Origin: a virus
Lineage: Duplodnaviria; Heunggongvirae; Uroviricota; Caudoviricetes
DNA: 64,000 nt
Virus record (IMG/VR): IMGVR_UViG_3300009784_000001
Location: 246,418-310,417 of that record
Strand: one strand, 5' to 3'
Shown here: piece after piece, positions 1 through 64,000 of the stretch
Layout: each line of letters starts with the position of its first letter
Numbering within the stretch: position 1 is the first letter of the stretch
Made by a program: the position numbers and the translations under genes
Notes under the pieces: generated by a model
The model's input: the letters and a program-made list of their open reading frames with translations, nothing else
What the model was told of the DNA's origin: nothing
The model's database searches: none

Positions 1-41
1 TATTTATTAATTTAATTACAAATATGTTATATTACATAATG

Positions 42-178
42 TGTATACGCCAGTCTGGTGCAGATTTATAACTTTTTTATAATTGAATTTACAAGTTGTT
101 ATAGGTGGTTAAATATGGAAAGACCTTTGTTTATGTATACGCCATGACTGGTGCATAAATCTGTAACTTTTTTATTGA
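42..178 (+). repeat. Two imperfect ~45-bp direct repeats (core TGTATACGCCA-N3/4-TGGTGCA, 42-62 and 134-155) upstream of the SSB gene
   Basis: GC-rich core repeated 92 bp apart in AT-rich DNA; each is followed by a similar AT(T/C)T(A/G)TAACTTTTTT..ATTGAA tail. Confidence 0.75.
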
Positions 179-241
179 AGAAAAATGAATAGTTGGTATG
201 AGATTTCATACTGTGAATAATTAAAAAAAATTAAGAAAGAA

Positions 242-1306
242 ATGTACACACAATTTAATCCCACAAGGGAAATGATGGATGCGCTTTATGCGTTGGAAGA
301 AGAAGATAGAAAAAAGAAAGAAGAAACAAAAAAGAAATTTTTCAAAAAAGTAGAATTTTCAGTTAATCATTATTTGTCAAATAGTTTAAGATTAGAAAAT
401 AATGAAAAAGAAAAGATTGTTGTGTTTAGACCATTACCATTTATTCTAGAAGATGGTTTTACAACTATGTTTATTAAAGTAGCTGCTCATGCAGTTAAAA
501 AGGGGAAAGAATTTAATTATTATATTTGCCCCAGACACACCAAAGGGATTGAACATTTTGAATTGGGTAAAGAATGTCCTTTCTGTGAATTAGAAGCTCG
601 TTTTTTAAGTGAAAAGAAAAATGCTATAACAGAAGAAAAAAAGAAATCTTTTGGAATGGAAGCTATAAAAAATCGTGTTGTTTATCAATGGATAATGAGA
701 GGAATTGAGAGGGGAAAAGAACAAGATGGGGTAAAATTTTGGAAATTTAATGATGTTACTAAAGGTGGTAATTATGATAGAATTGTTAAACTAGATCAAT
801 TAAGAAATAAAGAAAGTGTTGAAGCTGGAGATGGAGTATATTCAATTTTTGATTTGGAGAAAGGAAAAGATTTAAATATTCAATTATCTAAAAGCATTAA
901 TAAAGATGGAAAGGAAGTTGTAACTATTACCTCAATAACTGATTCTGGAAGAGAAACTCCAATTTCAAAAAATGAAGAACAAGGTATGAAATGGCTTACT
1001 GATGATGTTAGATGGTATGATGTTTTTACACCAAAACAATATGATGTTTTAAGAATATTTGCTATGGGCGGCACACCTATGTTTAATAAAGAAGCTAAAG
1101 TATGGACAAATAAAGATGACTTTGACAAAATTAAAAATGCAGGTGGTAATCCTATTTATGATGAAGAAAGTGATGAATGGATAGATGAAAAAGATTATAA
1201 TACCAAACACAATAAAACTTCTGAAATTGACGAAATTGAAAAAATAGAAGAAACTTATTCTAATGTTGTTGAAAATCATAATGAAGAAGATGATTTACCG
1301 TTTTAA
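242..1306 (+). CDS. T4 gp32-like single-stranded DNA-binding protein
   Basis: H..CP..CPFC metal motif, GVKFWKF, FDLEKGKDL motif, acidic tail ending DDLPF, first gene of replication cluster. Confidence 0.75.
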   Translation: MYTQFNPTREMMDALYALEEEDRKKKEETKKKFFKKVEFSVNHYLSNSLRLENNEKEKIVVFRPLPFILEDGFTTMFIKVAAHAVKKGKEFNYYICPRHTKGIEHFELGKECPFCELEARFLSEKKNAITEEKKKSFGMEAIKNRVVYQWIMRGIERGKEQDGVKFWKFNDVTKGGNYDRIVKLDQLRNKESVEAGDGVYSIFDLEKGKDLNIQLSKSINKDGKEVVTITSITDSGRETPISKNEEQGMKWLTDDVRWYDVFTPKQYDVLRIFAMGGTPMFNKEAKVWTNKDDFDKIKNAGGNPIYDEESDEWIDEKDYNTKHNKTSEIDEIEKIEETYSNVVENHNEEDDLPF

Positions 1307-1334
1307 TTTTTTAATTTAATATTGTTACGTTTTT

Positions 1335-1913
1335 ATGGCAAAACTTGTATTTAAGTTTGGAAGCATGGGAAGCAGAAAGACTGCTAATCTTCTTATTCAA
1401 GCATATGACTTTGATGAGAAAGATATAAATTTTCTTTGTATGAAACCTGGTATTGATAATAGAAATGGTATTAATATTATTAAATCTAGGATACCAGGTT
1501 TACAAAGGGAATGTATAACTATTTACGAAAATAGTGATATTTTTGAAGCTATTTCATCTGTAATGAATAGTTTAGATTCAGATAATCCAATACAATATAT
1601 ATTAATTGATGAAGCACAATTTTTATCTTCCAAACAAGTTGATCAAATTGTTAAAATAGTTGATGATTTGAATATTAATATATTTTGTTATGGACTTCGT
1701 ACTAATTTTCAAACACACTTATTTGATGGTTCAAAGCGTTTATTTGAAATGGCAGATAAACTTGAAGAATTTGATACTATTTGTGAATGTGGAGAAATGG
1801 CTATTATAAATGCACGAATTGATAATAATGGCAATGTAGTAAAAGAAGGTGAAGAAATTGAAATAGGTTATGATTATATAACTGTATGTAGAAAATGTTA
1901 TGGAAAAATGTAA
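1335..1913 (+). CDS. tdk: Thymidine kinase
   Basis: GSMGSRKT P-loop, ILIDEAQFL, YGLRTNF, ICECG, VCRKCY. Confidence 0.95.
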   Translation: MAKLVFKFGSMGSRKTANLLIQAYDFDEKDINFLCMKPGIDNRNGINIIKSRIPGLQRECITIYENSDIFEAISSVMNSLDSDNPIQYILIDEAQFLSSKQVDQIVKIVDDLNINIFCYGLRTNFQTHLFDGSKRLFEMADKLEEFDTICECGEMAIINARIDNNGNVVKEGEEIEIGYDYITVCRKCYGKM

Positions 1914-1925
1914 AATAAAAAAATT

Positions 1926-2213
1926 ATGGAAAAATTAATATTAGTATTTTATATAGATATTGGAGCGATTGATAGTTCTGATATATATCAATTTATGAAA
2001 GAGGTATCAGAGAATTTGAAAGATGAAGAATGTAAACAATTTTTCATTCCTATTATGGGAAATGGAACTAAAACAAAAATTGAATGTCTTAATCCAAAGT
2101 TATTGAGTGAGAATGAATATGAAGATGTAAGAAAAAAATTAGAATATATAACAAATAAATACGAAGAATTATATGGTAAAACAACCAGTACCAGCCAAGA
2201 AAAAAAGTGCTGA
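1926..2213 (+). CDS. Hypothetical protein
   Basis: ORF in operon, overlaps the next start. Confidence 0.6.
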   Translation: MEKLILVFYIDIGAIDSSDIYQFMKEVSENLKDEECKQFFIPIMGNGTKTKIECLNPKLLSENEYEDVRKKLEYITNKYEELYGKTTSTSQEKKC

Positions 2214-3339
2214 TGATTTTAAAAAAATATCTAATTTAGATAAATTAGAAATAGTCAATAAATTAAAAGAAGAAAATAATTTAAATGGTGTAAAAGATAA
2301 AGAATTGGAATGGTATATTTTTCCAGAAGCCTTTGAAGAATCTGTTAAATTACCTGGTGTTCCAAAAGGCTTTTTTACAATTTTTAGGGGAAAAAGTAAT
2401 ACAGGAAAAAGTACTGCTAAAATTCATGCGATTGTAGAAGCACAGAGGCAAGGTGATTTACCAATTATATATGAAACAGAATCTAATTTTCCTTGGGATC
2501 ATGCAAAAATGATGGGTATGGAATTTGAAGAAGTATGGGGTGATGTAATTGATGAAGAAACTGGTGAAACTATTAAAAAAGTAATTGATCACACAGGTTT
2601 TTTTATTTTTTATGATAATCAAAAATTATTTGAAAAATATGGGAATATAGATCATACAACAGGCGAAAGGAAAAAAATTCCAACAAGAAGAGTTCCAGTT
2701 ATTGAAGATATTGCTTATTCAATGAATGAATATAGAGATATGCAAGAAGATGGGAAATTACCTATGAATATTGTTTGTATATGGGATTCTGTTGGTTCTA
2801 TAATTTCATATAAATCAGCAACAGCTAAAGTTATTAATGCGATGTATGATGCAGGAGCAATTAATTTATGCTTCAAATCATTAATAAATAATAGAATTCC
2901 TTCTTCAAGGAAGGAAACTTCTCAATATTATATGACATTTATTGCAATTAATAAAGTTTGGATAGATAATATGCAAATGGGAGGTCCGCAAGTTAAAAAT
3001 TCAAATGGTGAAAGTTTTTATTATGGAGCTCGTTTAATTGTTCATATGGGAGGTATTATGTCTGCTTCAGTTGAAAAGTTAAAAGCAACATCACTTGGAG
3101 ATACTTATTATTATGGTACTCAAACAAAGATAAAAGTAGAAAAAAATCAAGTAAATGATATTACTTATGAAGGTAAAATTGCTTGCACTCCCCATGGATT
3201 TTGGTCGCCAGATAAATTAGAAGAATATAAAAAGAAAAACGCAAAATTTTTACTTGGAAGAATAGGACAATTATCTGGAGGTAAAGAATTTGATGAGAAT
3301 AGTGAAATTGAATTGGGTAGTGAAGAAAGTGATGATTAA
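2173..3339 (+). CDS. RecA/UvsX-like recombinase
   Basis: Walker A GKSNTGKS, YETE, Walker B IWDSVG, KVEKN. Confidence 0.85.
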   Translation: MVKQPVPAKKKSADDFKKISNLDKLEIVNKLKEENNLNGVKDKELEWYIFPEAFEESVKLPGVPKGFFTIFRGKSNTGKSTAKIHAIVEAQRQGDLPIIYETESNFPWDHAKMMGMEFEEVWGDVIDEETGETIKKVIDHTGFFIFYDNQKLFEKYGNIDHTTGERKKIPTRRVPVIEDIAYSMNEYRDMQEDGKLPMNIVCIWDSVGSIISYKSATAKVINAMYDAGAINLCFKSLINNRIPSSRKETSQYYMTFIAINKVWIDNMQMGGPQVKNSNGESFYYGARLIVHMGGIMSASVEKLKATSLGDTYYYGTQTKIKVEKNQVNDITYEGKIACTPHGFWSPDKLEEYKKKNAKFLLGRIGQLSGGKEFDENSEIELGSEESDD

Positions 3340-3351
3340 GAATGAAAAGTT

Positions 3352-3552
3352 ATGGCTAAAAGATTATTTAGAGAACCTTCAATAGAAACAAGGCAAAAAA
3401 TGAGCGCAAAAAAGAGTGGTAGTAATAACCCAAATTATGGTAAACCAAGAGATGAGAAAACAAAGAAAACTATTTCAGAAAAACTAACCGCATATTGGGC
3501 ATTATTACCAACCAAAGAAGAGTATGAAAAAAGTTTGTTGAATAAAGAGTAA
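3352..3552 (+). CDS. Small stand-alone NUMOD3-motif DNA-binding protein
   Basis: SIETRQKMS..KSGSNNPNYGK..DEKTKKTIS is the NUMOD3 pattern; no nuclease domain. Confidence 0.7.
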   Translation: MAKRLFREPSIETRQKMSAKKSGSNNPNYGKPRDEKTKKTISEKLTAYWALLPTKEEYEKSLLNKE

Positions 3553-3557
3553 AAAAT

Positions 3558-4706
3558 ATGCAACAACCAATAAAAAAAGAAGTACTTGATAATGGAATTA
3601 AGATAAAAGAAGATCCATTTTACACATTACTTTTGGACGGGACTTCACTTTTGAAAGTATGTATGGCTGATCCTACATTAAACGAAAATGGTAAATTAGT
3701 AGGTCCAATATTTCAATTTCTTCTTCAAGTTAAAATACTTATGAATAAGAGAAATTTCAAACATTGTTATTGCTTTTGGGATTGTTCTTTGTCAGGTTTA
3801 CTTAGATACAATTGTTATTCTGATTACAAAAAAAATAGAGATAAATCTTACTCTGAATATGATCAACAATTAAAAGCATTTACAAAAAAGGTTTTATCTT
3901 ATTCAGAAAAGACGGATAAGCAAAATAAAATAGATAATGAAAGAAAGCAATTTGAAGAATTAAAATTAGTTCTTCATTTGATTTTAGAAGAATTATATGT
4001 TCGTCAGGTATGGGATGAAGAAGGAACAGAAGCAGATGATTTAATAGCTTATTATTGTTTGAACAAATTGCCAAATGAGAAAATTTATATTATTAGTAGG
4101 GATAATGATTTAACCCAGCTTATAGATGAAAATATTTGTATATATCAACCTACTGAAAAATTGTTTTTACATAAAGGTAATTTTCAACAAATAAAAGGAA
4201 TCCCAGTTGAAAATGTAGTACTTAAAAAGATATTAACTGGAGATGTTTCTGACAATATAAAAGGTATAAAAGGTTTAGGCGAAAAAACTTTATATGAATT
4301 ATTTCCTGATATAAAGAAAAAACCTATTACACTTGATTATATTTTTGATACTGCTAAATTAATAAATGAACAAAGATTACAAAATAAACCAAAACAAAAA
4401 CCTTTATCAGTATGTGATAATATTTTAAATAAAGTTACAGATGGAGTACAAGGAAATGAAGTTTATGAAATAAATGAGAAAATAATTAATTTGAAAAATC
4501 CATTATTAACTAATTCAATAAAAGAAGAAATGGATAATCTAATACATATTCCAATAGACCCAGAGGGAAGGAGTATGGAAAATTTATATCAGATAATAGT
4601 TAATAATAAAATACAGGATTTAATGGGTAATAAATTTTCAATTTTTTTTTCAACATATAAAAAATTGATTGATAATGAACTATTATTTTTTAATGAAAAT
4701 ATTTGA
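3558..4706 (+). CDS. 5'-3' exonuclease (Pol I N-terminal / T4 RNase H family)
   Basis: LLDG, YKKNR, EADDLIA, SRDNDLTQL, GDVSDNIKGIKGLGEKT helix-3-turn-helix. Confidence 0.92.
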   Translation: MQQPIKKEVLDNGIKIKEDPFYTLLLDGTSLLKVCMADPTLNENGKLVGPIFQFLLQVKILMNKRNFKHCYCFWDCSLSGLLRYNCYSDYKKNRDKSYSEYDQQLKAFTKKVLSYSEKTDKQNKIDNERKQFEELKLVLHLILEELYVRQVWDEEGTEADDLIAYYCLNKLPNEKIYIISRDNDLTQLIDENICIYQPTEKLFLHKGNFQQIKGIPVENVVLKKILTGDVSDNIKGIKGLGEKTLYELFPDIKKKPITLDYIFDTAKLINEQRLQNKPKQKPLSVCDNILNKVTDGVQGNEVYEINEKIINLKNPLLTNSIKEEMDNLIHIPIDPEGRSMENLYQIIVNNKIQDLMGNKFSIFFSTYKKLIDNELLFFNENI

Positions 4707-4791
4707 TATATGTGTTGTAAAATATTAATAAAAAATATATTTTAGTTATATTATAAAAAATGAATGTTTAACTATTAAAAAGAATTTAAAA

Positions 4792-5565
4792 ATGGATATT
4801 AAAGATAAAAATGTGGTATTGAATAATAAAAGTAGCGTTCCTTTAGATTACAAAAATTTTGATTATGAATTTTTATTTAAAATAAATGATGATATTATAT
4901 GTCAGAGATTATTTGATATAAGATTTTTTGATAATAGTTCAATTAGAAGTTTTGATCTAAAATATGCTATTGATGAAATAGTAGAACTTATAAATGATGA
5001 TTTAAAAAGTAAAACAAGAATTTATATGTTTAATATGTGTTATTCAAGAGATAATGAAAAACAGGAAAAAGGAAATAAAATTGTTTTAATAAGTGGAGTA
5101 AGAGGTAATGGAGAAGAAGTTATTGTAGATTATAATGATATGTGGGTGTATCTAGAAAAATCTCCTGAATTTATTCCTATTAAAAATGAAAAAAGTGTAT
5201 ATGAAACATATTTAAAAAATGGTTTTTATACTAATAATAAAGGAGAAAAAACAGAAGTTACGGGCTTTTATAATAGACCAAAAATGGTTAATGGAATAAA
5301 AACATATTTACATGATTATGAAAATCAATTTTCTTTTTCATTTAAAATAAAAGGAAAACCAGTTATTACAAAGATATGGTCAGCAGATGATTATCCTACT
5401 TTTGTTCGTTCTAGTGTTGATATAGCTAATAAAAAAGTGTATATAGGAGTAAATGAATCTCAATCAAGCTATGAATTAAGAAAAAAAATGTTTGAGAATA
5501 GAGAAGATTTAATTCCTAAAATTATTTCAATTTTTAGAGATACTTGTTCAAAAGTAAAATTTTAA
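4792..5565 (+). CDS. Hypothetical phage protein
   Basis: 257-aa ORF between exonuclease and helicase. Confidence 0.7.
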   Translation: MDIKDKNVVLNNKSSVPLDYKNFDYEFLFKINDDIICQRLFDIRFFDNSSIRSFDLKYAIDEIVELINDDLKSKTRIYMFNMCYSRDNEKQEKGNKIVLISGVRGNGEEVIVDYNDMWVYLEKSPEFIPIKNEKSVYETYLKNGFYTNNKGEKTEVTGFYNRPKMVNGIKTYLHDYENQFSFSFKIKGKPVITKIWSADDYPTFVRSSVDIANKKVYIGVNESQSSYELRKKMFENREDLIPKIISIFRDTCSKVKF

Positions 5566-5573
5566 TTAAACAA

Positions 5574-7028
5574 ATGAATAAAAGTAAAGGAAGAACGGAT
5601 CTAGCTTATTTAGGAGAAGATTTTCAGTTTAAACTTATTAAAGCATTTATGGATGATAATGATTTATTCAAAGAATTACTTCCATTTATAGATCAAAACT
5701 GTTTTACAATTTCAAATTTAAAAGTTATAGTTGGTTTTTTGAAAGAATTTTTTGAAAAACAAAATTATATCCCATCCTATGAATTATTATCTATTCAATT
5801 ATCTAATTTTATTAAAAATGGCATAGAATTGGAAGAAATAAGAGAAACTATTAAAGAAATTAAGAAAACTTCTGTTGAAGGTGCTGACTTAATTAAAAAA
5901 GATGGCATTAAGTTTTTTAGACAACAACAATTTTTAAGACTATTTAAAGAAGGCATAGAATATTTGGAAAAAGGAATTGATATTGAAGAGACTGATGTTG
6001 AAACTAAACTTCAAAAAACGATGAATATTGGTAAAACAGAAAAAATATGGGGTACTGTTTTTGAAGATTTGGAAAATACATTATCAGAAGAAGAAGATAT
6101 AAGAATTCCATTGGGCGTTCCAGAAATAGATGAATATTTAGAAGGAGGTTTTATAAAAGGTAATTTAGCTGTTGTTGCGGCAGGAACAGGTGTTGGTAAA
6201 ACTACCATTAGCAGTACTTTAGCTGCAAATGCTGCTACTTATAAATGTGAAAAAAATAATTATGAAGGATTTAAAGTTTTACAAATATTTTTTGAAGATA
6301 AGTTTAAAGCCATAAGAAAAAAACATTTTGGAAAGATAACTGGAATAGAAGCACGTAATTTGAGTAAAAAAGAATATGTAGATTTGGTTAAAGAACATCT
6401 TTCAAATTATGAAGATAAGGAATTATTAGAAAAAAATCTTAAGTTAGGAAAATTTAGAACAGGTGAATTAACAGTATCTCAATTAAAAAATTATATTAAA
6501 AATGTAACTCAATCTGGTTTTAAACCAGATGTTATTTTGATTGATTATTTTGAATGTTTACTCAGCCCTAAACTTAATACTAAAAGTAGTGAATGGACAG
6601 GAGAAACTGCTAGGATGCGTGAATTAGAAAATTTAACTGATGATTTTAATGCACTTGTTGTGATTACAACTCAAGGAACAAAAGAAACAGCACAAGGTAT
6701 GTTAATGACACTTGATAAGATTTCTGGTTCAGCAGGAAAAGGGCAAGTGGCCCATATAGTTCTTTCAATAAGTAAAACTAATAAGGATAAGGATGAAGAT
6801 AGAGCAACTATATATATACCCAAATTTAGAGAAGGTAAAAGTGGGAAATCATTTAGTTGTTATTTTAATAATGGGACATGCGAAATAAAAGTTGAAGAAA
6901 TATTTGATAATCTTGATGAACTATTTAAAAATCAAAACAAAGATACAGATAAATTAAATAAAGAAATACAAAATGAAGTTTTAAGAAATACAAGTAAAAA
7001 ACAATTTAACCAGGAAGTACCATTTTGA
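5574..7028 (+). CDS. DnaB/gp41-like replicative helicase (ATG start at 5574 preferred to 5544)
   Basis: AAGTGVGKT Walker A, ILIDYFE Walker B, TTQG, KFREG arginine finger. Confidence 0.9.
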   Translation: MNKSKGRTDLAYLGEDFQFKLIKAFMDDNDLFKELLPFIDQNCFTISNLKVIVGFLKEFFEKQNYIPSYELLSIQLSNFIKNGIELEEIRETIKEIKKTSVEGADLIKKDGIKFFRQQQFLRLFKEGIEYLEKGIDIEETDVETKLQKTMNIGKTEKIWGTVFEDLENTLSEEEDIRIPLGVPEIDEYLEGGFIKGNLAVVAAGTGVGKTTISSTLAANAATYKCEKNNYEGFKVLQIFFEDKFKAIRKKHFGKITGIEARNLSKKEYVDLVKEHLSNYEDKELLEKNLKLGKFRTGELTVSQLKNYIKNVTQSGFKPDVILIDYFECLLSPKLNTKSSEWTGETARMRELENLTDDFNALVVITTQGTKETAQGMLMTLDKISGSAGKGQVAHIVLSISKTNKDKDEDRATIYIPKFREGKSGKSFSCYFNNGTCEIKVEEIFDNLDELFKNQNKDTDKLNKEIQNEVLRNTSKKQFNQEVPF

Positions 7029-7061
7029 TTATAGTATAAAAAGATTTTTTTAAACTCTTGG

Positions 7062-7093
7062 AATGACTTATTTGTGAAAATAGGTCATTTTTT
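7062..7093 (+). terminator. Intrinsic terminator after the replication operon
   Basis: AATGACTTATTT-GTGA-AAATAGGTCATT followed by a T run. Confidence 0.75.
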
Positions 7094-7129
7094 ATTTTAA
7101 ACTATTGATTTTGAAAATATATTTTTTAA

Positions 7130-7137
7130 TATTTATA
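7130..7137 (+). promoter_or_regulatory. Putative late promoter motif TATTTATA before the baseplate operon
   Basis: The same octamer lies 7-25 nt upstream of starts at 41999, 44662, 59313, 60443 and of minus-strand 34249 and 51628; AT-rich background lowers certainty. Confidence 0.5.
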
Positions 7138-7156
7138 ATAACAAAAGTATAATAGA

Positions 7157-7543
7157 ATGGCGACTAAAAAATATTATTCTATAAATTTTCCATTTACGGC
7201 TGATGCTCCTGAAAACTTTTATGTTGATTTAGCTTCTGATCCTTATGTAGGTATAAAACAGGATTTGATGCATTTATTATTTACACCAAAAGGGCAAAGG
7301 TTACGAAATCCTGATTTTGGTACTAATTTAATGAGACAAATTTTTGAACCAAATGATGATGTAACATTTGGTGATATTAAGATAGAAATGCAAACAGTTA
7401 TTTCTAAATATTTCCCTAATGTTAGTATTACTACATTAGATGTTATTCCAGATGCAGAAAATAGGAGTGTAACTATTAATTTAGCTTATGATATAAATCA
7501 AGGCAATTTTACTGTTCAAGATCAAATAAATTATAGTTTATAA
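7157..7543 (+). CDS. Baseplate wedge subunit, gp25/GPW family
   Basis: LLFTPKGQRLRNPDFGTNL..IFEP motif. Confidence 0.9.
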   Translation: MATKKYYSINFPFTADAPENFYVDLASDPYVGIKQDLMHLLFTPKGQRLRNPDFGTNLMRQIFEPNDDVTFGDIKIEMQTVISKYFPNVSITTLDVIPDAENRSVTINLAYDINQGNFTVQDQINYSL

Positions 7544-7545
7544 TT

Positions 7546-8532
7546 ATGGCTAATAAAATAAATGAAAATATAGTTATAAATAGAATATTGAATAAATGTA
7601 AAGATATGGATTATGAATTTAGGGGATTTGCCAATGATGATAATTCATATCAAGGGAATATTACATATTTAATATTGTATTGTAATAAGCATAATCATGA
7701 ATGGAAAAGTACATATGCTAATTTTATTAGGGGAAGAAAATGTAAATTTTGTGGGAATGAAAGTAAAATACAGAATAAAACTATAGATAAAACACTTGCA
7801 AGAAAAAAAATAGAAAAAAAATGTAAAGAGAAAGAATACATTTTTAAATGTTTTAAAAATGAAAAAAATGAATATCAAAAATGGGATGATAGATTATTAA
7901 TTTATTGTGATAAACATCAATATGAATGGGAGGTTAGTTATACAAATTTTGTAAATGGTTCTATTAATTCTCCTTGTTGCAAAGGAGGTATTGCATTAAA
8001 AGAAAAAGATGTTATAAATAAAATAAATGATAAATGTACTAAATTAAATTATACTTTCAAAGGCTTTATTGGAAATAAATATAAAAATAATAAAACTAAA
8101 TTGATTTTGTTTTGTAATAAACATAGTTATGAATGGTATCCTATTTATTCTGATTTTATTTGTAGAAATTCAGGTTGTCCTATTTGTAGAGAATCTAAGA
8201 TAGAAAAAGAAGTTGTTGATATATTAAAAATCAATTTAATTAAATTTGAAAGATGGTATAAAGATTTTGATTGGCTAAAAAATAAAAAAACTAATAGGAA
8301 ACTTGAACTTGATTTTTATCTTCCAGATTATAATATTGCTATTGAATGTCAAGGCGGACAACATTTCAGAGCTATAAAACAATTTGGTGGCATAAAAGGA
8401 TATGAAAAAATAAAATATAGAGATCAAATAAAAAGAGAATTATGTGAAAATCATAATTTAGCTTTATATTATATTAAATATAATGATAATATTAAAAGTG
8501 AAATGAATAAAATATTAAATTTAATAAAATAA
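7546..8532 (+). CDS. Free-standing endonuclease: three C..H zinc-ribbon repeats plus C-terminal PD-(D/E)XK (Vsr/DUF559-like) domain
   Basis: CNKHxxEW repeats; LELDFYLPDYNIAIECQGxQH; inserted between gp25 and gp6. Confidence 0.8.
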   Translation: MANKINENIVINRILNKCKDMDYEFRGFANDDNSYQGNITYLILYCNKHNHEWKSTYANFIRGRKCKFCGNESKIQNKTIDKTLARKKIEKKCKEKEYIFKCFKNEKNEYQKWDDRLLIYCDKHQYEWEVSYTNFVNGSINSPCCKGGIALKEKDVINKINDKCTKLNYTFKGFIGNKYKNNKTKLILFCNKHSYEWYPIYSDFICRNSGCPICRESKIEKEVVDILKINLIKFERWYKDFDWLKNKKTNRKLELDFYLPDYNIAIECQGGQHFRAIKQFGGIKGYEKIKYRDQIKRELCENHNLALYYIKYNDNIKSEMNKILNLIK

Positions 8533-11000
8533 TGACAACAGTACCAACTAAACGCATTTCTGGTTTAGCTAGATCTTTCGAGGAATATCAAAACGAATTA
8601 CTGAATTTTACTAAATTATTTTATCCTGATATATTGAATAATCTTAATGATAGTAGTGTAGGAGCTTGGTTTATTGATTTAAACGCTTCAATTGGGGATA
8701 ACTTATCAAATTATATAGATAGAAGCTATCAAGAAACAAGTATAGACCAAGCACAGTTAAGAAGAAGTTTATTTTCAATTGCTAGAACAAAAGGATTGAA
8801 AATACCTGGCAAAAAAGCATCATTGGTTGAATGTGAAATAGCTTGTGATGTACCTATGGATAGTAATCTTAATCCAAATGTTAATTATTTACCAATTATA
8901 AGAAAAGGATCACAAGCAACAGGAAATGGTAGAGTTTTTGAATTTATTGATGATTCAGATTTTTCAAATCAGTTTAGTAAAAGTGGAGTTAGTAATAGAC
9001 AAATTATTCCAAAAAGAGATAGTAATGGAACGATAACTGGATATACTGTTAAAAAGTTGGAAGTATTATCAGGAAGTCAAACAAAAATATATAATACTGT
9101 AATAGATGATTTTATGGTAGTACCTTTTATGGAAATTGTATTACCTGAACCAAATGTATTATCAATAGATTCTATAATTTTTAAAGAGGGCACTAACTTT
9201 CAATATACTCCATCTAATCAAGATTTTTCTTTACAACAAGAGTTTTTAGATGGCAGTTCTACAAGTGATGGATTGCCTACATGGAAATATTTTGAAGTGG
9301 ATAGTTTATTGGAAGATAAATTATTTTTACCTGATTTAGAACAAATACCTGGTGGATTTGATAACTATCCACATGAAGTATCTAATAATTTTAATGGTGT
9401 TTCTGTTAATTCAAATGTCAGGATTATAAATGGTGGAACTGGTTATACAACAGGAAATGTGTCTATAACACAAATAGGCTCTGATAATAATGCAACAGGA
9501 ACGGTTACTGTTGCCAGTGGTGTTGTAACAGCAGTTACTATTGTTAATGGTGGAACAAACTATACAAATGGTGCAACAGTTATAATTTCACAAGGTTCAA
9601 ATAGAACAGCAGCAGGAATTGCAGTTGTTAATAGTAGTGGCATAATAACAAGTGTTACAGTTCCAAGTGGAAGTATTATTAACAATGCTGATATAAGACC
9701 AGGTGTTGGTTACAGTATTAATATGATTAATTCAAGTGGAAATGTTCCTGTAATTACATATAATGGGAGAACTTATGCAGCAAATTCTAACAATCAGTTT
9801 TTTGGTATTAATGGTGTAACAACAGGTACAGCACCCATAACAAATCCTACAAATGCTTCTGTTCTTGATATAACTAATTATAATGTTTCAATCGTACCAG
9901 GTTCATGGAAAACTATTAGACAAAAATATATTACAGAATACACAGATAAAGGATTTATGAAAATCATATTTGGTGCTGGTTCTGATTATGGCTATTTTTC
10001 AAATGGCATATTAAGCTCTGGACAAGAACAAATAAGAAGAATTATTAATAATGATAATATGGGTGTATTGCCAAATCCTGGTTGGACTATGTTCATTCAA
10101 TACAGGATAGGTGGAGGTGTGCAATCTAATGTAGCTTCTAATGTTATTAATCAATTAAGTTTTAGAAATATTGATATACCAGGTATTGGAGATGGAAGTG
10201 GTGATGATGCTTATTGGAAAAATTATGTAGATAGATCAATTACTATAACCAATACTTCTCCTTCCGTTTCAGGAAGAGATGAACCATCTAATGATGAAGT
10301 TAGATATATGATAAAATATAATAATCTTGCTCAAAATAGGTGCGTTACAATTCAGGATTATAAGGATAGAATTGAAAAAATGCCACCTTTATATGGTACA
10401 CCATTCCGTTTGGGAATTATAGAAAGAAATAATATTATATATATTTCAATATTAGGTATAGATCAAGGTGGTCATTTAACTGATAATGTAAGTACTACGT
10501 TAATTGATAATATGAGTAATTATTTGAGTGAATATAAAATAATGACTGATTATGTTATAATTAAGCCTGGTAAAATTGTAAATTTACAGATTGAAGCTGA
10601 TATAATTGTTAATAAGGCTTTTAATAATAATGATGTTGTTAAAAATATTATTGAAACAATTCAAGATTTTTTTGATATTAATCAACGAAAAATGGGAGAA
10701 AACATATACATTTCTCAATTAAATCAATCAATATTGTCAGTATCAGGTATTAACAATTTAATTGAAATAAGGGTTTATAATATATTTGATAATGAATATT
10801 CAAAAAATAGAATAAGTCAAGCTATTATTGCAGGGCAATTTACAAATGGTGGAATATGGCAGCCAAGTCAAACTGCTGGAACAAATAGAGTTCAAGTTGA
10901 TTTATTAAATAGTGAAGGTATTCTTTTTGCTGATATAGATACAATGTTTGAAGTAAGAAATATAAATGTTGATATAAAAATAAGAGTTAAAAATAATTGA
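8532..11000 (+). CDS. Baseplate wedge protein, T4 gp6-like, with an inserted G-x-GYT repeat module
   Basis: N-terminal RSFEEY..YPD..DNLSNYID..ET..A..RRSL..IA and AQNRCVTIQDY motifs. Confidence 0.85.
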   Translation: MTTVPTKRISGLARSFEEYQNELLNFTKLFYPDILNNLNDSSVGAWFIDLNASIGDNLSNYIDRSYQETSIDQAQLRRSLFSIARTKGLKIPGKKASLVECEIACDVPMDSNLNPNVNYLPIIRKGSQATGNGRVFEFIDDSDFSNQFSKSGVSNRQIIPKRDSNGTITGYTVKKLEVLSGSQTKIYNTVIDDFMVVPFMEIVLPEPNVLSIDSIIFKEGTNFQYTPSNQDFSLQQEFLDGSSTSDGLPTWKYFEVDSLLEDKLFLPDLEQIPGGFDNYPHEVSNNFNGVSVNSNVRIINGGTGYTTGNVSITQIGSDNNATGTVTVASGVVTAVTIVNGGTNYTNGATVIISQGSNRTAAGIAVVNSSGIITSVTVPSGSIINNADIRPGVGYSINMINSSGNVPVITYNGRTYAANSNNQFFGINGVTTGTAPITNPTNASVLDITNYNVSIVPGSWKTIRQKYITEYTDKGFMKIIFGAGSDYGYFSNGILSSGQEQIRRIINNDNMGVLPNPGWTMFIQYRIGGGVQSNVASNVINQLSFRNIDIPGIGDGSGDDAYWKNYVDRSITITNTSPSVSGRDEPSNDEVRYMIKYNNLAQNRCVTIQDYKDRIEKMPPLYGTPFRLGIIERNNIIYISILGIDQGGHLTDNVSTTLIDNMSNYLSEYKIMTDYVIIKPGKIVNLQIEADIIVNKAFNNNDVVKNIIETIQDFFDINQRKMGENIYISQLNQSILSVSGINNLIEIRVYNIFDNEYSKNRISQAIIAGQFTNGGIWQPSQTAGTNRVQVDLLNSEGILFADIDTMFEVRNINVDIKIRVKNN

Positions 11001-11013
11001 TATATAGATTGTT

Positions 11014-11346
11014 ATGGGATGTAATTGTAAGGGGGTCGAAAAAGCTCAAAAAATTGAAAGAATATTTAAAAATCATGCGACTAATATTAAACCAAAAGAG
11101 AATGTTGAAAAAGAAGGAGTGACTTTATTTTCAATTATAAGTAAATTGTTTGAAGTTATTGGAAAATTTATTTTTACTTCAATAATTGCAATATTAGTAT
11201 TTATAATATTGATTCCTGTTTTATTATTCATAAGTATATGGAATATTTTTTCAAAAAAGGAGTTAACAGTTAAACTTCCAATATATTGGTTTAAAAAATA
11301 TAAAAAATTAGCAGATAATGTAGAATTCAATGTCAGAGATAAATAA
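11014..11346 (+). CDS. Small membrane protein starting MGCNCK
   Basis: Long hydrophobic segment, lies within the structural operon. Confidence 0.7.
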   Translation: MGCNCKGVEKAQKIERIFKNHATNIKPKENVEKEGVTLFSIISKLFEVIGKFIFTSIIAILVFIILIPVLLFISIWNIFSKKELTVKLPIYWFKKYKKLADNVEFNVRDK

Positions 11347-14300
11347 TAAATCATATAGAATAAAGGTAAAGTCAAATGCCACAGAAAGTTCTAAAATTTC
11401 TGTTAAATTGGATAGAGATTATAGTTTTATTGAAATTTTATCATTAAAAATTAATCAAGAAGATTTTTATAAATTATATACATCAGATTATGGAATAGTT
11501 GTTGGTAGAGTTCAAGCTAATGGGGGGATTGGTGTAGAAAATGCTAAAATATCAGTCTTTATTCCTGCTGATAGTACAACTTTTAATGATCTTGAAAAAT
11601 ATCTTATTTATCCTTACACTACATTACAAACAAAAGATATAAATAATATTCGTTATAATTTATTACCAAGTACTAAATTAAATGATTGCTATCAAGTAAT
11701 TGGAACATTTCCTAGTAAAAGATTTGTTTTAGACAATAATAGTGTTCTTGAAATTTTTGATGAATATTATAAGTATACAACAGTTACTAATAAAGCAGGA
11801 GATTATATGATATATGGTCTTCCTGTTAATAATAATTTATTACATGTTGATATAGATTTAAGTGACATTGGTATTTTATCACAAAAACCTCGTGATATGT
11901 TTTACAAGGGATATAATGTGGAACAGTTTCAATCTTCAACCCAATTTAAGACAGATAGTAATTTAAATAATTTAACACAAATTATAAGTCAGGATCAAAA
12001 TGTATTTGTATATCCATTTTGGGGAGATGAGAGTGAAACTAATGTTGCTATTACAAGATGTGATATAAATATTCAGTATAAATTTGAACCTACATGTATT
12101 TTTATGGGTTCTATCTTTACTGATACACAAGAAGCTGGAATATTAAAAAATTGCAAAGTACAAAAAGCTGTTGGAAGAATGTCTTCATTAACTACAGGAG
12201 AAGGTAAAATTGAAATGATAAGGAAAACTTTTGATGGTATTATTGAGGAGTTTCAAATTAAAGGAAATAGATTAATAGATGGTGATGGGGTTTTTTGTTA
12301 TCAAATACCAATGAATTTAGATTATGTAACAACTGATGAGTTTGGTAATTTGATTCCAACTGATAATCCAAATAAAGGTATTCCAACAAGAGCAGAAGTT
12401 AGATTTAGACTTTCATTAGATAATGTTGGTGATGAAGGATTTAGTAAAAAAAGAGGAGAATTTTTAATTCCACATAATCCACAAATTCAAAACGAAATTG
12501 ATTTTAATTTTGGAGTTACTACAAAAGATACTAGTTTCGTCAATTTATTTTGGAATAAAGTATATAGTGTTAAATCATATATTCCAAGGTTACAATTAAT
12601 AAATAGTTATCGTAATAGAGAATTTATTGGGATTAAAACAATTAATGATTATGGTCAAAATAATCCATTTCCATACAATACTGTTTATATAACAATGCCT
12701 ATTGCATTTAATATATTATGTTTATTAACAGACTTTGTAATTAATATTGTTTCAGTTTTAAATAAATTTTTAAGTTGGCTTCATAACTTAGGATTTTTGG
12801 GAGTTCATCCTTTTCGATCAGTTAATTGTATTAGTGTAGGTAGTGGTTGGTGTACTTATCTTGATCAAACATTATATCCTGGCTGTTATGGAAATGCAGC
12901 AAGAGGAAAATATACAAATACGGATGTTATTAGAGATTGTGTAACAACAAGTTTGGCTGATGATTTTAATGTATATAATTTTGACTTTGGTAATGATTGG
13001 GTAAATGGCTCAATTTATTCACCTTTATTTCAAACAAAAATAAAGAAAAAGAAAAAAAGAAGATTTTTAGGATTATTTGGTTCTAGAGTTATAAGTGAAA
13101 CTCTTACATTTTGTGGTTTATATAATAATGATGTAAGTGCTGCTACAAATAGCGGATTTTGGCTGTGGAGTAGAGGTGCTGGTAATGTTCGTTTACTTAG
13201 CAATTGTATTGTTAAATTAATTAGTAGTGGTGATAGCTGGTCTTATTCAGCCAATTCAAATTCTGATTGTAAAAATAATAATTGTTATAAACAAAGTGGT
13301 AATTTTCCAATAGGTCAGGGATATATTAATCAAGTAACAGATGAAAATAATAATATACATTATTATTATATTCCAGCAATTATGAGAACTAATAATGGTA
13401 ATCCTTATCCTGTTCTTTTATATACTATTGATGTTATATTATTAGGTTCAATGAATGATTGTGATATAGATGGTATATTTCCATTACATAAATTTTTACC
13501 TTCAACAACATATCAATTACCTTCTCCAATGTATGATACTGGTCAAAATGTTGAACAAAGTGATGACCCAAATGATCCAACTAACACAGGTACTAATACT
13601 TCAACCTACACAGAAGCAGCAGGTATAAATTGGGGAAGAAATGGGGGACATAGAGGAGATGATCAAGTAACAACAAGTGGTATTAATGGAAGAAAATATG
13701 AGCAAAGTTCTGGCGGGTTGTTTATGGGAATTGGATGTACAGGATCAGATACATATCCAAAGTCTTGTTTTAATGTTACTAGAATATGTGAAGTTGGTGT
13801 ATCATTGGATGAATCTGATATTGAATTTAATAGTTGTAATACTGATGGTATTGTAATTGCGCCTGATGGCTGGATTTTGAAAAAAAATGAATTAATTCAA
13901 TCTGAAGTTAGACAGATGTTTGCTACTTTAAATTCTATACCATTATATAATAGAACAAATGAAAAAAATAATATTATTTCTATTTCAGGTAAATATTTTT
14001 ATAATTTTAAATATTATTATCCTGAAAATTTTGATGGAAAATTAAAATATTTTATAAGTAATTCTGCTATTACTCAAGTTAATTATGTTAATGAAATTAA
14101 AAATTCAGATTATATGGATTTTAGGTTTGGAACTAATTCTAGCCAATTACAATATTATTCTCCAATAGATTATACTTTACCTAGATATATAAATTCTTTT
14201 TATTTTTATTTTGGAATAAGACCTGGTAAAACAGCAATAGATAAATTTAGAAGTGGATTTTATAGTGAATGTGTTTCGATTGTAAAACCTCCTTTTATTG

Positions 14301-17300
14301 TTCAACCTAGAGTTTTGAATGGAGCATTAATTTGCGCTTGTGATAGCAGTAAAGTAATTCCTGTTATAATTAGCATTAATATAAGAGAATTTATTGGAAG
14401 TTATTCAATTCAATTAGAGGATATGTTTGGAACTTTATATCCATTAACTCCTACTCCTTCACCAGAACTAAGAAAAACAAATTTAATAATAAGTTCAAGT
14501 CCAACATATTCTCCTCAAGATTTTTATAGTACTATTTTAGCAAATGGCGGCTTTTTTTATTTAACAATTAAAGATGAGAATGGTGTTAATGTTAGAAGAG
14601 AAATAAATATTCCTGTTTTTGGGATTGTTAATTTTGATTATACAACGGAATCTATTACAAATAATACAGGTGATGATCCTAATAATTATATTGGTCATCA
14701 AACTTCTCTTAATTTATTGAATAAGGGAAAAATAAATATATCTAATTTGAGTGATATTGCTGAAAAAGGATGTCTTCTGAAAAATTATACTTTATCAATT
14801 ACAAGACAAGTTAGAACTGGTACAGATCCTAACACAGGTGGACCGACTTTTGGTCTTCCCTCTACTAAAATTTATAATAGTAGTGATCCTGATTGGTTAG
14901 CAATAGCTAATTATTTTGATACTGGCGCAATATCAACAAGTGGTAATGTATTTAGAATTGTAAGTGGGGGTTCAGGATATACAGCAGGAACAGTTAATAT
15001 TATTCAAGGAACAAATTCAACAGCAACAGCAACAATAACAGTAAATAGTGGGATTATACAAACTGTTACAGTTGTAAGTGGGGGTTCAGGATATACAGCA
15101 GGAACAGTTAATATTATTCAAGGAACAAATTCAACAGCAACAGGAGTACTTAATGAACCACATAGTTTTACAATATATCTTTGGGATGGTAATTATACTA
15201 TAATATTACAAAATAATTATAATTGTCCTTCTTCTTGTCCATGCAAAAATGATTCTAAAGAAATAAATGAAGTTTTTGATGTTGTTCCTCCAATTGAATT
15301 AATAATTGGTGATAGTAATATACGTGCTAAATATTTAACAATTAATAATATATCTTCTGGTTTTGATATATGGTGGCAGAATTTTTATCAATATTTAACA
15401 GGTGGAGATATTACTCTTAATACCTTAAAAAGTTATTATAATGATGAAATGATAACAAGTGAAAATATGGCAGATATAAAGCAAGCATTACAAAACACTT
15501 TTATTAGTTATTGTTCTAATATAAGTATACATTTGACAGGTTTGGGTACTAGACCAGTTTACAAGACTTATTTATTTGGAAAAACTGCTATTATTCCCAT
15601 AATATCAATTGATTATGGAGGAACTGGTTATACAACAGGAATTGCTGATATTATTCAAAATGGTAATGATTCAAGTGAAAATATTATGATAGTGAATATA
15701 ACTGCTATTTCTGGAGCGATAACACAAGTAACTTCAATTAATACTTATGGGCTTGATTATGTTAATACAACTCTTGATGGTTTAAATCCAATTTCATTTC
15801 GACAAGATGGTTCTGGTAATAATGCAACTGGTAAAATTAATGCTCCTCAAGCACAAGATTTCTTGAATAATAATAGTAATCCTTTTCCTGTAATGACAAA
15901 TGAAAGTGCATTGGATGGTACAAGTCAAGTTGTTTTTACATGTAGAAGATTAATAGTAAATGGTAGTAATCTTACTCTTCCTACTGGGTATAAAATGGGT
16001 GGTTATTTTGCAGGAATTATAGGAAATAATGGAGATGGAAATGCATGGAATGATAATTTTAATCAATATGTTTTTGATTACAGAAATAATTTTCCTGTAC
16101 CTGGTAGTGAAAATGATAATGCAATTGATATATTTAATTTGTATGCTATAAACTCTAATAATTGGAGTACTGATCCTTCTACTTATACATTTCCATATAA
16201 AAATTTTGTTTATTTTCAATTATTTGATAGACAATTGAAATTTTATTTGCCATTGTGTAGAATAACAACTAGTAAAACTAATTATTATCTTTATTCTATT
16301 GATTCAAGTACACCTGTTATTCCTATAAATATAGAAACTTATGCCAGTTTTATATATTTTAATGGAGCAGTTTATGATATTAATGGTCATGTTATAAATG
16401 ATGATGGTCATGGAAATAGTACTTTATCTTTTGTTTATGATGATAGTGGTGGAACTGATGCCAATCCAGTTTTTAATTTTGTTGCACAGGTATCTCCTAA
16501 TTTAACAGGTTTTTCAATGGAGAATACTAATAGTCCAGGTATTTTTTTGTTTGGGACTACTTCTCAAACTTTACCAAGTATAAGAGGGTTTAATACAATT
16601 TTTGGGCAAAATATAATGCCATTAGTTTATAATTTTACTATAATAGATGAATATAATGATTGTGAAGATATTACTATTAGTATAAATACTGTTTTTGATT
16701 TAATAAATTCAAAAATATTAGTAATAGATAGTGGTACAAATGATAGTATTCCTAATATTAGCAATACTGCTACATTTACAGTTACAACATTACCACTTAT
16801 TACTAGTACTTTTTATCTAATTAATGCCAGTACAGTTAATTTATTGCCAGAGAAAATTTTATATCCAGATAATACTTTTCCTTTAACAGGTACTATTAAT
16901 TCAGATCCAAGTAAAGTTTATTTTAACTCATTGGATGTTGTTGAGGCAATTTATTCTGATCTAATGCCAACACCACCAAATAGTCATTTTATTGATAGAT
17001 TACCAGAAAGAATTTTAACAAATACAGGTATAACAAATAAAATTTATGTTAAGAAGCCTGGAACTGTAACAGATAATATTAATGGAAATGTTACTTATAG
17101 TGAATCTGGCATGACTGATATGTATTATGTAATTGCGGTTAAAGATGATTCAGTGAGAACTTTTTCACAACCTATTAATTTATCGTATAATAGAATTGAA
17201 CTAGATTTGCCATTTGTTGATAGTGATATAAAAGTAAATTTTGTAGGTTATTCCATTTTACAAAGTTTTGGATATACCTTTAAATTACATAAAGGTAATT

Positions 17301-18343
17301 ATAACCTAAATTATACTACTATAGAAGCAGATGACTTTTTTATTGCTGATTCCAGTTTTACTGAAATTGTACAACTAGTAACAAATGATAACACTTATAC
17401 ATTTAATAATGTAAGTGTAGATACAACAGATCCAACTAAAATAATTAGAATATCTGTTTCAAATGTATTAGGAGTTACTCATATCCTTTATACAAGTATG
17501 TTTAAAGGAATTTCTCCAAATGATGAAATTGCATGTGCATTATGTAATAGTACTGGGGAAAGAACTTATGGAACTAGACCTATTGGAAGTACTAATGTTC
17601 CAACTTCTTTTGTATATTATACTGCAAGTTTAGATTTTATTGGTAGTATTCAATTAAATTCTGATAAAACTTTAAAAGGCGAACCAGTTACAAGTGGAAC
17701 GATAACAAAAGATGAGTTTTTAGGATTAGGTATAGGTGATGAAAGTAAACTGCCTGATTGCTGTGATTGTGATCCTGTATTATCATCATTAAGTATTTCC
17801 TCAACCCCAAATACTTTTACTCCTGCGTTTAATTCAAATACTTTTGCCTATACAGCAACTTATACTACAAGACCAAGTGGAAATGCAACTGCAACTGCTG
17901 TTATTGATACTACAGTTAGTTCCCCAACAATAGGACAGGTTACAAATATTACAGTAAATAATCCTTCAAATGTTGGATATACAACAGCACCAATAGTTAC
18001 AATATCAGCACCAGGTGGAGTAGGGAATGTAACAGCAACATCAACTGCTGTTATTGATACAGTTTCAACATCTCCAACTTATGGTCAAATTACAGCTATA
18101 AATATAACAAATCATGGATCTGGTTATACATCAGCACCAAATGTTACAATATCAGGTGGAGGATATCTTATTAATATTAATGCAACTATTTCAAATAATA
18201 ATTGTTATGAAATAGTAAGTGGGACAGGACAACAATCAATTACTTCAAATTCTCAACAACTTCAAGTAATTGTTCGCATTAAAGATGATGTTCCTGTTAT
18301 TAGTAATACTTATGTAATTACAGTAGTTTCTAATTTTTTATAA
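11330..18343 (+). CDS. Very large virion (baseplate/tail) protein, 2337 aa
   Basis: Open 7-kb ORF in the baseplate operon; beta-rich, G-x-GYT repeats, C-terminal cadherin-like segment (LSSLSIS..FTPAFNSNTFAY). Confidence 0.7.
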   Translation: MSEINNKSYRIKVKSNATESSKISVKLDRDYSFIEILSLKINQEDFYKLYTSDYGIVVGRVQANGGIGVENAKISVFIPADSTTFNDLEKYLIYPYTTLQTKDINNIRYNLLPSTKLNDCYQVIGTFPSKRFVLDNNSVLEIFDEYYKYTTVTNKAGDYMIYGLPVNNNLLHVDIDLSDIGILSQKPRDMFYKGYNVEQFQSSTQFKTDSNLNNLTQIISQDQNVFVYPFWGDESETNVAITRCDINIQYKFEPTCIFMGSIFTDTQEAGILKNCKVQKAVGRMSSLTTGEGKIEMIRKTFDGIIEEFQIKGNRLIDGDGVFCYQIPMNLDYVTTDEFGNLIPTDNPNKGIPTRAEVRFRLSLDNVGDEGFSKKRGEFLIPHNPQIQNEIDFNFGVTTKDTSFVNLFWNKVYSVKSYIPRLQLINSYRNREFIGIKTINDYGQNNPFPYNTVYITMPIAFNILCLLTDFVINIVSVLNKFLSWLHNLGFLGVHPFRSVNCISVGSGWCTYLDQTLYPGCYGNAARGKYTNTDVIRDCVTTSLADDFNVYNFDFGNDWVNGSIYSPLFQTKIKKKKKRRFLGLFGSRVISETLTFCGLYNNDVSAATNSGFWLWSRGAGNVRLLSNCIVKLISSGDSWSYSANSNSDCKNNNCYKQSGNFPIGQGYINQVTDENNNIHYYYIPAIMRTNNGNPYPVLLYTIDVILLGSMNDCDIDGIFPLHKFLPSTTYQLPSPMYDTGQNVEQSDDPNDPTNTGTNTSTYTEAAGINWGRNGGHRGDDQVTTSGINGRKYEQSSGGLFMGIGCTGSDTYPKSCFNVTRICEVGVSLDESDIEFNSCNTDGIVIAPDGWILKKNELIQSEVRQMFATLNSIPLYNRTNEKNNIISISGKYFYNFKYYYPENFDGKLKYFISNSAITQVNYVNEIKNSDYMDFRFGTNSSQLQYYSPIDYTLPRYINSFYFYFGIRPGKTAIDKFRSGFYSECVSIVKPPFIVQPRVLNGALICACDSSKVIPVIISINIREFIGSYSIQLEDMFGTLYPLTPTPSPELRKTNLIISSSPTYSPQDFYSTILANGGFFYLTIKDENGVNVRREINIPVFGIVNFDYTTESITNNTGDDPNNYIGHQTSLNLLNKGKINISNLSDIAEKGCLLKNYTLSITRQVRTGTDPNTGGPTFGLPSTKIYNSSDPDWLAIANYFDTGAISTSGNVFRIVSGGSGYTAGTVNIIQGTNSTATATITVNSGIIQTVTVVSGGSGYTAGTVNIIQGTNSTATGVLNEPHSFTIYLWDGNYTIILQNNYNCPSSCPCKNDSKEINEVFDVVPPIELIIGDSNIRAKYLTINNISSGFDIWWQNFYQYLTGGDITLNTLKSYYNDEMITSENMADIKQALQNTFISYCSNISIHLTGLGTRPVYKTYLFGKTAIIPIISIDYGGTGYTTGIADIIQNGNDSSENIMIVNITAISGAITQVTSINTYGLDYVNTTLDGLNPISFRQDGSGNNATGKINAPQAQDFLNNNSNPFPVMTNESALDGTSQVVFTCRRLIVNGSNLTLPTGYKMGGYFAGIIGNNGDGNAWNDNFNQYVFDYRNNFPVPGSENDNAIDIFNLYAINSNNWSTDPSTYTFPYKNFVYFQLFDRQLKFYLPLCRITTSKTNYYLYSIDSSTPVIPINIETYASFIYFNGAVYDINGHVINDDGHGNSTLSFVYDDSGGTDANPVFNFVAQVSPNLTGFSMENTNSPGIFLFGTTSQTLPSIRGFNTIFGQNIMPLVYNFTIIDEYNDCEDITISINTVFDLINSKILVIDSGTNDSIPNISNTATFTVTTLPLITSTFYLINASTVNLLPEKILYPDNTFPLTGTINSDPSKVYFNSLDVVEAIYSDLMPTPPNSHFIDRLPERILTNTGITNKIYVKKPGTVTDNINGNVTYSESGMTDMYYVIAVKDDSVRTFSQPINLSYNRIELDLPFVDSDIKVNFVGYSILQSFGYTFKLHKGNYNLNYTTIEADDFFIADSSFTEIVQLVTNDNTYTFNNVSVDTTDPTKIIRISVSNVLGVTHILYTSMFKGISPNDEIACALCNSTGERTYGTRPIGSTNVPTSFVYYTASLDFIGSIQLNSDKTLKGEPVTSGTITKDEFLGLGIGDESKLPDCCDCDPVLSSLSISSTPNTFTPAFNSNTFAYTATYTTRPSGNATATAVIDTTVSSPTIGQVTNITVNNPSNVGYTTAPIVTISAPGGVGNVTATSTAVIDTVSTSPTYGQITAINITNHGSGYTSAPNVTISGGGYLININATISNNNCYEIVSGTGQQSITSNSQQLQVIVRIKDDVPVISNTYVITVVSNFL
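14958..15143 (+). repeat. Perfect 72-bp direct repeat (14958-15029 and 15072-15143) encoding VSGGSGYTAGTVNIIQGTNSTAT
   Basis: Identical nucleotide strings 114 bp apart. Confidence 0.95.
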
Positions 18344-18370
18344 AATAATCTAAATATATTTATGTAAGAA

Positions 18371-20977
18371 ATGGAAATATTATTACCAACAGCAACCTCA
18401 ATAACTTCTCCTTTAAGTGATATGCAAATGGGTATATCACTTAATAGGGATTATAATGTAATTGATGAATTTGATATAAAAAATACAATTAATTTATATG
18501 ATCAATATGTAAAAGAAAGAAATGATTGTACATTATATAGATTAATTCTTACTATTGATCCTGTTTGTACCAATGTTTTATTTAATCCAGTAACTATTGT
18601 ATTAGATAAAAATAAAAATAGATTAGAAGATAAACCTATTTTATCTGGAACTACTGTTATTGGAGTTAATGATTATAATTATGTTACAGATGCAGTTTAT
18701 TGTCCATCTAATAATCAAACTTCAAATCCTAATATTTCAGCAAAAAAACCATATACTTATTATTGTGGATATAATATATTTGATAATTATTTATTTAGGA
18801 CAGAATTATTTAAAAGAGCAATAAAATTAGATGATATATCAAATAATTTATATGTTTATATAATGGATGATATTATATCATTTCCATCTGCTATTACTAA
18901 TTCTTTAATTGAATATGATGGTTGGGTTGGTTTTAGAAATCCATCAAAAATAATAACATATACTCAAGCTACTTCAACTTCTCCTTATACAAAAGAAACT
19001 TCTGCCCTTTCTTTTTTAGTGAATAAGAATAATTGTGATATAATTGATATGTTTCCAACTCGTGAAATGTTTTCATTTAATCCAATTGTTAGTGGTGAAA
19101 GTACTAATGGATTTTCGATGGAATATAATTGGAATTATATAATAACATATCCATTTGAATCATATTATGATCATTTTCTTGTTCAGAGTGATAATATAAA
19201 TGGTATTCCAATATTATATGTTTCTTTTTTGAGTGTTGGTGATACAGGGAATACATTTTCTATTCCAGTTTTACAAATTCAAACAGCATATAATAATGGT
19301 TTAAATTTTGATGATACAATTGAAATTGAAACTCAAACAATAAAGAGAACATATAAAGTAACAAAAATAATAGATAGTTATACTTTTAATGTAAGAAATG
19401 ATAATGTTTTAACCTTAACAGATTTTAATAAAAGTAGATTAAGAAGGATAGTTAGTGGTATAAGGAGTGAATATTATATTAGAAAATTTAGAAAACTTCC
19501 AAATTGGAAATTTGAATCAGAAGAGATTACTTTGAATAATATTGATGATAAATTAGGAAGTAATAATATTAATTTTACAAATTCATCATATGGTTTATCA
19601 TTTGCTAGTAATATATATGATGATAAAATAAATCAAACAGTATTTACAGATAGTTTAGACATAAAATATTTAACAGATAATCTTGGAAGACCATTAACTG
19701 AATTATATTTAACAATTATAAAGAATAGTGATAAAAATGCTACTTATCAACAATATTGGGGTGATATTTCTTCTGGCTTTGAATTACAGGATTTAATTGA
19801 TAATAATTTATGGTTTTCACCTGCTGATTTAAATACTTTTATAAGTAATTATCCTTCTATTTTTTATTTACATAATTTACAAAAAAATGGAGGAAGTAAT
19901 GTAGTTCTTCCAAGTTTGACTGCATCATTACCTTATATTTTAAGTGTTAATACTATAACTGTAAATACAGATACTACACAACCTATTTTAAAATTTCCAG
20001 TTTCTCCTAATTCGTTAGATTCTAATGTTAATGATATTGAAATATCTGGTGACATTGTTGAATTTAATAAGTATACAATGAATGAAATTGTATTAGCCCC
20101 TGTTATGTACAGATTTAATACTGCAACTAGAGAAAGTTTTGATGAAAGAGATAGAGTAATTAAATTTCATGAAATATATCAAGATGACAATGATAAAGGG
20201 TTAGATTCTAGTGGACATACACAATTAACTTTTCAATATGATGCTTTAGGTGGAAGATATTTTTCCAATACTATTAATAGAGATTGTGATGGAACTGGTA
20301 CATCTTCAAATTATTTTATATACAGAGGATTATTAAATGTCGGTCCAAGACCAGAGGGGTATTATTATCAAGCACATAATAGAATACCATTAAAAAATTG
20401 GTCAAATAATTTAAATCAAACTTCTTTTGCTTTGATAGATTTTAGTGAAATGAATGAAGAAGATTATTCATGGGTTAGAAATGGTACTTCTAATAGTTTA
20501 AAACAGATATGTTTTATTACAATTGCTATACATCATTTAATTTCTGAAGATTTAGTTAGAATAGAATGGGATTATAATAATAAGCATTATGATAAGATAT
20601 TTACAGTTAGAATTGATCTTAAAGATAAATATAAATTTTTGATTTTGTATGATGATACTTTATATAATGGAACTAATGTTCAAGTGAGATATTTTAGCTT
20701 AGATGTTCCTTCTTATTCTCAACATATTGGTAATGGAAGATATGTTTGGAAAAACATATTAGTAGAAGGTGAAAGAGAAGATATAAATACAACTTCTCTT
20801 GAACATGTTTTCACTAATGGTCATCTTTATCTTGATAGTAATATTAAATTTTATTTGAAAAGACAAGACCCATTTGGAGAACATGGAATGATTTATACTG
20901 AATTTCCAAATGATATATATGGAGATAAAATTAATCTTGAAAATTCTATTTATAATCAAGTAAATGAGCAATGTTAA
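18371..20977 (+). CDS. Putative virion structural protein
   Basis: 868-aa ORF in the structural operon. Confidence 0.6.
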   Translation: MEILLPTATSITSPLSDMQMGISLNRDYNVIDEFDIKNTINLYDQYVKERNDCTLYRLILTIDPVCTNVLFNPVTIVLDKNKNRLEDKPILSGTTVIGVNDYNYVTDAVYCPSNNQTSNPNISAKKPYTYYCGYNIFDNYLFRTELFKRAIKLDDISNNLYVYIMDDIISFPSAITNSLIEYDGWVGFRNPSKIITYTQATSTSPYTKETSALSFLVNKNNCDIIDMFPTREMFSFNPIVSGESTNGFSMEYNWNYIITYPFESYYDHFLVQSDNINGIPILYVSFLSVGDTGNTFSIPVLQIQTAYNNGLNFDDTIEIETQTIKRTYKVTKIIDSYTFNVRNDNVLTLTDFNKSRLRRIVSGIRSEYYIRKFRKLPNWKFESEEITLNNIDDKLGSNNINFTNSSYGLSFASNIYDDKINQTVFTDSLDIKYLTDNLGRPLTELYLTIIKNSDKNATYQQYWGDISSGFELQDLIDNNLWFSPADLNTFISNYPSIFYLHNLQKNGGSNVVLPSLTASLPYILSVNTITVNTDTTQPILKFPVSPNSLDSNVNDIEISGDIVEFNKYTMNEIVLAPVMYRFNTATRESFDERDRVIKFHEIYQDDNDKGLDSSGHTQLTFQYDALGGRYFSNTINRDCDGTGTSSNYFIYRGLLNVGPRPEGYYYQAHNRIPLKNWSNNLNQTSFALIDFSEMNEEDYSWVRNGTSNSLKQICFITIAIHHLISEDLVRIEWDYNNKHYDKIFTVRIDLKDKYKFLILYDDTLYNGTNVQVRYFSLDVPSYSQHIGNGRYVWKNILVEGEREDINTTSLEHVFTNGHLYLDSNIKFYLKRQDPFGEHGMIYTEFPNDIYGDKINLENSIYNQVNEQC

Positions 20978-20980
20978 TAT

Positions 20981-23107
20981 ATGGAAAGATATACAATAAA
21001 TAATTCAAATCCTCAAATAGAAATTAAAATTTATAATTTATTATTATATTATAATAATATAGATTATAATTTTTTTGAATTTTATTTAACTGCACCACAT
21101 TTATTAGTTGATAATACATTAATTAATGTTACTGATGAGGATAATATTGATGTTGCTTTAAATACTTCTGTATATTTAAGAAATCAGATAAAAATAGGTA
21201 TTAATGTTAATTTTGTATTAAAATGGAGATATATTGATGACAGTAATGAATGGCAAGACATAGGAACTGTTACATCAACACTAGTAGTAAATCATATATT
21301 ACCTGATTATGATTATATAAGTACTTTTTCAGATTATAGCATAGATTATCAAATAAATAATGGAATTGTTCAAATTAAAGAAACTCATAGTAATATATGG
21401 CAAAATTTAATAGATGTATCAGAAATAAATGCAATTGCTTCAAGTGGGACATTTTTATCTAAAAACTCTAATATAAGAAATGTACCTATTAATGATACTT
21501 ATTTAAGAATTTTTTCATTTGATTTAAATAGAGAAGTTAATATATTAAAAAGAGGATATAATGATGATAAAAGTGATTATATATTTACCACTGATTATTT
21601 CATGGATATTAATAATATATTTCTTGCTCAATTAAAAACAGGAGATAAATTAATAGCAACTTTAATACCAGATTTTTTAGACCCTGATTCTTTATTTTTA
21701 CCTAGTCTTACTGATCCAGATGGTTCAATTCCTTTAATGAATGAATATTGGATGAATCAGGATTGGTTTAATTCAAATATTGCAAGTTCTATTGAAGAAG
21801 GAAAAACATATAAAGTTATCCAAGGCAGTATAGTTTATAATGGAAATACTTATACTATAAATCAATTATTTCAAGGAACAAGTAATTCTTCTTTTGATTC
21901 ATTTTCAACAGATGCAGTAGTATATATTGTTAATAATCCAGATAATTTATATAATATAAGTGCAGATCCTGTTTCATTACTTCCTGCTCAAGAAATAGAA
22001 ACTGTTATTGTAAATGTTGATCCTCCTTGTGAAAGTGATTTATTTTACACTTTTACTATAACAAATTTAGCAGTATTAAATATTTTACCTGAAAATATTG
22101 ATATATTATATAAAGAAATAGATTTAAATACAGTTCATTTTTGGAAGGAATTTGGAAGTTATCAAATTGGAATTAATATGGAAACTAATTTCTCTATTAA
22201 TGTACAACAAAGTGATTTGATTGATAGAGATTTTTTTGAAGCTGAAATAGCAAAAGTTATAAATCCAATTATTGATAATGAAAGAATAAGATTTGAACCA
22301 TATTATCCTGATACTTCTCAACCTAGTGGATTTAGGAAGATAAATTGTATTAATTTTAGGTTAAAATTTGATGATGGTGATACAACTTATCCAAATACAA
22401 CAAAATGGGGTAGTTCTATTTTAAATTTTACAGATGAAGATGTTAAATATCAGAAATTGAGATTAAAAAATACATTTCTTAGATTAAGTTATTATAATAT
22501 GCAAAATCCAACTGTTCAATTATTAGAGCATTATAATACTGTTTTTGTTGATACAAATATGATGTATGCTGATTATGTAAATAATCTTAATAATATGAGT
22601 GGTATAAATCCAATAACTAATCAAGCCTTTATTGATGCAACAACAGGTCAACCAACAGGAGGATTTAATACTAGTTTTTATGTTTATAATCCATATATTA
22701 AAGAAATTGTAAGAGATGTCACTAAGAAAATTAATTATTCATATACTGGTTCATCAGAAGGATATTATATTTATCTTTTCGGGCAAGAATATAAAGATTT
22801 GATACCAACTGATATTTTTATGAAGATTGAATTTAATAATGCAATGACAGGAAAAAGGACGTTATTTTTTAATAGATCAACAACTACTGGAAGTCCTCTT
22901 AATAATGTTTTTTTTGATATTCCTGATAGCGTAACCCCTACAAGTTTGAATTTTGTTTATATTAAATTTTCAGTTGTTTATAATAAAATCTTAGACAAAT
23001 TTATATATTATCCAAATTCAAAATATATGGATAATACAGGTAAATGGGGCATATCAGTTAATAATGATATAATGACAATAAGCCTTTTTGAAGCAAATGT
23101 GCAATAA
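20981..23107 (+). CDS. Putative virion structural protein
   Basis: 708-aa ORF in the structural operon. Confidence 0.6.
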   Translation: MERYTINNSNPQIEIKIYNLLLYYNNIDYNFFEFYLTAPHLLVDNTLINVTDEDNIDVALNTSVYLRNQIKIGINVNFVLKWRYIDDSNEWQDIGTVTSTLVVNHILPDYDYISTFSDYSIDYQINNGIVQIKETHSNIWQNLIDVSEINAIASSGTFLSKNSNIRNVPINDTYLRIFSFDLNREVNILKRGYNDDKSDYIFTTDYFMDINNIFLAQLKTGDKLIATLIPDFLDPDSLFLPSLTDPDGSIPLMNEYWMNQDWFNSNIASSIEEGKTYKVIQGSIVYNGNTYTINQLFQGTSNSSFDSFSTDAVVYIVNNPDNLYNISADPVSLLPAQEIETVIVNVDPPCESDLFYTFTITNLAVLNILPENIDILYKEIDLNTVHFWKEFGSYQIGINMETNFSINVQQSDLIDRDFFEAEIAKVINPIIDNERIRFEPYYPDTSQPSGFRKINCINFRLKFDDGDTTYPNTTKWGSSILNFTDEDVKYQKLRLKNTFLRLSYYNMQNPTVQLLEHYNTVFVDTNMMYADYVNNLNNMSGINPITNQAFIDATTGQPTGGFNTSFYVYNPYIKEIVRDVTKKINYSYTGSSEGYYIYLFGQEYKDLIPTDIFMKIEFNNAMTGKRTLFFNRSTTTGSPLNNVFFDIPDSVTPTSLNFVYIKFSVVYNKILDKFIYYPNSKYMDNTGKWGISVNNDIMTISLFEANVQ

Positions 23108-23112
23108 ATCAC

Positions 23113-25113
23113 ATGGAATTAATTAAAAGAAATATAAAAATAACAGATTATCAATGTTTGAATACAGTCCAAAATGTAAAAGTATTCAATGGATTTTTGA
23201 ATTCTGATGGTTTATTAACTTCAGCATCATGGTCAAATAATATTCCAGAATATAATAATATACCTTTATATATTTTATCAAATGGTCAATGGATTATTAA
23301 TCCAAATTGTGATATTACACAAGAATTAACTTTTAATCCATTTGGTAGAGTTATGGCTGATTTTATATTACCAAAAGGAAATGGAAGTAATGGTATAACA
23401 CAATATAATCCATATTATTCAAATAATGATATTATTCTTCCTTATAGCCAGATTAGAAGAATGTACAATGATATTGTAAGATATCAAGATTTTATTACTC
23501 TTTTATGTCAAGAATGTAAGTTGGACATTGCAAATTTTATTACAGATTACATAGATTTGATAGATCAATATTATTATAGTGATGGCGATTTTTTATTAAA
23601 ATATTCTGCAAATCTTTTATTTACCAATTTACCAAAATACATACCATTAAGCACTGGGCAATCATCATTTTTGAACTATATACTTGCTGCATGTGGTACT
23701 AATACAAGTTATCCATTTGATTTTACTAATGATTATAGTTTACTTATTATATTTGGAAATACAACTAGTGTAAATAATTTTATTCATGAATATGTTTTAT
23801 TATCAAATAAAATTATGGTACTTATTGATTTGATAACAAATTATATATTAAATAATAATACTTCATTACCCAATGATTTAAGGGATACAAATTCAGAAGT
23901 AAGGAATATTGTTACAGGTTTTATATATGATAGTGCAATTAATTATTATAATTTATACAGTAATTGTAATTTTATAACTATTCCATTTTATACAAATTAT
24001 AATTATGTAATGGATAAAAATCCTACCATTTCAATTCCTATTTTAATTACTTCTGATTTTGAAGATTTAGGTATTTCATTTAATCCAGTGGAAGATTGGG
24101 TTCTAGGAAAGAGATATTATGTAGGGGATGTTGTTTTATTTAATGATTTTACTTATATTTTAAAAGATACAAATCCTTCTTCTTTACCTTTTGACAGTTT
24201 AAATAATCAATATTATTTCACAGGTGCATTAAATCCTTTAGAAAATATAATTTACTTTGATAATTTTAATAAAGATAGCAATGGTTTTACTACTTCATTA
24301 ATAATGAATGGAAATAATTATACACACTGGATTAGAAATGTTAAAAATAATTATTCTTCAAATGATGAAGAACTAGTTCAAGCAAGAATAGATAGTCAAA
24401 TAGCTACATTAAGATCATATAGAAAATCTTCATTCACTAACTTTTGGGATCCATTTGGCAATTTTAAAACTAATGTTTATTTTAATCAAGAAACATTTAC
24501 TGATAATAATGGTGTTAGTAGAATTTATCAAAGTTATATATCTGATGTGTATAAAAAAGATACTCTCACATTTTGGCACAATGGTATAGATGTAACTTCA
24601 TCAACAACTACTCTACAAAGTTTACAAGCATTAACAGATCTTTTTGGTTTTAATATTAATGAAATTGGGCATGATTTTGTTTTATATCAATATACAATTG
24701 ATGAAGCTATGGTAAATAATAAAGTAGTTAATAATGGTATACAATTTTCAGAAGTTTATCATAGATATAAAATTGATAATAATGGGAATTATGTTTATGA
24801 TTTTCAAGAACAACCATTTATTTCATATCAAATAAGTAATTCTAATACAATAAATAATTTTACTAGTCCTAATTTAGATAACAATAATATTTATTTGAAA
24901 GGTGAGCCAGAAATATTAAATTATGCACCTCAATCTAAATTAGAATATGAAAATAATATAGTTTTTTCTCCTTATGTTGAAAGTGATGTTTTTGTAGATA
25001 GGGGAATAAATTATGCATGGGACAAACATTTAAAGTTAAGTGAAATAAAAAGTCTTGCACAATTATACAGTTATAATAATGGGGGATTTTTTACAATAAA
25101 TAATAATAATTAA
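23113..25113 (+). CDS. Putative virion structural protein
   Basis: 666-aa ORF; WVLGKRYYVGDVV resembles a small carbohydrate-binding-type motif. Confidence 0.6.
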   Translation: MELIKRNIKITDYQCLNTVQNVKVFNGFLNSDGLLTSASWSNNIPEYNNIPLYILSNGQWIINPNCDITQELTFNPFGRVMADFILPKGNGSNGITQYNPYYSNNDIILPYSQIRRMYNDIVRYQDFITLLCQECKLDIANFITDYIDLIDQYYYSDGDFLLKYSANLLFTNLPKYIPLSTGQSSFLNYILAACGTNTSYPFDFTNDYSLLIIFGNTTSVNNFIHEYVLLSNKIMVLIDLITNYILNNNTSLPNDLRDTNSEVRNIVTGFIYDSAINYYNLYSNCNFITIPFYTNYNYVMDKNPTISIPILITSDFEDLGISFNPVEDWVLGKRYYVGDVVLFNDFTYILKDTNPSSLPFDSLNNQYYFTGALNPLENIIYFDNFNKDSNGFTTSLIMNGNNYTHWIRNVKNNYSSNDEELVQARIDSQIATLRSYRKSSFTNFWDPFGNFKTNVYFNQETFTDNNGVSRIYQSYISDVYKKDTLTFWHNGIDVTSSTTTLQSLQALTDLFGFNINEIGHDFVLYQYTIDEAMVNNKVVNNGIQFSEVYHRYKIDNNGNYVYDFQEQPFISYQISNSNTINNFTSPNLDNNNIYLKGEPEILNYAPQSKLEYENNIVFSPYVESDVFVDRGINYAWDKHLKLSEIKSLAQLYSYNNGGFFTINNNN

Positions 25114-25123
25114 TTAAAATAAT

Positions 25124-26041
25124 ATGGCAGTAGGTTTAGTTGGGACAAAAACGATAGCAGTAGTAGATCCAGCAATTGATGTGGATGTTTATTATAGCTA
25201 TAGACCAACAAGAAATTCAATAGATAATACTTTTGGGAATGGTTTTATGAAGCATCCAAATCCAGTTGAAATGTTACAGACTGTTAATGTACAGGGTACA
25301 GCTACTTCATCAGTAAGTTCTACTCTTAATGGTGTGTATAATTTAAATTTACCTTTAACTATTTTTTCAAATAAGGGAATTTATACTATATTAATTGCAC
25401 CTAAAGAAATATATGGAACTATAACTGATTCTCCTTCTGTCTTAACTGCATATCCTTCTGTAAGAGGAGTTGTTATTAAAGCAAGTGATTTTACAGGTCT
25501 TGTAGTGCAAAATCAGGGTTTAGTTGGATGGAAAATTTCATATTTTGATGAGAATGGAAATAAATTGGATGATTTTAAAATTATAACAAGCAATGGTTTA
25601 GTAGAACCAGTAGCAACTAATTTATCTAATACAAGTCAAAAAAGTATTTCTTATAGATATAATGATAATTCAAATTTAATATTTTTGACAGTTAGCCCTT
25701 CTTCTGCACCTGTAGTAAGACCAAACGCTCTTCCATCTATTGGTGCAGTAGGGCAAACTATAAGTCTTTCAAATACAAAATTTAATCCTATATTAGTAGA
25801 AGTAGAAATGATAGATTCTGATAGTAGTACAATTACTGATTTATTATCAAGTGATCAGGCATTAAATTTGGATAATGGGATTTTAACAACATATAATATA
25901 AATCAAGATATTGTAAATCAAGTAGAGATATTACAGAAAAAGGATAGTTATACTGGTAGGGCAATATATGAAATTAGAAGAAATTTAAGAAATACTATTA
26001 ATAGAAATGAAAATTATCAAAATACATTCAGTGGGGTATAA
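25124..26041 (+). CDS. Putative virion structural protein
   Basis: 305-aa beta-rich ORF in the structural operon. Confidence 0.6.
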   Translation: MAVGLVGTKTIAVVDPAIDVDVYYSYRPTRNSIDNTFGNGFMKHPNPVEMLQTVNVQGTATSSVSSTLNGVYNLNLPLTIFSNKGIYTILIAPKEIYGTITDSPSVLTAYPSVRGVVIKASDFTGLVVQNQGLVGWKISYFDENGNKLDDFKIITSNGLVEPVATNLSNTSQKSISYRYNDNSNLIFLTVSPSSAPVVRPNALPSIGAVGQTISLSNTKFNPILVEVEMIDSDSSTITDLLSSDQALNLDNGILTTYNINQDIVNQVEILQKKDSYTGRAIYEIRRNLRNTINRNENYQNTFSGV

Positions 26042-26065
26042 TTATTATAAAATAAATTAAAAAAA

Positions 26066-29000
26066 ATGCTAGAAAACAATAATATTTTAATATCAAGATC
26101 TTTATTTTCTAATAGACAAAGGCATCAAACATTAGATGGAAATATAAGTACAATTTTTGAAACTGATTATTCTACTATTCAAACAAATTTGAGACAAAGT
26201 GTAGATACAGGTAATTTTAAAATTATATTTAATACTGATTCAAATGCTTCAAAAAAATATGGTACAGGTAATTGGATACAACCATCCTTAAATAGTGGAG
26301 ATTTAATACAAGATCCAGATAATATATTTTGGACTTATAATGAGTTAGTGTTTGATAATGTACAAGATAATACAGATACATCAAATACAACTAATGATGA
26401 AGCAAAATTGAAATTAGATTTTTCTTTATTAACTAGTTTTGCTTATTTTGGCTCATTAATAGAATTAATTAGAAGTTCGGTTGAAAATATAATTGAAACT
26501 TTTCCTGGAAGTTTGTGGATAAGAGTAAATACAGATAATACAATTTATGAATTAAGTAATCCTTTTAACTTAGATTTACAAACAGAAGAAATTGATGCTG
26601 ATCCATTAAATTTTAAAATACTATCAAAACAATTTCAGAATTATGAAGTTGTTAAAACTGTATATTTTAATGGTTATTTGGAACCTTGTGGGATAGTTAA
26701 TTATAAACAGAATCAATTGGTAGATTGTAGATATGATATTAGCAGTATTGTTCAAACTTACTGGTATGTATATGTAAAAAGAGCAGGCTGGGCTGGTACA
26801 AACGATGGTAGTTTTACAGGTAATTTTTATAAAATACCTGATGCACCTAATTCTACATTAGATGGAAGTAATGCTTATTATCCTTATATAAAATTATTAA
26901 ATGTCGTTACTTTTAATTGTTCTAAAAATAATGATAGCACAGAATGTGATGTAATTGATCCAAATACATTAACTATAACTTTAAGTTATATATATAATGA
27001 TGCTAATGGAGAGCCTTGTACACTTTTAAGAATTGAAAGCAGAGTTTCAGGTAAAACTTCAACAGGTGATTCTCTTAATACCTTACCACCAGCATATCAT
27101 ATAAAACCTAAACAATCTTTTATTGATTTATTTTTTCAAAATTTAAATGATTTTCAATCAGTTTTATTGAGTACCTATACAAATCCAAGATATACTTCTA
27201 ATTTTAAAGTACCTGATGAAGATGAAACAGGAGTTCATTATGTAGATAACATATTTACATGGACAACACCTGATGGATGGAATATAGATGTAACTTCATT
27301 AGATTATGTTAATTTTATGGACAGATTAATAAATGCTGCTGAATTTTTTGATAATTTTAAAACAGACAATTTATATAGGATGCTCACTCATGATTCTATA
27401 AAGAATATGGATTGGTCATTTGAAAGAATTATAGATGAAATAAAAACACAAGAATATATAATAGGTGGAAGTAGAATAAATAAGATATTAAGAATATATG
27501 GAAGGGCTTATGATGAGTTAAAAAAATTTATTCGTGGAATTGAGGTTATGAATAATCTTTCATATGATGAAAAAGACAATTATCCAGATGTTTATTTAAA
27601 AGTCAATCTAGAATATGAAGGATGGAGATCATTGTCATTAGTAAATTCAGGTAACATTGGTAATATAACAAATAATTTATATTATGGGCATATAGAAGGT
27701 TATTCTATAAATGAGCTTGAAACGGAATTTTATAGAAGATTACTATTAAATTCTCCTTATATTACAAGGTGGAAAGGAACAAAACATGGTCTTGAAATGT
27801 TGATGAATTTATTTGGTATTGATAGAAATGATTGGGATATTCAAGAATTTATCTATGTTGCAAATGCTTCAAATTTTTGTGCCCCAAATGGCTGCAATAA
27901 TTTAAATTTATTTAAGGATCAAGTAAATATTACAAATACTCAAATAAAAGAAGGATATATATATCGAGTATTGGCTAATGTTGGGATTTCTTATTATGTA
28001 ACATATAATGCTGTTAATTATTATAATGGAGATTCATTTATTGGTGTATATAATGTTCCAAATTATACATCTACTGGTGGGGCGACAGTTTATATGGATG
28101 AATTAGAAAATTTAGCTTATCTTAATAAACAAAGAAGTTATACAATGAATGGAGCTGTATATTATGAAGGTGAATTATCAAATGAAAGTGAAGCAGAATA
28201 TGATGATCCTGATGATTTACATGATTTATGTGTAGAAAGATTTTATTATGGAAATTTTATAACTTGTCCTGTTTGCGGAACTTATGATTCAGTAACAAAT
28301 ACAGGTGGAGGAGTTACATTTATAGATGGTCAAAAGGCTATGTGTCCAAGATGTAATGGAACTGGTGTTATAAGAAAATTTTATGGGGTTCCTGTTTTTA
28401 AAGGAAATTCTGAAATTTTGTATTATCAACAATTTGGTGAATGGTATCAACAAACTTTTAGAAGTTTGAAAATGGCTAATACATTGGATGAATTATATAG
28501 ATTAAATAGAAGTGATTTAACAATTGGGGATGTATATTTTGTTAATAACAGTAATGTTATAACTGACATAACTTATTATTGGACATTGGTTAATCTTAGC
28601 TCATTTAATGATATAGAAGGATGGTTTAATATGACAAAAACTGGATATGATTACAGTATTAATAACCAAGATTTTGTTGGAGTATCTAATACAGTTATCC
28701 TTACACAAACTGGAAGTGGAAATAATGCTACAGGAATAGCTACGATTTCAATTGATGGTAAAATACTGGATGTTACACTTACAAGTGGTGGTTCAGGATA
28801 TACAGCAGGAACGATTCATGTTGCTCAAGGAACAAATTCAACAGCAATAGGAAGTATTGTGGTTAATAATGGGGCTATACAAAGTGTTACAATTACAAAT
28901 GGTGGAACTACTATTTACAATCCTATATTTCAAATAAATTTTTATATATTGGAAAATACAAAAGATATTACAGATGGAAATAATCCTCATGGCGGAGATT

Positions 29001-29536
29001 ATGATATGGGTATTTCTTATTTGAAAAATATAGGTTATAATATCACTACAATAAATGATGGCATTTTACCAGTAATACCTAATAATGGGCTATTTAAATA
29101 TGTAATTGATAATTCTCCTGAATGTATTCAAGATAAACCACAATATCTTAATATGATTGGTAAAGGTTTTATGATAAAACAAGTTTTGGATACTAAAAAA
29201 TGCTGGGGAGTATATAATAATACAGATAATAAATTGTCTATTTCATCTACTTATAATTTGTTTGCATTAAAAAAATTACCTTTTGTTAATATGGAAACAG
29301 AAACTGATAGAAAAAATTGTAATATATATAGATGGCAAAAAGGTATAAATATAAGAACTGTAGATTATAGTAGTATTAATAATTTAGAATTTTACAGAAT
29401 TATAAATACAAAAAATATAAAATTTACTTATAGAGCAAGTACTGATTATAAATTAAATGAATTTAATAATACAATTTTACATTATATTGAAGAAATGATA
29501 CCTTCAACAACAATAATTGAATTATATACACCTTAA
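26066..29536 (+). CDS. Baseplate/tail protein (KGT..GL..L..LFG motif of tail-protein-I/gp7-like wedge proteins)
   Basis: FYRRLLLNSPYITRWKGTKHGLEMLMNLFG; CPVC..CPRCNGTG zinc finger; G-x-GYT insert. Confidence 0.65.
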   Translation: MLENNNILISRSLFSNRQRHQTLDGNISTIFETDYSTIQTNLRQSVDTGNFKIIFNTDSNASKKYGTGNWIQPSLNSGDLIQDPDNIFWTYNELVFDNVQDNTDTSNTTNDEAKLKLDFSLLTSFAYFGSLIELIRSSVENIIETFPGSLWIRVNTDNTIYELSNPFNLDLQTEEIDADPLNFKILSKQFQNYEVVKTVYFNGYLEPCGIVNYKQNQLVDCRYDISSIVQTYWYVYVKRAGWAGTNDGSFTGNFYKIPDAPNSTLDGSNAYYPYIKLLNVVTFNCSKNNDSTECDVIDPNTLTITLSYIYNDANGEPCTLLRIESRVSGKTSTGDSLNTLPPAYHIKPKQSFIDLFFQNLNDFQSVLLSTYTNPRYTSNFKVPDEDETGVHYVDNIFTWTTPDGWNIDVTSLDYVNFMDRLINAAEFFDNFKTDNLYRMLTHDSIKNMDWSFERIIDEIKTQEYIIGGSRINKILRIYGRAYDELKKFIRGIEVMNNLSYDEKDNYPDVYLKVNLEYEGWRSLSLVNSGNIGNITNNLYYGHIEGYSINELETEFYRRLLLNSPYITRWKGTKHGLEMLMNLFGIDRNDWDIQEFIYVANASNFCAPNGCNNLNLFKDQVNITNTQIKEGYIYRVLANVGISYYVTYNAVNYYNGDSFIGVYNVPNYTSTGGATVYMDELENLAYLNKQRSYTMNGAVYYEGELSNESEAEYDDPDDLHDLCVERFYYGNFITCPVCGTYDSVTNTGGGVTFIDGQKAMCPRCNGTGVIRKFYGVPVFKGNSEILYYQQFGEWYQQTFRSLKMANTLDELYRLNRSDLTIGDVYFVNNSNVITDITYYWTLVNLSSFNDIEGWFNMTKTGYDYSINNQDFVGVSNTVILTQTGSGNNATGIATISIDGKILDVTLTSGGSGYTAGTIHVAQGTNSTAIGSIVVNNGAIQSVTITNGGTTIYNPIFQINFYILENTKDITDGNNPHGGDYDMGISYLKNIGYNITTINDGILPVIPNNGLFKYVIDNSPECIQDKPQYLNMIGKGFMIKQVLDTKKCWGVYNNTDNKLSISSTYNLFALKKLPFVNMETETDRKNCNIYRWQKGINIRTVDYSSINNLEFYRIINTKNIKFTYRASTDYKLNEFNNTILHYIEEMIPSTTIIELYTP

Positions 29537-29832
29537 AAATCATTTTCTTGAATAACATAATATTTTATTTTTTTTAAGGTAAGGAAAGGCATATCATCAA
29601 TTCTGACCCATGCTTTTTGTGTTGGTATTGCAACATTATAGGGATTATTATTGTTTAATAATTGAATTTTATACCAGTGTCCTCCAATATATCTTCTCCA
29701 TATTTTAAAATTTGAAAAGAAAAAATCAATGGGATGTTTTTCACCATCTATTTTTAATTTATAATAAACTCCTATAAAAGAAATAAGTATATATATTGCA
29801 ATTAATAATAAAGTTAATGTAGTTCTGCTCAT
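29533..29832 (-). CDS. Small membrane-anchored protein
   Basis: N-terminal TM helix; has its own TAnnTTTG promoter. Confidence 0.65.
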   Translation of the reverse strand: MSRTTLTLLLIAIYILISFIGVYYKLKIDGEKHPIDFFFSNFKIWRRYIGGHWYKIQLLNNNNPYNVAIPTQKAWVRIDDMPFLTLKKIKYYVIQENDF

Positions 29833-29860
29833 ATAAAAAATAATTTAAAATATTTATTTA

Positions 29861-29892
29861 CAAAGGTACAAAATAATTTTTTAATTAACAAA
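29861..29892 (-). promoter_or_regulatory. Bacteroidota housekeeping-sigma promoter
   Basis: Minus strand TTTG-N20-TACCTTTG. Confidence 0.75.
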
Positions 29893-29893
29893 A

Positions 29894-30616
29894 ATGTCAT
29901 TAGCACAAAATGATATAATTCAATTAACATTGAATCAAGAAGGTGGTTATGGAATTGATAACAATGGCGCACAAGTATATAAAGGTATAAATCAGGCTTA
30001 TAATAAAGACTGGGATGGCTGGGCAATTATCAATAGATTAGTTTCTTCTCTTGGAGGTTCTGGAGCAGCTAGAAAAGCAACCTCCCAAAAACCCTATAGT
30101 TTTGGAAATACAGATTTAGATTCTTCACTTATTTCAAGAGTTATAAAAAATTATTGGAATGGGCATAACTTTGAAAGTTATACAGATGGAAAAGTTACTG
30201 CACAACTTTTTGATCATTTATATAATGCAGGTCCTGGAGGGCTAAATTCATTATTAATGAATTCTTTTAATGCAACTCAATCAACAGCACCAGGTATTAT
30301 TAATGCTGATTCTCAAGCTGTTCAAAAAGTAATTGAAGCAAGAAAAGCGTTTTATTCTAAATGTACTTGGCACACAGATGATTTAAAGAAGAGAGAAAAT
30401 TATACAAAAGGAGCTTATAGAAGAGTAGACGATATTGCTTCATCAACTGGTTCCCAGCAGTTTAGTGGTCAAGTAGCAAATGTTAATAATCTTCAAAATA
30501 ATGGGGGAGCAGCTATGCAACAACAATTATTATCTTCTCCATTTGACCAGATGGATAATATTTATTTTAGAGAAAGAGGAAAAATTACTACAACATCTTC
30601 TTTACCTATTATTTAA
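29894..30616 (+). CDS. Glycoside hydrolase family 108 lysozyme (endolysin or virion lysin)
   Basis: QEGGY catalytic motif, YKGI, YW, LFDHLYNAG, G.YRRV. Confidence 0.8.
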   Translation: MSLAQNDIIQLTLNQEGGYGIDNNGAQVYKGINQAYNKDWDGWAIINRLVSSLGGSGAARKATSQKPYSFGNTDLDSSLISRVIKNYWNGHNFESYTDGKVTAQLFDHLYNAGPGGLNSLLMNSFNATQSTAPGIINADSQAVQKVIEARKAFYSKCTWHTDDLKKRENYTKGAYRRVDDIASSTGSQQFSGQVANVNNLQNNGGAAMQQQLLSSPFDQMDNIYFRERGKITTTSSLPII

Positions 30617-30617
30617 A

Positions 30618-31589
30618 TTATAAAGTTAATAATTTAAATTCAGGTATTTTGTATGAACTATGTAATAATTCTGCAATTCCTTTATTTCCTTGTTTTTTAA
30701 ATATACTTGAAGGATCTTCCTTTGAATTATAATTTACAATTTTAATTTTTCCTTTTAGTTTATTACAATTCAAATTTTTATATATTTTTAACCAATCATT
30801 AAATGCTTCACCATCTCCAAGTAAAGTGATACTATTAGCTTTTTCCATTAATTGATGAAATAGATAAAAAGTTTTGTCAAGCTCTTTTCCAAGAATTGGA
30901 ATTGAATTAGGAACCACTATATGATCAAATGTACCTTCTAATAATCTTATATCTCCGTCCCAGTTAATTAAATATTCATTAAATATAATATCTTTTTTAT
31001 TTTTATCTGGATTTAGATATTTTGTTTGATAATTATTTTCTTTATATAACCTACCTACCCAGTAATTTAATTGATTAAATCTGTCATAACTAGGAATTAT
31101 TATTCTAAATCTCATCTTCCAATCATTACAATCAAATTGTGTACAGTAAATATTATATTTTTTTATTATTTCATCAGTTAGCCCTCGTTCTTCAAATAGA
31201 TATTCACAGGCTTTTTTATGTTTATAATTTTTAACATTTACTTTTTGACAACATGTAGGTAATTCAAATAGATTTTCTCCAACACTTAAATCTTCAAGAT
31301 TTTCATTTTTATCTAAAATATATAATCTACTTGTTCGGATATTATCAATTTCTTTTTTATATTCTTCAAATATTGTTTGATCTCCATATCTTTTTATAAG
31401 AGTAGATAATTTTCCACTATTATCTTGGCATGACCAACATTTAAATATGCCTTTTTTAAAATTACATTCAAGATTAAATTTACCATCATCACATTCTGGG
31501 CAATCAAACTGACATTGTGAATTTTCATTAATGCCTCTTTTGCTTTCACCTAAAAATGATTCAAATATGTATAATAGTTTATCCCACAT
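30618..31589 (-). CDS. DNA primase (zinc finger + TOPRIM)
   Basis: CPEC..CWSC, YL..RGL, RIIIP, GR, KYLNP, EGTFD. Confidence 0.9.
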   Translation of the reverse strand: MWDKLLYIFESFLGESKRGINENSQCQFDCPECDDGKFNLECNFKKGIFKCWSCQDNSGKLSTLIKRYGDQTIFEEYKKEIDNIRTSRLYILDKNENLEDLSVGENLFELPTCCQKVNVKNYKHKKACEYLFEERGLTDEIIKKYNIYCTQFDCNDWKMRFRIIIPSYDRFNQLNYWVGRLYKENNYQTKYLNPDKNKKDIIFNEYLINWDGDIRLLEGTFDHIVVPNSIPILGKELDKTFYLFHQLMEKANSITLLGDGEAFNDWLKIYKNLNCNKLKGKIKIVNYNSKEDPSSIFKKQGNKGIAELLHSSYKIPEFKLLTL

Positions 31590-31596
31590 AATAGGG

Positions 31597-31604
31597 CAAA
31601 GATA
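31597..31604 (-). promoter_or_regulatory. TAnnTTTG (-7) element for primase
   Basis: TATCTTTG on the minus strand just upstream of the ATG. Confidence 0.6.
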
Positions 31605-31624
31605 CTATTATTTTCTTAATCTAC

Positions 31625-32467
31625 CTAATCTATTTCATTTTCCCATTTTACTATATGCTTCCAATTATCTTGTCCTCCAAAAGAAGTTACATATTCAATA
31701 TAATTTTCTTCTTCTGAACAACAAACAATTTGTAATTTTTCTGAATTATAGTATTTTTTATTCAAATATCCTAAAATACAACAAAGCGAATCACTTCCAT
31801 CAAAATTTGATTTTACTAATTCTCCTTTTTTATCAAATAACCAATCAATGTTAGGGAACTGTTCACTTATTTTATTCAATATTACTTGTTTTTTTTCTAT
31901 CTGAAATGGATAACTACCAAATAGAACCACTTTATCATTCTTGATTGCTTTTTTTATTTCTTTTGCATCTCTTTTTTCATTTTTTTTGTTATAAACATGT
32001 ACTGAAACAAGTTCAGGAAAAGCATAATATCTACTATCATAACTACTGATATATTCTGGTACTATATTAAGTTCATCATAAATAATACTTGATATAATAC
32101 CATTAAATTTCAATAAAGTAGCACAGGTATACATATTATTGCTACTAATTAATGGTTCTTCAATTATACATATATCAATATTTTTATTGTAGGTTGTTTT
32201 AACCAGTAATTTTAATTCTTTTAATTTTTCCTCAAACTGTTTTTTCTTTATAAATAAAGTTTCGGTTCCTTTCATCTTTGTTGGTGCTTTTAATACTAAT
32301 CCTGTGATTAGAATAACTTCACCTTTGTTTGATGGCGTTCCAACTTCATGTTTATATAAAGTGATGCCTAAAGTAGCTGTTGATATATCAAGACCAAGAA
32401 TTATTTTTTGCTCATTCATAATACTATTTTTTGTATACAAAATAAATGTATTATTTGTATATTTCAA
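31625..32467 (-). CDS. RuvC-like Holliday junction resolvase (likely start MNEQK at 32419)
   Basis: ILGLDIST..G, IIEEPL, FDGSDS acidic triad. Confidence 0.8.
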   Translation of the reverse strand: MKYTNNTFILYTKNSIMNEQKIILGLDISTATLGITLYKHEVGTPSNKGEVILITGLVLKAPTKMKGTETLFIKKKQFEEKLKELKLLVKTTYNKNIDICIIEEPLISSNNMYTCATLLKFNGIISSIIYDELNIVPEYISSYDSRYYAFPELVSVHVYNKKNEKRDAKEIKKAIKNDKVVLFGSYPFQIEKKQVILNKISEQFPNIDWLFDKKGELVKSNFDGSDSLCCILGYLNKKYYNSEKLQIVCCSEEENYIEYVTSFGGQDNWKHIVKWENEID

Positions 32468-32485
32468 GATTTAGCTATATATTTG
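32454..32485 (+). promoter_or_regulatory. Bacteroidota-type promoter
   Basis: TTTG-N20-TATATTTG. Confidence 0.65.
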
Positions 32486-32506
32486 TGATATAATATATTT
32501 TTAAAT

Positions 32507-32626
32507 ATGATAGAGGCATTAATTGGTATAGGTGGAGTGATTGTAATAGCACTTATTTCTTTGGGAATAACTCTTTGGATAAGAAAAAAAGAAAATGAAT
32601 ATAGAAATAAAAGAAAAATTATATAA
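32507..32626 (+). CDS. 39-aa single-TM protein, not in the ORF track (MIEALIGIGGVIVIALISLGITLWIRKKE...)
   Basis: Translated by hand; directly after a promoter; TM helix plus basic tail. Confidence 0.65.
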   Translation: MIEALIGIGGVIVIALISLGITLWIRKKENEYRNKRKII

Positions 32627-32939
32627 AAAAATTGAAGAATATTGCAAATTAAATTTAATTGAAGATATTCCTCAATTTATAAATAAGTTATTGGAGAAAG
32701 AATATACTATTGAAGTATATGGAGATAAGCCTGGTGGTTTAAAAAGTGATGTAATTGAGAAGTCAAAAGAAATAAAAAAAGAGGAAAAAGTTGAAATTGA
32801 AAAAGAAGAAGAAATTATAACATCTGATATTTCAAACATAGAAATAGATAATGTCCAAAAAATTGAACATTATGATAATGGGATAGAAATGGTAATTATG
32901 GAAAATATGCAAAAAAGAAAGAGAAGAATTTTGAAATAA
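32595..32939 (+). CDS. Hypothetical protein
   Basis: ORF track. Confidence 0.6.
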   Translation: MNIEIKEKLYKKIEEYCKLNLIEDIPQFINKLLEKEYTIEVYGDKPGGLKSDVIEKSKEIKKEEKVEIEKEEEIITSDISNIEIDNVQKIEHYDNGIEMVIMENMQKRKRRILK

Positions 32940-32959
32940 TTTTATAAAATAAAAAAAAA

Positions 32960-33235
32960 ATGATAGAAAAAATTGAAAAAAAAGATGATAAATTATATGT
33001 TTATCATAAAGATTTATCAGGATACTTTTATGTATTCAATATTAATGAATTTAATGGGGTAAGTAGTGATCGTGATAATAATGATGTATTAGATGAAAAT
33101 TTAATCCTTAAAAGAATAGGAGAAATTGATGTTTATAATCAGGAACTTTTTAATAAACAATTAATAGGTAATTCTTTGAAAAATTTTTATTTTGAAAGAT
33201 TAAATGAGTGTTTAAATCAATCAAATGAAGAATAA
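32960..33235 (+). CDS. Hypothetical protein
   Basis: ORF track. Confidence 0.6.
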   Translation: MIEKIEKKDDKLYVYHKDLSGYFYVFNINEFNGVSSDRDNNDVLDENLILKRIGEIDVYNQELFNKQLIGNSLKNFYFERLNECLNQSNEE

Positions 33236-33292
33236 TGGAATATAGAATAGTTTGGAAATAACAATATAATATTTTTTTTACTTTAAAGGATT

Positions 33293-33327
33293 AAAATCCT
33301 GATACTAATAGATATCAGGATTTTTTT
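33293..33327. terminator. Bidirectional intrinsic terminator
   Basis: AAAATCCTGATA / TATCAGGATTTT inverted repeat between convergent genes. Confidence 0.8.
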
Positions 33328-34249
33328 ATTTTAGAATTATATTATTCAACAACTTATTTTTATCAAAAAATATATTTTCAATTTTTATTGATTTAGAATA
33401 ATATAAAATTTTAATATTATGTTCTTTACATAATTTATATTTTATTTTATCTCTATTTTTAATTTGAAGTAAAGTCTCCTTCCCTTTAAAATGTTTAACT
33501 TCTTCAAAATGTTGTATTCCTTGACATTCAATAGCAATATTATAATCTGGAAGGTAGAAATCTAATTCTAATGGTTTTTTATATTTTAACCATTCAAATT
33601 TTTGTTCATAAATATAGTTTATATTATTAGAAATTAACATTTCTTCTATTTCCCTTTCTAATTTTGATATGTCGCAAAAAGAACATCCACATCCACTTAA
33701 ATGAGTATTTGGTGTTTGCCAAAATTCACCATGTTCTGGACAGATTATACATACTTTTATATTACTTTTAATATATTTTACTTTATTATACTTATACTTA
33801 TTTTTATGAATTTTTATAGCTTTTCCTATAAATTCTTCTGTATTTGACCGTTGAGTTTCACCCATATTTAGTTTTCCACATTTATAACATATTGCTTTAT
33901 TTAGATGATTATTTGGAATTTGCCAAAACTCACCATGTTCTGGGCAAATAATACATACTTTTGTATGCGCATCAATATAATTTACTTTGGAATAATCATA
34001 TTTATCTCCATGTGTCTCTTTTGCTTTTTCAATAAATTCTTCTGTTGTTAATTTTTTTGTTCCTCCACATTTTTGACATCCTCCCCCTCTCAAAATTACT
34101 TTTGGTGTTATATAAAACCCTCCATGTTCTGGGCATATAATACATACTTTTTCATTAGTTCCATTATATTCCGCTTTTGAATAATCATACTTATCTCCAT
34201 GAATTTTTTTTGCTTTTTCAATAAATTCTTCTGTTGTTAATTTCTTCAT
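33326..34249 (-). CDS. Free-standing endonuclease: CPEHGEF (DUF723-like) repeats plus PD-(D/E)XK domain
   Basis: Three HG.KYDYSK..ICPEHGEF repeats; LELDFYLPDYNIAIECQG.QHF. Confidence 0.85.
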   Translation of the reverse strand: MKKLTTEEFIEKAKKIHGDKYDYSKAEYNGTNEKVCIICPEHGGFYITPKVILRGGGCQKCGGTKKLTTEEFIEKAKETHGDKYDYSKVNYIDAHTKVCIICPEHGEFWQIPNNHLNKAICYKCGKLNMGETQRSNTEEFIGKAIKIHKNKYKYNKVKYIKSNIKVCIICPEHGEFWQTPNTHLSGCGCSFCDISKLEREIEEMLISNNINYIYEQKFEWLKYKKPLELDFYLPDYNIAIECQGIQHFEEVKHFKGKETLLQIKNRDKIKYKLCKEHNIKILYYSKSIKIENIFFDKNKLLNNIILK

Positions 34250-34275
34250 AGGTATATTATATTTAATTATAAATA

Positions 34276-34307
34276 TTTGTTTTAATGAATATTTATATGT
34301 ACTTTTG
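34276..34307 (+). promoter_or_regulatory. Bacteroidota-type promoter for the sbcCD region
   Basis: TTTG-N20-TACTTTTG. Confidence 0.7.
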
Positions 34308-34331
34308 TAAAAAGTATAAAATTTTTTTTCT

Positions 34332-36746
34332 ATGTTAGAAATACCAAGAAGTGCGAAAATTAATATAAGTTGGGAAGCGCATAATTTTAATTGGAGCCGT
34401 GATAATGAATTGACAATAAAAAATCAATTTAGTAAAAAATATAATATTCCTAAAAATCACATTAAAGTAACACCACATTTTATTAATGTGGATGAAAATG
34501 GAAAAAGTGTTTCTGTTAAATCTGAAGTTATAGATAATATTCAATCGCCTGCTTTTCAACAACATTTATTTGAAGAATATATTAAAATGAATGGAATAGA
34601 GAATATTGATTTTAATAAGATTGTAGAAATAGATAATGAAATTAATACTAATATTGATTATGATGTTTATGATAAGTTTGGAAAAATTGTTATTAAAAAG
34701 ATAGAATTTGACAATTTTTTATCTTATGGGAAGGGAAATGTAATTGATTTTACTAAATTAAATGGCTTAATATTAGTAAAAGGAGAACCAGTAAATAAAA
34801 CAGGAAAAACAACTGCAATGATTGAAGTTGTTAAATTTGCTTTATATGGCTCTTATACAAAAGCCAAAACATTAGATGATTTATTTAATTTATATTTACC
34901 AAATGAAACTGAAATACTTGTTAGATGTTATTTATCAATAGATGGTGAAGATTTTGTTATTGAAAGAAGAGTAACACGTCCTAAAAAGAGAACAGAAAAA
35001 TCAAAAGCATCTTCATCAGTTAAATATTATAGGATTATTGATGGTATATGGGATATAAATGAGCCATTGGAAGAATATGATGAGAATATTGTTAAAAATG
35101 AAAGTGATAATGTAATAAACACAAATAAAAAAATAAAGGAGTGTTTACCAAAAGAAACTGATTTTGATCTAGTTATTTTTGCAAATAGTGAAAATTTATC
35201 TTCTTTGATTAATGTTGGCTCAACAGAAAAAGGTCGTCTTTTTAGTAGATGGACAGGACTTTTACCTTTAGAAAATAAGGAGAATTTAGCAAAAGATAAA
35301 TGGTTAAAAGAAATTAATCCAAAACTATTATCTAATCAATATAATACTGAACAATTACAACAAGATAATATTGATTTGAAAGTTAATATTGAAACTTCTA
35401 CTGAATCTATTGAAAATTATAATAATAATCTTGAAGCAAGTAAAAAAGTAATTGATGAATATGAAATAGAAAAATCTAATATTTTAACAACAAAAAACAA
35501 AATTGATGATAATTTATTGAAGTTGGATATTCAAACAGTTGAAACTAAAAAAAATAATTTAATAACAGAAGGGAAAAATTTAAGAGGAAAAGAAGAAATA
35601 TATCTAAAAGATATAGATTTATTAAAAAATTATTTAAATAATGATAAAGATAAAACTCTTCTTTCTTCTAATAGGATAAAAATTAATACTTTGACTGGCG
35701 AAATTGCTACTATTAAAGCCAATATAAATAATCTAAAAGGTCAAAATCAAAGTTTAGAAGGCAGTAAAAAATGTCCTACTTGTGGAAGAGAATATGATAA
35801 AGAAACTATATCTAAAATAGAAGAAAATATTAATATAAATAAAGAGAAAACAAATTCTTTAATAAAAGAAGGTACGATTAAAAATGAACTTAAAATAAAA
35901 TTAGAAGAAGAAAATGTTGAAATAGAAGAAAAGATAAAAAAAGCAGATGAAAAAACAAAATTAGAACTTAAATTAGCACAAGTAAGAGTTGATATTGCTA
36001 ATACAACAAGTCAATATAAAGAAACTATTCAATTGATTAAGGATTATGAAAAGAATAAAGAAGATATTGATAAAAATAATAAAATAGATATTAATATCAA
36101 TAATTTAAATGCTAAAATAAAGATTGAACAGAATGTAAGAGATAGTATCATTAAATCAATTTCACAGGAAGAAAAGAATATTGAAACTTGGAAAAAAGAT
36201 ATTCAAAATAAAGAAGATATAATTAAGAAATTATTTATTGAAGTAAATTATGTAAGGCATTATAAATTATATCTTGAATTGGTGGGTAAAAATGGTATTA
36301 AAAAGATAATATTAAGAAAAGTATTACCAATTATTAATGCTGAAATAAATAATTTAATATCTGACCTTGATGATTTTAATATTGAGATTATAATGAATGA
36401 TAAAAATGATATAATTTTTAATATTATCAAATATGATGAAGAAGGAAATTCAGTTAAAACTAATCTTGTGGCTTCTTCTGGATATGAATCAACTTTGTCA
36501 GGAATAGCATTGCGTTCAGTGTTATCTAAATTTTCAACTATATCAGTTCCCAATTATTGTCTTTTTGATGAGGTGGTTGCAAGAACAGGAGAAACAAATT
36601 ATGAAATATTATATAAGTTGTTGGAGAGAGTAAGTCAAAGTTATCAATTTATATTTGTTATATCTCATAGTGAGGTATTTAATCAATTATTTGATAAGAA
36701 AATAACGATTATTAAGGAAAATAATATTAGTAAAATTAAATTATAA
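34332..36746 (+). CDS. SbcC/Rad50/gp46-like recombination ATPase
   Basis: NFLSYG, G...NKTGKT, coiled coil with CPTC hook, SSGYE signature, LFDE, ISH. Confidence 0.92.
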   Translation: MLEIPRSAKINISWEAHNFNWSRDNELTIKNQFSKKYNIPKNHIKVTPHFINVDENGKSVSVKSEVIDNIQSPAFQQHLFEEYIKMNGIENIDFNKIVEIDNEINTNIDYDVYDKFGKIVIKKIEFDNFLSYGKGNVIDFTKLNGLILVKGEPVNKTGKTTAMIEVVKFALYGSYTKAKTLDDLFNLYLPNETEILVRCYLSIDGEDFVIERRVTRPKKRTEKSKASSSVKYYRIIDGIWDINEPLEEYDENIVKNESDNVINTNKKIKECLPKETDFDLVIFANSENLSSLINVGSTEKGRLFSRWTGLLPLENKENLAKDKWLKEINPKLLSNQYNTEQLQQDNIDLKVNIETSTESIENYNNNLEASKKVIDEYEIEKSNILTTKNKIDDNLLKLDIQTVETKKNNLITEGKNLRGKEEIYLKDIDLLKNYLNNDKDKTLLSSNRIKINTLTGEIATIKANINNLKGQNQSLEGSKKCPTCGREYDKETISKIEENININKEKTNSLIKEGTIKNELKIKLEEENVEIEEKIKKADEKTKLELKLAQVRVDIANTTSQYKETIQLIKDYEKNKEDIDKNNKIDININNLNAKIKIEQNVRDSIIKSISQEEKNIETWKKDIQNKEDIIKKLFIEVNYVRHYKLYLELVGKNGIKKIILRKVLPIINAEINNLISDLDDFNIEIIMNDKNDIIFNIIKYDEEGNSVKTNLVASSGYESTLSGIALRSVLSKFSTISVPNYCLFDEVVARTGETNYEILYKLLERVSQSYQFIFVISHSEVFNQLFDKKITIIKENNISKIKL

Positions 36747-37006
36747 TGAAATACTTAGTAGGTTTGTTGGTTGGTGGTTTAATGGAAGACCCACAGTTAT
36801 GTTTTAATCCCCCTTATGATATAATTGAAGGGGATAATAGAGAAGAATGTTTGAGTATATATAATAAAAAACATAACTGTTTTTATTTCTATGGTAGTAT
36901 TATGTGCAGTTTACATGAAGATGGGATAATAGGAATGATTTCTAAATATTGTAGTGAAGATGAAATAGATAAAATTTTGTTAAATAATATTGCAATTGAT
37001 ATATAA
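36746..37006 (+). CDS. Hypothetical protein
   Basis: Overlapping start/stop, sits between sbcC and sbcD. Confidence 0.6.
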   Translation: MKYLVGLLVGGLMEDPQLCFNPPYDIIEGDNREECLSIYNKKHNCFYFYGSIMCSLHEDGIIGMISKYCSEDEIDKILLNNIAIDI

Positions 37007-37008
37007 AA

Positions 37009-37833
37009 ATGGTTAAATATTTAATACATTGTGCTGACATTCATGTTAAGAGTTTACAAAAACATCAAGAATACAAAGAGGTTTTAACTAATTTTATTAA
37101 TCAAATAAAACCATTTCTTGAGAAACATAGAGAAGAAACAAGAATAATTTTAGCAGGAGATATTTTTGATAATTTTCTCACTATAACAAATGAAATGGAA
37201 ATATTTGGTGCATGGTTTTTGAAAGAATTGGATAATCTTGGCACAACTATTGTAATAGCTGGAAATCATGATTTAGTAAGAAACAATATGGAAAGAGTAG
37301 ATAGTATAACTCCTTTCTTTCATCTAGTTGATTTCAAAAATACATCATATATGGATATGATAACAGGTTATAAATCTGGTTGTATTGAAGATGAAGGTGT
37401 TATTTGGTGTTTATATTCTATTTTTGATAATTATTCAAGACCTGATATAGAAAAAATTAAAGAAGAAAATCCTGACAAGATATTTATAGGTTTATTTCAT
37501 GGTCCAATTATTGGAAGTAAAAATGAAATAGGATTTACAATGTCAAAAGGGATAAATTCTGATATTTTCAAAAATTTGCATTTCGTATGTATGGGGGATA
37601 TTCATCAAAAACAATTATTAACAAGTAAGGATGGAGTTAAAATGTATTATCCTGGATCTTTAATCCAGAAGACATTTGGGGAGTCTATTAACAATCATGG
37701 CTATTCAATTATAACATTATCTGATTTTAAAATTGAACATAAGGAGGTGATTAATCCTTACAATTTCTATAATTTCAGAATTGAAAATGTAGATGATATT
37801 ATGAATGATAAAGAAATTTTAATTAATAAATAA
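37009..37833 (+). CDS. SbcD/Mre11/gp47-like metallophosphoesterase nuclease
   Basis: ADIH, AGDIFD, GNHD, MGDIH, YPGS. Confidence 0.92.
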   Translation: MVKYLIHCADIHVKSLQKHQEYKEVLTNFINQIKPFLEKHREETRIILAGDIFDNFLTITNEMEIFGAWFLKELDNLGTTIVIAGNHDLVRNNMERVDSITPFFHLVDFKNTSYMDMITGYKSGCIEDEGVIWCLYSIFDNYSRPDIEKIKEENPDKIFIGLFHGPIIGSKNEIGFTMSKGINSDIFKNLHFVCMGDIHQKQLLTSKDGVKMYYPGSLIQKTFGESINNHGYSIITLSDFKIEHKEVINPYNFYNFRIENVDDIMNDKEILINK

Positions 37834-37834
37834 G

Positions 37835-38821
37835 ATGGAGATAAGAACACAAATTTTATTAAAAGAAGAATATGAATATCTAATAAATGAGGAATTATCG
37901 GTATCAGAACATGTTATTAGTGTAACCCAAGAAATAGAAAAACATTTAAAAAATCATTGGTATTTAGATTTTCATTTAAATAATTTTGATTTTGTGGGTA
38001 AGCTAGAAATAGAAATAAATAGAGTTAAAAGTGATGGTGGCGGTTCTTCCTCTATATTGGATTCAACAAATGTCTCATTAGATAATAATGGTTTAATAAT
38101 TGGTTGTAAGTTAAATATAAATGTTTCTATTAGTGAAAATAATGAAAGTGATATAGATTATTTATATGCTTCAATATTTCATGAAATAGAACATTTATTT
38201 CAAATATATCAAAAATTAAAAAATGATAAATATACCCAGCCGAAATCTTCTTTTTCTTCAAAAGAATATAAAAACAAATATTCTTTATATGATTTAGCCC
38301 AATTAACATTACAGAATGGCGATATAGAAAATATTTATATATCCTTATTATCTTGGTTATTTTATTTAAATGAATATGAACAGGATGCTACTGCTTCAGA
38401 ATTATATAATATAATGTTAAAAAAAGATTATCGTTCTGATTTTGAATTTGATATGTTTTATAAACAGTCACAAACTTATAAAAAATTGTTAAAATTAAAA
38501 GATGCTTATAAATTATTTAATAATATTAATCAAAATGATTTGGGGTACAAAGAAATGATACAATGGTTATATCAAAATAATGTAACTTTTAATTTACAAA
38601 GAACACAACAATTAATTGATTATAATATTAAAAGATTTGAAAGTAAAATTGGTAAAGTTTTGACAAAAATTAAATTAGATAAAGGAATGATGGGCGAATC
38701 TGATAGAGGTAAAATGATAGAAACTAATATTAGGATTTATTCAGATAAAGAAATAGAACAGCAAAAAAGAAGTCATGATTTAATGAAAAAGTTAATAAGA
38801 GAAGAATATAACACTTACTAA
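37835..38821 (+). CDS. HExxH (zincin-like) protein, possible internal head protein
   Basis: FHEIEH plus distal EQDA; leader with LKE/INE. Confidence 0.55.
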   Translation: MEIRTQILLKEEYEYLINEELSVSEHVISVTQEIEKHLKNHWYLDFHLNNFDFVGKLEIEINRVKSDGGGSSSILDSTNVSLDNNGLIIGCKLNINVSISENNESDIDYLYASIFHEIEHLFQIYQKLKNDKYTQPKSSFSSKEYKNKYSLYDLAQLTLQNGDIENIYISLLSWLFYLNEYEQDATASELYNIMLKKDYRSDFEFDMFYKQSQTYKKLLKLKDAYKLFNNINQNDLGYKEMIQWLYQNNVTFNLQRTQQLIDYNIKRFESKIGKVLTKIKLDKGMMGESDRGKMIETNIRIYSDKEIEQQKRSHDLMKKLIREEYNTY

Positions 38822-38847
38822 AAGAATAAAGTATTAATTTTTAACAA

Positions 38848-39537
38848 ATGATTATAAATGAATATGATGAAAGTACAAAAACATATTTTAACAAAATTAA
38901 AGAGTTTAAACCCCTAACTTTGAAAGAAGAAAAAAAACTTTTTAAATCTTATAAAAAGGGGAATTTAAAAAGTAGAGAAACATTGATAAATAGCAATTTA
39001 AAATTTGTTGTACATGTAGCAAAAAATTATAGAGATAGAGGCGTACCATTTTCGGATTTAATTTCAGAAGGAAATTATGGATTATTAAAATCTTTTGAGA
39101 AATTTGATTCTAAAAGAGATAATAAGCTGTCATCTTATGCTGTTCATTGGATTAGATTTTTTATTGAAGATAAAATAAGGCGAGATAATAATTTAAATCA
39201 ATATCCAATAGAAACTTCAATATTAAATTCATTTGAAAATGACGAAGAGATAAATTTAGAAAAAAAAGATTTTGATATAATTGATGAACAAATTGATTAT
39301 GAAAAACAAAATTATTATAAAACTATTATTGATAATTTATTAATAAAAATATTGAATGATAGGGAAAGTGAAATATTAAAGTATTCTTTTGGATTAGATG
39401 ATTTCCCAATATTAAATTTGAAAGAAATATCAGTTAAATTAAATATTTCACAGGAAAGAGTTAGACAGATAAAAGATAAAGCATTAATGAAATTAAGAGC
39501 TAAATGTTTGGAAAATAATATTGAATTAAATTTATGA
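38848..39537 (+). CDS. Phage sigma-70 family RNA polymerase sigma factor
   Basis: NLKFVVHVAKNY, DLISEGNYGL, SSYAVHWIR, region 4 SQERVRQIKDKALMKLR. Confidence 0.95.
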   Translation: MIINEYDESTKTYFNKIKEFKPLTLKEEKKLFKSYKKGNLKSRETLINSNLKFVVHVAKNYRDRGVPFSDLISEGNYGLLKSFEKFDSKRDNKLSSYAVHWIRFFIEDKIRRDNNLNQYPIETSILNSFENDEEINLEKKDFDIIDEQIDYEKQNYYKTIIDNLLIKILNDRESEILKYSFGLDDFPILNLKEISVKLNISQERVRQIKDKALMKLRAKCLENNIELNL

Positions 39538-39543
39538 AAAAAA

Positions 39544-39852
39544 ATGAATAAAGTTAAAGAATTTTTAGAAAATTATATGATACACATACTTTGTGTCTTG
39601 TTTTTGTTGATTGTGTGGAACAATTGTTCTCAAAGTAAAACTAATGGTAAATTAGTTAAGCAAAATAATGAATTAATATTACAATTAGATAGTATTAGAA
39701 ATACACTTGTAACAAAAGATCATTTATCTAAACAATTACAAATTGAGGGTTTAAGAACAGAAAAACGTATGATACAATCTACTGATAGAAAAATGATGGA
39801 TTTAAATAGACAAACGGAAATAGATAGTGAACTTAAAAAATTAGGGAATTAA
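39544..39852 (+). CDS. Membrane-anchored / lipoprotein-like coiled-coil protein
   Basis: Hydrophobic N-terminus then NNC. Confidence 0.55.
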   Translation: MNKVKEFLENYMIHILCVLFLLIVWNNCSQSKTNGKLVKQNNELILQLDSIRNTLVTKDHLSKQLQIEGLRTEKRMIQSTDRKMMDLNRQTEIDSELKKLGN

Positions 39853-39881
39853 AAAAGAGAGAATAATAATATTTATGTTTT

Positions 39882-40730
39882 ATGAGAAAGATATTAAACT
39901 GGATAAATAAAAATAGAGAAACATTATTAAAATCTTGTTATTCACTACCTATATTATTCGCTATTTTTATTTCTATTAATCACTGTATAAGATGGTTTGA
40001 GATTGCTAATCCTAATAGTTTTGCTATATTATTAAGTGTAGGAGTTGAAGTAGCAGCTTTTTCAACATTATTAGCATTAATATTTTCTAAGGGTAAATCT
40101 TTTAATATATGGCTTACATTTTTTATTGTAACTTTTGTTCAGATATTAGGGAATGTTTTTTATTCTTTCAATTTTATAGATGAAACTGGGCAATTATTTC
40201 AAACTTGGCAAAAATTTGTAAAAATAATATTTGATGAAGCATGGGACATTGATAAATCAAAATTTTGGTTATCTGTATTAGAAGGAAGTATTGTACCTTT
40301 GTTATCATTACTGTCATTAGATTTAATTGCTAATTTTGAAATGAAAGATAAAAAAAAAGATGATAGCAAGATGAAAGTATTAACTACTACTGAAGAAATT
40401 AAACCAACAGTAGAAGAAATATATCATAGACCTGGAACAGCAGTTCTTGATAAAGTAGAAGAAATATTAAAAAATGAAGAACCAATAATTGAAGAAAATA
40501 GTGATGAAGAAGAAATGGAAGAAGAAAAAGTAAATGAAATAGAAAAAAAAGAAGAAGTTATAACTCCTGAAATTGTTAAAGTTGTTCCAGAAGAAGATGT
40601 TAAACAAATAAAAAAGGAAGAATTAACCAAAAAAAATGTAAATAAAGCTGGACCTTTAGCTGAAGGTATTCCACCAAAACAACAAAGTGGCATAATTCCA
40701 AAAATAAAAATTACAAATAAAAAAAGCTAA
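39882..40730 (+). CDS. Multi-TM membrane protein with acidic tail
   Basis: About four TM segments. Confidence 0.65.
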   Translation: MRKILNWINKNRETLLKSCYSLPILFAIFISINHCIRWFEIANPNSFAILLSVGVEVAAFSTLLALIFSKGKSFNIWLTFFIVTFVQILGNVFYSFNFIDETGQLFQTWQKFVKIIFDEAWDIDKSKFWLSVLEGSIVPLLSLLSLDLIANFEMKDKKKDDSKMKVLTTTEEIKPTVEEIYHRPGTAVLDKVEEILKNEEPIIEENSDEEEMEEEKVNEIEKKEEVITPEIVKVVPEEDVKQIKKEELTKKNVNKAGPLAEGIPPKQQSGIIPKIKITNKKS

Positions 40731-40741
40731 AATGTAATGAT

Positions 40742-41194
40742 ATGATAAAGATATTAACAGAAGATTTGGCAACTAGGAAAATGTTGGACAAAATTTTTAA
40801 ATTAAATGAAGAAGATTTATCAATGGATAGTAATACTACACAGAGTGATGAAGTTCCTATTAATGATAGTACTTTCCCAAATATACTATCAAATATAAAA
40901 GAAACTTTAAGTCAAAAATTACCTAATGTAACTTTTGATGAAAATCCATTTGTTCTTAATAAAAAAAATAATACTGTTACATTGAAAGGAAAAATACAAA
41001 ATTTAAATTTAAATTTTATTATGACAACTGATACTTCCAATGGTGGAGATGGACTTTATATATCAACACAATCATTGAATTTGAATGATAAAACACTTCA
41101 AACATTGAATGTATTATATGGTCATTCACAAATATTCCAATCTGAATGGACAATAAACGAAGTAGAAAAGAAATTAAATCCCAAGAATCTTTAA
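40742..41194 (+). CDS. Hypothetical protein (LTE/LNE leader)
   Basis: ORF track. Confidence 0.6.
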   Translation: MIKILTEDLATRKMLDKIFKLNEEDLSMDSNTTQSDEVPINDSTFPNILSNIKETLSQKLPNVTFDENPFVLNKKNNTVTLKGKIQNLNLNFIMTTDTSNGGDGLYISTQSLNLNDKTLQTLNVLYGHSQIFQSEWTINEVEKKLNPKNL

Positions 41195-41196
41195 TA

Positions 41197-41907
41197 GTGA
41201 GAAAATTAACAAAGGAAGAATTTATAGAAAAAGCTAAATTAGTACATGGCAATAAATATGATTATAGTAAAGTAAATTATATAAATAATTCAACAAAAGT
41301 CTGTATAATATGTCCAGAACATGGAGAATTTTGGCAATTACCAAACAGTCATCTTCTCAGTTTTGGATGTTCTAAATGTACTAATAATTATAATTATACA
41401 ACAGAAGAATGGATAGAGAAAGCAAAAAAGGTTCATAGAAATAAGTATGATTATTCCAAAGTTAATTATCTAAACAATTATACAAAAGTGTGTATAATAT
41501 GTTCTCTCCATAGCGAATTTTGGCAAACTCCTGATAATCATTTAGGAGGAAATAATTGCCCTAAATGTATGAATAAAAGTAACCTAGAGGTAAAAGTATC
41601 CACATTTTTGGATGATAAAGTAAAGGTTTTAAAAAATTATAGAGGATTTAAATGGTTAAGATATAAAAAGCCATTAGAATTAGATTTCTACCTTCCAGAT
41701 TATAATATTGCTATTGAATGTCAAGGAAGACAGCATTTCTATTCAAAAGGTACATTTTTTGAAAACAATAATCAAGAATATAAAAATGTAAAAGAAAGAG
41801 ATAGAATTAAGAAGGAATTATGTGAAAAGAATAATCTTCCCTTATATTATATAAATTATAATGATGATGTGGAGGAAAAATTAAATGAGATATTGAAATT
41901 GAGTTGA
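41197..41907 (+). CDS. Free-standing CPEHGEF-repeat PD-(D/E)XK endonuclease (GTG start at 41197 likely)
   Basis: Paralogue of 33326-34249, which begins MKKLTTEEFIEKAK. Confidence 0.85.
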   Translation: MRKLTKEEFIEKAKLVHGNKYDYSKVNYINNSTKVCIICPEHGEFWQLPNSHLLSFGCSKCTNNYNYTTEEWIEKAKKVHRNKYDYSKVNYLNNYTKVCIICSLHSEFWQTPDNHLGGNNCPKCMNKSNLEVKVSTFLDDKVKVLKNYRGFKWLRYKKPLELDFYLPDYNIAIECQGRQHFYSKGTFFENNNQEYKNVKERDRIKKELCEKNNLPLYYINYNDDVEEKLNEILKLS

Positions 41908-41931
41908 TCTCTCATTTGAGAGAAACAAATC

Positions 41932-41975
41932 AAAGAACGCAAGCTATAGATGCTATGCGTTTTTTGTTTTAAAGA
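41932..41975 (+). terminator. Probable intrinsic terminator
   Basis: AAGAACGCA..TGCGTTTTT hairpin plus T run. Confidence 0.55.
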
Positions 41976-41998
41976 TATTTATAACAAAGTATTTAATA

Positions 41999-42160
41999 AT
42001 GACTAACAAAGAAAAGAAAGAAACTGAAGAATGGTTAGATAAACAGTTGAAGTCAAAAGAATTTGAAAAAATTGTTAAAAGAATAATAGGAGATGCTTTT
42101 ATAGAATATTCTAAATTACAATATGACAATCGTTATTTTATAAAAAATAGATTTAAATGA
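41999..42160 (+). CDS. 53-aa protein not in the ORF track (MTNKEKKETEEWLDKQLKS...)
   Basis: Translated by hand; follows TATTTATA; stop overlaps the next ATG. Confidence 0.65.
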   Translation: MTNKEKKETEEWLDKQLKSKEFEKIVKRIIGDAFIEYSKLQYDNRYFIKNRFK

Positions 42161-44631
42161 AATTAATGCAAGATAATATATATGAAACAATATATTCAAT
42201 AGTTTCAGATAAACTTTTATTGGAAGCTACTGCACAAGAAATACATCAAAAAGATGAAGTTTTTGGTAAGTCAATGTTTGAAAACAAAATTAATAATAAA
42301 AAGTTATTAAATGAGAAATTGGGTGTTTCTTCTGAAGTACAAAATACAGCAAAAAAAGTTGCTGATGAAATATGGAAAAAAAGAAATGAATCTCATTCAG
42401 CATTTATGCTGCAAGATATTGATTTTATAGGTAAATTATGGGTTAATTCATATTTAACAAAAGATAAAAATGAAGTTAATGCTGACATTAATCATATTCG
42501 TTTTCCTGGTGTTTATAATGATAGATTATATGATTTTACATATAAAGAAGATACTTCAATAGAAGATTATATTAATAGAGGAATGTCTGCAATATCTTTA
42601 AATGTTTATTTTTTCTCAAATGATTATAATAGTTTGTTAGATATAATAACCCATGAAGTTAATCATATTTATGATTTTTATATAAAAGGTAAGAATAATA
42701 AAGAAGTCCCATTTACAAGGTTAGATGTAAATGCAAGAAATGCAGAAGATTCAGGCAATCCAGAGGCAAGAAAGGTGGGAGCGTTAATATATTATGGTAG
42801 AGATAGTGAAATACAATCATATACACAACAATCATTTAGTGAAATGAAAAATGGCACCCCATATGATAAAACTGTTTTATATAACATATACAATGATTTG
42901 ATTTATATGCAAAGTAAAATTAATGCTTATGATGATGATGATTGGGAGCAAGTTATGTATTATGTTTTTCCCAATACAAAAATAAAAGGTCATGCTGATT
43001 TAGATTATTTATATAATAATGATTTTTCAGAAAAAGATACTCCTTCTATAGAATATATCAAAAAATATGTTAATAATTTATTAGATAAAACATTGAAAAA
43101 ATATATTAAAAACATAGGTAGATTAAGAGCAAATTTTAATACTAATGAAGAAATAAAAGGTAAAAAAGTAATTATAAAAGAAGAACAAGTTAAATTATTG
43201 AGACAGATTATTAATGAAGATAATAGAGAAGTTACTTATTATGAATTTTTATCACAATTAAAAGCATTTTTGAGAGATCTATTATCTAATCCTGTTACTT
43301 CTCAATTAGATGATTTTTGGAAATTAAGAGGTTTTTCAAAATCAAAACTTATTTTATATTTAATAAAGAAAGGTATTATAGAAAAAGATGAAAAGTTAAA
43401 TGAGGATAATCCAGAAGAAGTTAAAATGGATATATCTTATAAAATACCAAAAAAAAATTTTCAGCGTTCAGTAAAAAGAATGTACCAACGTTTTTTTGAA
43501 AAGAATGATATAGAACAATTGGAAGAAGATGGGGCTACTGGCGCAGGTGCAACTTCTGTTGGGGGAGCGGGGTTAGATGGGTCAAATACACTTTTAACTC
43601 CTGTTTTTCCTGTTCAAAGTCGCCCTATATATAAACCAAAATTACAAGAAGGTTTAAGTTCTATTTTGTATCATTTTACATCGCCAGATAGATTAGTTGA
43701 AATATTACAAAGTAATGAAATGGTAAGTCATCATCATGCAGAAAAACCTTATGATAATTTTTATCGTTTCTCTTTTACAAGAACAAAAAAAGGAGATACT
43801 GGTTATCAAATGAATAATTATGGTGCAAGAATAACATTTGATGGAAATTTGTTATCTACTAAATATAAAGGCGTTCCATATGATTATTACAGTAGTACTG
43901 GAAATGAAGGTTGGGGAAGTAAAGAAAATAGAAGAAAAGAAGATTTAAAATCAATACCATCTGATCTTGTTAATAGAGGAGAAAGTGTACTAGCGAGATA
44001 TACTGAAATGGAAGATATGTTATTATCACCAAAAGATACTATTGATAATATTAGTAAATATATAATAAGGATAGATGTTTTACTTGAAAATGAGAATAAT
44101 TTCAAGAAGTATATAAAGGATTATAAACCAAGATACAAAACAGCAATAAAAGAATTAACAAACACTAATTTTTATAAATCTGGTAAAATGTACTTTTATG
44201 ATAATATGAAGGATTTTAATTTTCAAACTAATAATATTGTTATTAATAGTCAATTAATTTTATATCTTAATGAGGCTTTATCTCCAATAGCTGGTTTACC
44301 AGGAATTAGTATAGATGATGTTAAACTAATTCAAAATAGCCCATTAACAATGGGAATTATTGGAAATACAAAAAGTGAAAAGAGAGATAATTTAATAAAT
44401 AAAATAAATGATAATATTATGAATAATAAAGGATTAAAATTTGCCACCTCAAGTTCACAACCAAAATGTAATCTTGCAAGATTCCCCCAACTTTGGGATG
44501 AATATAAAAGCAATTTAAATTTTTATAATTCAAAAGAAGAGGCTATTAATAATAGAAAGAATAATGATTATGTGTTATATATTGCAAATTCTGATGACTC
44601 TTATAATAATATAGAACATTTTTCAATTTAA
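42157..44631 (+). CDS. Modular 824-aa protein (HExxH domain plus YHFT ART-like domain), putative processed internal head protein
   Basis: ITHEVNH; LYHFTS..FSFTR..EMED; domains bounded by [LI]xE. Confidence 0.55.
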   Translation: MKLMQDNIYETIYSIVSDKLLLEATAQEIHQKDEVFGKSMFENKINNKKLLNEKLGVSSEVQNTAKKVADEIWKKRNESHSAFMLQDIDFIGKLWVNSYLTKDKNEVNADINHIRFPGVYNDRLYDFTYKEDTSIEDYINRGMSAISLNVYFFSNDYNSLLDIITHEVNHIYDFYIKGKNNKEVPFTRLDVNARNAEDSGNPEARKVGALIYYGRDSEIQSYTQQSFSEMKNGTPYDKTVLYNIYNDLIYMQSKINAYDDDDWEQVMYYVFPNTKIKGHADLDYLYNNDFSEKDTPSIEYIKKYVNNLLDKTLKKYIKNIGRLRANFNTNEEIKGKKVIIKEEQVKLLRQIINEDNREVTYYEFLSQLKAFLRDLLSNPVTSQLDDFWKLRGFSKSKLILYLIKKGIIEKDEKLNEDNPEEVKMDISYKIPKKNFQRSVKRMYQRFFEKNDIEQLEEDGATGAGATSVGGAGLDGSNTLLTPVFPVQSRPIYKPKLQEGLSSILYHFTSPDRLVEILQSNEMVSHHHAEKPYDNFYRFSFTRTKKGDTGYQMNNYGARITFDGNLLSTKYKGVPYDYYSSTGNEGWGSKENRRKEDLKSIPSDLVNRGESVLARYTEMEDMLLSPKDTIDNISKYIIRIDVLLENENNFKKYIKDYKPRYKTAIKELTNTNFYKSGKMYFYDNMKDFNFQTNNIVINSQLILYLNEALSPIAGLPGISIDDVKLIQNSPLTMGIIGNTKSEKRDNLINKINDNIMNNKGLKFATSSSQPKCNLARFPQLWDEYKSNLNFYNSKEEAINNRKNNDYVLYIANSDDSYNNIEHFSI

Positions 44632-44661
44632 TACCAAACAATAAACTATTTATAATAAAAA

Positions 44662-44847
44662 ATGGTAAGTAATTTTTATGATATACAGGGTTCTTCTTTA
44701 GATAAACTTTGTAAAGTTAAAGAAGAAATTGATGAGGAATATGAAAAAGAGGAAATTGATAAGAATAAAATAAATAAATTAATGTATCAACAACTTATGG
44801 TAAGTTTACCTTTAACTGTACAAAATAGATATTTAAGACCATATTAA
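44662..44847 (+). CDS. Hypothetical protein
   Basis: ORF track; TATTTATA upstream. Confidence 0.55.
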   Translation: MVSNFYDIQGSSLDKLCKVKEEIDEEYEKEEIDKNKINKLMYQQLMVSLPLTVQNRYLRPY

Positions 44848-44872
44848 ATAAAAAAATGACAATAATATTCAT

Positions 44873-46690
44873 ATGAATAAATTATATAATGTAGAACAAT
44901 TGAGAAAAATCATTGCAGAATCAATTGAAGAATTTGAACCTGTAATTGGTAAAGATGTTGAGAAAGATAATAAAAAAAATAATACAGAATCTTATAAAGA
45001 TGCTCAAAAAAGAGCAAAAGATTTTGATGGTGGATTAACAGAAGATACTGGAAATCCTTCTGTTGAAGATAGTATTTTTCAAACAGCCGCTGATAGAGAT
45101 AATATGGGTATGGAAAGATTAAAATATACTAATCCTGTTGGAGAACCTTTTAAAAAAAGAGTTCAAGCTCAAATAATGGGTAAAAATTCTGATTTGGAAG
45201 AAGATATTGATGATAAAAGTGGGGTATCTACAGAAGGTAATAAAAAATTTTTAAAAAAAGCAGAAGAAATGAATAAGTTTGATAATGATAACCTTGGAAT
45301 TGGTGGTAAGAATCAATCACTTGTCCAATTTGGTGATAAAATAGCCACTGGTACAGGGACACCAAAAAATAAAGAAAGTGCTTTTGAATCAGTTAATGAA
45401 GGTAAATGCAATGGTAGTTGTGTGAGAAAAGTTGGAAATGATTGGAGAGTAGTATCTAATAAAACTGGTAAACTCTGGCCACAAACTTATGATTCAAAAG
45501 AAAGTGCAGAAGATGCATTAAAAGCATATCATGTTCATGAAAATAAAGTTAAGATTGGTCAAATATTTACTGAAACAAAACATAATTTAAAACTGAAATT
45601 AACAGGATTAAATGAGGATAAAACAAAACTTAATTTTATTGATGAATCTTCAAATAAAAAATATTCTTTATTAAAGGAAAATTTCAAAAAAGCCTTACAA
45701 GAAAAAAAGATATTAAGAGAATTAGATGTAGCTACTAACTTTTCACAAGGAACACCAAATGTACAACCTGCTGGTTATAGTGTAGGTGATATATTGGAAA
45801 CCCCTGAATATGGTGGTAAATATTTAATAACAAAAATAGAAAATGGTCAAGTTATTTATAAAGATTTGAAATATGATGAAATGTCAGGTGATTCAACAAG
45901 AGAAGTTAATGATAGAATAAATTCAGGCTATTATCGAGTTATACAAAATAATAATAATAATATGCAAACAGAAAATAAAAAATTGAAAGAAGGTAGAATT
46001 TTAAATGAGTGGGGTTTTGGAAATAATGAAATGCAAACTAATAATCAATCAATGGTGCAAAAGTATCAAGAGATACTTAATATATTAAAGGGTTCAAATA
46101 TTCCTTTTAATTTAAATAATGTAACACCTCCTGATTTCGCATCAGGTAAAAGAAGATTTGATGTAAGTGCTAATGTAAGATTTGATGAAAGAAATAGACT
46201 TTTTGAATATGCTGAATGGTTGAAAAAGAATTATCCAAATTTAATACAAAATGCAGGTTCTGGTTCTAATAATACTAATGGAGAAAATCTTCAAATTATA
46301 TATATAGATGTTAAAGATGACAGTTCTCAACAATTTGAATCTAAATTAAAAAGATTAAATTTTAAAAAAGATAATTTTGTATGTGAAAGTCATATGTTTT
46401 CATTAATACCAGAAGAATATAAAGTTAATGGCAATAAGTTTTATATGAAAGATGCTTCTGAAAATGAATATTTGATTGAATGGAACAATAATTTGAAACA
46501 AAAAGCTGTTATTCTTGAATATAAAAATGAAAAGAAATTAAATGAAAACATGTCAAGAATGAAAGATTTATGGAATTATAATTCTTCAGATACAACAAAA
46601 TCTTTGAATGAACAAGAAAGAATTAGTGAGAAACAAAATATAGGAAATTTCATTCAAAAAGTTAAAGAAATTTCCAAAAAAAATGATTGA
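44873..46690 (+). CDS. 605-aa protein rich in [LIFV]xE motifs, putative head core/internal protein
   Basis: IAE, LTE, VNE, FTE, LKE, LRE, LNE repeated. Confidence 0.55.
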   Translation: MNKLYNVEQLRKIIAESIEEFEPVIGKDVEKDNKKNNTESYKDAQKRAKDFDGGLTEDTGNPSVEDSIFQTAADRDNMGMERLKYTNPVGEPFKKRVQAQIMGKNSDLEEDIDDKSGVSTEGNKKFLKKAEEMNKFDNDNLGIGGKNQSLVQFGDKIATGTGTPKNKESAFESVNEGKCNGSCVRKVGNDWRVVSNKTGKLWPQTYDSKESAEDALKAYHVHENKVKIGQIFTETKHNLKLKLTGLNEDKTKLNFIDESSNKKYSLLKENFKKALQEKKILRELDVATNFSQGTPNVQPAGYSVGDILETPEYGGKYLITKIENGQVIYKDLKYDEMSGDSTREVNDRINSGYYRVIQNNNNNMQTENKKLKEGRILNEWGFGNNEMQTNNQSMVQKYQEILNILKGSNIPFNLNNVTPPDFASGKRRFDVSANVRFDERNRLFEYAEWLKKNYPNLIQNAGSGSNNTNGENLQIIYIDVKDDSSQQFESKLKRLNFKKDNFVCESHMFSLIPEEYKVNGNKFYMKDASENEYLIEWNNNLKQKAVILEYKNEKKLNENMSRMKDLWNYNSSDTTKSLNEQERISEKQNIGNFIQKVKEISKKND

Positions 46691-46720
46691 TATAAATTTA
46701 AAAAACCAAAATTAATTAGT

Positions 46721-47437
46721 ATGGAAAATGTTGGAGAAGTTATTGGGAAAAACAAAAATATAATTACCTCTTTAATGGAAGCGATAGGAAAATATGGTAA
46801 AAATACTTTGCTTTTTGCTACTATGGCTTTTCTTGTATATGTATTTGCAATTAGAGAAATAATTAATCCACCATCAAAAATGGTTAAAGAAGAATTTACT
46901 AGAATTGATGAAGCTAATAAAAAAGAAGAAATAGATGGAATTGAAAAAAGAAAAAAAGCTGATGTTTTAATACCATCCTTATTAAGTCAATTAAGAATTG
47001 ATGTTAATGCTTCTAGAGTTTTAATATTAGAATTTCATAATAGTACTAAAAATGTTAATAAATTACCTTTTTATTATTTTAGTTCAACTTATGAAGAAAT
47101 TAATAATAGTGATTTATCTATAGGGTATATAAGTGATGATTTTTATTATCAAAGAACAGGAGATTATGGTGATTTTTTAGCTAAATTAAGACAAAATCGT
47201 TCTATTTTCATTCCTGATTTATCAACAAATAATAATTCTAGAATGACAGATAAATTGATAAGAGCTGGTGCAAAATCTGTTTATTTTTATGAAATAGAAG
47301 GTATAAGTTTACCTACTGGTATATTATTAATAGAATCTGATAAAGAAACATTAGATGAAAACTTAATTAATAAAAATATTACGAAAGTTATTTCATATGT
47401 TACTTCATTATTGGAAGGAATTCCAATACCTAAATAA
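46721..47437 (+). CDS. Single-TM protein with GAF-like C-domain; holin candidate (T4 gpT-like architecture)
   Basis: TM at about aa 29-46; ASRVLILEFHN..GAKSVYFY..PTGILLIE pattern. Confidence 0.45.
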   Translation: MENVGEVIGKNKNIITSLMEAIGKYGKNTLLFATMAFLVYVFAIREIINPPSKMVKEEFTRIDEANKKEEIDGIEKRKKADVLIPSLLSQLRIDVNASRVLILEFHNSTKNVNKLPFYYFSSTYEEINNSDLSIGYISDDFYYQRTGDYGDFLAKLRQNRSIFIPDLSTNNNSRMTDKLIRAGAKSVYFYEIEGISLPTGILLIESDKETLDENLINKNITKVISYVTSLLEGIPIPK

Positions 47438-47456
47438 AATATTATAATAAATAAAA

Positions 47457-48113
47457 ATGAGTGATACTACATCAACTACTTCAAATAATACTCATAAGAT
47501 AACTGACATTTTACAATGGGTACTAATTGTTGGGTTAATTGCATTATTATTTTATTATTGGAATAATGTTCATACATTAAAAGATAATATATATAAAATA
47601 GATCAAGAAAATGGAGCTACAATTACTTATCAGGCTTCTCAAATATCTGATTTAAAACAAATAAATGATTCTTTATATCAAAAATATAAAGATGATAAAA
47701 ATGTTGAATCCATTATTCAATATAAATATATAGTAAAAAGAGATACTGTATTAAAAGAGCCTACTCAAAAAATAGAAAATGACAGTATTGTTAAATTTTT
47801 ATATTCCAATCAAAATCAATATTTTAATTATGATATAGGCGTATATACGAAAGAGAAACCTGATAGCATTGGTTTTAATTTTCAATTAAGTGATACATTC
47901 ACTATTGTTAATAAAAAACTTTATGATGATGTTTATCAAACATATATAAGCTCAAAATCTCAATCTCCTATAGAACCTCTTGTTGTTTTTAAAAAGAAAA
48001 ATAGTTTTTGGAGCAATTTTCATTTTGGACCACAAGTAGGTGTTGGATATGGTTTTATTAATAAAAAACCAGATATTTATCTTGGTATTGGAGCTCAATA
48101 TAATATTAAATAA
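47457..48113 (+). CDS. TM + coiled-coil + C-terminal amphipathic beta-hairpin protein; spanin candidate
   Basis: Ends GPQVGVGYG..PDIYLGIGAQYNIK; follows the holin candidate. Confidence 0.45.
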   Translation: MSDTTSTTSNNTHKITDILQWVLIVGLIALLFYYWNNVHTLKDNIYKIDQENGATITYQASQISDLKQINDSLYQKYKDDKNVESIIQYKYIVKRDTVLKEPTQKIENDSIVKFLYSNQNQYFNYDIGVYTKEKPDSIGFNFQLSDTFTIVNKKLYDDVYQTYISSKSQSPIEPLVVFKKKNSFWSNFHFGPQVGVGYGFINKKPDIYLGIGAQYNIK

Positions 48114-48136
48114 AATATTTAAAAGTTTATATTAAT

Positions 48137-48164
48137 AAGACTTGATTAATTCAAGTCTTTTTTT
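48137..48164 (+). terminator. Intrinsic terminator
   Basis: AAGACTTGA-TTAAT-TCAAGTCTT plus T run. Confidence 0.75.
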
Positions 48165-48189
48165 ATTTTTAAAAGTAAAAGATAATTTT

Positions 48190-48411
48190 ATGGTAGAAAA
48201 AATAAACATATTTGTATTCATATTTTCAATTCTTTTTTTATTAAAAGAAGGATATTTATTTGTACAACAAATATTAAAGAACAGAGAAATAATGGATGGA
48301 AAAGTATATAATGAAAATGGAGTAATCCCCTATCAAATACCATTTCTAAGACTTTTATTTGTTGGTTTAGCAATTTCATATTTTATAACTTGTTTAATAA
48401 AAGGATTTTAA
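48190..48411 (+). CDS. Small two-TM membrane protein
   Basis: ATG at 48190 lies after the terminator; two hydrophobic helices. Confidence 0.6.
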   Translation: MVEKINIFVFIFSILFLLKEGYLFVQQILKNREIMDGKVYNENGVIPYQIPFLRLLFVGLAISYFITCLIKGF

Positions 48412-48419
48412 TTTTAATA

Positions 48420-48578
48420 GTGAATGAAAAAAAAGATAGTAATGGTTTAAATAAAAGAATAGAAAGAGATAAAATTAAAAGAGAATTATGCAAAAAAAAT
48501 AATCTTCCTTTATATTATATAAACTATAATGATAATATAAAAGAAAAGTTAAATGAAATACTAAAGAATTATGGATAG
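48420..48578 (+). pseudogene. C-terminal remnant of the PD-(D/E)XK endonuclease family
   Basis: ERDKIKRELCKKNNLPLYYINYNDNIKEKLNEILK matches the ends of the 41197 and 50434 genes; catalytic part absent. Confidence 0.8.
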
Positions 48579-49062
48579 TTTAGAAAAACATATTGAGGAA
48601 ATTGGGAATCGTTTTCTTGGAATGAAAAAAGAAAATACTAATATTAATGGGGTAAATGAAATACTTACAAGAATTGAAATTGATTTTAAATCAGATTCTC
48701 CAAATTTTATTTATACTACATTTGGGTTTCCTAATAATGTTCCTGTAAATGAACAAATAATTAAATGTGTTAAACAAAAAGGAGATAATGAAATTTACTA
48801 TTTATTCAGTACATCAAAAGATATTGGTTTTATAGACTTAATAAAACATGCTGAAAAAATAATTGATATTAATTCTTCTATTGAAAAAAAAAGGAATTTA
48901 TTAACTTTAAAAATAGAGGAATTAACAAAATTATTTGGTAAGTTAGAATATAATGAATTGAAAACATTAACATTTAAGTATAAAGAAAAAAGAAAAAAGA
49001 ATGTTGAAACTGAAAAAGAAGAAATTATTAATACAGATAATAGTTCTGTTAAAACAGATTAA
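48571..49062 (+). CDS. Hypothetical protein
   Basis: ORF track. Confidence 0.65.
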   Translation: MDSLEKHIEEIGNRFLGMKKENTNINGVNEILTRIEIDFKSDSPNFIYTTFGFPNNVPVNEQIIKCVKQKGDNEIYYLFSTSKDIGFIDLIKHAEKIIDINSSIEKKRNLLTLKIEELTKLFGKLEYNELKTLTFKYKEKRKKNVETEKEEIINTDNSSVKTD

Positions 49063-49064
49063 AT

Positions 49065-49217
49065 ATGGGTTGTAATTGTAAGAAGAATGTTAATATTAAA
49101 ACTGATGTTAAAAAGAAATTAATTGATAATATTCAAAATAAACAATTTTCTGTAAAATCAAATTTATCTAAACAAAAGAAACTATCTGTATTAGTAGGAA
49201 CAAAAATAATTTATTAA
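49065..49217 (+). CDS. 50-aa basic protein starting MGCNCK, not in the ORF track
   Basis: Translated by hand; fills the gap between genes. Confidence 0.7.
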   Translation: MGCNCKKNVNIKTDVKKKLIDNIQNKQFSVKSNLSKQKKLSVLVGTKIIY

Positions 49218-49227
49218 AGTAAAAAAA

Positions 49228-49665
49228 ATGATTGATTTAATTATTCTCATAATATTTGGGTTGTTAGCATATTCACTTGCTTTTATGTTGGTATTTAAAC
49301 AACCACCAATATTAAAACCTTTATATTGGTTATTTAAATTTGTTGGATTAAAGGATGCTTTGTCTTGCATTTTTTGTATGGGATTTTGGAGTAGTGCATT
49401 TTTGTCAGCATTGAATATTTTTGTATTATCCAATATTAAATTTACAATGTTATTAACTATTAATGGTTTTCCAGAAACATGGTTATATAAATTAATTTAT
49501 ATAGTATTAGATGGTTTTATTGGTGCAGGATTAGTTTATTTAATTCATTCATTTCAAGAATCATTAGAAGTAAAATCTGAACAAGTTAATTATGAATATG
49601 TAGATAGTTCTGATATTGCTGAAAAGATAAATTTATCTTCTTCTAAACAAATATTACATGATTAA
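49228..49665 (+). CDS. Membrane protein with CxxCxGFW motif (DUF1360-like)
   Basis: LSCIFCMGFW, three TM segments. Confidence 0.6.
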   Translation: MIDLIILIIFGLLAYSLAFMLVFKQPPILKPLYWLFKFVGLKDALSCIFCMGFWSSAFLSALNIFVLSNIKFTMLLTINGFPETWLYKLIYIVLDGFIGAGLVYLIHSFQESLEVKSEQVNYEYVDSSDIAEKINLSSSKQILHD

Positions 49666-49667
49666 AA

Positions 49668-49886
49668 ATGGTTGATTATTTGGAAGAATTAAAAGGGTTG
49701 GATAGAGATAAACTTTTATCTGAAAATCAATTGAAAAGTGAAATGAATGGTTTTATTTATCAGTTAAGAAATACTGATTTAGGAAAACAAATAAAAAGTG
49801 AAATTCTAATTCCAAAAAAAGTAAAAGTAGATAAGTTATATAAATGGAAACAAAGAGTTAATAAATTTTTTAATTTATTCGGATAA
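49668..49886 (+). CDS. Hypothetical protein
   Basis: ORF track. Confidence 0.55.
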   Translation: MVDYLEELKGLDRDKLLSENQLKSEMNGFIYQLRNTDLGKQIKSEILIPKKVKVDKLYKWKQRVNKFFNLFG

Positions 49887-50185
49887 TGAAAAAGTATTTT
49901 GCCACTGAAAAAGATATATTTGAAATTGCAACAGTATTGAATGAAAAATTTGATGAATATGATTTATCAAATATGGAAATTAGAATTGGTTTACCATCTT
50001 ATAAATTGAAAAAATTGGATGAATTTTTATTCAAAAAATTTAACCCTAATATTCCTTTATCTAAATTTATTTCGCAGGAAGAAGTAAATATGCATCTTGC
50101 TGGAATTAAATTTATGCTTTATAAGAGTGATGATAAAGGATTAGAAATTAAGGTAGATGAAAATGGTAATGAATATATTGATTAA
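49886..50185 (+). CDS. Hypothetical protein
   Basis: ORF track. Confidence 0.55.
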   Translation: MKKYFATEKDIFEIATVLNEKFDEYDLSNMEIRIGLPSYKLKKLDEFLFKKFNPNIPLSKFISQEEVNMHLAGIKFMLYKSDDKGLEIKVDENGNEYID

Positions 50186-50188
50186 TTT

Positions 50189-50437
50189 ATGACAATAAAA
50201 GAAAGAGAAAAATTTAATAGATATTTGGTAGATAGATATGATCAATGCTATCCAAGAGTGAAAAGAAGTGAAAGTAGAAATATTCCTATAGGAAAAGAAA
50301 TATCTTATAAATACACTTGTTATCCATTATATTTTGATTCAGATAATTATGCAAGATTTCTTGTTAATGAAAATAATTTCGATTTTATTAATTACATGAC
50401 AGATGATGAATGGGAATATCATAATTTTGAAATATGA
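50189..50437 (+). CDS. Hypothetical protein
   Basis: ORF track. Confidence 0.55.
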   Translation: MTIKEREKFNRYLVDRYDQCYPRVKRSESRNIPIGKEISYKYTCYPLYFDSDNYARFLVNENNFDFINYMTDDEWEYHNFEI

Positions 50438-51342
50438 GTAAAAATTTAACACAAGAGCAAATAATTGAACAATTTAGAAAAATACATGGGAATAAGTATG
50501 ATTATTCTAAAGTAAACTATATAAAAAAGCATTCTGAAGTTTGTATAATTTGCCCAATTCATGGAGAATTTTGGATGCAACCAAATAATCATATTGTTGG
50601 AAAAAATAATTGTCCTAAATGTTCAAAAAAGTATAAATGGACGACAGAAGAATGGATAGAAGAAGCAAAGAGAATACATGGAAATAAGTATGATTATAGT
50701 AAAGTTAAATATATTGATGCTCATACTAAAGTATGTATTATTTGTCCTGAGCATGGTGAGTTTTGGCAATCTCCTACTAATCACACACATTTAACACAAC
50801 ATAGAGGGTGCCCTAAATGTAATAAGGGTATAAAATATACACAAGATGAATGGATTGAGCTAGCTAATAAAAGACATGTTGGAATTTATGATTATTCTAA
50901 AGTAAACTATAAAGATTCAAATGCAAAAGTATGTATTTTTTGTAAAAAGTGTAATAATGAATTTTGGCAGCTTCCAAATGCACATATGGCAGGGCAAGGA
51001 TGTCCTCATTGTAAAAAATCTAAAATAGAAATAATTGTTGAAAAGATTCTAAATAGTAAAAATATATTATATTTTTATGAATATAGAAAATTTAAATGGT
51101 TAAAAAATAAAAAGTTATTAGAATTAGATTTCTATCTTCCAGATTATAATATTGCTATTGAATGTCAAGGAAGACAACATTTTGAAGAAAGAAAATGGTT
51201 TGGAGGTATAAAGCAACTTAATATTCTTCAAAATAATGACAGAATTAAGAAAGAATTATGTGAAAAGAACAACCTTTCCTTATATTATATAAATTATAAT
51301 GATAATGTAGAAGAAAAAATGAAAGAAATACTTAGTCTTTAG
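50434..51342 (+). CDS. Free-standing CPxHGEF-repeat PD-(D/E)XK endonuclease
   Basis: Three repeats plus LELDFYLPDYNIAIECQGRQHF. Confidence 0.85.
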   Translation: MSKNLTQEQIIEQFRKIHGNKYDYSKVNYIKKHSEVCIICPIHGEFWMQPNNHIVGKNNCPKCSKKYKWTTEEWIEEAKRIHGNKYDYSKVKYIDAHTKVCIICPEHGEFWQSPTNHTHLTQHRGCPKCNKGIKYTQDEWIELANKRHVGIYDYSKVNYKDSNAKVCIFCKKCNNEFWQLPNAHMAGQGCPHCKKSKIEIIVEKILNSKNILYFYEYRKFKWLKNKKLLELDFYLPDYNIAIECQGRQHFEERKWFGGIKQLNILQNNDRIKKELCEKNNLSLYYINYNDNVEEKMKEILSL

Positions 51343-51628
51343 CTGATGGAATTTTATTATATTTTTTCATAATATTTTCAAGCATTTTTTTATGATTTTC
51401 TTCATCACTAATTAATTCTTGTATAATATTAATATCTTCTTCATCATTTGTATATTGTAGTAAATTCAAATAAATTCTTATTGCATCTGCCTCTGATTTT
51501 ATTGCATTGGAAATCAATTCAGCTAATTTTAAATTAGGAGTTGAATATATTTTATTATCATTATAAAATTCTTCTTCATTTAATTTTCTTAAAACTGAAT
51601 TTGTTATTTCATTAATTATATTCTTCAT
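51332..51628 (-). CDS. Ferritin/rubrerythrin-like small protein (start MKNIINE at 51628)
   Basis: AIKSEADAIRIY..ELISDEENH di-iron half-site; TATTTATA upstream. Confidence 0.7.
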   Translation of the reverse strand: MKNIINEITNSVLRKLNEEEFYNDNKIYSTPNLKLAELISNAIKSEADAIRIYLNLLQYTNDEEDINIIQELISDEENHKKMLENIMKKYNKIPSAKD

Positions 51629-51651
51629 GTGCTTATTTTTATTATAAATAT

Positions 51652-52773
51652 TTAATTGGATGACATACATTTTTTTATTTTTGATATATCCCATCCTGTT
51701 TTTTCTTGAATTAATTTTTCTGTAAAATCGCTACTTAATGGCCCATCACTAAATCCCAAAAAGGTTATGTAATTTATTTTTTTCTTTGTACATATTTCTT
51801 CAATTCTATTGTATAAATCAATTATAACATTTTTATTTGTTCCAATGATCATATCAAAAATATGATCATCATCTTTTATAAGTAGTTTATTTTTATAGAT
51901 AGATATTTGTTTTGATTCATTATTATTTAGTATAAGGTTATCTAAAATGAAAGTTATATTTTTCCTATTTCCATCTCTCTTAAATGAATTATAACCATAT
52001 ACATGATAATCTTCTTCATAATTATATATTTGCTTATTTAGTATAATCCACTTTTTTATTTCTCTTTTTTTATTACCCCATTCAGTTTTATCTAAATCGT
52101 GAGTAGCTTCAACTATATTTTCAATTAATTTTCCATATTCATTTGGAAATTTTGAGTGTTCTAAATCCTCTTCATTCAATTTTAATAATAATATTTCATA
52201 TTTTCGTTCCCAATCATTCCTTTGAGAATATTTTTTAGATACAATGATATTTTTATTATCCTCTATAAATTTATCATAATCATTAATAGCACTTTTTTTA
52301 TCAAAATATCTACCAAGTTTTTTCCTTTCTTTACCATTTAATGTAACTATTATTCTATATTTACATTCTGATTTTTTCTTTTTCTCAATATGAAAGCCAT
52401 TTCTTCTTGCCTCATTCATTAGCTTTACAAGGTATTTACGTTTACATTCATTTGAACAAAATTTCACTTCATTTCCTTTTTTTAAGTATTTCAACTTAAA
52501 TTCTTTCCCACATTCATCACAAACATAAGTTTTTAGATATTTTCCTCTTTTTCTTTTTATAACACCTTCTTTTATAAGTTTTTCTTTATTTTTATAATAT
52601 CTTGCCAATCCTTGCCTTCTTTCAATTATTTTTTCATATTTCTCTTTATCTTCTTCATTTAATATTGTTAATTCTCTTTTTGATATCACTTCTTCTCCTT
52701 TTTCTATTCTTCCAATTAACTCTTTTTTTCTTTTTTCCATTACAATTTCAAAATTTCCTTTTTTTACTGCCAT
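51652..52773 (-). CDS. Basic hypothetical protein with a CxxC..CxxxC zinc ribbon
   Basis: CDECGKEF..FCSNECK. Confidence 0.65.
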   Translation of the reverse strand: MAVKKGNFEIVMEKRKKELIGRIEKGEEVISKRELTILNEEDKEKYEKIIERRQGLARYYKNKEKLIKEGVIKRKRGKYLKTYVCDECGKEFKLKYLKKGNEVKFCSNECKRKYLVKLMNEARRNGFHIEKKKKSECKYRIIVTLNGKERKKLGRYFDKKSAINDYDKFIEDNKNIIVSKKYSQRNDWERKYEILLLKLNEEDLEHSKFPNEYGKLIENIVEATHDLDKTEWGNKKREIKKWIILNKQIYNYEEDYHVYGYNSFKRDGNRKNITFILDNLILNNNESKQISIYKNKLLIKDDDHIFDMIIGTNKNVIIDLYNRIEEICTKKKINYITFLGFSDGPLSSDFTEKLIQEKTGWDISKIKKCMSSN

Positions 52774-52866
52774 AACTTTTTAATTTGAAATATTATTATT
52801 TTAATATAAATATGTGTATATTTGGAAAGTGATTTATTTAATAAAGAAATATTTTTTTCTATAAAT

Positions 52867-52897
52867 TTTGAAATAAGAAAAAAAGGAATTATCTTTG
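52867..52897 (+). promoter_or_regulatory. Bacteroidota-type promoter
   Basis: TTTG-N19-TATCTTTG. Confidence 0.8.
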
Positions 52898-52924
52898 TAC
52901 TATAAATTTTAAATATTATAAAAA

Positions 52925-53419
52925 ATGAAACTATTTCCAATGTCAGAAGACATACAAGAATTATGTGAACAAGTTATGAAAGATGAAGTTCCAGGTCTTG
53001 CTTCTATGGGTTTAAATTTTAAATATGCTGGTAGTCCAAAATCTCCATCAATAGTAAAAATCTCAAAAGGCAATCCTGTTACTGATTTTTTAACACAGGA
53101 AGAAGGTACAATACTTGTTACTGTTTATGAATTAGCTTTTGAAAGATTAACAGATGAATATAAAAAATTGATTTTAGCATCTGCTTTCGCTTCTATTGAA
53201 TATGATTCAGAAAAAGATAAAATTACTATTGGTGGTAATAATGGTACTTCTTTAAATGAAACAATTTATTTGAAGTATAGAGAACCAGCAGTTTTATCTA
53301 TATTTAATGGATATGCTGTTATCAGACAGATACAGGAAGAAGAAAAAGAAGCAAAAGCTCTTGCTGCTGCTGAAAGAGCAGAAAAAAGAAAATTAAAAAG
53401 TTCTTATGCAGGACAATAA
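52925..53419 (+). CDS. Hypothetical protein (possibly a degenerate phage metallopeptidase-like fold)
   Basis: ORF after a promoter; no HExxH. Confidence 0.6.
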   Translation: MKLFPMSEDIQELCEQVMKDEVPGLASMGLNFKYAGSPKSPSIVKISKGNPVTDFLTQEEGTILVTVYELAFERLTDEYKKLILASAFASIEYDSEKDKITIGGNNGTSLNETIYLKYREPAVLSIFNGYAVIRQIQEEEKEAKALAAAERAEKRKLKSSYAGQ

Positions 53420-53420
53420 A

Positions 53421-53543
53421 TTATTTTTGTCTAATAATTACACGTCTGTTTCCACTTCTATTTACAAAAGGTCTTTGAATTGGTTTTTGTATTTGTGAAG
53501 TAGTTCTTTGTTGAACTTGTGGTTTGGATTTACAATTACACAT
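53421..53543 (-). CDS. 40-aa basic protein starting MCNCK, not in the ORF track
   Basis: Translated by hand: MCNCKSKPQVQQRTTSQIQKPIQRPFVNRSGNRRVIIRQK. Confidence 0.7.
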   Translation of the reverse strand: MCNCKSKPQVQQRTTSQIQKPIQRPFVNRSGNRRVIIRQK

Positions 53544-53602
53544 ACTTTCTACTATTTATTGAAATAAATATTGATTAATTATATTTTTTTAACATTTTAT
53601 AC

Positions 53603-53633
53603 TTTGAAATTAAAAAATAAATTTATATCTTTG
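53603..53633 (+). promoter_or_regulatory. Bacteroidota-type promoter at the start of the RNA island
   Basis: TTTG-N19-TATCTTTG. Confidence 0.8.
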
Positions 53634-53742
53634 CAGTGTAATTCAAATGAATTAGTGTTGAAGTGATAACTGAGTAAGAACATGATACTTCAAATAAATG
53701 TAGTGAGAGATGTACAGCTTTATTCATTTTTTTAGATAAGGT

Positions 53743-53864
53743 TCCCCTGTAGCTCAGTTGGTTAGAGTACTTAAAATGAAGTTTTCTGGGTAGGAAATGT
53801 TCAGCAATATCAATCAAAATCGCTGTTAACGAAGGGGTCGGCAGTTCGAGTCTGTCCAGGGGTT
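53743..53864 (+). ncRNA. tRNA-Asn(GTT)-like RNA with a 48-nt insert (53773-53820) in the anticodon stem
   Basis: Removing the insert restores CTTCG-CTGTTAA-CGAAG; D and T arms canonical; T1:T72 mismatch, T73. Confidence 0.85.
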
Positions 53865-53911
53865 CAAAGATTTCTTATTTAGATTAAAATAAGTGGCAGA
53901 GAAGAGGATTA

Positions 53912-53968
53912 AGAAAACATACAGCATTTTTTATCAATTCAACCATAGGAAAGAAAAAGTGTTTTCTG
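53912..53968 (+). ncRNA. Stand-alone stem-TACAGCA RNA module, copy 1
   Basis: AGAAAACA-TACAGCA...TGTTTTCT-G. Confidence 0.75.
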
Positions 53969-54194
53969 AAATAAAAAGATAGGGTTCACTGAGTTAAAGT
54001 GAATAGTTCAATACCAAGGTGAGGGAAGTGTTGAATGATAATATAAGTCCTTACATGTAATATAACTACATATCTAACATGTTTTATATATAGTCATGAA
54101 TGTTATAAAACCTCTGGAACATTTTTTTTTATTAGGGTAGTTTTCATTGGATTAGACCCTGACTTTATGGTAAGTTATATTTACCTTAATTTAT

Positions 54195-54270
54195 TGGAAC
54201 TTAGCTCAGCTTGATTTAGAGCATCTGTTTTACAAGCAGAGGGCCGTGGGTTTAAATCCCCCAGTTCCAA
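54195..54270 (+). tRNA. tRNA-Val(TAC)
   Basis: Cloverleaf, TCTGT-TTTACAA-GCAGA. Confidence 0.88.
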
Positions 54271-54279
54271 CAATTAAAT

Positions 54280-54351
54280 CGGGGGATAGAGCAGTGGTAG
54301 CTCACCAGGCTCATAACCTGGAGGTCGAAGGTTCGATCCCTTCTCCCCCAA
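54280..54351 (+). tRNA. tRNA-Met(CAT), initiator type
   Basis: C1:A72 mismatch, CCAGG-CTCATAA-CCTGG. Confidence 0.92.
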
Positions 54352-54355
54352 CAAT

Positions 54356-54484
54356 AGGAAAGGTACAGCAAATTGAATTAAAATTCTATTTACAATTTTA
54401 CTATGAGGAAGAGAGCTTTCATCTAAAATAGGTGGAAAACAACTCTCAAAGAAATGAGTACTTCTCTAAAAACTCTCTTTCCTG
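54356..54484 (+). ncRNA. Stand-alone stem-TACAGCA RNA module, copy 2, with a large structured interior
   Basis: AGGAAAGG-TACAGCA...TCTTTCCT-G. Confidence 0.7.
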
Positions 54485-54491
54485 ATATCAT

Positions 54492-54621
54492 AAAATAAAT
54501 CTTTACATCAAGGTGTACATAAATCTGTATAGTGGTACAAATGAGGGGCAAAGGAGAAGAATTTGCGTAGTCCGCTTGGAGTATCGGGTAGCTATGGTTG
54601 GGAAAGGTAAAGATTTATTTT
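54492..54621 (+). ncRNA. Structured ~130-nt RNA closed by a perfect 15-bp stem
   Basis: AAAATAAATCTTTAC / GTAAAGATTTATTTT with internal hairpins. Confidence 0.6.
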
Positions 54622-54636
54622 TAATTTTTATATAAT

Positions 54637-55071
54637 ATGTTATATTCAATATTATTAACATTAGGATTATTAATTTTAGCTCATTTTATTGGAGATTGGA
54701 GTAAATTTGTTCCATTTCATCAAAAAGTAGTTAATGCAAAAGTTAATAAAACCAATACATCTGGAAATTGGATATTTTTACATTCAAGTATTGTATCTCT
54801 GTATAAAATATTTGCAATTTTAATTTCATCTTGGATTATTCCAATAGGAAATATGCCAGGTTTTTTGAATACAATATGGTTTTATATTATTCTTGTAGTA
54901 ATATTTTTTGGAGAACTAATAACACATTTTGTATTTGATATTTCTAAATGGTTTCTAAATAATAAATATAATCTGAATCCATCAAAAGATATTTATTGGA
55001 CTGTTGTTGGTATTGACCAAATGCTACATTATTTAGTAATGTTAGGAATGTTATATTTATTATATTGTTAA
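54637..55071 (+). CDS. DUF3307-like membrane protein
   Basis: AHFIGDW, LHS, THFVFD, GIDQMLHY. Confidence 0.75.
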   Translation: MLYSILLTLGLLILAHFIGDWSKFVPFHQKVVNAKVNKTNTSGNWIFLHSSIVSLYKIFAILISSWIIPIGNMPGFLNTIWFYIILVVIFFGELITHFVFDISKWFLNNKYNLNPSKDIYWTVVGIDQMLHYLVMLGMLYLLYC

Positions 55072-55079
55072 TTTTATAT

Positions 55080-55165
55080 GGCTATGTGGCGTAATTGGGA
55101 GCCGCAGGGGACTTAAAATCCCCTCTCCTGTAAAGGAGGTACAGGTTCAAGTCCTGTCATAGCTA
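55080..55165 (+). tRNA. tRNA-Leu(TAA)
   Basis: GGGGA-CTTAAAA-TCCCC, long variable arm. Confidence 0.92.
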
Positions 55166-55168
55166 CGA

Positions 55169-55289
55169 TGAGAATTAGCTCAGTTGGTAGAGCAAAGGTA
55201 TTATAAAAAGTTTCTTGAATAAGAAATGTTCAGCAATATTTAAAAATGGGAACTTTATGTCAGCAGTTCGAGCCTGCTATTCTCATCCA
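55169..55289 (+). ncRNA. tRNA-like RNA (Pro TGG-like) with ~45 extra nt in the anticodon loop
   Basis: Acceptor TGAGAAT/ATTCTCA-T-CCA, canonical D/T arms, stem AAGGT/ACTTT enclosing 52 nt ending TGGGA. Confidence 0.8.
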
Positions 55290-55292
55290 CAT

Positions 55293-55366
55293 TTTCTGGT
55301 AGTTCAATTGAATAGAACCTTCGGCTTCTACCCGAAAAGTTGGGAGTTTGAATCTCCCCCAGAAAG
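55293..55366 (+). tRNA. tRNA-Arg(TCT)
   Basis: TTCGG-CTTCTAC-CCGAA. Confidence 0.9.
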
Positions 55367-55383
55367 CAAAATAAATAGAAAAA

Positions 55384-55614
55384 ATGAGTAGTTGTATTAA
55401 TAGATTAGATGATGAATTAGATGACCAGCAATGGAAAGAAATGGTATTAAAATGGAATGGTTTCAAATTTAAAGTAATTGATGAATTAAATGAAGTTAAA
55501 ATTAAGAATAAATATGATACCAAAGAAGTTGAAGAATGGAAATTTTTATTTAATAATAAATCCAAAATATTAGCGAATAGAGAATTGATTAACTTATTAA
55601 AAAATTGGGAATGA
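55384..55614 (+). CDS. Hypothetical protein
   Basis: ORF track. Confidence 0.55.
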   Translation: MSSCINRLDDELDDQQWKEMVLKWNGFKFKVIDELNEVKIKNKYDTKEVEEWKFLFNNKSKILANRELINLLKNWE

Positions 55615-55823
55615 ATATAAAGGTAAAAGAATTAATAAGTAAATTACAATTATTTAATCCAGAAGCCGAAGTTGATATTCTATTTAATAATCAACCTTAT
55701 CCTTTGGAAATATATGGTTGGAATTGTGGTGGAGATAATAATTATTCTTCAACTGAATCTAAACAAAAAGCTATTTCAGTATCATTAGGTGGGATTGGGT
55801 TAAATGATAGTGAAAGAATGTAA
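55611..55823 (+). CDS. Hypothetical phage protein (KVKELI.KL..F.P.AEV type)
   Basis: ATG at 55611 overlapping the previous stop. Confidence 0.6.
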   Translation: MNIKVKELISKLQLFNPEAEVDILFNNQPYPLEIYGWNCGGDNNYSSTESKQKAISVSLGGIGLNDSERM

Positions 55824-56159
55824 ATGAAAAGTAAATTTGAATGTAGAGATAAAGTATCATATAATACATTTGAAGAAGCAAATAAAGTATTATCAGTATG
55901 GGATAAAAAGAAAAATAATAGTGAACAATATGCTTATTCTTGTAAAGAATGTGGAAAGATACATATTACCAGTAGAAAGAAACATCTAAATAAAGTAAAA
56001 CCAATTAAATATAAGGAAATTGGATTTACAAATGAGGATAGAAAAAAATGGGGTGGTAGTCGTTCAGTTAAAGAGCAAAAAGAACTTGTAGAAGTATTGT
56101 ATAAAGGAAGAGAAAATAAAAGAGTTACTTTTGGAGATTTATTAAAAAAAGAATATTAA
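55824..56159 (+). CDS. Small zinc-ribbon protein
   Basis: C..K..Y...YSCKECGKIHITS. Confidence 0.65.
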   Translation: MKSKFECRDKVSYNTFEEANKVLSVWDKKKNNSEQYAYSCKECGKIHITSRKKHLNKVKPIKYKEIGFTNEDRKKWGGSRSVKEQKELVEVLYKGRENKRVTFGDLLKKEY

Positions 56160-56179
56160 GTTTTTTTAATACAAAATAT

Positions 56180-56210
56180 TTTGGTAACTCAAAAATAATT
56201 CTTATCTTTG
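56180..56210 (+). promoter_or_regulatory. Bacteroidota-type promoter
   Basis: TTTG-N19-TATCTTTG. Confidence 0.8.
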
Positions 56211-56231
56211 TAGTGTTATTTGAAATTATAA

Positions 56232-56419
56232 CGAGAGGTAGCTTAATGGCAGAGCGCAGTCGGAATGTAAAATTGCAATTTAATGTTCTTAAACAAGACT
56301 GAATGGTGTGCTGTGAAAGTTTGAAAAAAGTGAATACAAACTGAATGGGGTTGCAAACCTTGCAAGTTATGATGCTTGAAGTAGAATGAGTAATTGAGGT
56401 TCAATTCCCACCCTCTTGA
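56232..56419 (+). ncRNA. 188-nt tRNA-like RNA with greatly expanded anticodon and variable regions
   Basis: Acceptor CGAGAGG/CCTCTTG-A, D arm GCTT-AATGGCA-GAGC, CAGTC/GACTG stem, GGTTCAATTCC T loop. Confidence 0.7.
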
Positions 56420-56438
56420 CAAAAAAAATTAAATTGAT

Positions 56439-56705
56439 ATGAAAACATTAAGAGAAAGACAAATTGGTGAAAGATTTAAATATAGAAAAAATATAGTTGA
56501 AGTCAAATCTGTTATTTATAACAAATGTTTTTATTGTCAATTTAGAAATCAATCTAAATGGATTGTAATTCTAAATGGTTGTTATCAAGAAAAAAATATG
56601 TTTGATTCTTGTTCAAAGAAACATAATTGTTCAAGATATACCAGAAAGGATAAAAAAGATGTTTATTTCAAACTAGTCAAAAGACTTTATTTAGAAAGAA
56701 AATGA
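56439..56705 (+). CDS. Cys-rich hypothetical protein
   Basis: ORF track; C..C.F..C..RKD.K.VYFK. Confidence 0.6.
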   Translation: MKTLRERQIGERFKYRKNIVEVKSVIYNKCFYCQFRNQSKWIVILNGCYQEKNMFDSCSKKHNCSRYTRKDKKDVYFKLVKRLYLERK

Positions 56706-57265
56706 TAGGTTCAAATAACACTGATAAGTTTAAGATATTCCAAATAAGATGGGCTGAAAAGTTGGGTTATAACGATAATCCATATTTAATAAGGTGGACA
56801 TTTATATTTTTTGGATATTCAATGAGAATACATCATTGGATTAAATCAGATGATAATAGATATTTTCATGATCATTCAAGTGATTTGTTAAGCATTGTAT
56901 TAAAAGGAAAATATACAAATGTTAAACCTCTTATGTGGAAGAAAAATTTACCTCCAACTCATTTATTTGAAGTTGAATTACCACCAGAATCTTCAATAAA
57001 GAGAAAGTTTATTTCAAATACTGTAGAGTATCCAGTTGAAGGTATTTTTAATTCTTGGAAAAATTTCTTCAATATGAAGAAATCAATATGGTTTTCAAAA
57101 GCAACTGAACAACATTACTTGAGTATTCCAAAAAAAGGTGCATGGACATTGTTATTTGAAGGAAAAGCATATCATAAGTGGGGATTTTATGTAAATCAAC
57201 ATAAATGGAGACCATTAAGATATTTCTCAAAGTTTGGTATAATACAAACAGAAAATTATCAATAA
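56702..57265 (+). CDS. Cupin-like protein
   Basis: RIHH..SDD.R.FHDH..SIVLKG.Y..H..WTL..KWGF. Confidence 0.65.
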   Translation: MIGSNNTDKFKIFQIRWAEKLGYNDNPYLIRWTFIFFGYSMRIHHWIKSDDNRYFHDHSSDLLSIVLKGKYTNVKPLMWKKNLPPTHLFEVELPPESSIKRKFISNTVEYPVEGIFNSWKNFFNMKKSIWFSKATEQHYLSIPKKGAWTLLFEGKAYHKWGFYVNQHKWRPLRYFSKFGIIQTENYQ

Positions 57266-57281
57266 TTTTTAACATAAAAAA

Positions 57282-57313
57282 TTTGGTCATTAAAAATAAA
57301 ATTTGTATCTTTG
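57282..57313 (+). promoter_or_regulatory. Bacteroidota-type promoter
   Basis: TTTG-N20-TATCTTTG. Confidence 0.8.
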
Positions 57314-57607
57314 CATTATAAATTATGTTTTATTGATAGATTCAGGTACTGAATATTGGCACTGTAAAATATAGTTTAGAGTAATAGGCAGTAAGTCATA
57401 TATCTATGAGTAGAGGGTAACGTTTGAAATTAGTATATACTCCTTTGAAAAAGTGCAATGACCTATTATTTTTTATTAAATATTGATAATTTTTTAAATA
57501 ATAGTATATTTATATTAAAAAACTTATAAATGGGTATTGAACCATAAATAAAAAGTAAAAACAAAAAAAGCAATGGGAACAGATGCTTAAAAAAAGAAAA
57601 AAAAGAA

Positions 57608-57739
57608 ATGAGAGAATTTAGTAAACATATTAATAATTTTGTTGAGGTTAGTTATAAACCCAATAGTAATTGTAATTCAAATGAAAAACCATTTGAAGAT
57701 GATAATAATTTGCTAAAAGGATTTTGTGTATATATGTAA
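57608..57739 (+). CDS. Attenuator leader peptide 1: MREFSKHINNFVEVSYKPNSNCNSNEKPFEDDNNLLKGFCVYM (43 aa)
   Basis: Translated by hand; A-rich start context; 3' end complementary to the terminator 5' arm. Confidence 0.75.
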   Translation: MREFSKHINNFVEVSYKPNSNCNSNEKPFEDDNNLLKGFCVYM

Positions 57740-57760
57740 CATTTACTCAAATATACGTTC

Positions 57761-57810
57761 CACAAACCCTGATAGCAAAATTAAAAAAGTTATCAGGGTT
57801 TTGTGTTTTT
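57761..57810 (+). terminator. Attenuator terminator 7 nt before tRNA-Glu
   Basis: CACAAACCCTGATAGC / GTTATCAGGGTTTTGTG plus TTTTT. Confidence 0.85.
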
Positions 57811-57817
57811 AATATAT

Positions 57818-57888
57818 GGCGCATTAGTTTAGTGGTAGAACAGGCGGTTTTCAGCCGAAGGAGAGGGTTTCGATTACCCTATGCGCTA
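57818..57888 (+). tRNA. tRNA-Glu(TTC)
   Basis: Loop TTTTCAG; two mismatches at the top of the anticodon stem. Confidence 0.8.
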
Positions 57889-57895
57889 CAAATAT

Positions 57896-57968
57896 GTACC
57901 TGTGGCAGAGTGGTTTATGCACTTGACTGTTAATCAAGACTACGAAGGTTCGATCCCTTCTGGGTACG
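57896..57968 (+). tRNA. tRNA-Asn(GTT)
   Basis: CTTGA-CTGTTAA-TCAAG, G73. Confidence 0.92.
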
Positions 57969-57976
57969 CAAAAATA

Positions 57977-58048
57977 GAGAGTATAGCATAATCTGGTAAG
58001 TGTGCCTTCCAAGTGGGAAGGAGATGTGGTTCAAATCCAATACTTTCT
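57977..58048 (+). ncRNA. Atypical tRNA-like RNA with a non-canonical anticodon loop
   Basis: GAGAGTA/TACTTTC acceptor, D arm, CCTTCC-AAGTG-GGAAGG, GGTTCAAATCC; no U33. Confidence 0.65.
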
Positions 58049-58056
58049 GCAAAAAT

Positions 58057-58128
58057 AGTCTATTGGTCCAGCGGTTAGGATGCCAGATTGTCAATCTGGT
58101 GGCGAGGGTTCAACTCCCTTATAGACTG
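58057..58128 (+). tRNA. tRNA-Asp(GTC)
   Basis: CCAGA-TTGTCAA-TCTGG, G73. Confidence 0.92.
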
Positions 58129-58134
58129 CTATTT

Positions 58135-58207
58135 CTGGGTGTAATTCAGTAGGAAGAATGCTTGGTTTGGGACCAAGATGTCGGGAGTTCGAGCCTCTCT
58201 ACTCAGA
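58135..58207 (+). tRNA. tRNA-Pro(TGG)
   Basis: CTTGG-TTTGGGA-CCAAG, C1-G72, A73. Confidence 0.92.
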
Positions 58208-58214
58208 CAAAATT

Positions 58215-58290
58215 CGGATAGTAGGGAAGCTCGGTCGTTCCCGCCTGCCCTGGACGCAGGAGATCATAGGTTCAAATCCTGTTTATCCGA
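58215..58290 (+). tRNA. tRNA-Pro(TGG), variant loop with C33 and A37
   Basis: CCTGC-CCTGGAC-GCAGG, C1-G72, A73. Confidence 0.85.
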
Positions 58291-58427
58291 CTATAATTAA
58301 AAAAGTTAAAGGGACTTTGAAAAGAATTATAAGTGAAAATAATATGAGTAATAAATTAAAAATAAAACGAAAATGTAGCTGACCTCACAGTTAATATGGG
58401 CTGTGAGGTTGGGAATAAGGATATTAC

Positions 58428-58500
58428 TCCCTCATAGCTCAATGGTTTAGAGCTTCTGTCTTTTAAACAGAAGAACCAGGTCCGATTCCTGGTGGGGGAA
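58428..58500 (+). tRNA. tRNA-Lys(TTT)
   Basis: TCTGT-CTTTTAA-ACAGA. Confidence 0.9.
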
Positions 58501-58518
58501 CTATAAAAATAAAAAAAA

Positions 58519-58740
58519 ATGTTTTGGGATAACAAAAATAAATGTAAGAAGTATTGTATAGGTTGTAAATTTGCAAGTGAATTTAATAATAATTTTTATT
58601 GTGTTAATGAACTTGGTGAATATATTGTTGCAACAAAAAATCAAGTTTTAGTATCATTGGGATATACAGCTTTACATATATGTAGAGGTTTATTAATAAA
58701 GAAAAATTGCCCATTTTTTGAAAAAGATAGAAAATTATGA
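58519..58740 (+). CDS. Cys-rich hypothetical protein
   Basis: ORF track. Confidence 0.55.
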   Translation: MFWDNKNKCKKYCIGCKFASEFNNNFYCVNELGEYIVATKNQVLVSLGYTALHICRGLLIKKNCPFFEKDRKL

Positions 58741-58985
58741 AAGAAATTAGTATTAAAGATGTAATTGATAATAGTAAAAGAGCTAAATTAACTCATGCTA
58801 TTGCAGGGAGATTGTATTATAGGGTAGATGATATAGAAAGAAATACTACATATCAATTTTGTGTAGATATGAATGATAAAGAAGATGTTGGTTCAACTAC
58901 ATTTATTGTAGATGAAAAAGCTATTCTTTTAATGAGATATATTAGAAAATCAAAAGATTCTGGTGATTTAATTCAAATTAAATAG
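58737..58985 (+). CDS. Hypothetical phage protein
   Basis: G.LYY...D.G..TF...EKA..LMRYIRK pattern. Confidence 0.65.
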   Translation: MKEISIKDVIDNSKRAKLTHAIAGRLYYRVDDIERNTTYQFCVDMNDKEDVGSTTFIVDEKAILLMRYIRKSKDSGDLIQIK

Positions 58986-58989
58986 CATA

Positions 58990-59181
58990 ATGAGTTTTAT
59001 TTATGAAATAAAAAATTTAGAGAAAATAAAAGAAGAAGGTAGTATTTACATTCAATGCCCATGTTGCCAAGAAAGTTTTGATTATTATCTAGATAAATAT
59101 GAATTAGATATTTTGAATAAAGAAGAGGACATTTATTGTAAGTGTATAGAATGTGGTAATTCTTTCTATCTTTCTTTGTAG
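58990..59181 (+). CDS. Small zinc-ribbon protein
   Basis: CPCC..CIECG. Confidence 0.6.
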   Translation: MSFIYEIKNLEKIKEEGSIYIQCPCCQESFDYYLDKYELDILNKEEDIYCKCIECGNSFYLSL

Positions 59182-59237
59182 ATTATCAAAAAGTGATAAA
59201 AATCATTTTATGTATTGTAAAAGATGAAAAGAATAAA

Positions 59238-59269
59238 TTTGGTATATTCAATAATAATTTGTACTTTTG
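59238..59269 (+). promoter_or_regulatory. Bacteroidota-type promoter
   Basis: TTTG-N20-TACTTTTG. Confidence 0.75.
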
Positions 59270-59312
59270 CGATATAATTATCTATTTATAGATACAACAA
59301 AAAAGTATAAAA

Positions 59313-59648
59313 ATGAAAAAAAGAATTATTATTTTATTATCATTATTTTTCATAATGAACATAAGTCAAGCAGCTATTTATAAAACAAAAAGTGAAAGTG
59401 ATGTAATTGAGAATAGTACAGGTTTATTTGGAGAAAAAAAAGTAGAGAAAATTGAAAATACAGAAGATAATTATGGTGGATTATTCAGAGCATCAGATCC
59501 AGGTGGAAGACCAGGGAATGGTGATGGAATTGGTCAGCAAGCACCATTAGGTGATGGATTAAAAATATTACTTATACTTTGTTTTTTCTTTCTTCTTTAT
59601 GAATTTTCTACAAACAAAAAAATTAACATAAAAAATTTGGATAATTAA
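59313..59648 (+). CDS. Secreted small protein with a PID-CTERM-like C-terminal anchor
   Basis: Signal peptide ending SQA; G/P-rich linker; APLGDG plus TM plus basic tail. Confidence 0.6.
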   Translation: MKKRIIILLSLFFIMNISQAAIYKTKSESDVIENSTGLFGEKKVEKIENTEDNYGGLFRASDPGGRPGNGDGIGQQAPLGDGLKILLILCFFFLLYEFSTNKKINIKNLDN

Positions 59649-59667
59649 AAAATAAATTGTAATTTTG
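59636..59667 (+). promoter_or_regulatory. Bacteroidota-type promoter for the Met / CAGCA / leader-2 transcript
   Basis: TTTG-N20-TAATTTTG. Confidence 0.7.
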
Positions 59668-59704
59668 TAGAGTAATAAGATATTTATAAGATATAAAAAT
59701 AGAT

Positions 59705-59782
59705 CGTGGTGTGGAGGAGTCTGGCTTTCCTCATCTGGCTCATAACCAGAATGTCACATGGGTTCAAATCCCATCACCGCAA
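59705..59782 (+). tRNA. tRNA-Met(CAT), initiator type
   Basis: C1:A72 mismatch, TCTGG-CTCATAA-CCAGA. Confidence 0.9.
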
Positions 59783-59787
59783 CAAAT

Positions 59788-59841
59788 AGAAAACATACAG
59801 CATTTTTTCAATTTTCAATGGGAGAAAAAAAGTGTTTTCTG
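59788..59841 (+). ncRNA. Stand-alone stem-TACAGCA RNA module, copy 3
   Basis: AGAAAACA-TACAGCA...TGTTTTCT-G, near copy of 53912. Confidence 0.75.
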
Positions 59842-59850
59842 AAAAAAATA

Positions 59851-59932
59851 AGGAAAGATACAGCAATGTTAAATGGTTAAAAGAAAATTCTGTAAAAATT
59901 TTTTGAAAAGGTTCAAATCCTATTCTTTCCTG
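59851..59932 (+). ncRNA. Stem-TACAGCA RNA module, copy 4, enclosing a tRNA-Tyr-like anticodon arm and T arm
   Basis: AGGAAAGA-TACAGCA..AATGGTTA..AAAATT-CTGTAAA-AATTTT..AGG-TTCAAAT-CCT..TCTTTCCT-G. Confidence 0.75.
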
Positions 59933-59968
59933 TAAATTTGAAAAGTTAAATTAAAAAAAATAGAAAAA

Positions 59969-60079
59969 ATGAAACAAATTAGTAGTACATATTGTCTTGG
60001 AAGTTCATCAGCGATTAGTTTTGCTGGTACAACATCCTTTTGTACTTATCATTTTTATGATAATTTTGTTTCAAGTTAA
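59969..60079 (+). CDS. Attenuator leader peptide 2: MKQISSTYCLGSSSAISFAGTTSFCTYHFYDNFVSS (36 aa)
   Basis: Translated by hand; 25 of 36 codons are S/T/Y/C/F/A/L; 3' end complementary to the terminator 5' arm. Confidence 0.82.
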   Translation: MKQISSTYCLGSSSAISFAGTTSFCTYHFYDNFVSS

Positions 60080-60108
60080 AAAAAGAATTACCTTAACCTG
60101 GCAAGGAT

Positions 60109-60153
60109 AAACCTGAAACAAATCTATAAAAAAGAAAAGTTTCAGGTTTTTTT
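60109..60153 (+). terminator. Attenuator terminator 9 nt before tRNA-Ser(GCT)
   Basis: AAACCTGAAAC / GTTTCAGGTTT plus T run. Confidence 0.85.
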
Positions 60154-60162
60154 AATTTATAT

Positions 60163-60247
60163 GGAAAGTAAACCTATAAGGTGTAGGAACCGCCTGCTAA
60201 GCGAGTTGTACAATTAAATGTATGTGAATCGTGTTCACTGCTCTCCG
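60163..60247 (+). tRNA. tRNA-Ser(GCT)
   Basis: CGC-CTGCTAA-GCG, long variable arm, G73; atypical T loop. Confidence 0.78.
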
Positions 60248-60288
60248 CAAAAGTTCTTTGAAATTGTTGGTTAATTATAAATTATTAT

Positions 60289-60371
60289 GGATTAGTTGGG
60301 TAGTGGCAATCCCAAGACACTGTAACTGTCTCGCCTTCGGGCTTTCGCTGGTTCGAGTCCAGCCTAATCCA
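60289..60371 (+). tRNA. tRNA-Tyr(GTA)
   Basis: AGACA-CTGTAAC-TGTCT, variable arm GCC-TTCG-GGC. Confidence 0.92.
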
Positions 60372-60442
60372 CATAAAAATATTTTTCTTAATAACTATAC
60401 TTTTTTAGTTCGATGCGATATTTATATATAAATGTAAATATT

Positions 60443-61384
60443 ATGATAAAGGAACGAGAAGAATTAATTATTAAAATAATAAAAGAGAGTAATAGTATTT
60501 CAGAGGTTTGTAAAAAGTTAAATATATCTGTTACTAATGGTAATTATATAACAATAAAAAAAATAATAAAAAACAATAATTTAGATATATCTCATTTTAA
60601 AAGAGTTTCACAAAATTCTAATAAAAAGCGATATACGTTACAAGAAATTATGGTTGAAAATTCATCATACACCAATGTAAATAAATTAAAGAAAAGATTA
60701 ATTAAAGAAGGGATTAAGGAAAATAAATGTGAAATATGTGGAATAAGTAAATGGAATGGAGAACAAATTTCTTTACAATTGCATCATAAAAATGGTATCA
60801 CAAGTGATAATAGAATAGAAAATTTACAAGTACTTTGTCCCAATTGTCATTCTCAAACACATAACTATGGTGGGAAAAATATAGATAATAAAATAAGAGA
60901 AGATAGATTTTGCAGAATATGTGAGAAAAAGTTAAACGATACACAAAAAAAGTATTGTTCAATCAATTGCTATAATAAAAGTATTGATGATAATATTCCA
61001 ACTAAAAACAAAATCTTATCTTATATAAAAAATTATACAACACTTGTAGAATTATGTAAAAAAGAAAAAATTGATAGAGGGACATTTAGAAATTGGTGTA
61101 ATAAAAGACAATGTATAGATGATGTAAATTTTTTGTTGAAAAAAAATTTTGAAATAAAAATTTTAAATATTGAAGTTAAGAATGATTTATATGAAAAAAG
61201 ATGTGAATTAATAAATAAATTTAAAAAATTTGGGTCATTCTTACAAGTAGGTAAATATTATGGAGTATCCGATAATATGATAAGAAAAAGATGTAAAAAA
61301 ATTGGTTTACCTGTTCATACAAAAGAAATGATAAAATTAATAAATTCGGAAGAATGTCAGAGTGCTTTATTGTACAACTCTTGA
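60443..61384 (+). CDS. Free-standing HNH homing endonuclease within the tRNA array
   Basis: CEICG..LQLHHKNG..DNRIENLQVLCPNCHSQT; the stop codon is the anticodon of the next tRNA. Confidence 0.88.
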   Translation: MIKEREELIIKIIKESNSISEVCKKLNISVTNGNYITIKKIIKNNNLDISHFKRVSQNSNKKRYTLQEIMVENSSYTNVNKLKKRLIKEGIKENKCEICGISKWNGEQISLQLHHKNGITSDNRIENLQVLCPNCHSQTHNYGGKNIDNKIREDRFCRICEKKLNDTQKKYCSINCYNKSIDDNIPTKNKILSYIKNYTTLVELCKKEKIDRGTFRNWCNKRQCIDDVNFLLKKNFEIKILNIEVKNDLYEKRCELINKFKKFGSFLQVGKYYGVSDNMIRKRCKKIGLPVHTKEMIKLINSEECQSALLYNS

Positions 61385-61432
61385 AAAGTTGTGAACTTTC
61401 GAGTTCCGTAGGTTGGAATCCTACTTCTTCCG
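61348..61432 (+). tRNA. tRNA-Ser(TGA)
   Basis: CAACT-CTTGAAA-AGTTG, long variable arm, G73. Confidence 0.9.
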
Positions 61433-61443
61433 CAAGATAATAA

Positions 61444-61516
61444 GGGATAGTAACATAGAAGTTTATGTGCTGGTCTGAAAAACCAGAAATGCTTGAGGCG
61501 GTATCAGCCTATCCCA
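61444..61516 (+). tRNA. tRNA-Phe(GAA)
   Basis: CTGGT-CTGAAAA-ACCAG; atypical T loop GGCGGTA. Confidence 0.8.
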
Positions 61517-61526
61517 CAAATTAAAT

Positions 61527-61612
61527 GCTTCAATGGGGGAATTGCTAGACCCGCTTGATTTAGGCTCAAGTTTCTGGGAACAGAAGTGTAGGTTGGATTC
61601 CTACTTGAAGTA
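61527..61612 (+). tRNA. tRNA-Leu(TAG)
   Basis: CTTGA-TTTAGGC-TCAAG, long variable arm. Confidence 0.9.
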
Positions 61613-61618
61613 CAATAT

Positions 61619-61690
61619 GTTCAGTTGCCAGAGTGATAATGGGGTAGACTGCAAATCTATTTTTCGTTGGTTTGAATCCAACACTGAATT
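61619..61690 (+). tRNA. tRNA-Cys(GCA)
   Basis: GTAGA-CTGCAAA-TCTAT, T73. Confidence 0.9.
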
Positions 61691-61702
61691 CAAAAAATAA
61701 AT

Positions 61703-61773
61703 GCTGTGTTAGTATAAGAGTATTACATTGGCTTTGTAACCCAAAAATGGGGATGCGATTTCCTCACACAGCT
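61703..61773 (+). tRNA. tRNA-Thr(TGT)
   Basis: TTGGC-TTTGTAA-CCCAA, acceptor GCTGTGT/ACACAGC. Confidence 0.85.
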
Positions 61774-61782
61774 CTAAATTAA

Positions 61783-61854
61783 GGGCTTATCATATAATAG
61801 CTATTATGCCACCCCTGCAAGGTGGTTATTGGAGTGCAATTCTCCATAGGTCCA
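61783..61854 (+). tRNA. tRNA-Ala(TGC) with C33
   Basis: G3:T70 wobble, A73, CCACC-CCTGCAA-GGTGG. Confidence 0.85.
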
Positions 61855-61883
61855 CTTATTTAGCATTTATTAACTTGAATAAT

Positions 61884-61914
61884 TTTGATATTAGATAATA
61901 TTTTCTTATCTTTG
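61884..61914 (+). promoter_or_regulatory. Bacteroidota-type promoter
   Basis: TTTG-N19-TATCTTTG. Confidence 0.8.
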
Positions 61915-61933
61915 TATCATTAAAATAAATGGT

Positions 61934-62548
61934 ATGAAAAAGATAGAATTAGTTTATAATAATTTAGATATTAATAATTTACCAGGTGAAATATGGGTAG
62001 ATGCTTATGATTTTGATGGTTATTATGAAGTATCCAATATGGGGAGGATAAAAACTTGTGAAAGAGAAGTCAGTAATGGAGTTGGGACAAGAATAGTAAT
62101 TAGTAAAATTAGGAAACAGGTTTTAGGTAAAGATGATAGATTAACTTGTCCCTTTACTATAAATAATGAAAGTATATCTATAAATGTTTCAAGGTTAATC
62201 TTTCAATCTTTTAACCCCACTAAGATTTTAGATAATTTAGTGGTTTCACATAGAAATAGATGTAAATGTGATAATAGATTGAATAATTTAAAAGTGGAAA
62301 CATTACAAAACAATCATTTTGATAATGTTCATAAGTATAATTATGGCTTAAAAGAACATTTGTTAAAACTGAATAAAATTAAACATGAAAAATTTGTCAA
62401 TACAATAAAAAGCAAAGTTTGTAATAAATGTGGAATAGAAAAAGATATAATAGAATTTGTATATAAAAGAGAAGGAAAAAGAGATGAAAATAGAAATATA
62501 TGTAAAATGTGTAGAAATAAACGTGAAAGAAATAGAATTAAAAAATGA
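61934..62548 (+). CDS. NUMOD4-HNH homing endonuclease
   Basis: GEIW....FDGYYEVSNMGRIK (NUMOD4); VSHRN..KCDNRLNNL. Confidence 0.88.
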   Translation: MKKIELVYNNLDINNLPGEIWVDAYDFDGYYEVSNMGRIKTCEREVSNGVGTRIVISKIRKQVLGKDDRLTCPFTINNESISINVSRLIFQSFNPTKILDNLVVSHRNRCKCDNRLNNLKVETLQNNHFDNVHKYNYGLKEHLLKLNKIKHEKFVNTIKSKVCNKCGIEKDIIEFVYKREGKRDENRNICKMCRNKRERNRIKK

Positions 62549-62967
62549 GTTATAAAGATTTTTTTCAAAAACCAGAGTTTGATTTGGATGAAGTAGAAGA
62601 AAAAAGAGTAAATGCTTTGAAACCAGATGAAAATGGTGATTTAATGGAAAATGGTGATTATATTTTTCAGGATAGAGCAATTCATAATCAACAAGGTAAT
62701 ACAATTCAGCGTTCTTTTACAACTGTAAAGGGAGTTAGAGTAATGGAAGATACTTACATACCCTGGTCATGCTTTCAACCAATGAGGATGACTTTTGTGG
62801 TAGATTTGACATTGCCTGATGATACATTACCAACAACTGAAACAAGTTGGATGCAAAATTGGTATGAGCCTGAAGGATTTGCTCATCCTGCATTTGTAAA
62901 TTTTGAAGATGTTGTTGAATTTATAATTAAATGGAGAAAAAGTAACCCTAAAGTGGTTAATAATTAA
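62545..62967 (+). CDS. Hypothetical protein
   Basis: ORF track. Confidence 0.6.
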   Translation: MSYKDFFQKPEFDLDEVEEKRVNALKPDENGDLMENGDYIFQDRAIHNQQGNTIQRSFTTVKGVRVMEDTYIPWSCFQPMRMTFVVDLTLPDDTLPTTETSWMQNWYEPEGFAHPAFVNFEDVVEFIIKWRKSNPKVVNN

Positions 62968-62975
62968 ATAAAAAT

Positions 62976-63048
62976 GTTCAGTTCTTCTAATGGTTTAGGA
63001 AGCAAGACTGATATTCTTGTAATATAAGTTCGATTCTTATACTGAACA
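62976..63048 (+). tRNA. tRNA-Ile(GAT)
   Basis: CAAGA-CTGATAT-TCTTG. Confidence 0.88.
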
Positions 63049-63050
63049 CT

Positions 63051-63128
63051 GTGTGGGTAGCTAATATTGGTTAAGGCACTAGATTGTGGCTCTAGGTTTT
63101 TATGGGGGTTCGATTCCCCTCTCACACC
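63051..63128 (+). tRNA. tRNA-His(GTG)
   Basis: CTAGA-TTGTGGC-TCTAG, C73; genomic -1 base is T. Confidence 0.9.
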
Positions 63129-63142
63129 AAAAATAAGAAAGT

Positions 63143-63173
63143 TTTGTTATTTAAAAAATTATTCATATCTTTG
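63143..63173 (+). promoter_or_regulatory. Bacteroidota-type promoter
   Basis: TTTG-N19-TATCTTTG. Confidence 0.8.
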
Positions 63174-63193
63174 TATTGTAAATTAAATAAGAT

Positions 63194-63700
63194 ATGAAAA
63201 AAATCAGAAAATTTGTATTTGAAACAAACAGTTCAAGTTCTCATTCTATTACATTAGGTGATTTAGATTCATTTAGAAAAGATAGATATGGATTAAAATC
63301 TTGTATAGATGAAAATAACAATCTTGTATTAAAAGGTGGTGAATTTGGTTGGTATTTAGAAGATGATGAGGGTGCTGAAACAAAAGTAAATTATGTTGCA
63401 GTAGCTTTAACTTATTATTATGAAGCTGCGAAAGACAATGAAGAAAATTATTATGGTTTTACATTAGATGAAATCAATAATATTATTGAATTATTTAAAG
63501 AAGTTTTGAGAGAAGAAACAGATGCAGAAGTTGTTTTCAATTTTAAAGTAGGTTGGGAAGATTCTTACATTGATCATCAATCTATTGATATGATTGCAGA
63601 TGAAATTAAAGGTAAAAATGATTCAGAATTGAAAGAATTTTTCTATAATTTCATTTTTAATGAAAATTCAATATTAATAATTGATAATGATAATCATTAA
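63194..63700 (+). CDS. Phage protein of the R..FETNSSS.HS family
   Basis: N-terminal FETNSSSSHS, YIDHQS, C-terminal DND. Confidence 0.75.
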   Translation: MKKIRKFVFETNSSSSHSITLGDLDSFRKDRYGLKSCIDENNNLVLKGGEFGWYLEDDEGAETKVNYVAVALTYYYEAAKDNEENYYGFTLDEINNIIELFKEVLREETDAEVVFNFKVGWEDSYIDHQSIDMIADEIKGKNDSELKEFFYNFIFNENSILIIDNDNH

Positions 63701-63702
63701 TT

Positions 63703-63888
63703 ATGAATGAAGATAGTGGAGTTAGTTGTGGATGTGGTTGTTTTTCTTTTAGTATAGGTTGGGGGACTATTATTGCTGTAATATTAAGTTGAATGAAATG
63801 GCATTCAATTGGATGGGTAATTATTCATGGGTTATTAGGATGGTTATATGTAATATATTATATTGCAAAATATGTGTTATTAAATTAA
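63703..63888 (+). pseudogene. Small membrane protein interrupted by an in-frame TGA at 63790
   Basis: ..TIIAVILS*MKWHSIGWVIIHGLLGWLYVIYY.. reads as one hydrophobic protein. Confidence 0.6.
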
Positions 63889-63899
63889 AAATATATAAT

Positions 63900-64000
63900 A
63901 TGAAAAAAATTAGAATTAGTGTTTTTGAAACGAATAGTTCCAGCACTCATAGTCTTACAATTGTATCAAAAGAAGATTTTGAGAAGTGGAAAAAAGGTGA
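63900..64000 (+). CDS. Second FETNSSS.HS paralogue, runs off the window
   Basis: MKKIRISVFETNSSSTHSLTI. Confidence 0.75.
   Translation, partial: MKKIRISVFETNSSSTHSLTIVSKEDFEKWKKG

What the first reader, a model, noticed from the sequence alone, without database searches (positions are those of the whole stretch)
59851..59932. TACAGCA module wrapping a tRNA-Tyr-like anticodon arm and T arm
Seen: inside the 8-bp stem lie a D-loop-like AATGGTTA, an arm AAAATT-CTGTAAA-AATTTT with a canonical CT-GTA-AA loop, and AGG-TTCAAAT-CCT. Copies 1 and 3 carry CATA and TGGGA at a similar distance from CAGCA, resembling Met and Pro anticodon-loop 3' halves (weak). Inference: these RNAs display anticodon loops as decoys or substrates, and this one lies immediately upstream of leader 2.
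Basis: partly seen in the sequence, partly recalled or inferred. Interest (0 to 1): 0.7.

Follow-up and report, generated by a model that had tools for sequence, protein, structure and literature searches.

The report
tRNA-mimic RNA on Ro60-type handle
This 82-base stretch of a giant phage most likely encodes a small non-coding RNA that carries a tyrosine-tRNA look-alike (without an amino-acid end) on a conserved "handle"; RNAs with this handle cluster around the gene for a Ro60-shaped protein in many phages, and the handle is nearly the same as that of the unexplained Class I RNAs of social amoebae.

Summary
At 59851-59932 an 8-bp helix (AGGAAAGA/UCUUUCCU) is followed by UACAGCAA. It encloses a D-loop remnant, a 7-bp arm with a CU-GUA-AA loop, and a T arm (GGUUCAAAUCC).

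It is not a decoding tRNA (Rfam 22.4 bits, cut-off 29; ARAGORN calls it only at relaxed thresholds). It belongs to a family of "AG-helix + WCAGCAA ... CU-G" RNAs:
- In 77 phage loci with a DUF2828/DUF7788 gene, 64 such modules pass a strict filter, against 0-2 for scrambled motifs.
- All 64 lie on the gene's strand, and 36 lie within 500 nt of it.
- This phage has six strict hits; five are intergenic and on the + strand, and one abuts the start codon of its own DUF2828 gene.
- The AF2 model of that protein matches Ro60 over its full length.

Several unrelated phages carry the same layout as this element (handle, anticodon arm, T arm). The decoy function is untested.

Apart from the partial tRNA hit, the only Rfam family that resembles it is the Dictyostelium Class I RNA. 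This scan has reported the family before on other DNA. I found no paper describing it in phages.

The parts
59851..59858 (+). Handle helix H1, 5' strand AGGAAAGA. Starts with the family's invariant AG; the preceding A gives AAG, as in Class I RNAs.
   Evidence: Sequence. Passes the strict family filter. Helix pairs 3-7 take several Watson-Crick pair types (all four at pair 5) across 74 modules.
59859..59866 (+). Conserved single-stranded motif UACAGCAA (family consensus WCAGCAA). With U59867 it is identical to UACAGCAAU in the Rfam Class I RNA consensus.
   Evidence: model consensus GaUcuC-CUUACAGCAAU.
59867..59882 (+). Lead or D-arm remnant UGUUAAAUGGUUAAAA. Contains a GG like G18-G19; UUAA/UUAA could form a 4-bp hairpin.
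   Evidence: Rfam tRNA alignment, D arm with non-canonical pairs. A similar (A/U)GGU(A/U)AAAAG occurs in twins L363 and L367.
59883..59903 (+). Anticodon-arm mimic: 7-bp stem GAAAAUU/AAUUUUU with the 7-nt loop CUGUAAA (GUA, Tyr-like).
   Evidence: The same loop occurs in L230+2964, L378+11966 and L364:2346.
59904..59906 (+). Short variable-region equivalent, UGA.
   Evidence: Segmentation.
59907..59923 (+). T-arm mimic AAAGG-UUCAAAU-CCUAU, flush against the 3' strand of H1 as the T stem is against the acceptor stem in tRNA.
59924..59932 (+). Handle helix H1, 3' strand UCUUUCCU, plus the conserved following G. CCUGU matches the CUGU 3' end of Class I RNAs.
   Evidence: G, or A then G, follows CU in all 74 because the filter requires it; scrambled-motif controls; Class I RNA ends.
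59788..59841 (+). Sibling module (copy 3), directly upstream: AGAAAACA-UACAGCAU-cargo-UGUUUUCU-G, short cargo.
   Evidence: Weak RF01414 hit at 59789-59841, 16 bits.
53912..53968 (+). Sibling module (copy 1), near-identical handle to copy 3.
54356..54484 (+). Sibling module (copy 2) with a 104-nt cargo, directly after tRNA-Met. A counterpart in phage G001 also follows tRNA-Met.

Best explanation
59851-59932 (probably A59850 to U59933, AAG...CUGU) encodes a small non-coding RNA of the 'AG-helix + WCAGCAA' handle family.

Structure: its 5' and 3' ends pair into an 8-bp helix. The conserved UACAGCAA strand follows the 5' half. The enclosed cargo is a tRNA-Tyr-like body without an acceptor end: a D remnant, an anticodon arm with a CU-GUA-AA loop, and a T arm stacked on the helix.

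Proposed function: the handle is the docking site of the phage's Ro60-shaped ring protein (DUF2828+DUF7788, genome 357212-358813). The RNA would then act like a Y RNA, in particular the tRNA-mimicking YrlA and Yrn1. The protein holds the handle, and the tRNA-like cargo tethers, baits or gates a partner that recognises tRNA shape or anticodon arms.

Shown here:
- membership of the family and variation of the helix sequence with pairing kept;
- genomic linkage of the family to the protein gene;
- the Ro60 fold of the protein (AF2 model);
- recurrence of the same layout in unrelated phages;
- enrichment of anticodon-arm and T-arm hairpins in cargos.

Inferred:
- that the RNA is made and processed at AAG/CUGU;
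- that the protein binds the handle;
- what the cargo recruits.
For: 1. Family and helix. The strict filter (at least 7 bp, AG start, CU end, then G, next to WCAGCAA) gives 64 modules in 1.39 Mb around 77 DUF2828 genes, against 0-2 for five scrambled motifs. The inner helix pairs take several Watson-Crick pair types, all four at pair 5. This element passes the filter.

2. Linkage to the protein gene.
- All 64 modules are on the gene's strand, 36 lie within 500 nt of it, none lies inside it, and 33 of 77 loci have at least one.
- Going the other way, 3 of 6 fragmentary viral records found by RNA pattern alone encode DUF7788. In G004 two modules sit directly upstream of the gene.
- In this phage the filter gives 6 hits against 0 in four controls. 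Four are in this tRNA region. One (genome 357173-357210) ends one base before the ATG of the DUF2828 gene.

3. Protein. Pfam finds DUF7788 at 73 bits and DUF2828 at 26 bits. The AF2 model has pLDDT 86.6 and pTM 0.87. The top 13 Foldseek PDB hits are all Ro60, Rsr or phage phiLo Ro60 over the full length (best E 1e-7, TM 0.55).

4. Same layout elsewhere. Handle, lead, anticodon arm, variable region and T arm occur in tRNA order in L341:12621, L363:4038, L364:2346, L367:3826 and L495:970, with different stems and loops.

5. tRNA parts in cargos. 15 of 74 cargos have anticodon-arm-like hairpins (1.9 expected) and 10 of 74 have T-loop hairpins (0.04 expected). Some cargos are whole circularly permuted tRNA bodies, for example L230:2956-3085.

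6. Precedent. YrlA and Yrn1 Y RNAs carry tRNA-like domains and lie next to rsr (PMC4201824). Phage phiLo has two Y-like RNAs upstream of its Ro60 gene, and they bind it (PMC12135203).
Against: - No binding, expression or end-mapping data exist.
- The element lies about 51 kb from the protein gene in this phage.
- The canonical Ro60/Rsr-binding motif (GNCGAAN0-1G, or GGUCCGA in a bulged helix) is absent.
- The protein does not match TROVE or any PDB chain by sequence, so the Ro60 analogy rests on fold and gene context.
- Linkage shows which locus the RNAs belong to, not which protein binds them; a VWA protein is encoded two genes upstream.
- The D arm is poor and the T stem has a mismatch, so an L-shaped fold is not assured.
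- The single-sequence fold energy is ordinary.
- No orthologue of this exact element was found.
Confidence: 0.6

Rival explanations
1. Anticodon-arm bait or decoy. The RNA exists to present a Tyr-type anticodon stem-loop. This would soak up, or be processed by, an enzyme that reads or cuts anticodon loops, such as a host anticodon nuclease or a queuosine-type modification enzyme. The handle protein would be secondary.
For: - Anticodon-arm-like hairpins (5 bp + Y-U-NNN-R loop) are enriched about 8-fold in cargos.
- Minimal modules carry nothing but such a hairpin: L251 CUUUUAA, L236 CUGUCAA, L378 CUGUAAA, L359 CUGUUAA.
- Related modules keep the arm but change the triplet (L363 GUU, L364 GUA, L367 GAU).
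- G34-U35 loops account for 6 of 15. From my own knowledge, these are the Tyr/Asp/Asn/His class targeted by colicin-E5-type nucleases and by tRNA-guanine transglycosylase, and Lys-UUU and Tyr tRNAs are known targets of anti-phage nucleases.
Against: - About two thirds of the 7-nt loops lack the anticodon signature, and most modules have no such hairpin.
- The CUGU loops are complementary to ACAG of the handle, which explains the G34-U35 bias without any tRNA mimicry.
- The phage encodes no TGT and no RtcB.
- No nuclease target is known for this uncultured host.
Confidence: 0.17
2. Self-contained pseudoknot. The 7-nt loop (CUGUA, 59890-59894) pairs with UACAG (59859-63) of the conserved strand, closing the RNA into a compact fold. 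The 'anticodon' is then a structural partner of the motif, not a displayed mimic. This can coexist with protein binding.
For: - 8 of 36 cargo hairpin loops have at least 4 contiguous Watson-Crick complements to their own motif, against 1.4 in loop shuffles and 2 for scrambled motifs. These include loops that are not anticodon-like, such as AUUGCUA:AGCAA.
- The unconstrained MFE fold of this element uses ACAG:CUGU.
Against: - Most loops (28 of 36) show no such complementarity.
- In the dictyostelid Class I RNAs the motif is reported as mostly unpaired (PMC7919456).
- Part of the signal comes from one loop type (CUGU).
Confidence: 0.15
3. cis-acting processing or punctuation element of the tRNA operon transcript. 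It would be a tRNA-like minihelix that gives RNase P/Z or RNase III an entry site between tRNA-Met and the leader-2 mRNA, with no role as a stable RNA.
For: - It lies between tRNA-Met (59705-59783) and the 36-codon leader ORF (59969-60079).
- Modules alternate with tRNA genes in arrays of other phages.
- The helix plus T arm resembles an RNase P/Z substrate. YrlA is an RNase P substrate according to PMC4201824.
Against: - This does not explain the invariant WCAGCAA strand.
- It does not explain the tight clustering around one protein gene, including 5'-UTR copies.
- It does not explain the resemblance to stable, abundant Class I RNAs.
Confidence: 0.08
4. Decayed tRNA-Tyr pseudogene that happens to sit inside a repeat, with no function.
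For: - Sub-threshold tRNA scores.
- A 26% G+C genome, in which A/U hairpins arise easily.
- An intact tRNA-Tyr(GTA) lies 360 nt downstream.
Against: - The same layout recurs in at least four unrelated phage lineages with stems that differ while pairing is kept.
- There is no sequence similarity to the phage's own tRNA-Tyr beyond the loop.
- The element satisfies every feature of the handle filter, whose false-positive rate is about 2%.
Confidence: 0.04

Closest known systems
Bacterial and phage Y RNAs with Ro60/Rsr: YrlA/YrlB (Rfam RF02553), D. radiodurans Yrn1, Thermus phage phiLo Yrl1/Yrl2
   Same: - Small RNAs whose 5' and 3' ends pair into a stem next to a conserved protein-contact motif.
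- Variable interior that often mimics tRNA (T arm, D arm; Yrn1 also has an anticodon-like arm).
- Encoded singly or in tandem beside the gene of a ring-shaped TROVE+vWA-fold protein.
- Present in phages (PMC4201824, PMC12135203).
- The partner protein here has the Ro60 fold.
   Different: - The motif is WCAGCAA after an AG...CU helix, not GNCGAA or GGUCCGA.
- There is no RF02553 hit.
- The protein is DUF2828/DUF7788 and shows no sequence match to TROVE or to any PDB chain.
- This element keeps tRNA order (D, anticodon arm, T arm) with the handle in place of the acceptor stem. In YrlA the Ro-binding stem replaces the anticodon arm.
- In this phage the RNAs sit in tRNA arrays about 50 kb from the gene.
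Dictyostelid Class I RNAs (Rfam RF01414; Kjellin et al. 2021, PMC7919456)
   Same: - Short stem joining the 5' and 3' ends, with structure kept but sequence free.
- Conserved (A)AG start and CUG(U) end, with G pairing C.
- The conserved single-stranded motif sits directly after the 5' stem half. The Rfam consensus is CUUACAGCAAU; this element has UACAGCAAU.
- A-rich variable interior of about 55-65 nt in the short phage modules.
- RF01414 is the only Rfam family besides the partial tRNA match that comes near: 36.8 and 27.4 bits on phage modules in L361 (E 0.0024 in a 59-kb search), and 16 bits on copy 3 here.
   Different: - Class I RNAs are eukaryotic, DUSE-promoted, and reported as unique to Dictyostelia.
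- No tRNA-like cargos are described for them.
- Their known direct binder is the RRM protein Rnp1A/CIBP.
- All phage hits are below the 41.5-bit gathering score.
- This element (82 nt, structured cargo) is not hit at all.
- Common descent is not shown.
tRNA (Rfam RF00005) and tRNA-like structures
   Same: T arm with GGUUCAAAUCC, a 7-nt CU-GUA-AA loop on a stem, a terminal helix stacked on the T arm, and a location in a tRNA array.
   Different: - An 8-bp terminal helix followed by a 9-nt linker instead of 2 nt.
- A degenerate D arm and no encoded CCA.
- 22.4 bits, below the 29-bit cut-off.
- ARAGORN calls it only at relaxed thresholds and with a different anticodon.

Membership tests
Y RNA / YrlA type (Ro60/Rsr partner RNA) | The 5' and 3' ends pair into a stem that closes the RNA | tested here: met
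   8-bp AGGAAAGA/UCUUUCCU. Helix sequence varies with pairing kept across 74 family members. 64 modules against 0-2 in scrambled-motif controls.
Y RNA / YrlA type (Ro60/Rsr partner RNA) | Ro60/Rsr-binding motif (GNCGAAN0-1G in bacteria, GGUCCGA bulged helix in animals) | tested here: not met
   Neither motif is present in 59851-59932. The conserved motif is UACAGCAA. Motif definitions come from PMC4201824.
Y RNA / YrlA type (Ro60/Rsr partner RNA) | Matches the Rfam YrlA covariance model (RF02553) | tested here: not met
   No RF02553 hit at E<=10 in 59500-60400. None at gathering score in five module-rich loci.
Y RNA / YrlA type (Ro60/Rsr partner RNA) | Encoded with a Ro60 orthologue (TROVE + vWA ring protein) | tested here: inconclusive
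   The family clusters tightly around DUF2828/DUF7788 genes. The AF2 model of the protein matches Ro60 structures over its full length. There is no TROVE Pfam hit or PDB sequence hit, and this element lies about 51 kb from the gene.
Y RNA / YrlA type (Ro60/Rsr partner RNA) | tRNA-like domain (T arm and D arm able to form an elbow) | tested here: inconclusive
   The T arm is clear. The D arm is reduced to a GG-containing remnant with non-canonical pairs.
Y RNA / YrlA type (Ro60/Rsr partner RNA) | Physical binding to the ring protein | not testable with these tools
   Needs EMSA or co-purification.
Dictyostelid Class I RNA (RF01414) | Short terminal stem, (A)AG start, CUG(U) end | tested here: met
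   a-AGGAAAGA ... UCUUUCCU-GU. Feature definitions from PMC7919456.
Dictyostelid Class I RNA (RF01414) | Conserved 11-nt motif directly 3' of the 5' stem half (Rfam consensus CCUUACAGCAAU) | tested here: met
   UACAGCAAU at 59859-59867 is identical to the 3' nine positions of the consensus printed. The upstream positions differ.
Dictyostelid Class I RNA (RF01414) | Reaches the Rfam gathering score (41.5 bits); length 42-65 nt | tested here: not met
   No RF01414 hit on 59851-59932. Copy 3 scores 16 bits. The best phage module scores 36.8 bits. This element is 82 nt.
Dictyostelid Class I RNA (RF01414) | Dictyostelid gene context (DUSE promoter, Rnp1A/CIBP partner) | not tested
   Does not apply to a phage. 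I could not check whether the Class I-associated protein DDB_G0281243 is a DUF2828 protein.
tRNA (RF00005) | Full cloverleaf scoring above the curated cut-off, or called by ARAGORN | tested here: not met
   22.4 bits against a cut-off of 29, model positions 10-63 only. No ARAGORN call by default. Called only at -ps80.

The most novel reading that the evidence does not exclude
The phage 'AG-helix + WCAGCAA' RNAs and the dictyostelid Class I RNAs are one RNA class, and its conserved partner is the Ro60-shaped DUF2828/DUF7788 protein. If so, phages would supply the missing biochemical context for Class I RNAs, which have been without a function since 2004. This element would show that the class can carry whole tRNA mimics, with its anticodon-like loop either displayed to anticodon-reading enzymes or folded onto the conserved strand.
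Probability: 0.3. Interest if true: 0.85.

Novelty: new variant of a known kind. Interest (0 to 1): 0.72.

Why it matters
Ro60/Y-RNA particles are known from animals, some bacteria and a few phages. What their tRNA-like modules do is still open.

This work shows a second, sequence-unrelated protein family with a predicted Ro60 fold, widespread in tRNA-rich phages, with its own RNA handle. The partner RNAs range from 50-nt hairpins, through bare anticodon arms, to whole tRNA mimics. This element is a clear example of the tRNA-mimic kind. That gives a large natural series for asking what tRNA mimicry on a Ro-type particle is for: tethering a nuclease, baiting anticodon-directed defence enzymes, or tRNA quality control for the phage's own tRNA set.

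The near-identity of the handle to the Dictyostelium Class I RNA signature makes a long-unexplained eukaryotic RNA class testable with a specific protein candidate.

Tried and rejected
- Exact 16-mer search for relatives of the copy 2/4 handle in viral contigs: 108 hits, none with the closing strand, so all are chance.
- Synteny. Megablast and blastn against GenBank phages found nothing. The neighbouring ORF has no useful relatives. No orthologue of this exact element was therefore found.
- Sigma-70 promoter and terminator scan: no better than shuffles.
- Known ribozyme, riboswitch or sRNA families: no Rfam hit near significance other than tRNA and Class I RNA.
- A continuous second helix after the motif, which would make UACAGCA a bulge: present in copies 1 and 3 but not conserved, so dropped.
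- DNA-level inverted repeats of a mobile element: rejected, because the helix also occurs hairpin-closed (circularly permuted) inside the tRNA-shaped RNAs at 53743 and 55169, and because the inner pairs differ between copies within one genome.
- An RNA-repair or queuosine context in this phage: no RtcB and no TGT.
- G001, which has several modules, shows no DUF2828, but it is only 41% complete.
- Protein Atlas: returned only viral clusters and no information on eukaryotic DUF2828.

Full report
**What is at the site**

The window is a 26% G+C, 360-kb phage genome with terminal repeats. Positions 54-63 kb hold about 20 tRNA genes.

- AGGAAAGA (59851-58) pairs with UCUUUCCU (59924-31).
- UACAGCAA (59859-66) follows the 5' strand.
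- Next comes a lead with AAUGGUUA.
- Then a 7-bp arm carrying the loop CUGUAAA (59883-59903).
- Then three bases, and a T arm AAAGG-UUCAAAU-CCUAU (59907-23) that runs straight into the 3' strand.

Significance and tRNA status:
- The T-loop 11-mer is far from chance: 10 in the window against 0.08 expected, 7 of them in tRNA genes.
- The handle motif occurs 5 times against 0.15 expected.
- Rfam's tRNA model aligns the D, anticodon and T arms at 22.4 bits, under the 29-bit cut-off.
- ARAGORN is silent by default. At 80% thresholds it calls a tRNA at exactly 59851-59932, using the 8-bp helix as acceptor.

So this is a tRNA-shaped object, not a decoding tRNA. It has a 9-nt linker where tRNA has 2 nt, a poor D arm and no acceptor end. 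It shares only the loop with the phage's real tRNA-Tyr at 60289.

**It belongs to a family**

The window has three further free-standing copies (53912-53968, 54356-54484, 59788-59841). Two hairpin-closed, circularly permuted copies lie inside tRNA-shaped RNAs at 53743 and 55169.

Pattern scans of viral contigs found the same module in other phages with different helix sequences:
- G001 has four or more copies in two tRNA arrays.
- L233, L236, L246, L250, L251 and L258 each have one or two.

Generalised, the module is (N)AG-N5-7, then 0-2 nt, then WCAGCAA, then cargo, then N'5-7-CU, then G.

A strict filter for this finds 64 modules in 1.39 Mb around 77 DUF2828-type genes, against 0-2 for five scrambled motifs. 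Helix pairs 1-2 are A-U and G-C in all 74 because the filter requires AG...CU, while pairs 3-7 take several Watson-Crick pair types, all four at pair 5. The permuted form keeps the same helix with a different connectivity. Both facts argue for an RNA structure and against DNA-level inverted repeats.

**Link to a Ro60-shaped protein**

I tested it in three ways.

First, starting from the RNA. Of six fragmentary viral records found by RNA pattern alone (10-41% complete), three encode a DUF7788 protein. In G004 two tandem modules lie directly upstream of the gene on its strand.

Second, starting from the protein:
- All 64 modules near the 77 genes are co-oriented with the gene.
- 36 lie within 500 nt of its ends and none lies inside it.
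- 33 of the 77 loci have at least one.

Third, in this genome. The strict filter gives six hits against none for four scrambled controls. Four are the window copies. A fifth (genome 357173-357210, 15-nt cargo) ends one base before the ATG of the phage's own DUF2828/DUF7788 gene.

The protein itself:
- It has no sequence match in the PDB.
- Its AlphaFold model (47-sequence alignment, pLDDT 86.6, pTM 0.87) matches Ro60 over its full length.
- The top 13 Foldseek hits are Xenopus and human Ro60, D. radiodurans Rsr and Thermus phage phiLo Ro60 (best E 1e-7, TM 0.55).

Published Y RNAs provide the precedent. They have paired ends, a protein-contact motif near the 5' strand, a variable and often tRNA-like interior, and genes beside rsr. 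Phage phiLo has two of them upstream of its Ro60 gene (PMC4201824, PMC12135203). The canonical contact motif (GNCGAA) is absent here and the YrlA model does not hit. This is therefore an analogue with a different handle, not a member.

This element has architecture twins in unrelated phages. Each has the handle, a 17-22-nt lead (often with GGUWAAAAG), an anticodon arm, a short variable stretch and a T arm:

| Locus | Loop |
|---|---|
| L341:12621 | CUCAUAA |
| L363:4038 | CUGUUAA |
| L364:2346 | CUGUAAA |
| L367:3826 | CUGAUAA |
| L495:970 | CUUCAAA |

The stems differ while pairing is kept. Other modules carry YrlA-like permuted bodies (T arm, closed acceptor, D arm). Some carry a whole permuted tRNA-Tyr-like body, for example L230:2956-3085.

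Over 74 non-redundant cargos:
- 15 have a 5-bp stem with a Y-U-NNN-R 7-nt loop (shuffles 1.9 +/- 1.3, maximum 7 in 500).
- 10 have T-loop hairpins (0.04 expected).

Among 54 short cargos without a T loop:
- 9 have the anticodon signature (1.2 expected).
- 5-bp hairpins are enriched only at loop length 7 (25 against 9.1).

The predicted bias therefore exists. It is not universal: about two thirds of the 7-nt loops lack the signature.

G34-U35 loops are over-represented (6 of 15). One explanation needs no mimicry, because CUGU is the complement of ACAG in the handle. 8 of 36 loops have at least 4 complementary bases to their own motif, against 1.4 expected. In this element UACAG:CUGUA gives 5 pairs, which the free MFE fold uses. 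Whether the loop is displayed or folded back is open.

**Resemblance to Class I RNAs**

Another note of the scan pointed to Dictyostelium Class I RNAs, and I checked this.
- Apart from the partial tRNA match, RF01414 is the only one of 4227 Rfam families to approach the modules. It scores 36.8 and 27.4 bits on two modules in L361 (E 0.0024 and 0.58 in a 59-kb search; gathering score 41.5), and 16 bits on copy 3 here.
- The model consensus printed is GaUcuC-CUUACAGCAAU...GagAuC-UG.
- The paper describes an AAG start, a 6-bp stem of free sequence, an 11-nt unpaired motif after the 5' stem half, a CUGU end, a length of about 60 nt, and no homologue outside Dictyostelia (PMC7919456).

This element has a-AG...UACAGCAAU...CCU-GU. 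One of four proteins pulled down with a Class I RNA, DDB_G0281243, is uncharacterised. I could not check whether it is a DUF2828 protein.

**Mechanism and status**

Most likely (0.6) this is a Y-RNA-type partner RNA. The Ro60-like protein holds the helix plus WCAGCAA, and the tRNA-Tyr-like body serves as tether, bait or gate for something that recognises tRNA shape.

The main alternatives are:
- the decoy reading (0.17);
- the pseudoknot reading (0.15), which is compatible with protein binding;
- a processing element (0.08);
- a dead pseudogene (0.04).

The copy at the gene's start codon, and similar 5'-UTR copies in at least 11 other loci, hint at autoregulation. This is untested.

The phage has no RtcB or TGT.

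I found no paper on this RNA family in phages. The scan has reported the family several times on other DNA.

Noticed in passing
L001:1417-1454 (genome 357173-357210), just outside the window's genome range: A minimal handle module (AGAAAUU-AA-ACAGCAAU, 15-nt cargo, AAUUUCU-G) ends one base before the ATG of the phage's own Ro60-like gene. It leaves no room for a separate ribosome-binding site. At least 11 other phage loci have a module 25-134 nt upstream of the gene. This could mean translational autoregulation.
   Followed up: partly
window 56233-56420: An intergenic tRNA-like gene called by neither ARAGORN nor Rfam. It has a D-arm-like 5' part (TAGCTTAATGGCAGAGC) and a T arm (GGTTCAATTCC at 56398), separated by an insert of about 130 nt. 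No CAGCAA motif is present.
   Followed up: no
window 54356-54484 and L232:7355-7548: In two different phages, a long-cargo handle module (104 and 163 nt) directly follows a tRNA-Met(CAT) gene. This may be a conserved pairing.
   Followed up: no
window 53790-53797 with 53870-53877: The 5' helix strand of the permuted handle inside the tRNA-shaped RNA at 53743-53864 can also pair with ATTTCTTA just after that RNA's 3' end. That gives an alternative free-standing form. It may be coincidence.
   Followed up: no
window 61703-61773 and 61783-61854: Rfam calls two tRNAs here (51 and 45 bits) that ARAGORN does not report.
   Followed up: no
L230:3520-3945, L233:8057-8420, L384:15900-16002, L378:4827-4863: Phages carrying the handle RNAs also carry a permuted tmRNA (L230), a tmRNA (L233), a wcaG RNA (L384) and an abiF RNA (L378). 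In L378 and L384 the Ro60-like gene sits inside arrays of more than 25 tRNA genes.
   Followed up: no
L363:4038-4128, L364:2346-2437, L367:3826-3914: Homologous tRNA-mimic modules in related phages keep the arm and the CU..AA loop frame but differ in the triplet (GUU, GUA, GAU). The 'anticodon' appears to drift or be swapped.
   Followed up: partly

Follow-up and report, generated by a model that had tools for sequence, protein, structure and literature searches.

The window, that is, the whole 64,000-nt stretch of DNA that was analysed, is part of a 359,943-nt complete virus record (a jumbo phage of ~360 kb) with a G+C content of 26% and the standard code. The closest cultured match of the phage recombinase was found in Flavobacterium phage immuto (35% identity). 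Intergenic promoters of the phage genome followed the Bacteroidota pattern, with TTTG and, further on, TAnnTTTG, and the same consensus is given in PMC9723704. As the phage also encodes a sigma70-type factor, transcription by the host-core RNA polymerase, obeying intrinsic terminators, is plausible. All features given below in window coordinates lie on the plus strand.

The locus (unit B) consists of a short leader ORF, an intrinsic terminator and a block of tRNA genes. The leader ORF B comprises 36 codons (59969-60079). The terminator (60109-60153) has an 11-bp stem (60109-60119 paired with 60139-60149) followed by a tract of 7 U to 60153; its folding energy was -14.7 kcal/mol (z -4.8). It ends 9 nt before the start of tRNA-Ser(GCT) at 60163. 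Terminator and gap were as the initial annotation had described them, and the ORF was present with all the residue counts given there.

Eight tRNA genes follow the terminator. tRNA-Ser(GCT) (60163-60248) was found by ARAGORN with a lowered threshold only, with BLAST matches to annotated phage tRNA-Ser. tRNA-Tyr(GTA) (60289-60372) was called by program. Between tRNA-Tyr and tRNA-Ser(TGA) there is an ORF for an HNH-type endonuclease (60443-61384; Pfam HNH_3, E=2.8e-5, just under the family cut-off), which has its own TATTTATA motif at 60419 (whole feature 60419-61384) and overlaps the 5' half of tRNA-Ser(TGA). The remaining genes are tRNA-Ser(TGA) (61348-61433), tRNA-Phe(GAA) (61444-61518), tRNA-Leu(TAG) (61527-61613), tRNA-Cys(GCA) (61619-61691), tRNA-Thr(TGT) (61703-61774) and tRNA-Ala(TGC) (61783-61855; C at position 33). 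With one exception, these were program calls: tRNA-Phe, which has an aberrant T arm, was called by neither ARAGORN nor Rfam and was read by eye from its acceptor stem and anticodon arm. The tRNAs of the previously proposed array from Ser(GCT) to Ala are thus there, but the array is not contiguous due to the HNH ORF, and the Ser(GCT) and Phe genes depend on the lowered threshold and on reading by eye, respectively.

Two further genes, tRNA-Ile(GAT) and tRNA-His(GTG), lie at 62976-63128. They are possibly the far end of unit B, since the leader contains ATT twice and CAT once and there is no terminator in between. However, they also lie behind a strong host-type promoter ending at 61914.

Upstream of the leader, a host-type (Bacteroidota sigma-A) promoter, TTTG ... 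TAnnTTTG, was found at 59636-59667. With a scoring matrix built from 53 intergenic sites in the phage genome (median score 34.3), it reached 33.8, and it was conserved in a related phage contig (JGI 3300042596, L015 in the following). The transcript through leader B most likely starts at this promoter and would run through a tRNA-Met and two small structured RNAs. tRNA-Met(CAT) (59705-59783) is initiator-like, as suggested by its unpaired first base; it lies 5' of the terminator and is hence not gated. The two structured RNAs (59787-59843 and 59851-59935, spanning 59787-59935) carry an ACAGCA motif, are conserved in L015 and are probably co-transcribed ahead of leader B. A sigma-70 promoter/terminator scan was unsuited to the promoters of this host, and it missed the terminator of leader B owing to the long loop.

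The motif TATTTATA also occurs at 59681-59688. In the genome, 50 intergenic copies were found at most 80 nt from a same-strand start, compared with 27 for the reverse complement. With this orientation bias near starts, the motif behaves like an oriented phage promoter, putatively a late one. The copy at 60419 is located 3' of the terminator and 5' of the HNH gene, and it precedes six of the eight tRNAs. Late in infection, it could feed these six distal tRNAs past the switch, while tRNA-Ser(GCT) and tRNA-Tyr, being upstream, are out of its reach. The initial annotation had named a promoter 3' of the hairpin as evidence against its reading: no host-type promoter scored from 59667 to 61870, including the stretch between the terminator and tRNA-Ala, but the putative late motif at 60419 is such a candidate. 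Two TAnnTTTG-like matches inside leader B (60016 and 60061) were rejected as promoters, as they scored -22 and -8 vs ~34 for real ones.

The start context of leader B was at the 93rd percentile of real starts and within the top 0.3% of all ATGs. The encoded residues include nine Ser, four Thr, four Phe, three Tyr, two Cys, two Ala and one Leu; Lys, Asn and Asp occur once each and Glu is absent. After the initial Met, 25 of 35 codons specify Ser, Tyr, Phe, Leu, Cys, Thr or Ala, the amino acids of the tRNA block, vs 35% in the proteome (P=1.45e-5). In the sensing zone (codons 2-29), 21 of 28 codons were cognate (24 of 28 when Ile and His are counted), and none of the tRNAs in the block lacks a codon within the zone. 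The other two frames had 10 of 36 cognate codons (open, no start) and 20 of 36 (four stops). The composition was equalled by 0.03% of equal-length windows of the proteome and by 14 of 881 short ORFs. When compared with null models, the cognate count was reached by 12 of 4000 open base shuffles and, under a first-order Markov model, by 114 of 4000 resamples (2.9%). Hence, T-rich codons explain part of the enrichment, not all of it. Taken alone, the composition signal is real but moderate.

The split of the Ser codons (AGT five times, TCA three times, TCC once) and the single Leu codon CTT were recounted with the same result as in the initial annotation. That the leader matches individual isoacceptors is suggestive at most. 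Leu codons were CTN and Ile codons were ATT in both orthologues of the leader, which amounts to two and three independent sites, and the two CTN sites correspond to a P of about 0.05. Moreover, the TCC, ACT, GCT and CTT codons need extended wobble.

The end of the leader ORF provides the 5' strand of an antiterminator (60052-60077). A 9-bp core (60065-60073 paired with 60114-60122) is extended by 3 bp (60075-60077 with 60110-60112) and by an outer helix from 60052 that pairs with the terminator loop. In the switch model, the nascent RNA was cut just before the 3' arm of the terminator, and the masking by the ribosome reached as far as 12 nt beyond the A-site codon. The predicted pairing of the terminator 5' arm to the ORF was 0.77 with the ribosome at codons 2-29, dropped to 0.09 at codon 30 and was 0 after that. 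Only 4 of 300 codon-order shuffles of leader B matched its antiterminator value. The proposed exclusive antiterminator was therefore recovered in the folding models, with masking flipping the structure at codon 30: terminator and antiterminator are predicted to be mutually exclusive, and a stall upstream of codon 30 would lead to read-through.

Two elements within the leader had been missed in the earlier reading. Region 1 (59970-59978), within the first codons, duplicates the 5' arm of the terminator and can pair with the antiterminator strand. It has a 10-nt identity to the terminator arm (reached by 1 of 3000 shuffles), and the pairing formed in the nascent-RNA folds of both orthologues. 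This copy also explains why the leader contains Lys and Gln codons, which are non-cognate. According to the folds, region 1 can tie up the antiterminator strand as long as the leader is free of ribosomes; it paired first, but region 3 was able to displace it, so that an untranslated leader may or may not terminate. The second element is a hairpin (-12.9 kcal/mol) followed by four U at 59999-60042, the inner stem of which is kept in L015. It is a candidate pause site for RNA polymerase.

Two sister units were found in the same genome. Unit A (57608-57810) has a 43-codon leader and a terminator before tRNA-Glu, Asn, Asp, Pro, Pro and Lys. Unit C has a 30-codon ORF and a terminator before tRNA-Gln, Gly and Trp and is located just past the window (genome positions 312751-312916). 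The leaders contained 20 of 42 (A), 25 of 35 (B) and 12 of 29 (C) codons of their own block, and leader B was depleted for the amino acids of the other two blocks (3 of 35 each). For three leaders against three blocks, none of 100,000 random amino-acid assignments scored as well as the diagonal match. In the folding model, units A and C flipped as unit B does, with unit C weaker (40 of 300 shuffles). On the full-length RNA of unit A, the terminator was favoured at equilibrium, meaning that the switch would depend on co-transcriptional kinetics. Among ~65 terminator-like hairpins in the genome, only three are preceded by an ORF of 25-60 codons with a start score >1, namely those of units A, B and C, and all three lie directly 5' of tRNA blocks. 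This internal replication is stronger evidence than the composition of leader B alone.

Matched leaders were also found in phages of an unrelated host. In phiCbK, a cultured phage of Caulobacter, the annotated gp083 has 44 residues, 41 of which are among the seven amino acids carried by the tRNAs that follow its terminator (P=1.2e-12). The next tRNA block of phiCbK is preceded by an unannotated ORF with 20 of 31 matched residues, and the diverged leader of CcrColossus had 35 of 38. The gp083 ORF itself showed no pairing with the terminator arm in the folding model. The genome paper of phiCbK annotates terminators; attenuation or leaders are unmentioned. CcrRogue was considered as a natural case of tRNA-Ser loss, as a lack is described in PMC3556154, and was rejected because it encodes three tRNA-Ser. 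Six other phages with tRNA genes (the crAss-like Bcn9, the Flavobacterium phage immuto, Lak-C1, EFDG1, CBB and Maestro) showed no matched leader before their tRNAs in the regions that were retrieved, so the system is not universal.

The matching bears on whether unit B could be a general sensor of translation stress, that is, an upstream ORF like those of topAI, hflXr or erm, which would be opened by every kind of slow ribosome and would have its codon content by chance. Antibiotic-sensing attenuators of this kind are well documented, and a zone of 28 codons with nine types of amino acids would respond to any general slowdown. However, an unspecific sensor needs no matching, whereas the three leaders are each enriched for their own block and depleted for the others, with phiCbK behaving likewise. 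We consider this explanation improbable.

L015 carries both leaders A and B. Its leader B had lost two codons in frame, and 23 of 33 codons were cognate (P=6e-5). Among seven replacements, three led from cognate to cognate and two from non-cognate to non-cognate codons, one was a gain and one was Phe to Ile. Hence, five of the seven stayed within the codon class. The core of the antiterminator, both arms of the terminator and region 1 were identical, the terminator loop was changed and the outer helix of the antiterminator was kept through one-sided changes. In the inner stem of the hairpin at 59999-60042, a G.U pair had become A-U at a synonymous site. The spacer between stop codon and terminator was rewritten and 10 nt longer. 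The switch of L015 behaved the same in the folding model. With frame, codon class and helices kept and the spacer rewritten, the comparison of these two sequences fits selection on the frame, the codon class and the RNA helices and not on the peptide. The L015 contig ends after tRNA-Ser. No further orthologues of leader B were found, either by protein-based scans of viral contigs or with DNA patterns run against contigs of viruses, metagenomes and genomes. On a 526-nt contig (L147), leader A was present in a third copy, and the homologues of the neighbouring 82-aa gene were in other contexts.

The same comparison speaks to the reading of unit B as unregulated or degraded, with the terminator as a fixed leak, an ORF that is a remnant or encodes a small peptide with a function, and transcription of the larger part of the block from the late promoter of the HNH gene. 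The motif at 60419 and the aberrant arms of several tRNAs are in its favour, as is the excess of replacements over silent changes in the L015 peptide (7 to 3). On the other hand, both phages have an intact reading frame, intact switch helices and an intact region 1 next to a spacer that has drifted, and replacements that keep the codon class are expected if codons rather than the peptide are selected. In addition, no Pfam family was found for the peptide, and two of the genes, tRNA-Ser(GCT) and tRNA-Tyr, come before the HNH motif. We give this explanation equally little credence. That read-through is controlled in trans, be it by a tRNA sensor of the T-box kind, by an antitermination protein of the phage or by the ACAGCA RNAs together with a protein, is very improbable: structured RNAs do precede the leader in both phages, and protein antitermination is often used by phages, but the Rfam families in the window were tRNAs only, with no T-box, units A and C share the design without adjacent ACAGCA RNAs, and the codon matching is left unexplained.

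Unit B shows the sequence-level features of leader-peptide attenuation, i.e. a usable start, cognate codons, a terminator and, in folding models, an exclusive antiterminator. We therefore think it very likely that unit B is a multivalent ribosome-mediated transcription attenuator of the phage's own tRNA genes, with feedback on tRNA supply. The initial annotation had already read the locus as ribosome-mediated attenuation of tRNA genes, and this reading is supported by the geometry, the polarity and the codon matching, by units A and C, by L015 and by phiCbK, at the level of sequence and folding.

In the proposed mechanism, the host-core RNA polymerase would transcribe leader B and probably pause at the hairpin at 59999, while a ribosome binds to the leader. 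With a plentiful supply of charged tRNAs for Ser, Tyr, Phe, Leu, Cys, Thr and Ala (perhaps also Ile and His), the ribosome would reach codon 30 or beyond and cover 60065-60073. The terminator would then fold, and transcription would end 9 nt before tRNA-Ser. If any cognate charged tRNA is scarce, the ribosome would linger upstream, the antiterminator would fold and the tRNA block would be transcribed. The new tRNAs would relieve the stall and close a negative feedback loop. Late in infection, the motif of the HNH gene may make the control of the six distal tRNAs leaky.

The pressure behind the switch is most likely a shortage of tRNA, by cleavage or degradation of host tRNAs or by demand late in infection. 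Amino-acid starvation would presumably also trip the switch. As the output is tRNA, and as extra tRNA would leave amino-acid starvation uncured, loss or overload of tRNAs appears to be the more logical pressure. It is established that host tRNAs are cleaved in phage defence and that phage tRNAs provide a rescue (PMC11555353, PMC11464382, PMC10264068).

Unit B shares several properties with the leader-peptide attenuators of amino-acid operons in enterobacteria (the multivalent thr, ilvGMEDA and ilvBN, and also trp, his, leu and pheA; PMC1183508): a short ORF rich in regulatory codons, read-through upon stalling, a 1:2 pairing, a 2:3 antiterminator, a 3:4 terminator with U tract and a candidate pause hairpin. 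The pairing of region 1 with the antiterminator strand corresponds to the 1:2 pairing known from the trp leader (PMC1183508). The output differs, being tRNA genes and not enzymes, and seven to nine amino acids are sensed vs two or three. Furthermore, the phage units are located in a phage, split the tRNA set among three parallel units and would feed back on tRNA supply itself. The genes behind leader B are tRNAs and the HNH ORF, none of which makes or charges a sensed amino acid, unlike the operons of trpL, hisL, thrL and ilvL. Due to the tRNA output, unit B is not a member of the group of amino-acid operon attenuators. The pheM-pheST attenuator of E. coli is a case of leader-peptide control of a part of the translation machinery that senses charged tRNA; in contrast to unit B, it is chromosomal, senses one amino acid and has a synthetase as output. 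T-box riboswitches also report tRNA status by a choice between terminator and antiterminator, but in these a specifier loop makes direct contact with the uncharged tRNA, and no ORF is translated. Neither the stem I specifier loop nor the antiterminator bulge of a T-box was matched in the Rfam scan of the window. In Flavobacterium, leader-peptide attenuation has been reported for amino-acid operons (PMC9723704).

Phage tRNAs are known as counter-defence from T5 tRNA-Tyr against retron Eco7 (PMC11555353), from PARIS (PMC11464382) and from variants of the anticodon loop (PMC10264068). In these systems, phage tRNAs take the place of host tRNAs that have been cleaved or depleted, as they would in unit B, and odd anticodon loops were found here too. 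The rescue in PMC11555353 was attributed to a strong promoter, and neither this paper nor PMC10264068 mentions attenuation or leaders. The expression of unit B, by comparison, looks conditional. No description of leader-peptide attenuation for tRNA genes or in phages was found in the accessible literature, with most subscription journals outside its scope. The type of control is textbook for amino-acid genes, and tRNA genes as its output appear new.

We lean slightly towards a broader view, in which modular codon-matched leaders, one per block, are used by large phages whose hosts are unrelated (the present Bacteroidota phage and the phiCbK-like phages of Caulobacter). By these, a phage would measure which host tRNAs fail, including by anticodon-nuclease defence, and supply only those. 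This would be an inducible counter-defence and, at the same time, a readable record of the tRNA losses that the phage expects.

Why phages carry tRNA genes has been an open question for more than 50 years (PMC10264068). A block that is switched on only by slow reading of its own codons would argue that its tRNAs are replacements on demand and not constant supplements to codon usage. The question of phage tRNA function becomes testable by this, because a reporter can reveal the trigger and phiCbK is cultured with a model host. Attenuation would be extended from metabolic operons to tRNA supply, and the units may represent compact natural sensors for tRNA-cleaving defence systems.

Several gated tRNAs, i.e. 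those behind a proposed attenuating terminator, had non-canonical loops (window 61348–61855). Several of their T loops read TTG instead of TTC, position 33 was C in tRNA-Ala and the T arm of tRNA-Phe was aberrant. These loops might confer nuclease resistance or be a sign of decay.

Block A, the tRNA genes behind leader A, contained an odd tRNA-like gene (57976–58050; Thr(AGT) according to ARAGORN) with a non-standard anticodon loop. It had no counterpart in the block of L015, a related phage contig with both leaders. A strong hairpin immediately upstream of tRNA-Lys in block A (58375–58420) was conserved in L015 (10700–10745).

Genes for HNH and NUMOD4 endonucleases, or what remains of such genes, were found at 60443–61384 and 61934–62548 of the window, at 312995–313110 of the whole record, and at 6920–7730, 9939–10496 and 11220–11648 of L015. 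Their positions within the tRNA blocks differed between the two phages: in L015, one interrupted tRNA-Leu and another occupied the position that tRNA-Met has in this phage.

A family of small RNAs, structured or tRNA-like, shared an ACAGCA / TTCAGCAA motif (window 53779–53975, 54357–54485, 55169–55285 and 59787–59935). The family was kept in two related phages, L014 (8080–8390) and L015 (6620–6720, 7770–7890 and 11630–11870). TROVE (PF05731) had no match in the 359,943-nt phage genome. A 111-aa ORF (59313–59648), whose start resembles a signal peptide and whose C-terminal part includes a hydrophobic segment, was served by its own host-type promoter; it had no Pfam match.

Three Caulobacter phages encoded an identical 20-codon ORF (phiCbK, L279, 5177–5262; CcrRogue, L288, 1558–1620; L291, 1557–1619), extending into the terminator that precedes tRNA-Glu and tRNA-Asp. 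It is possibly a third leader, wired differently. CcrRogue also encoded tRNA-His, tRNA-Ala and three tRNA-Ser (3419–3845), overlooked by the annotation and the genome paper.

No leader-terminator unit stood ahead of tRNA-Val, Met(CAT), Leu(TAA), Arg(TCT) and Arg(ACG) in this phage (window 54195–55367 and whole record 329514–329587). Gating therefore covers just part of the tRNA set.
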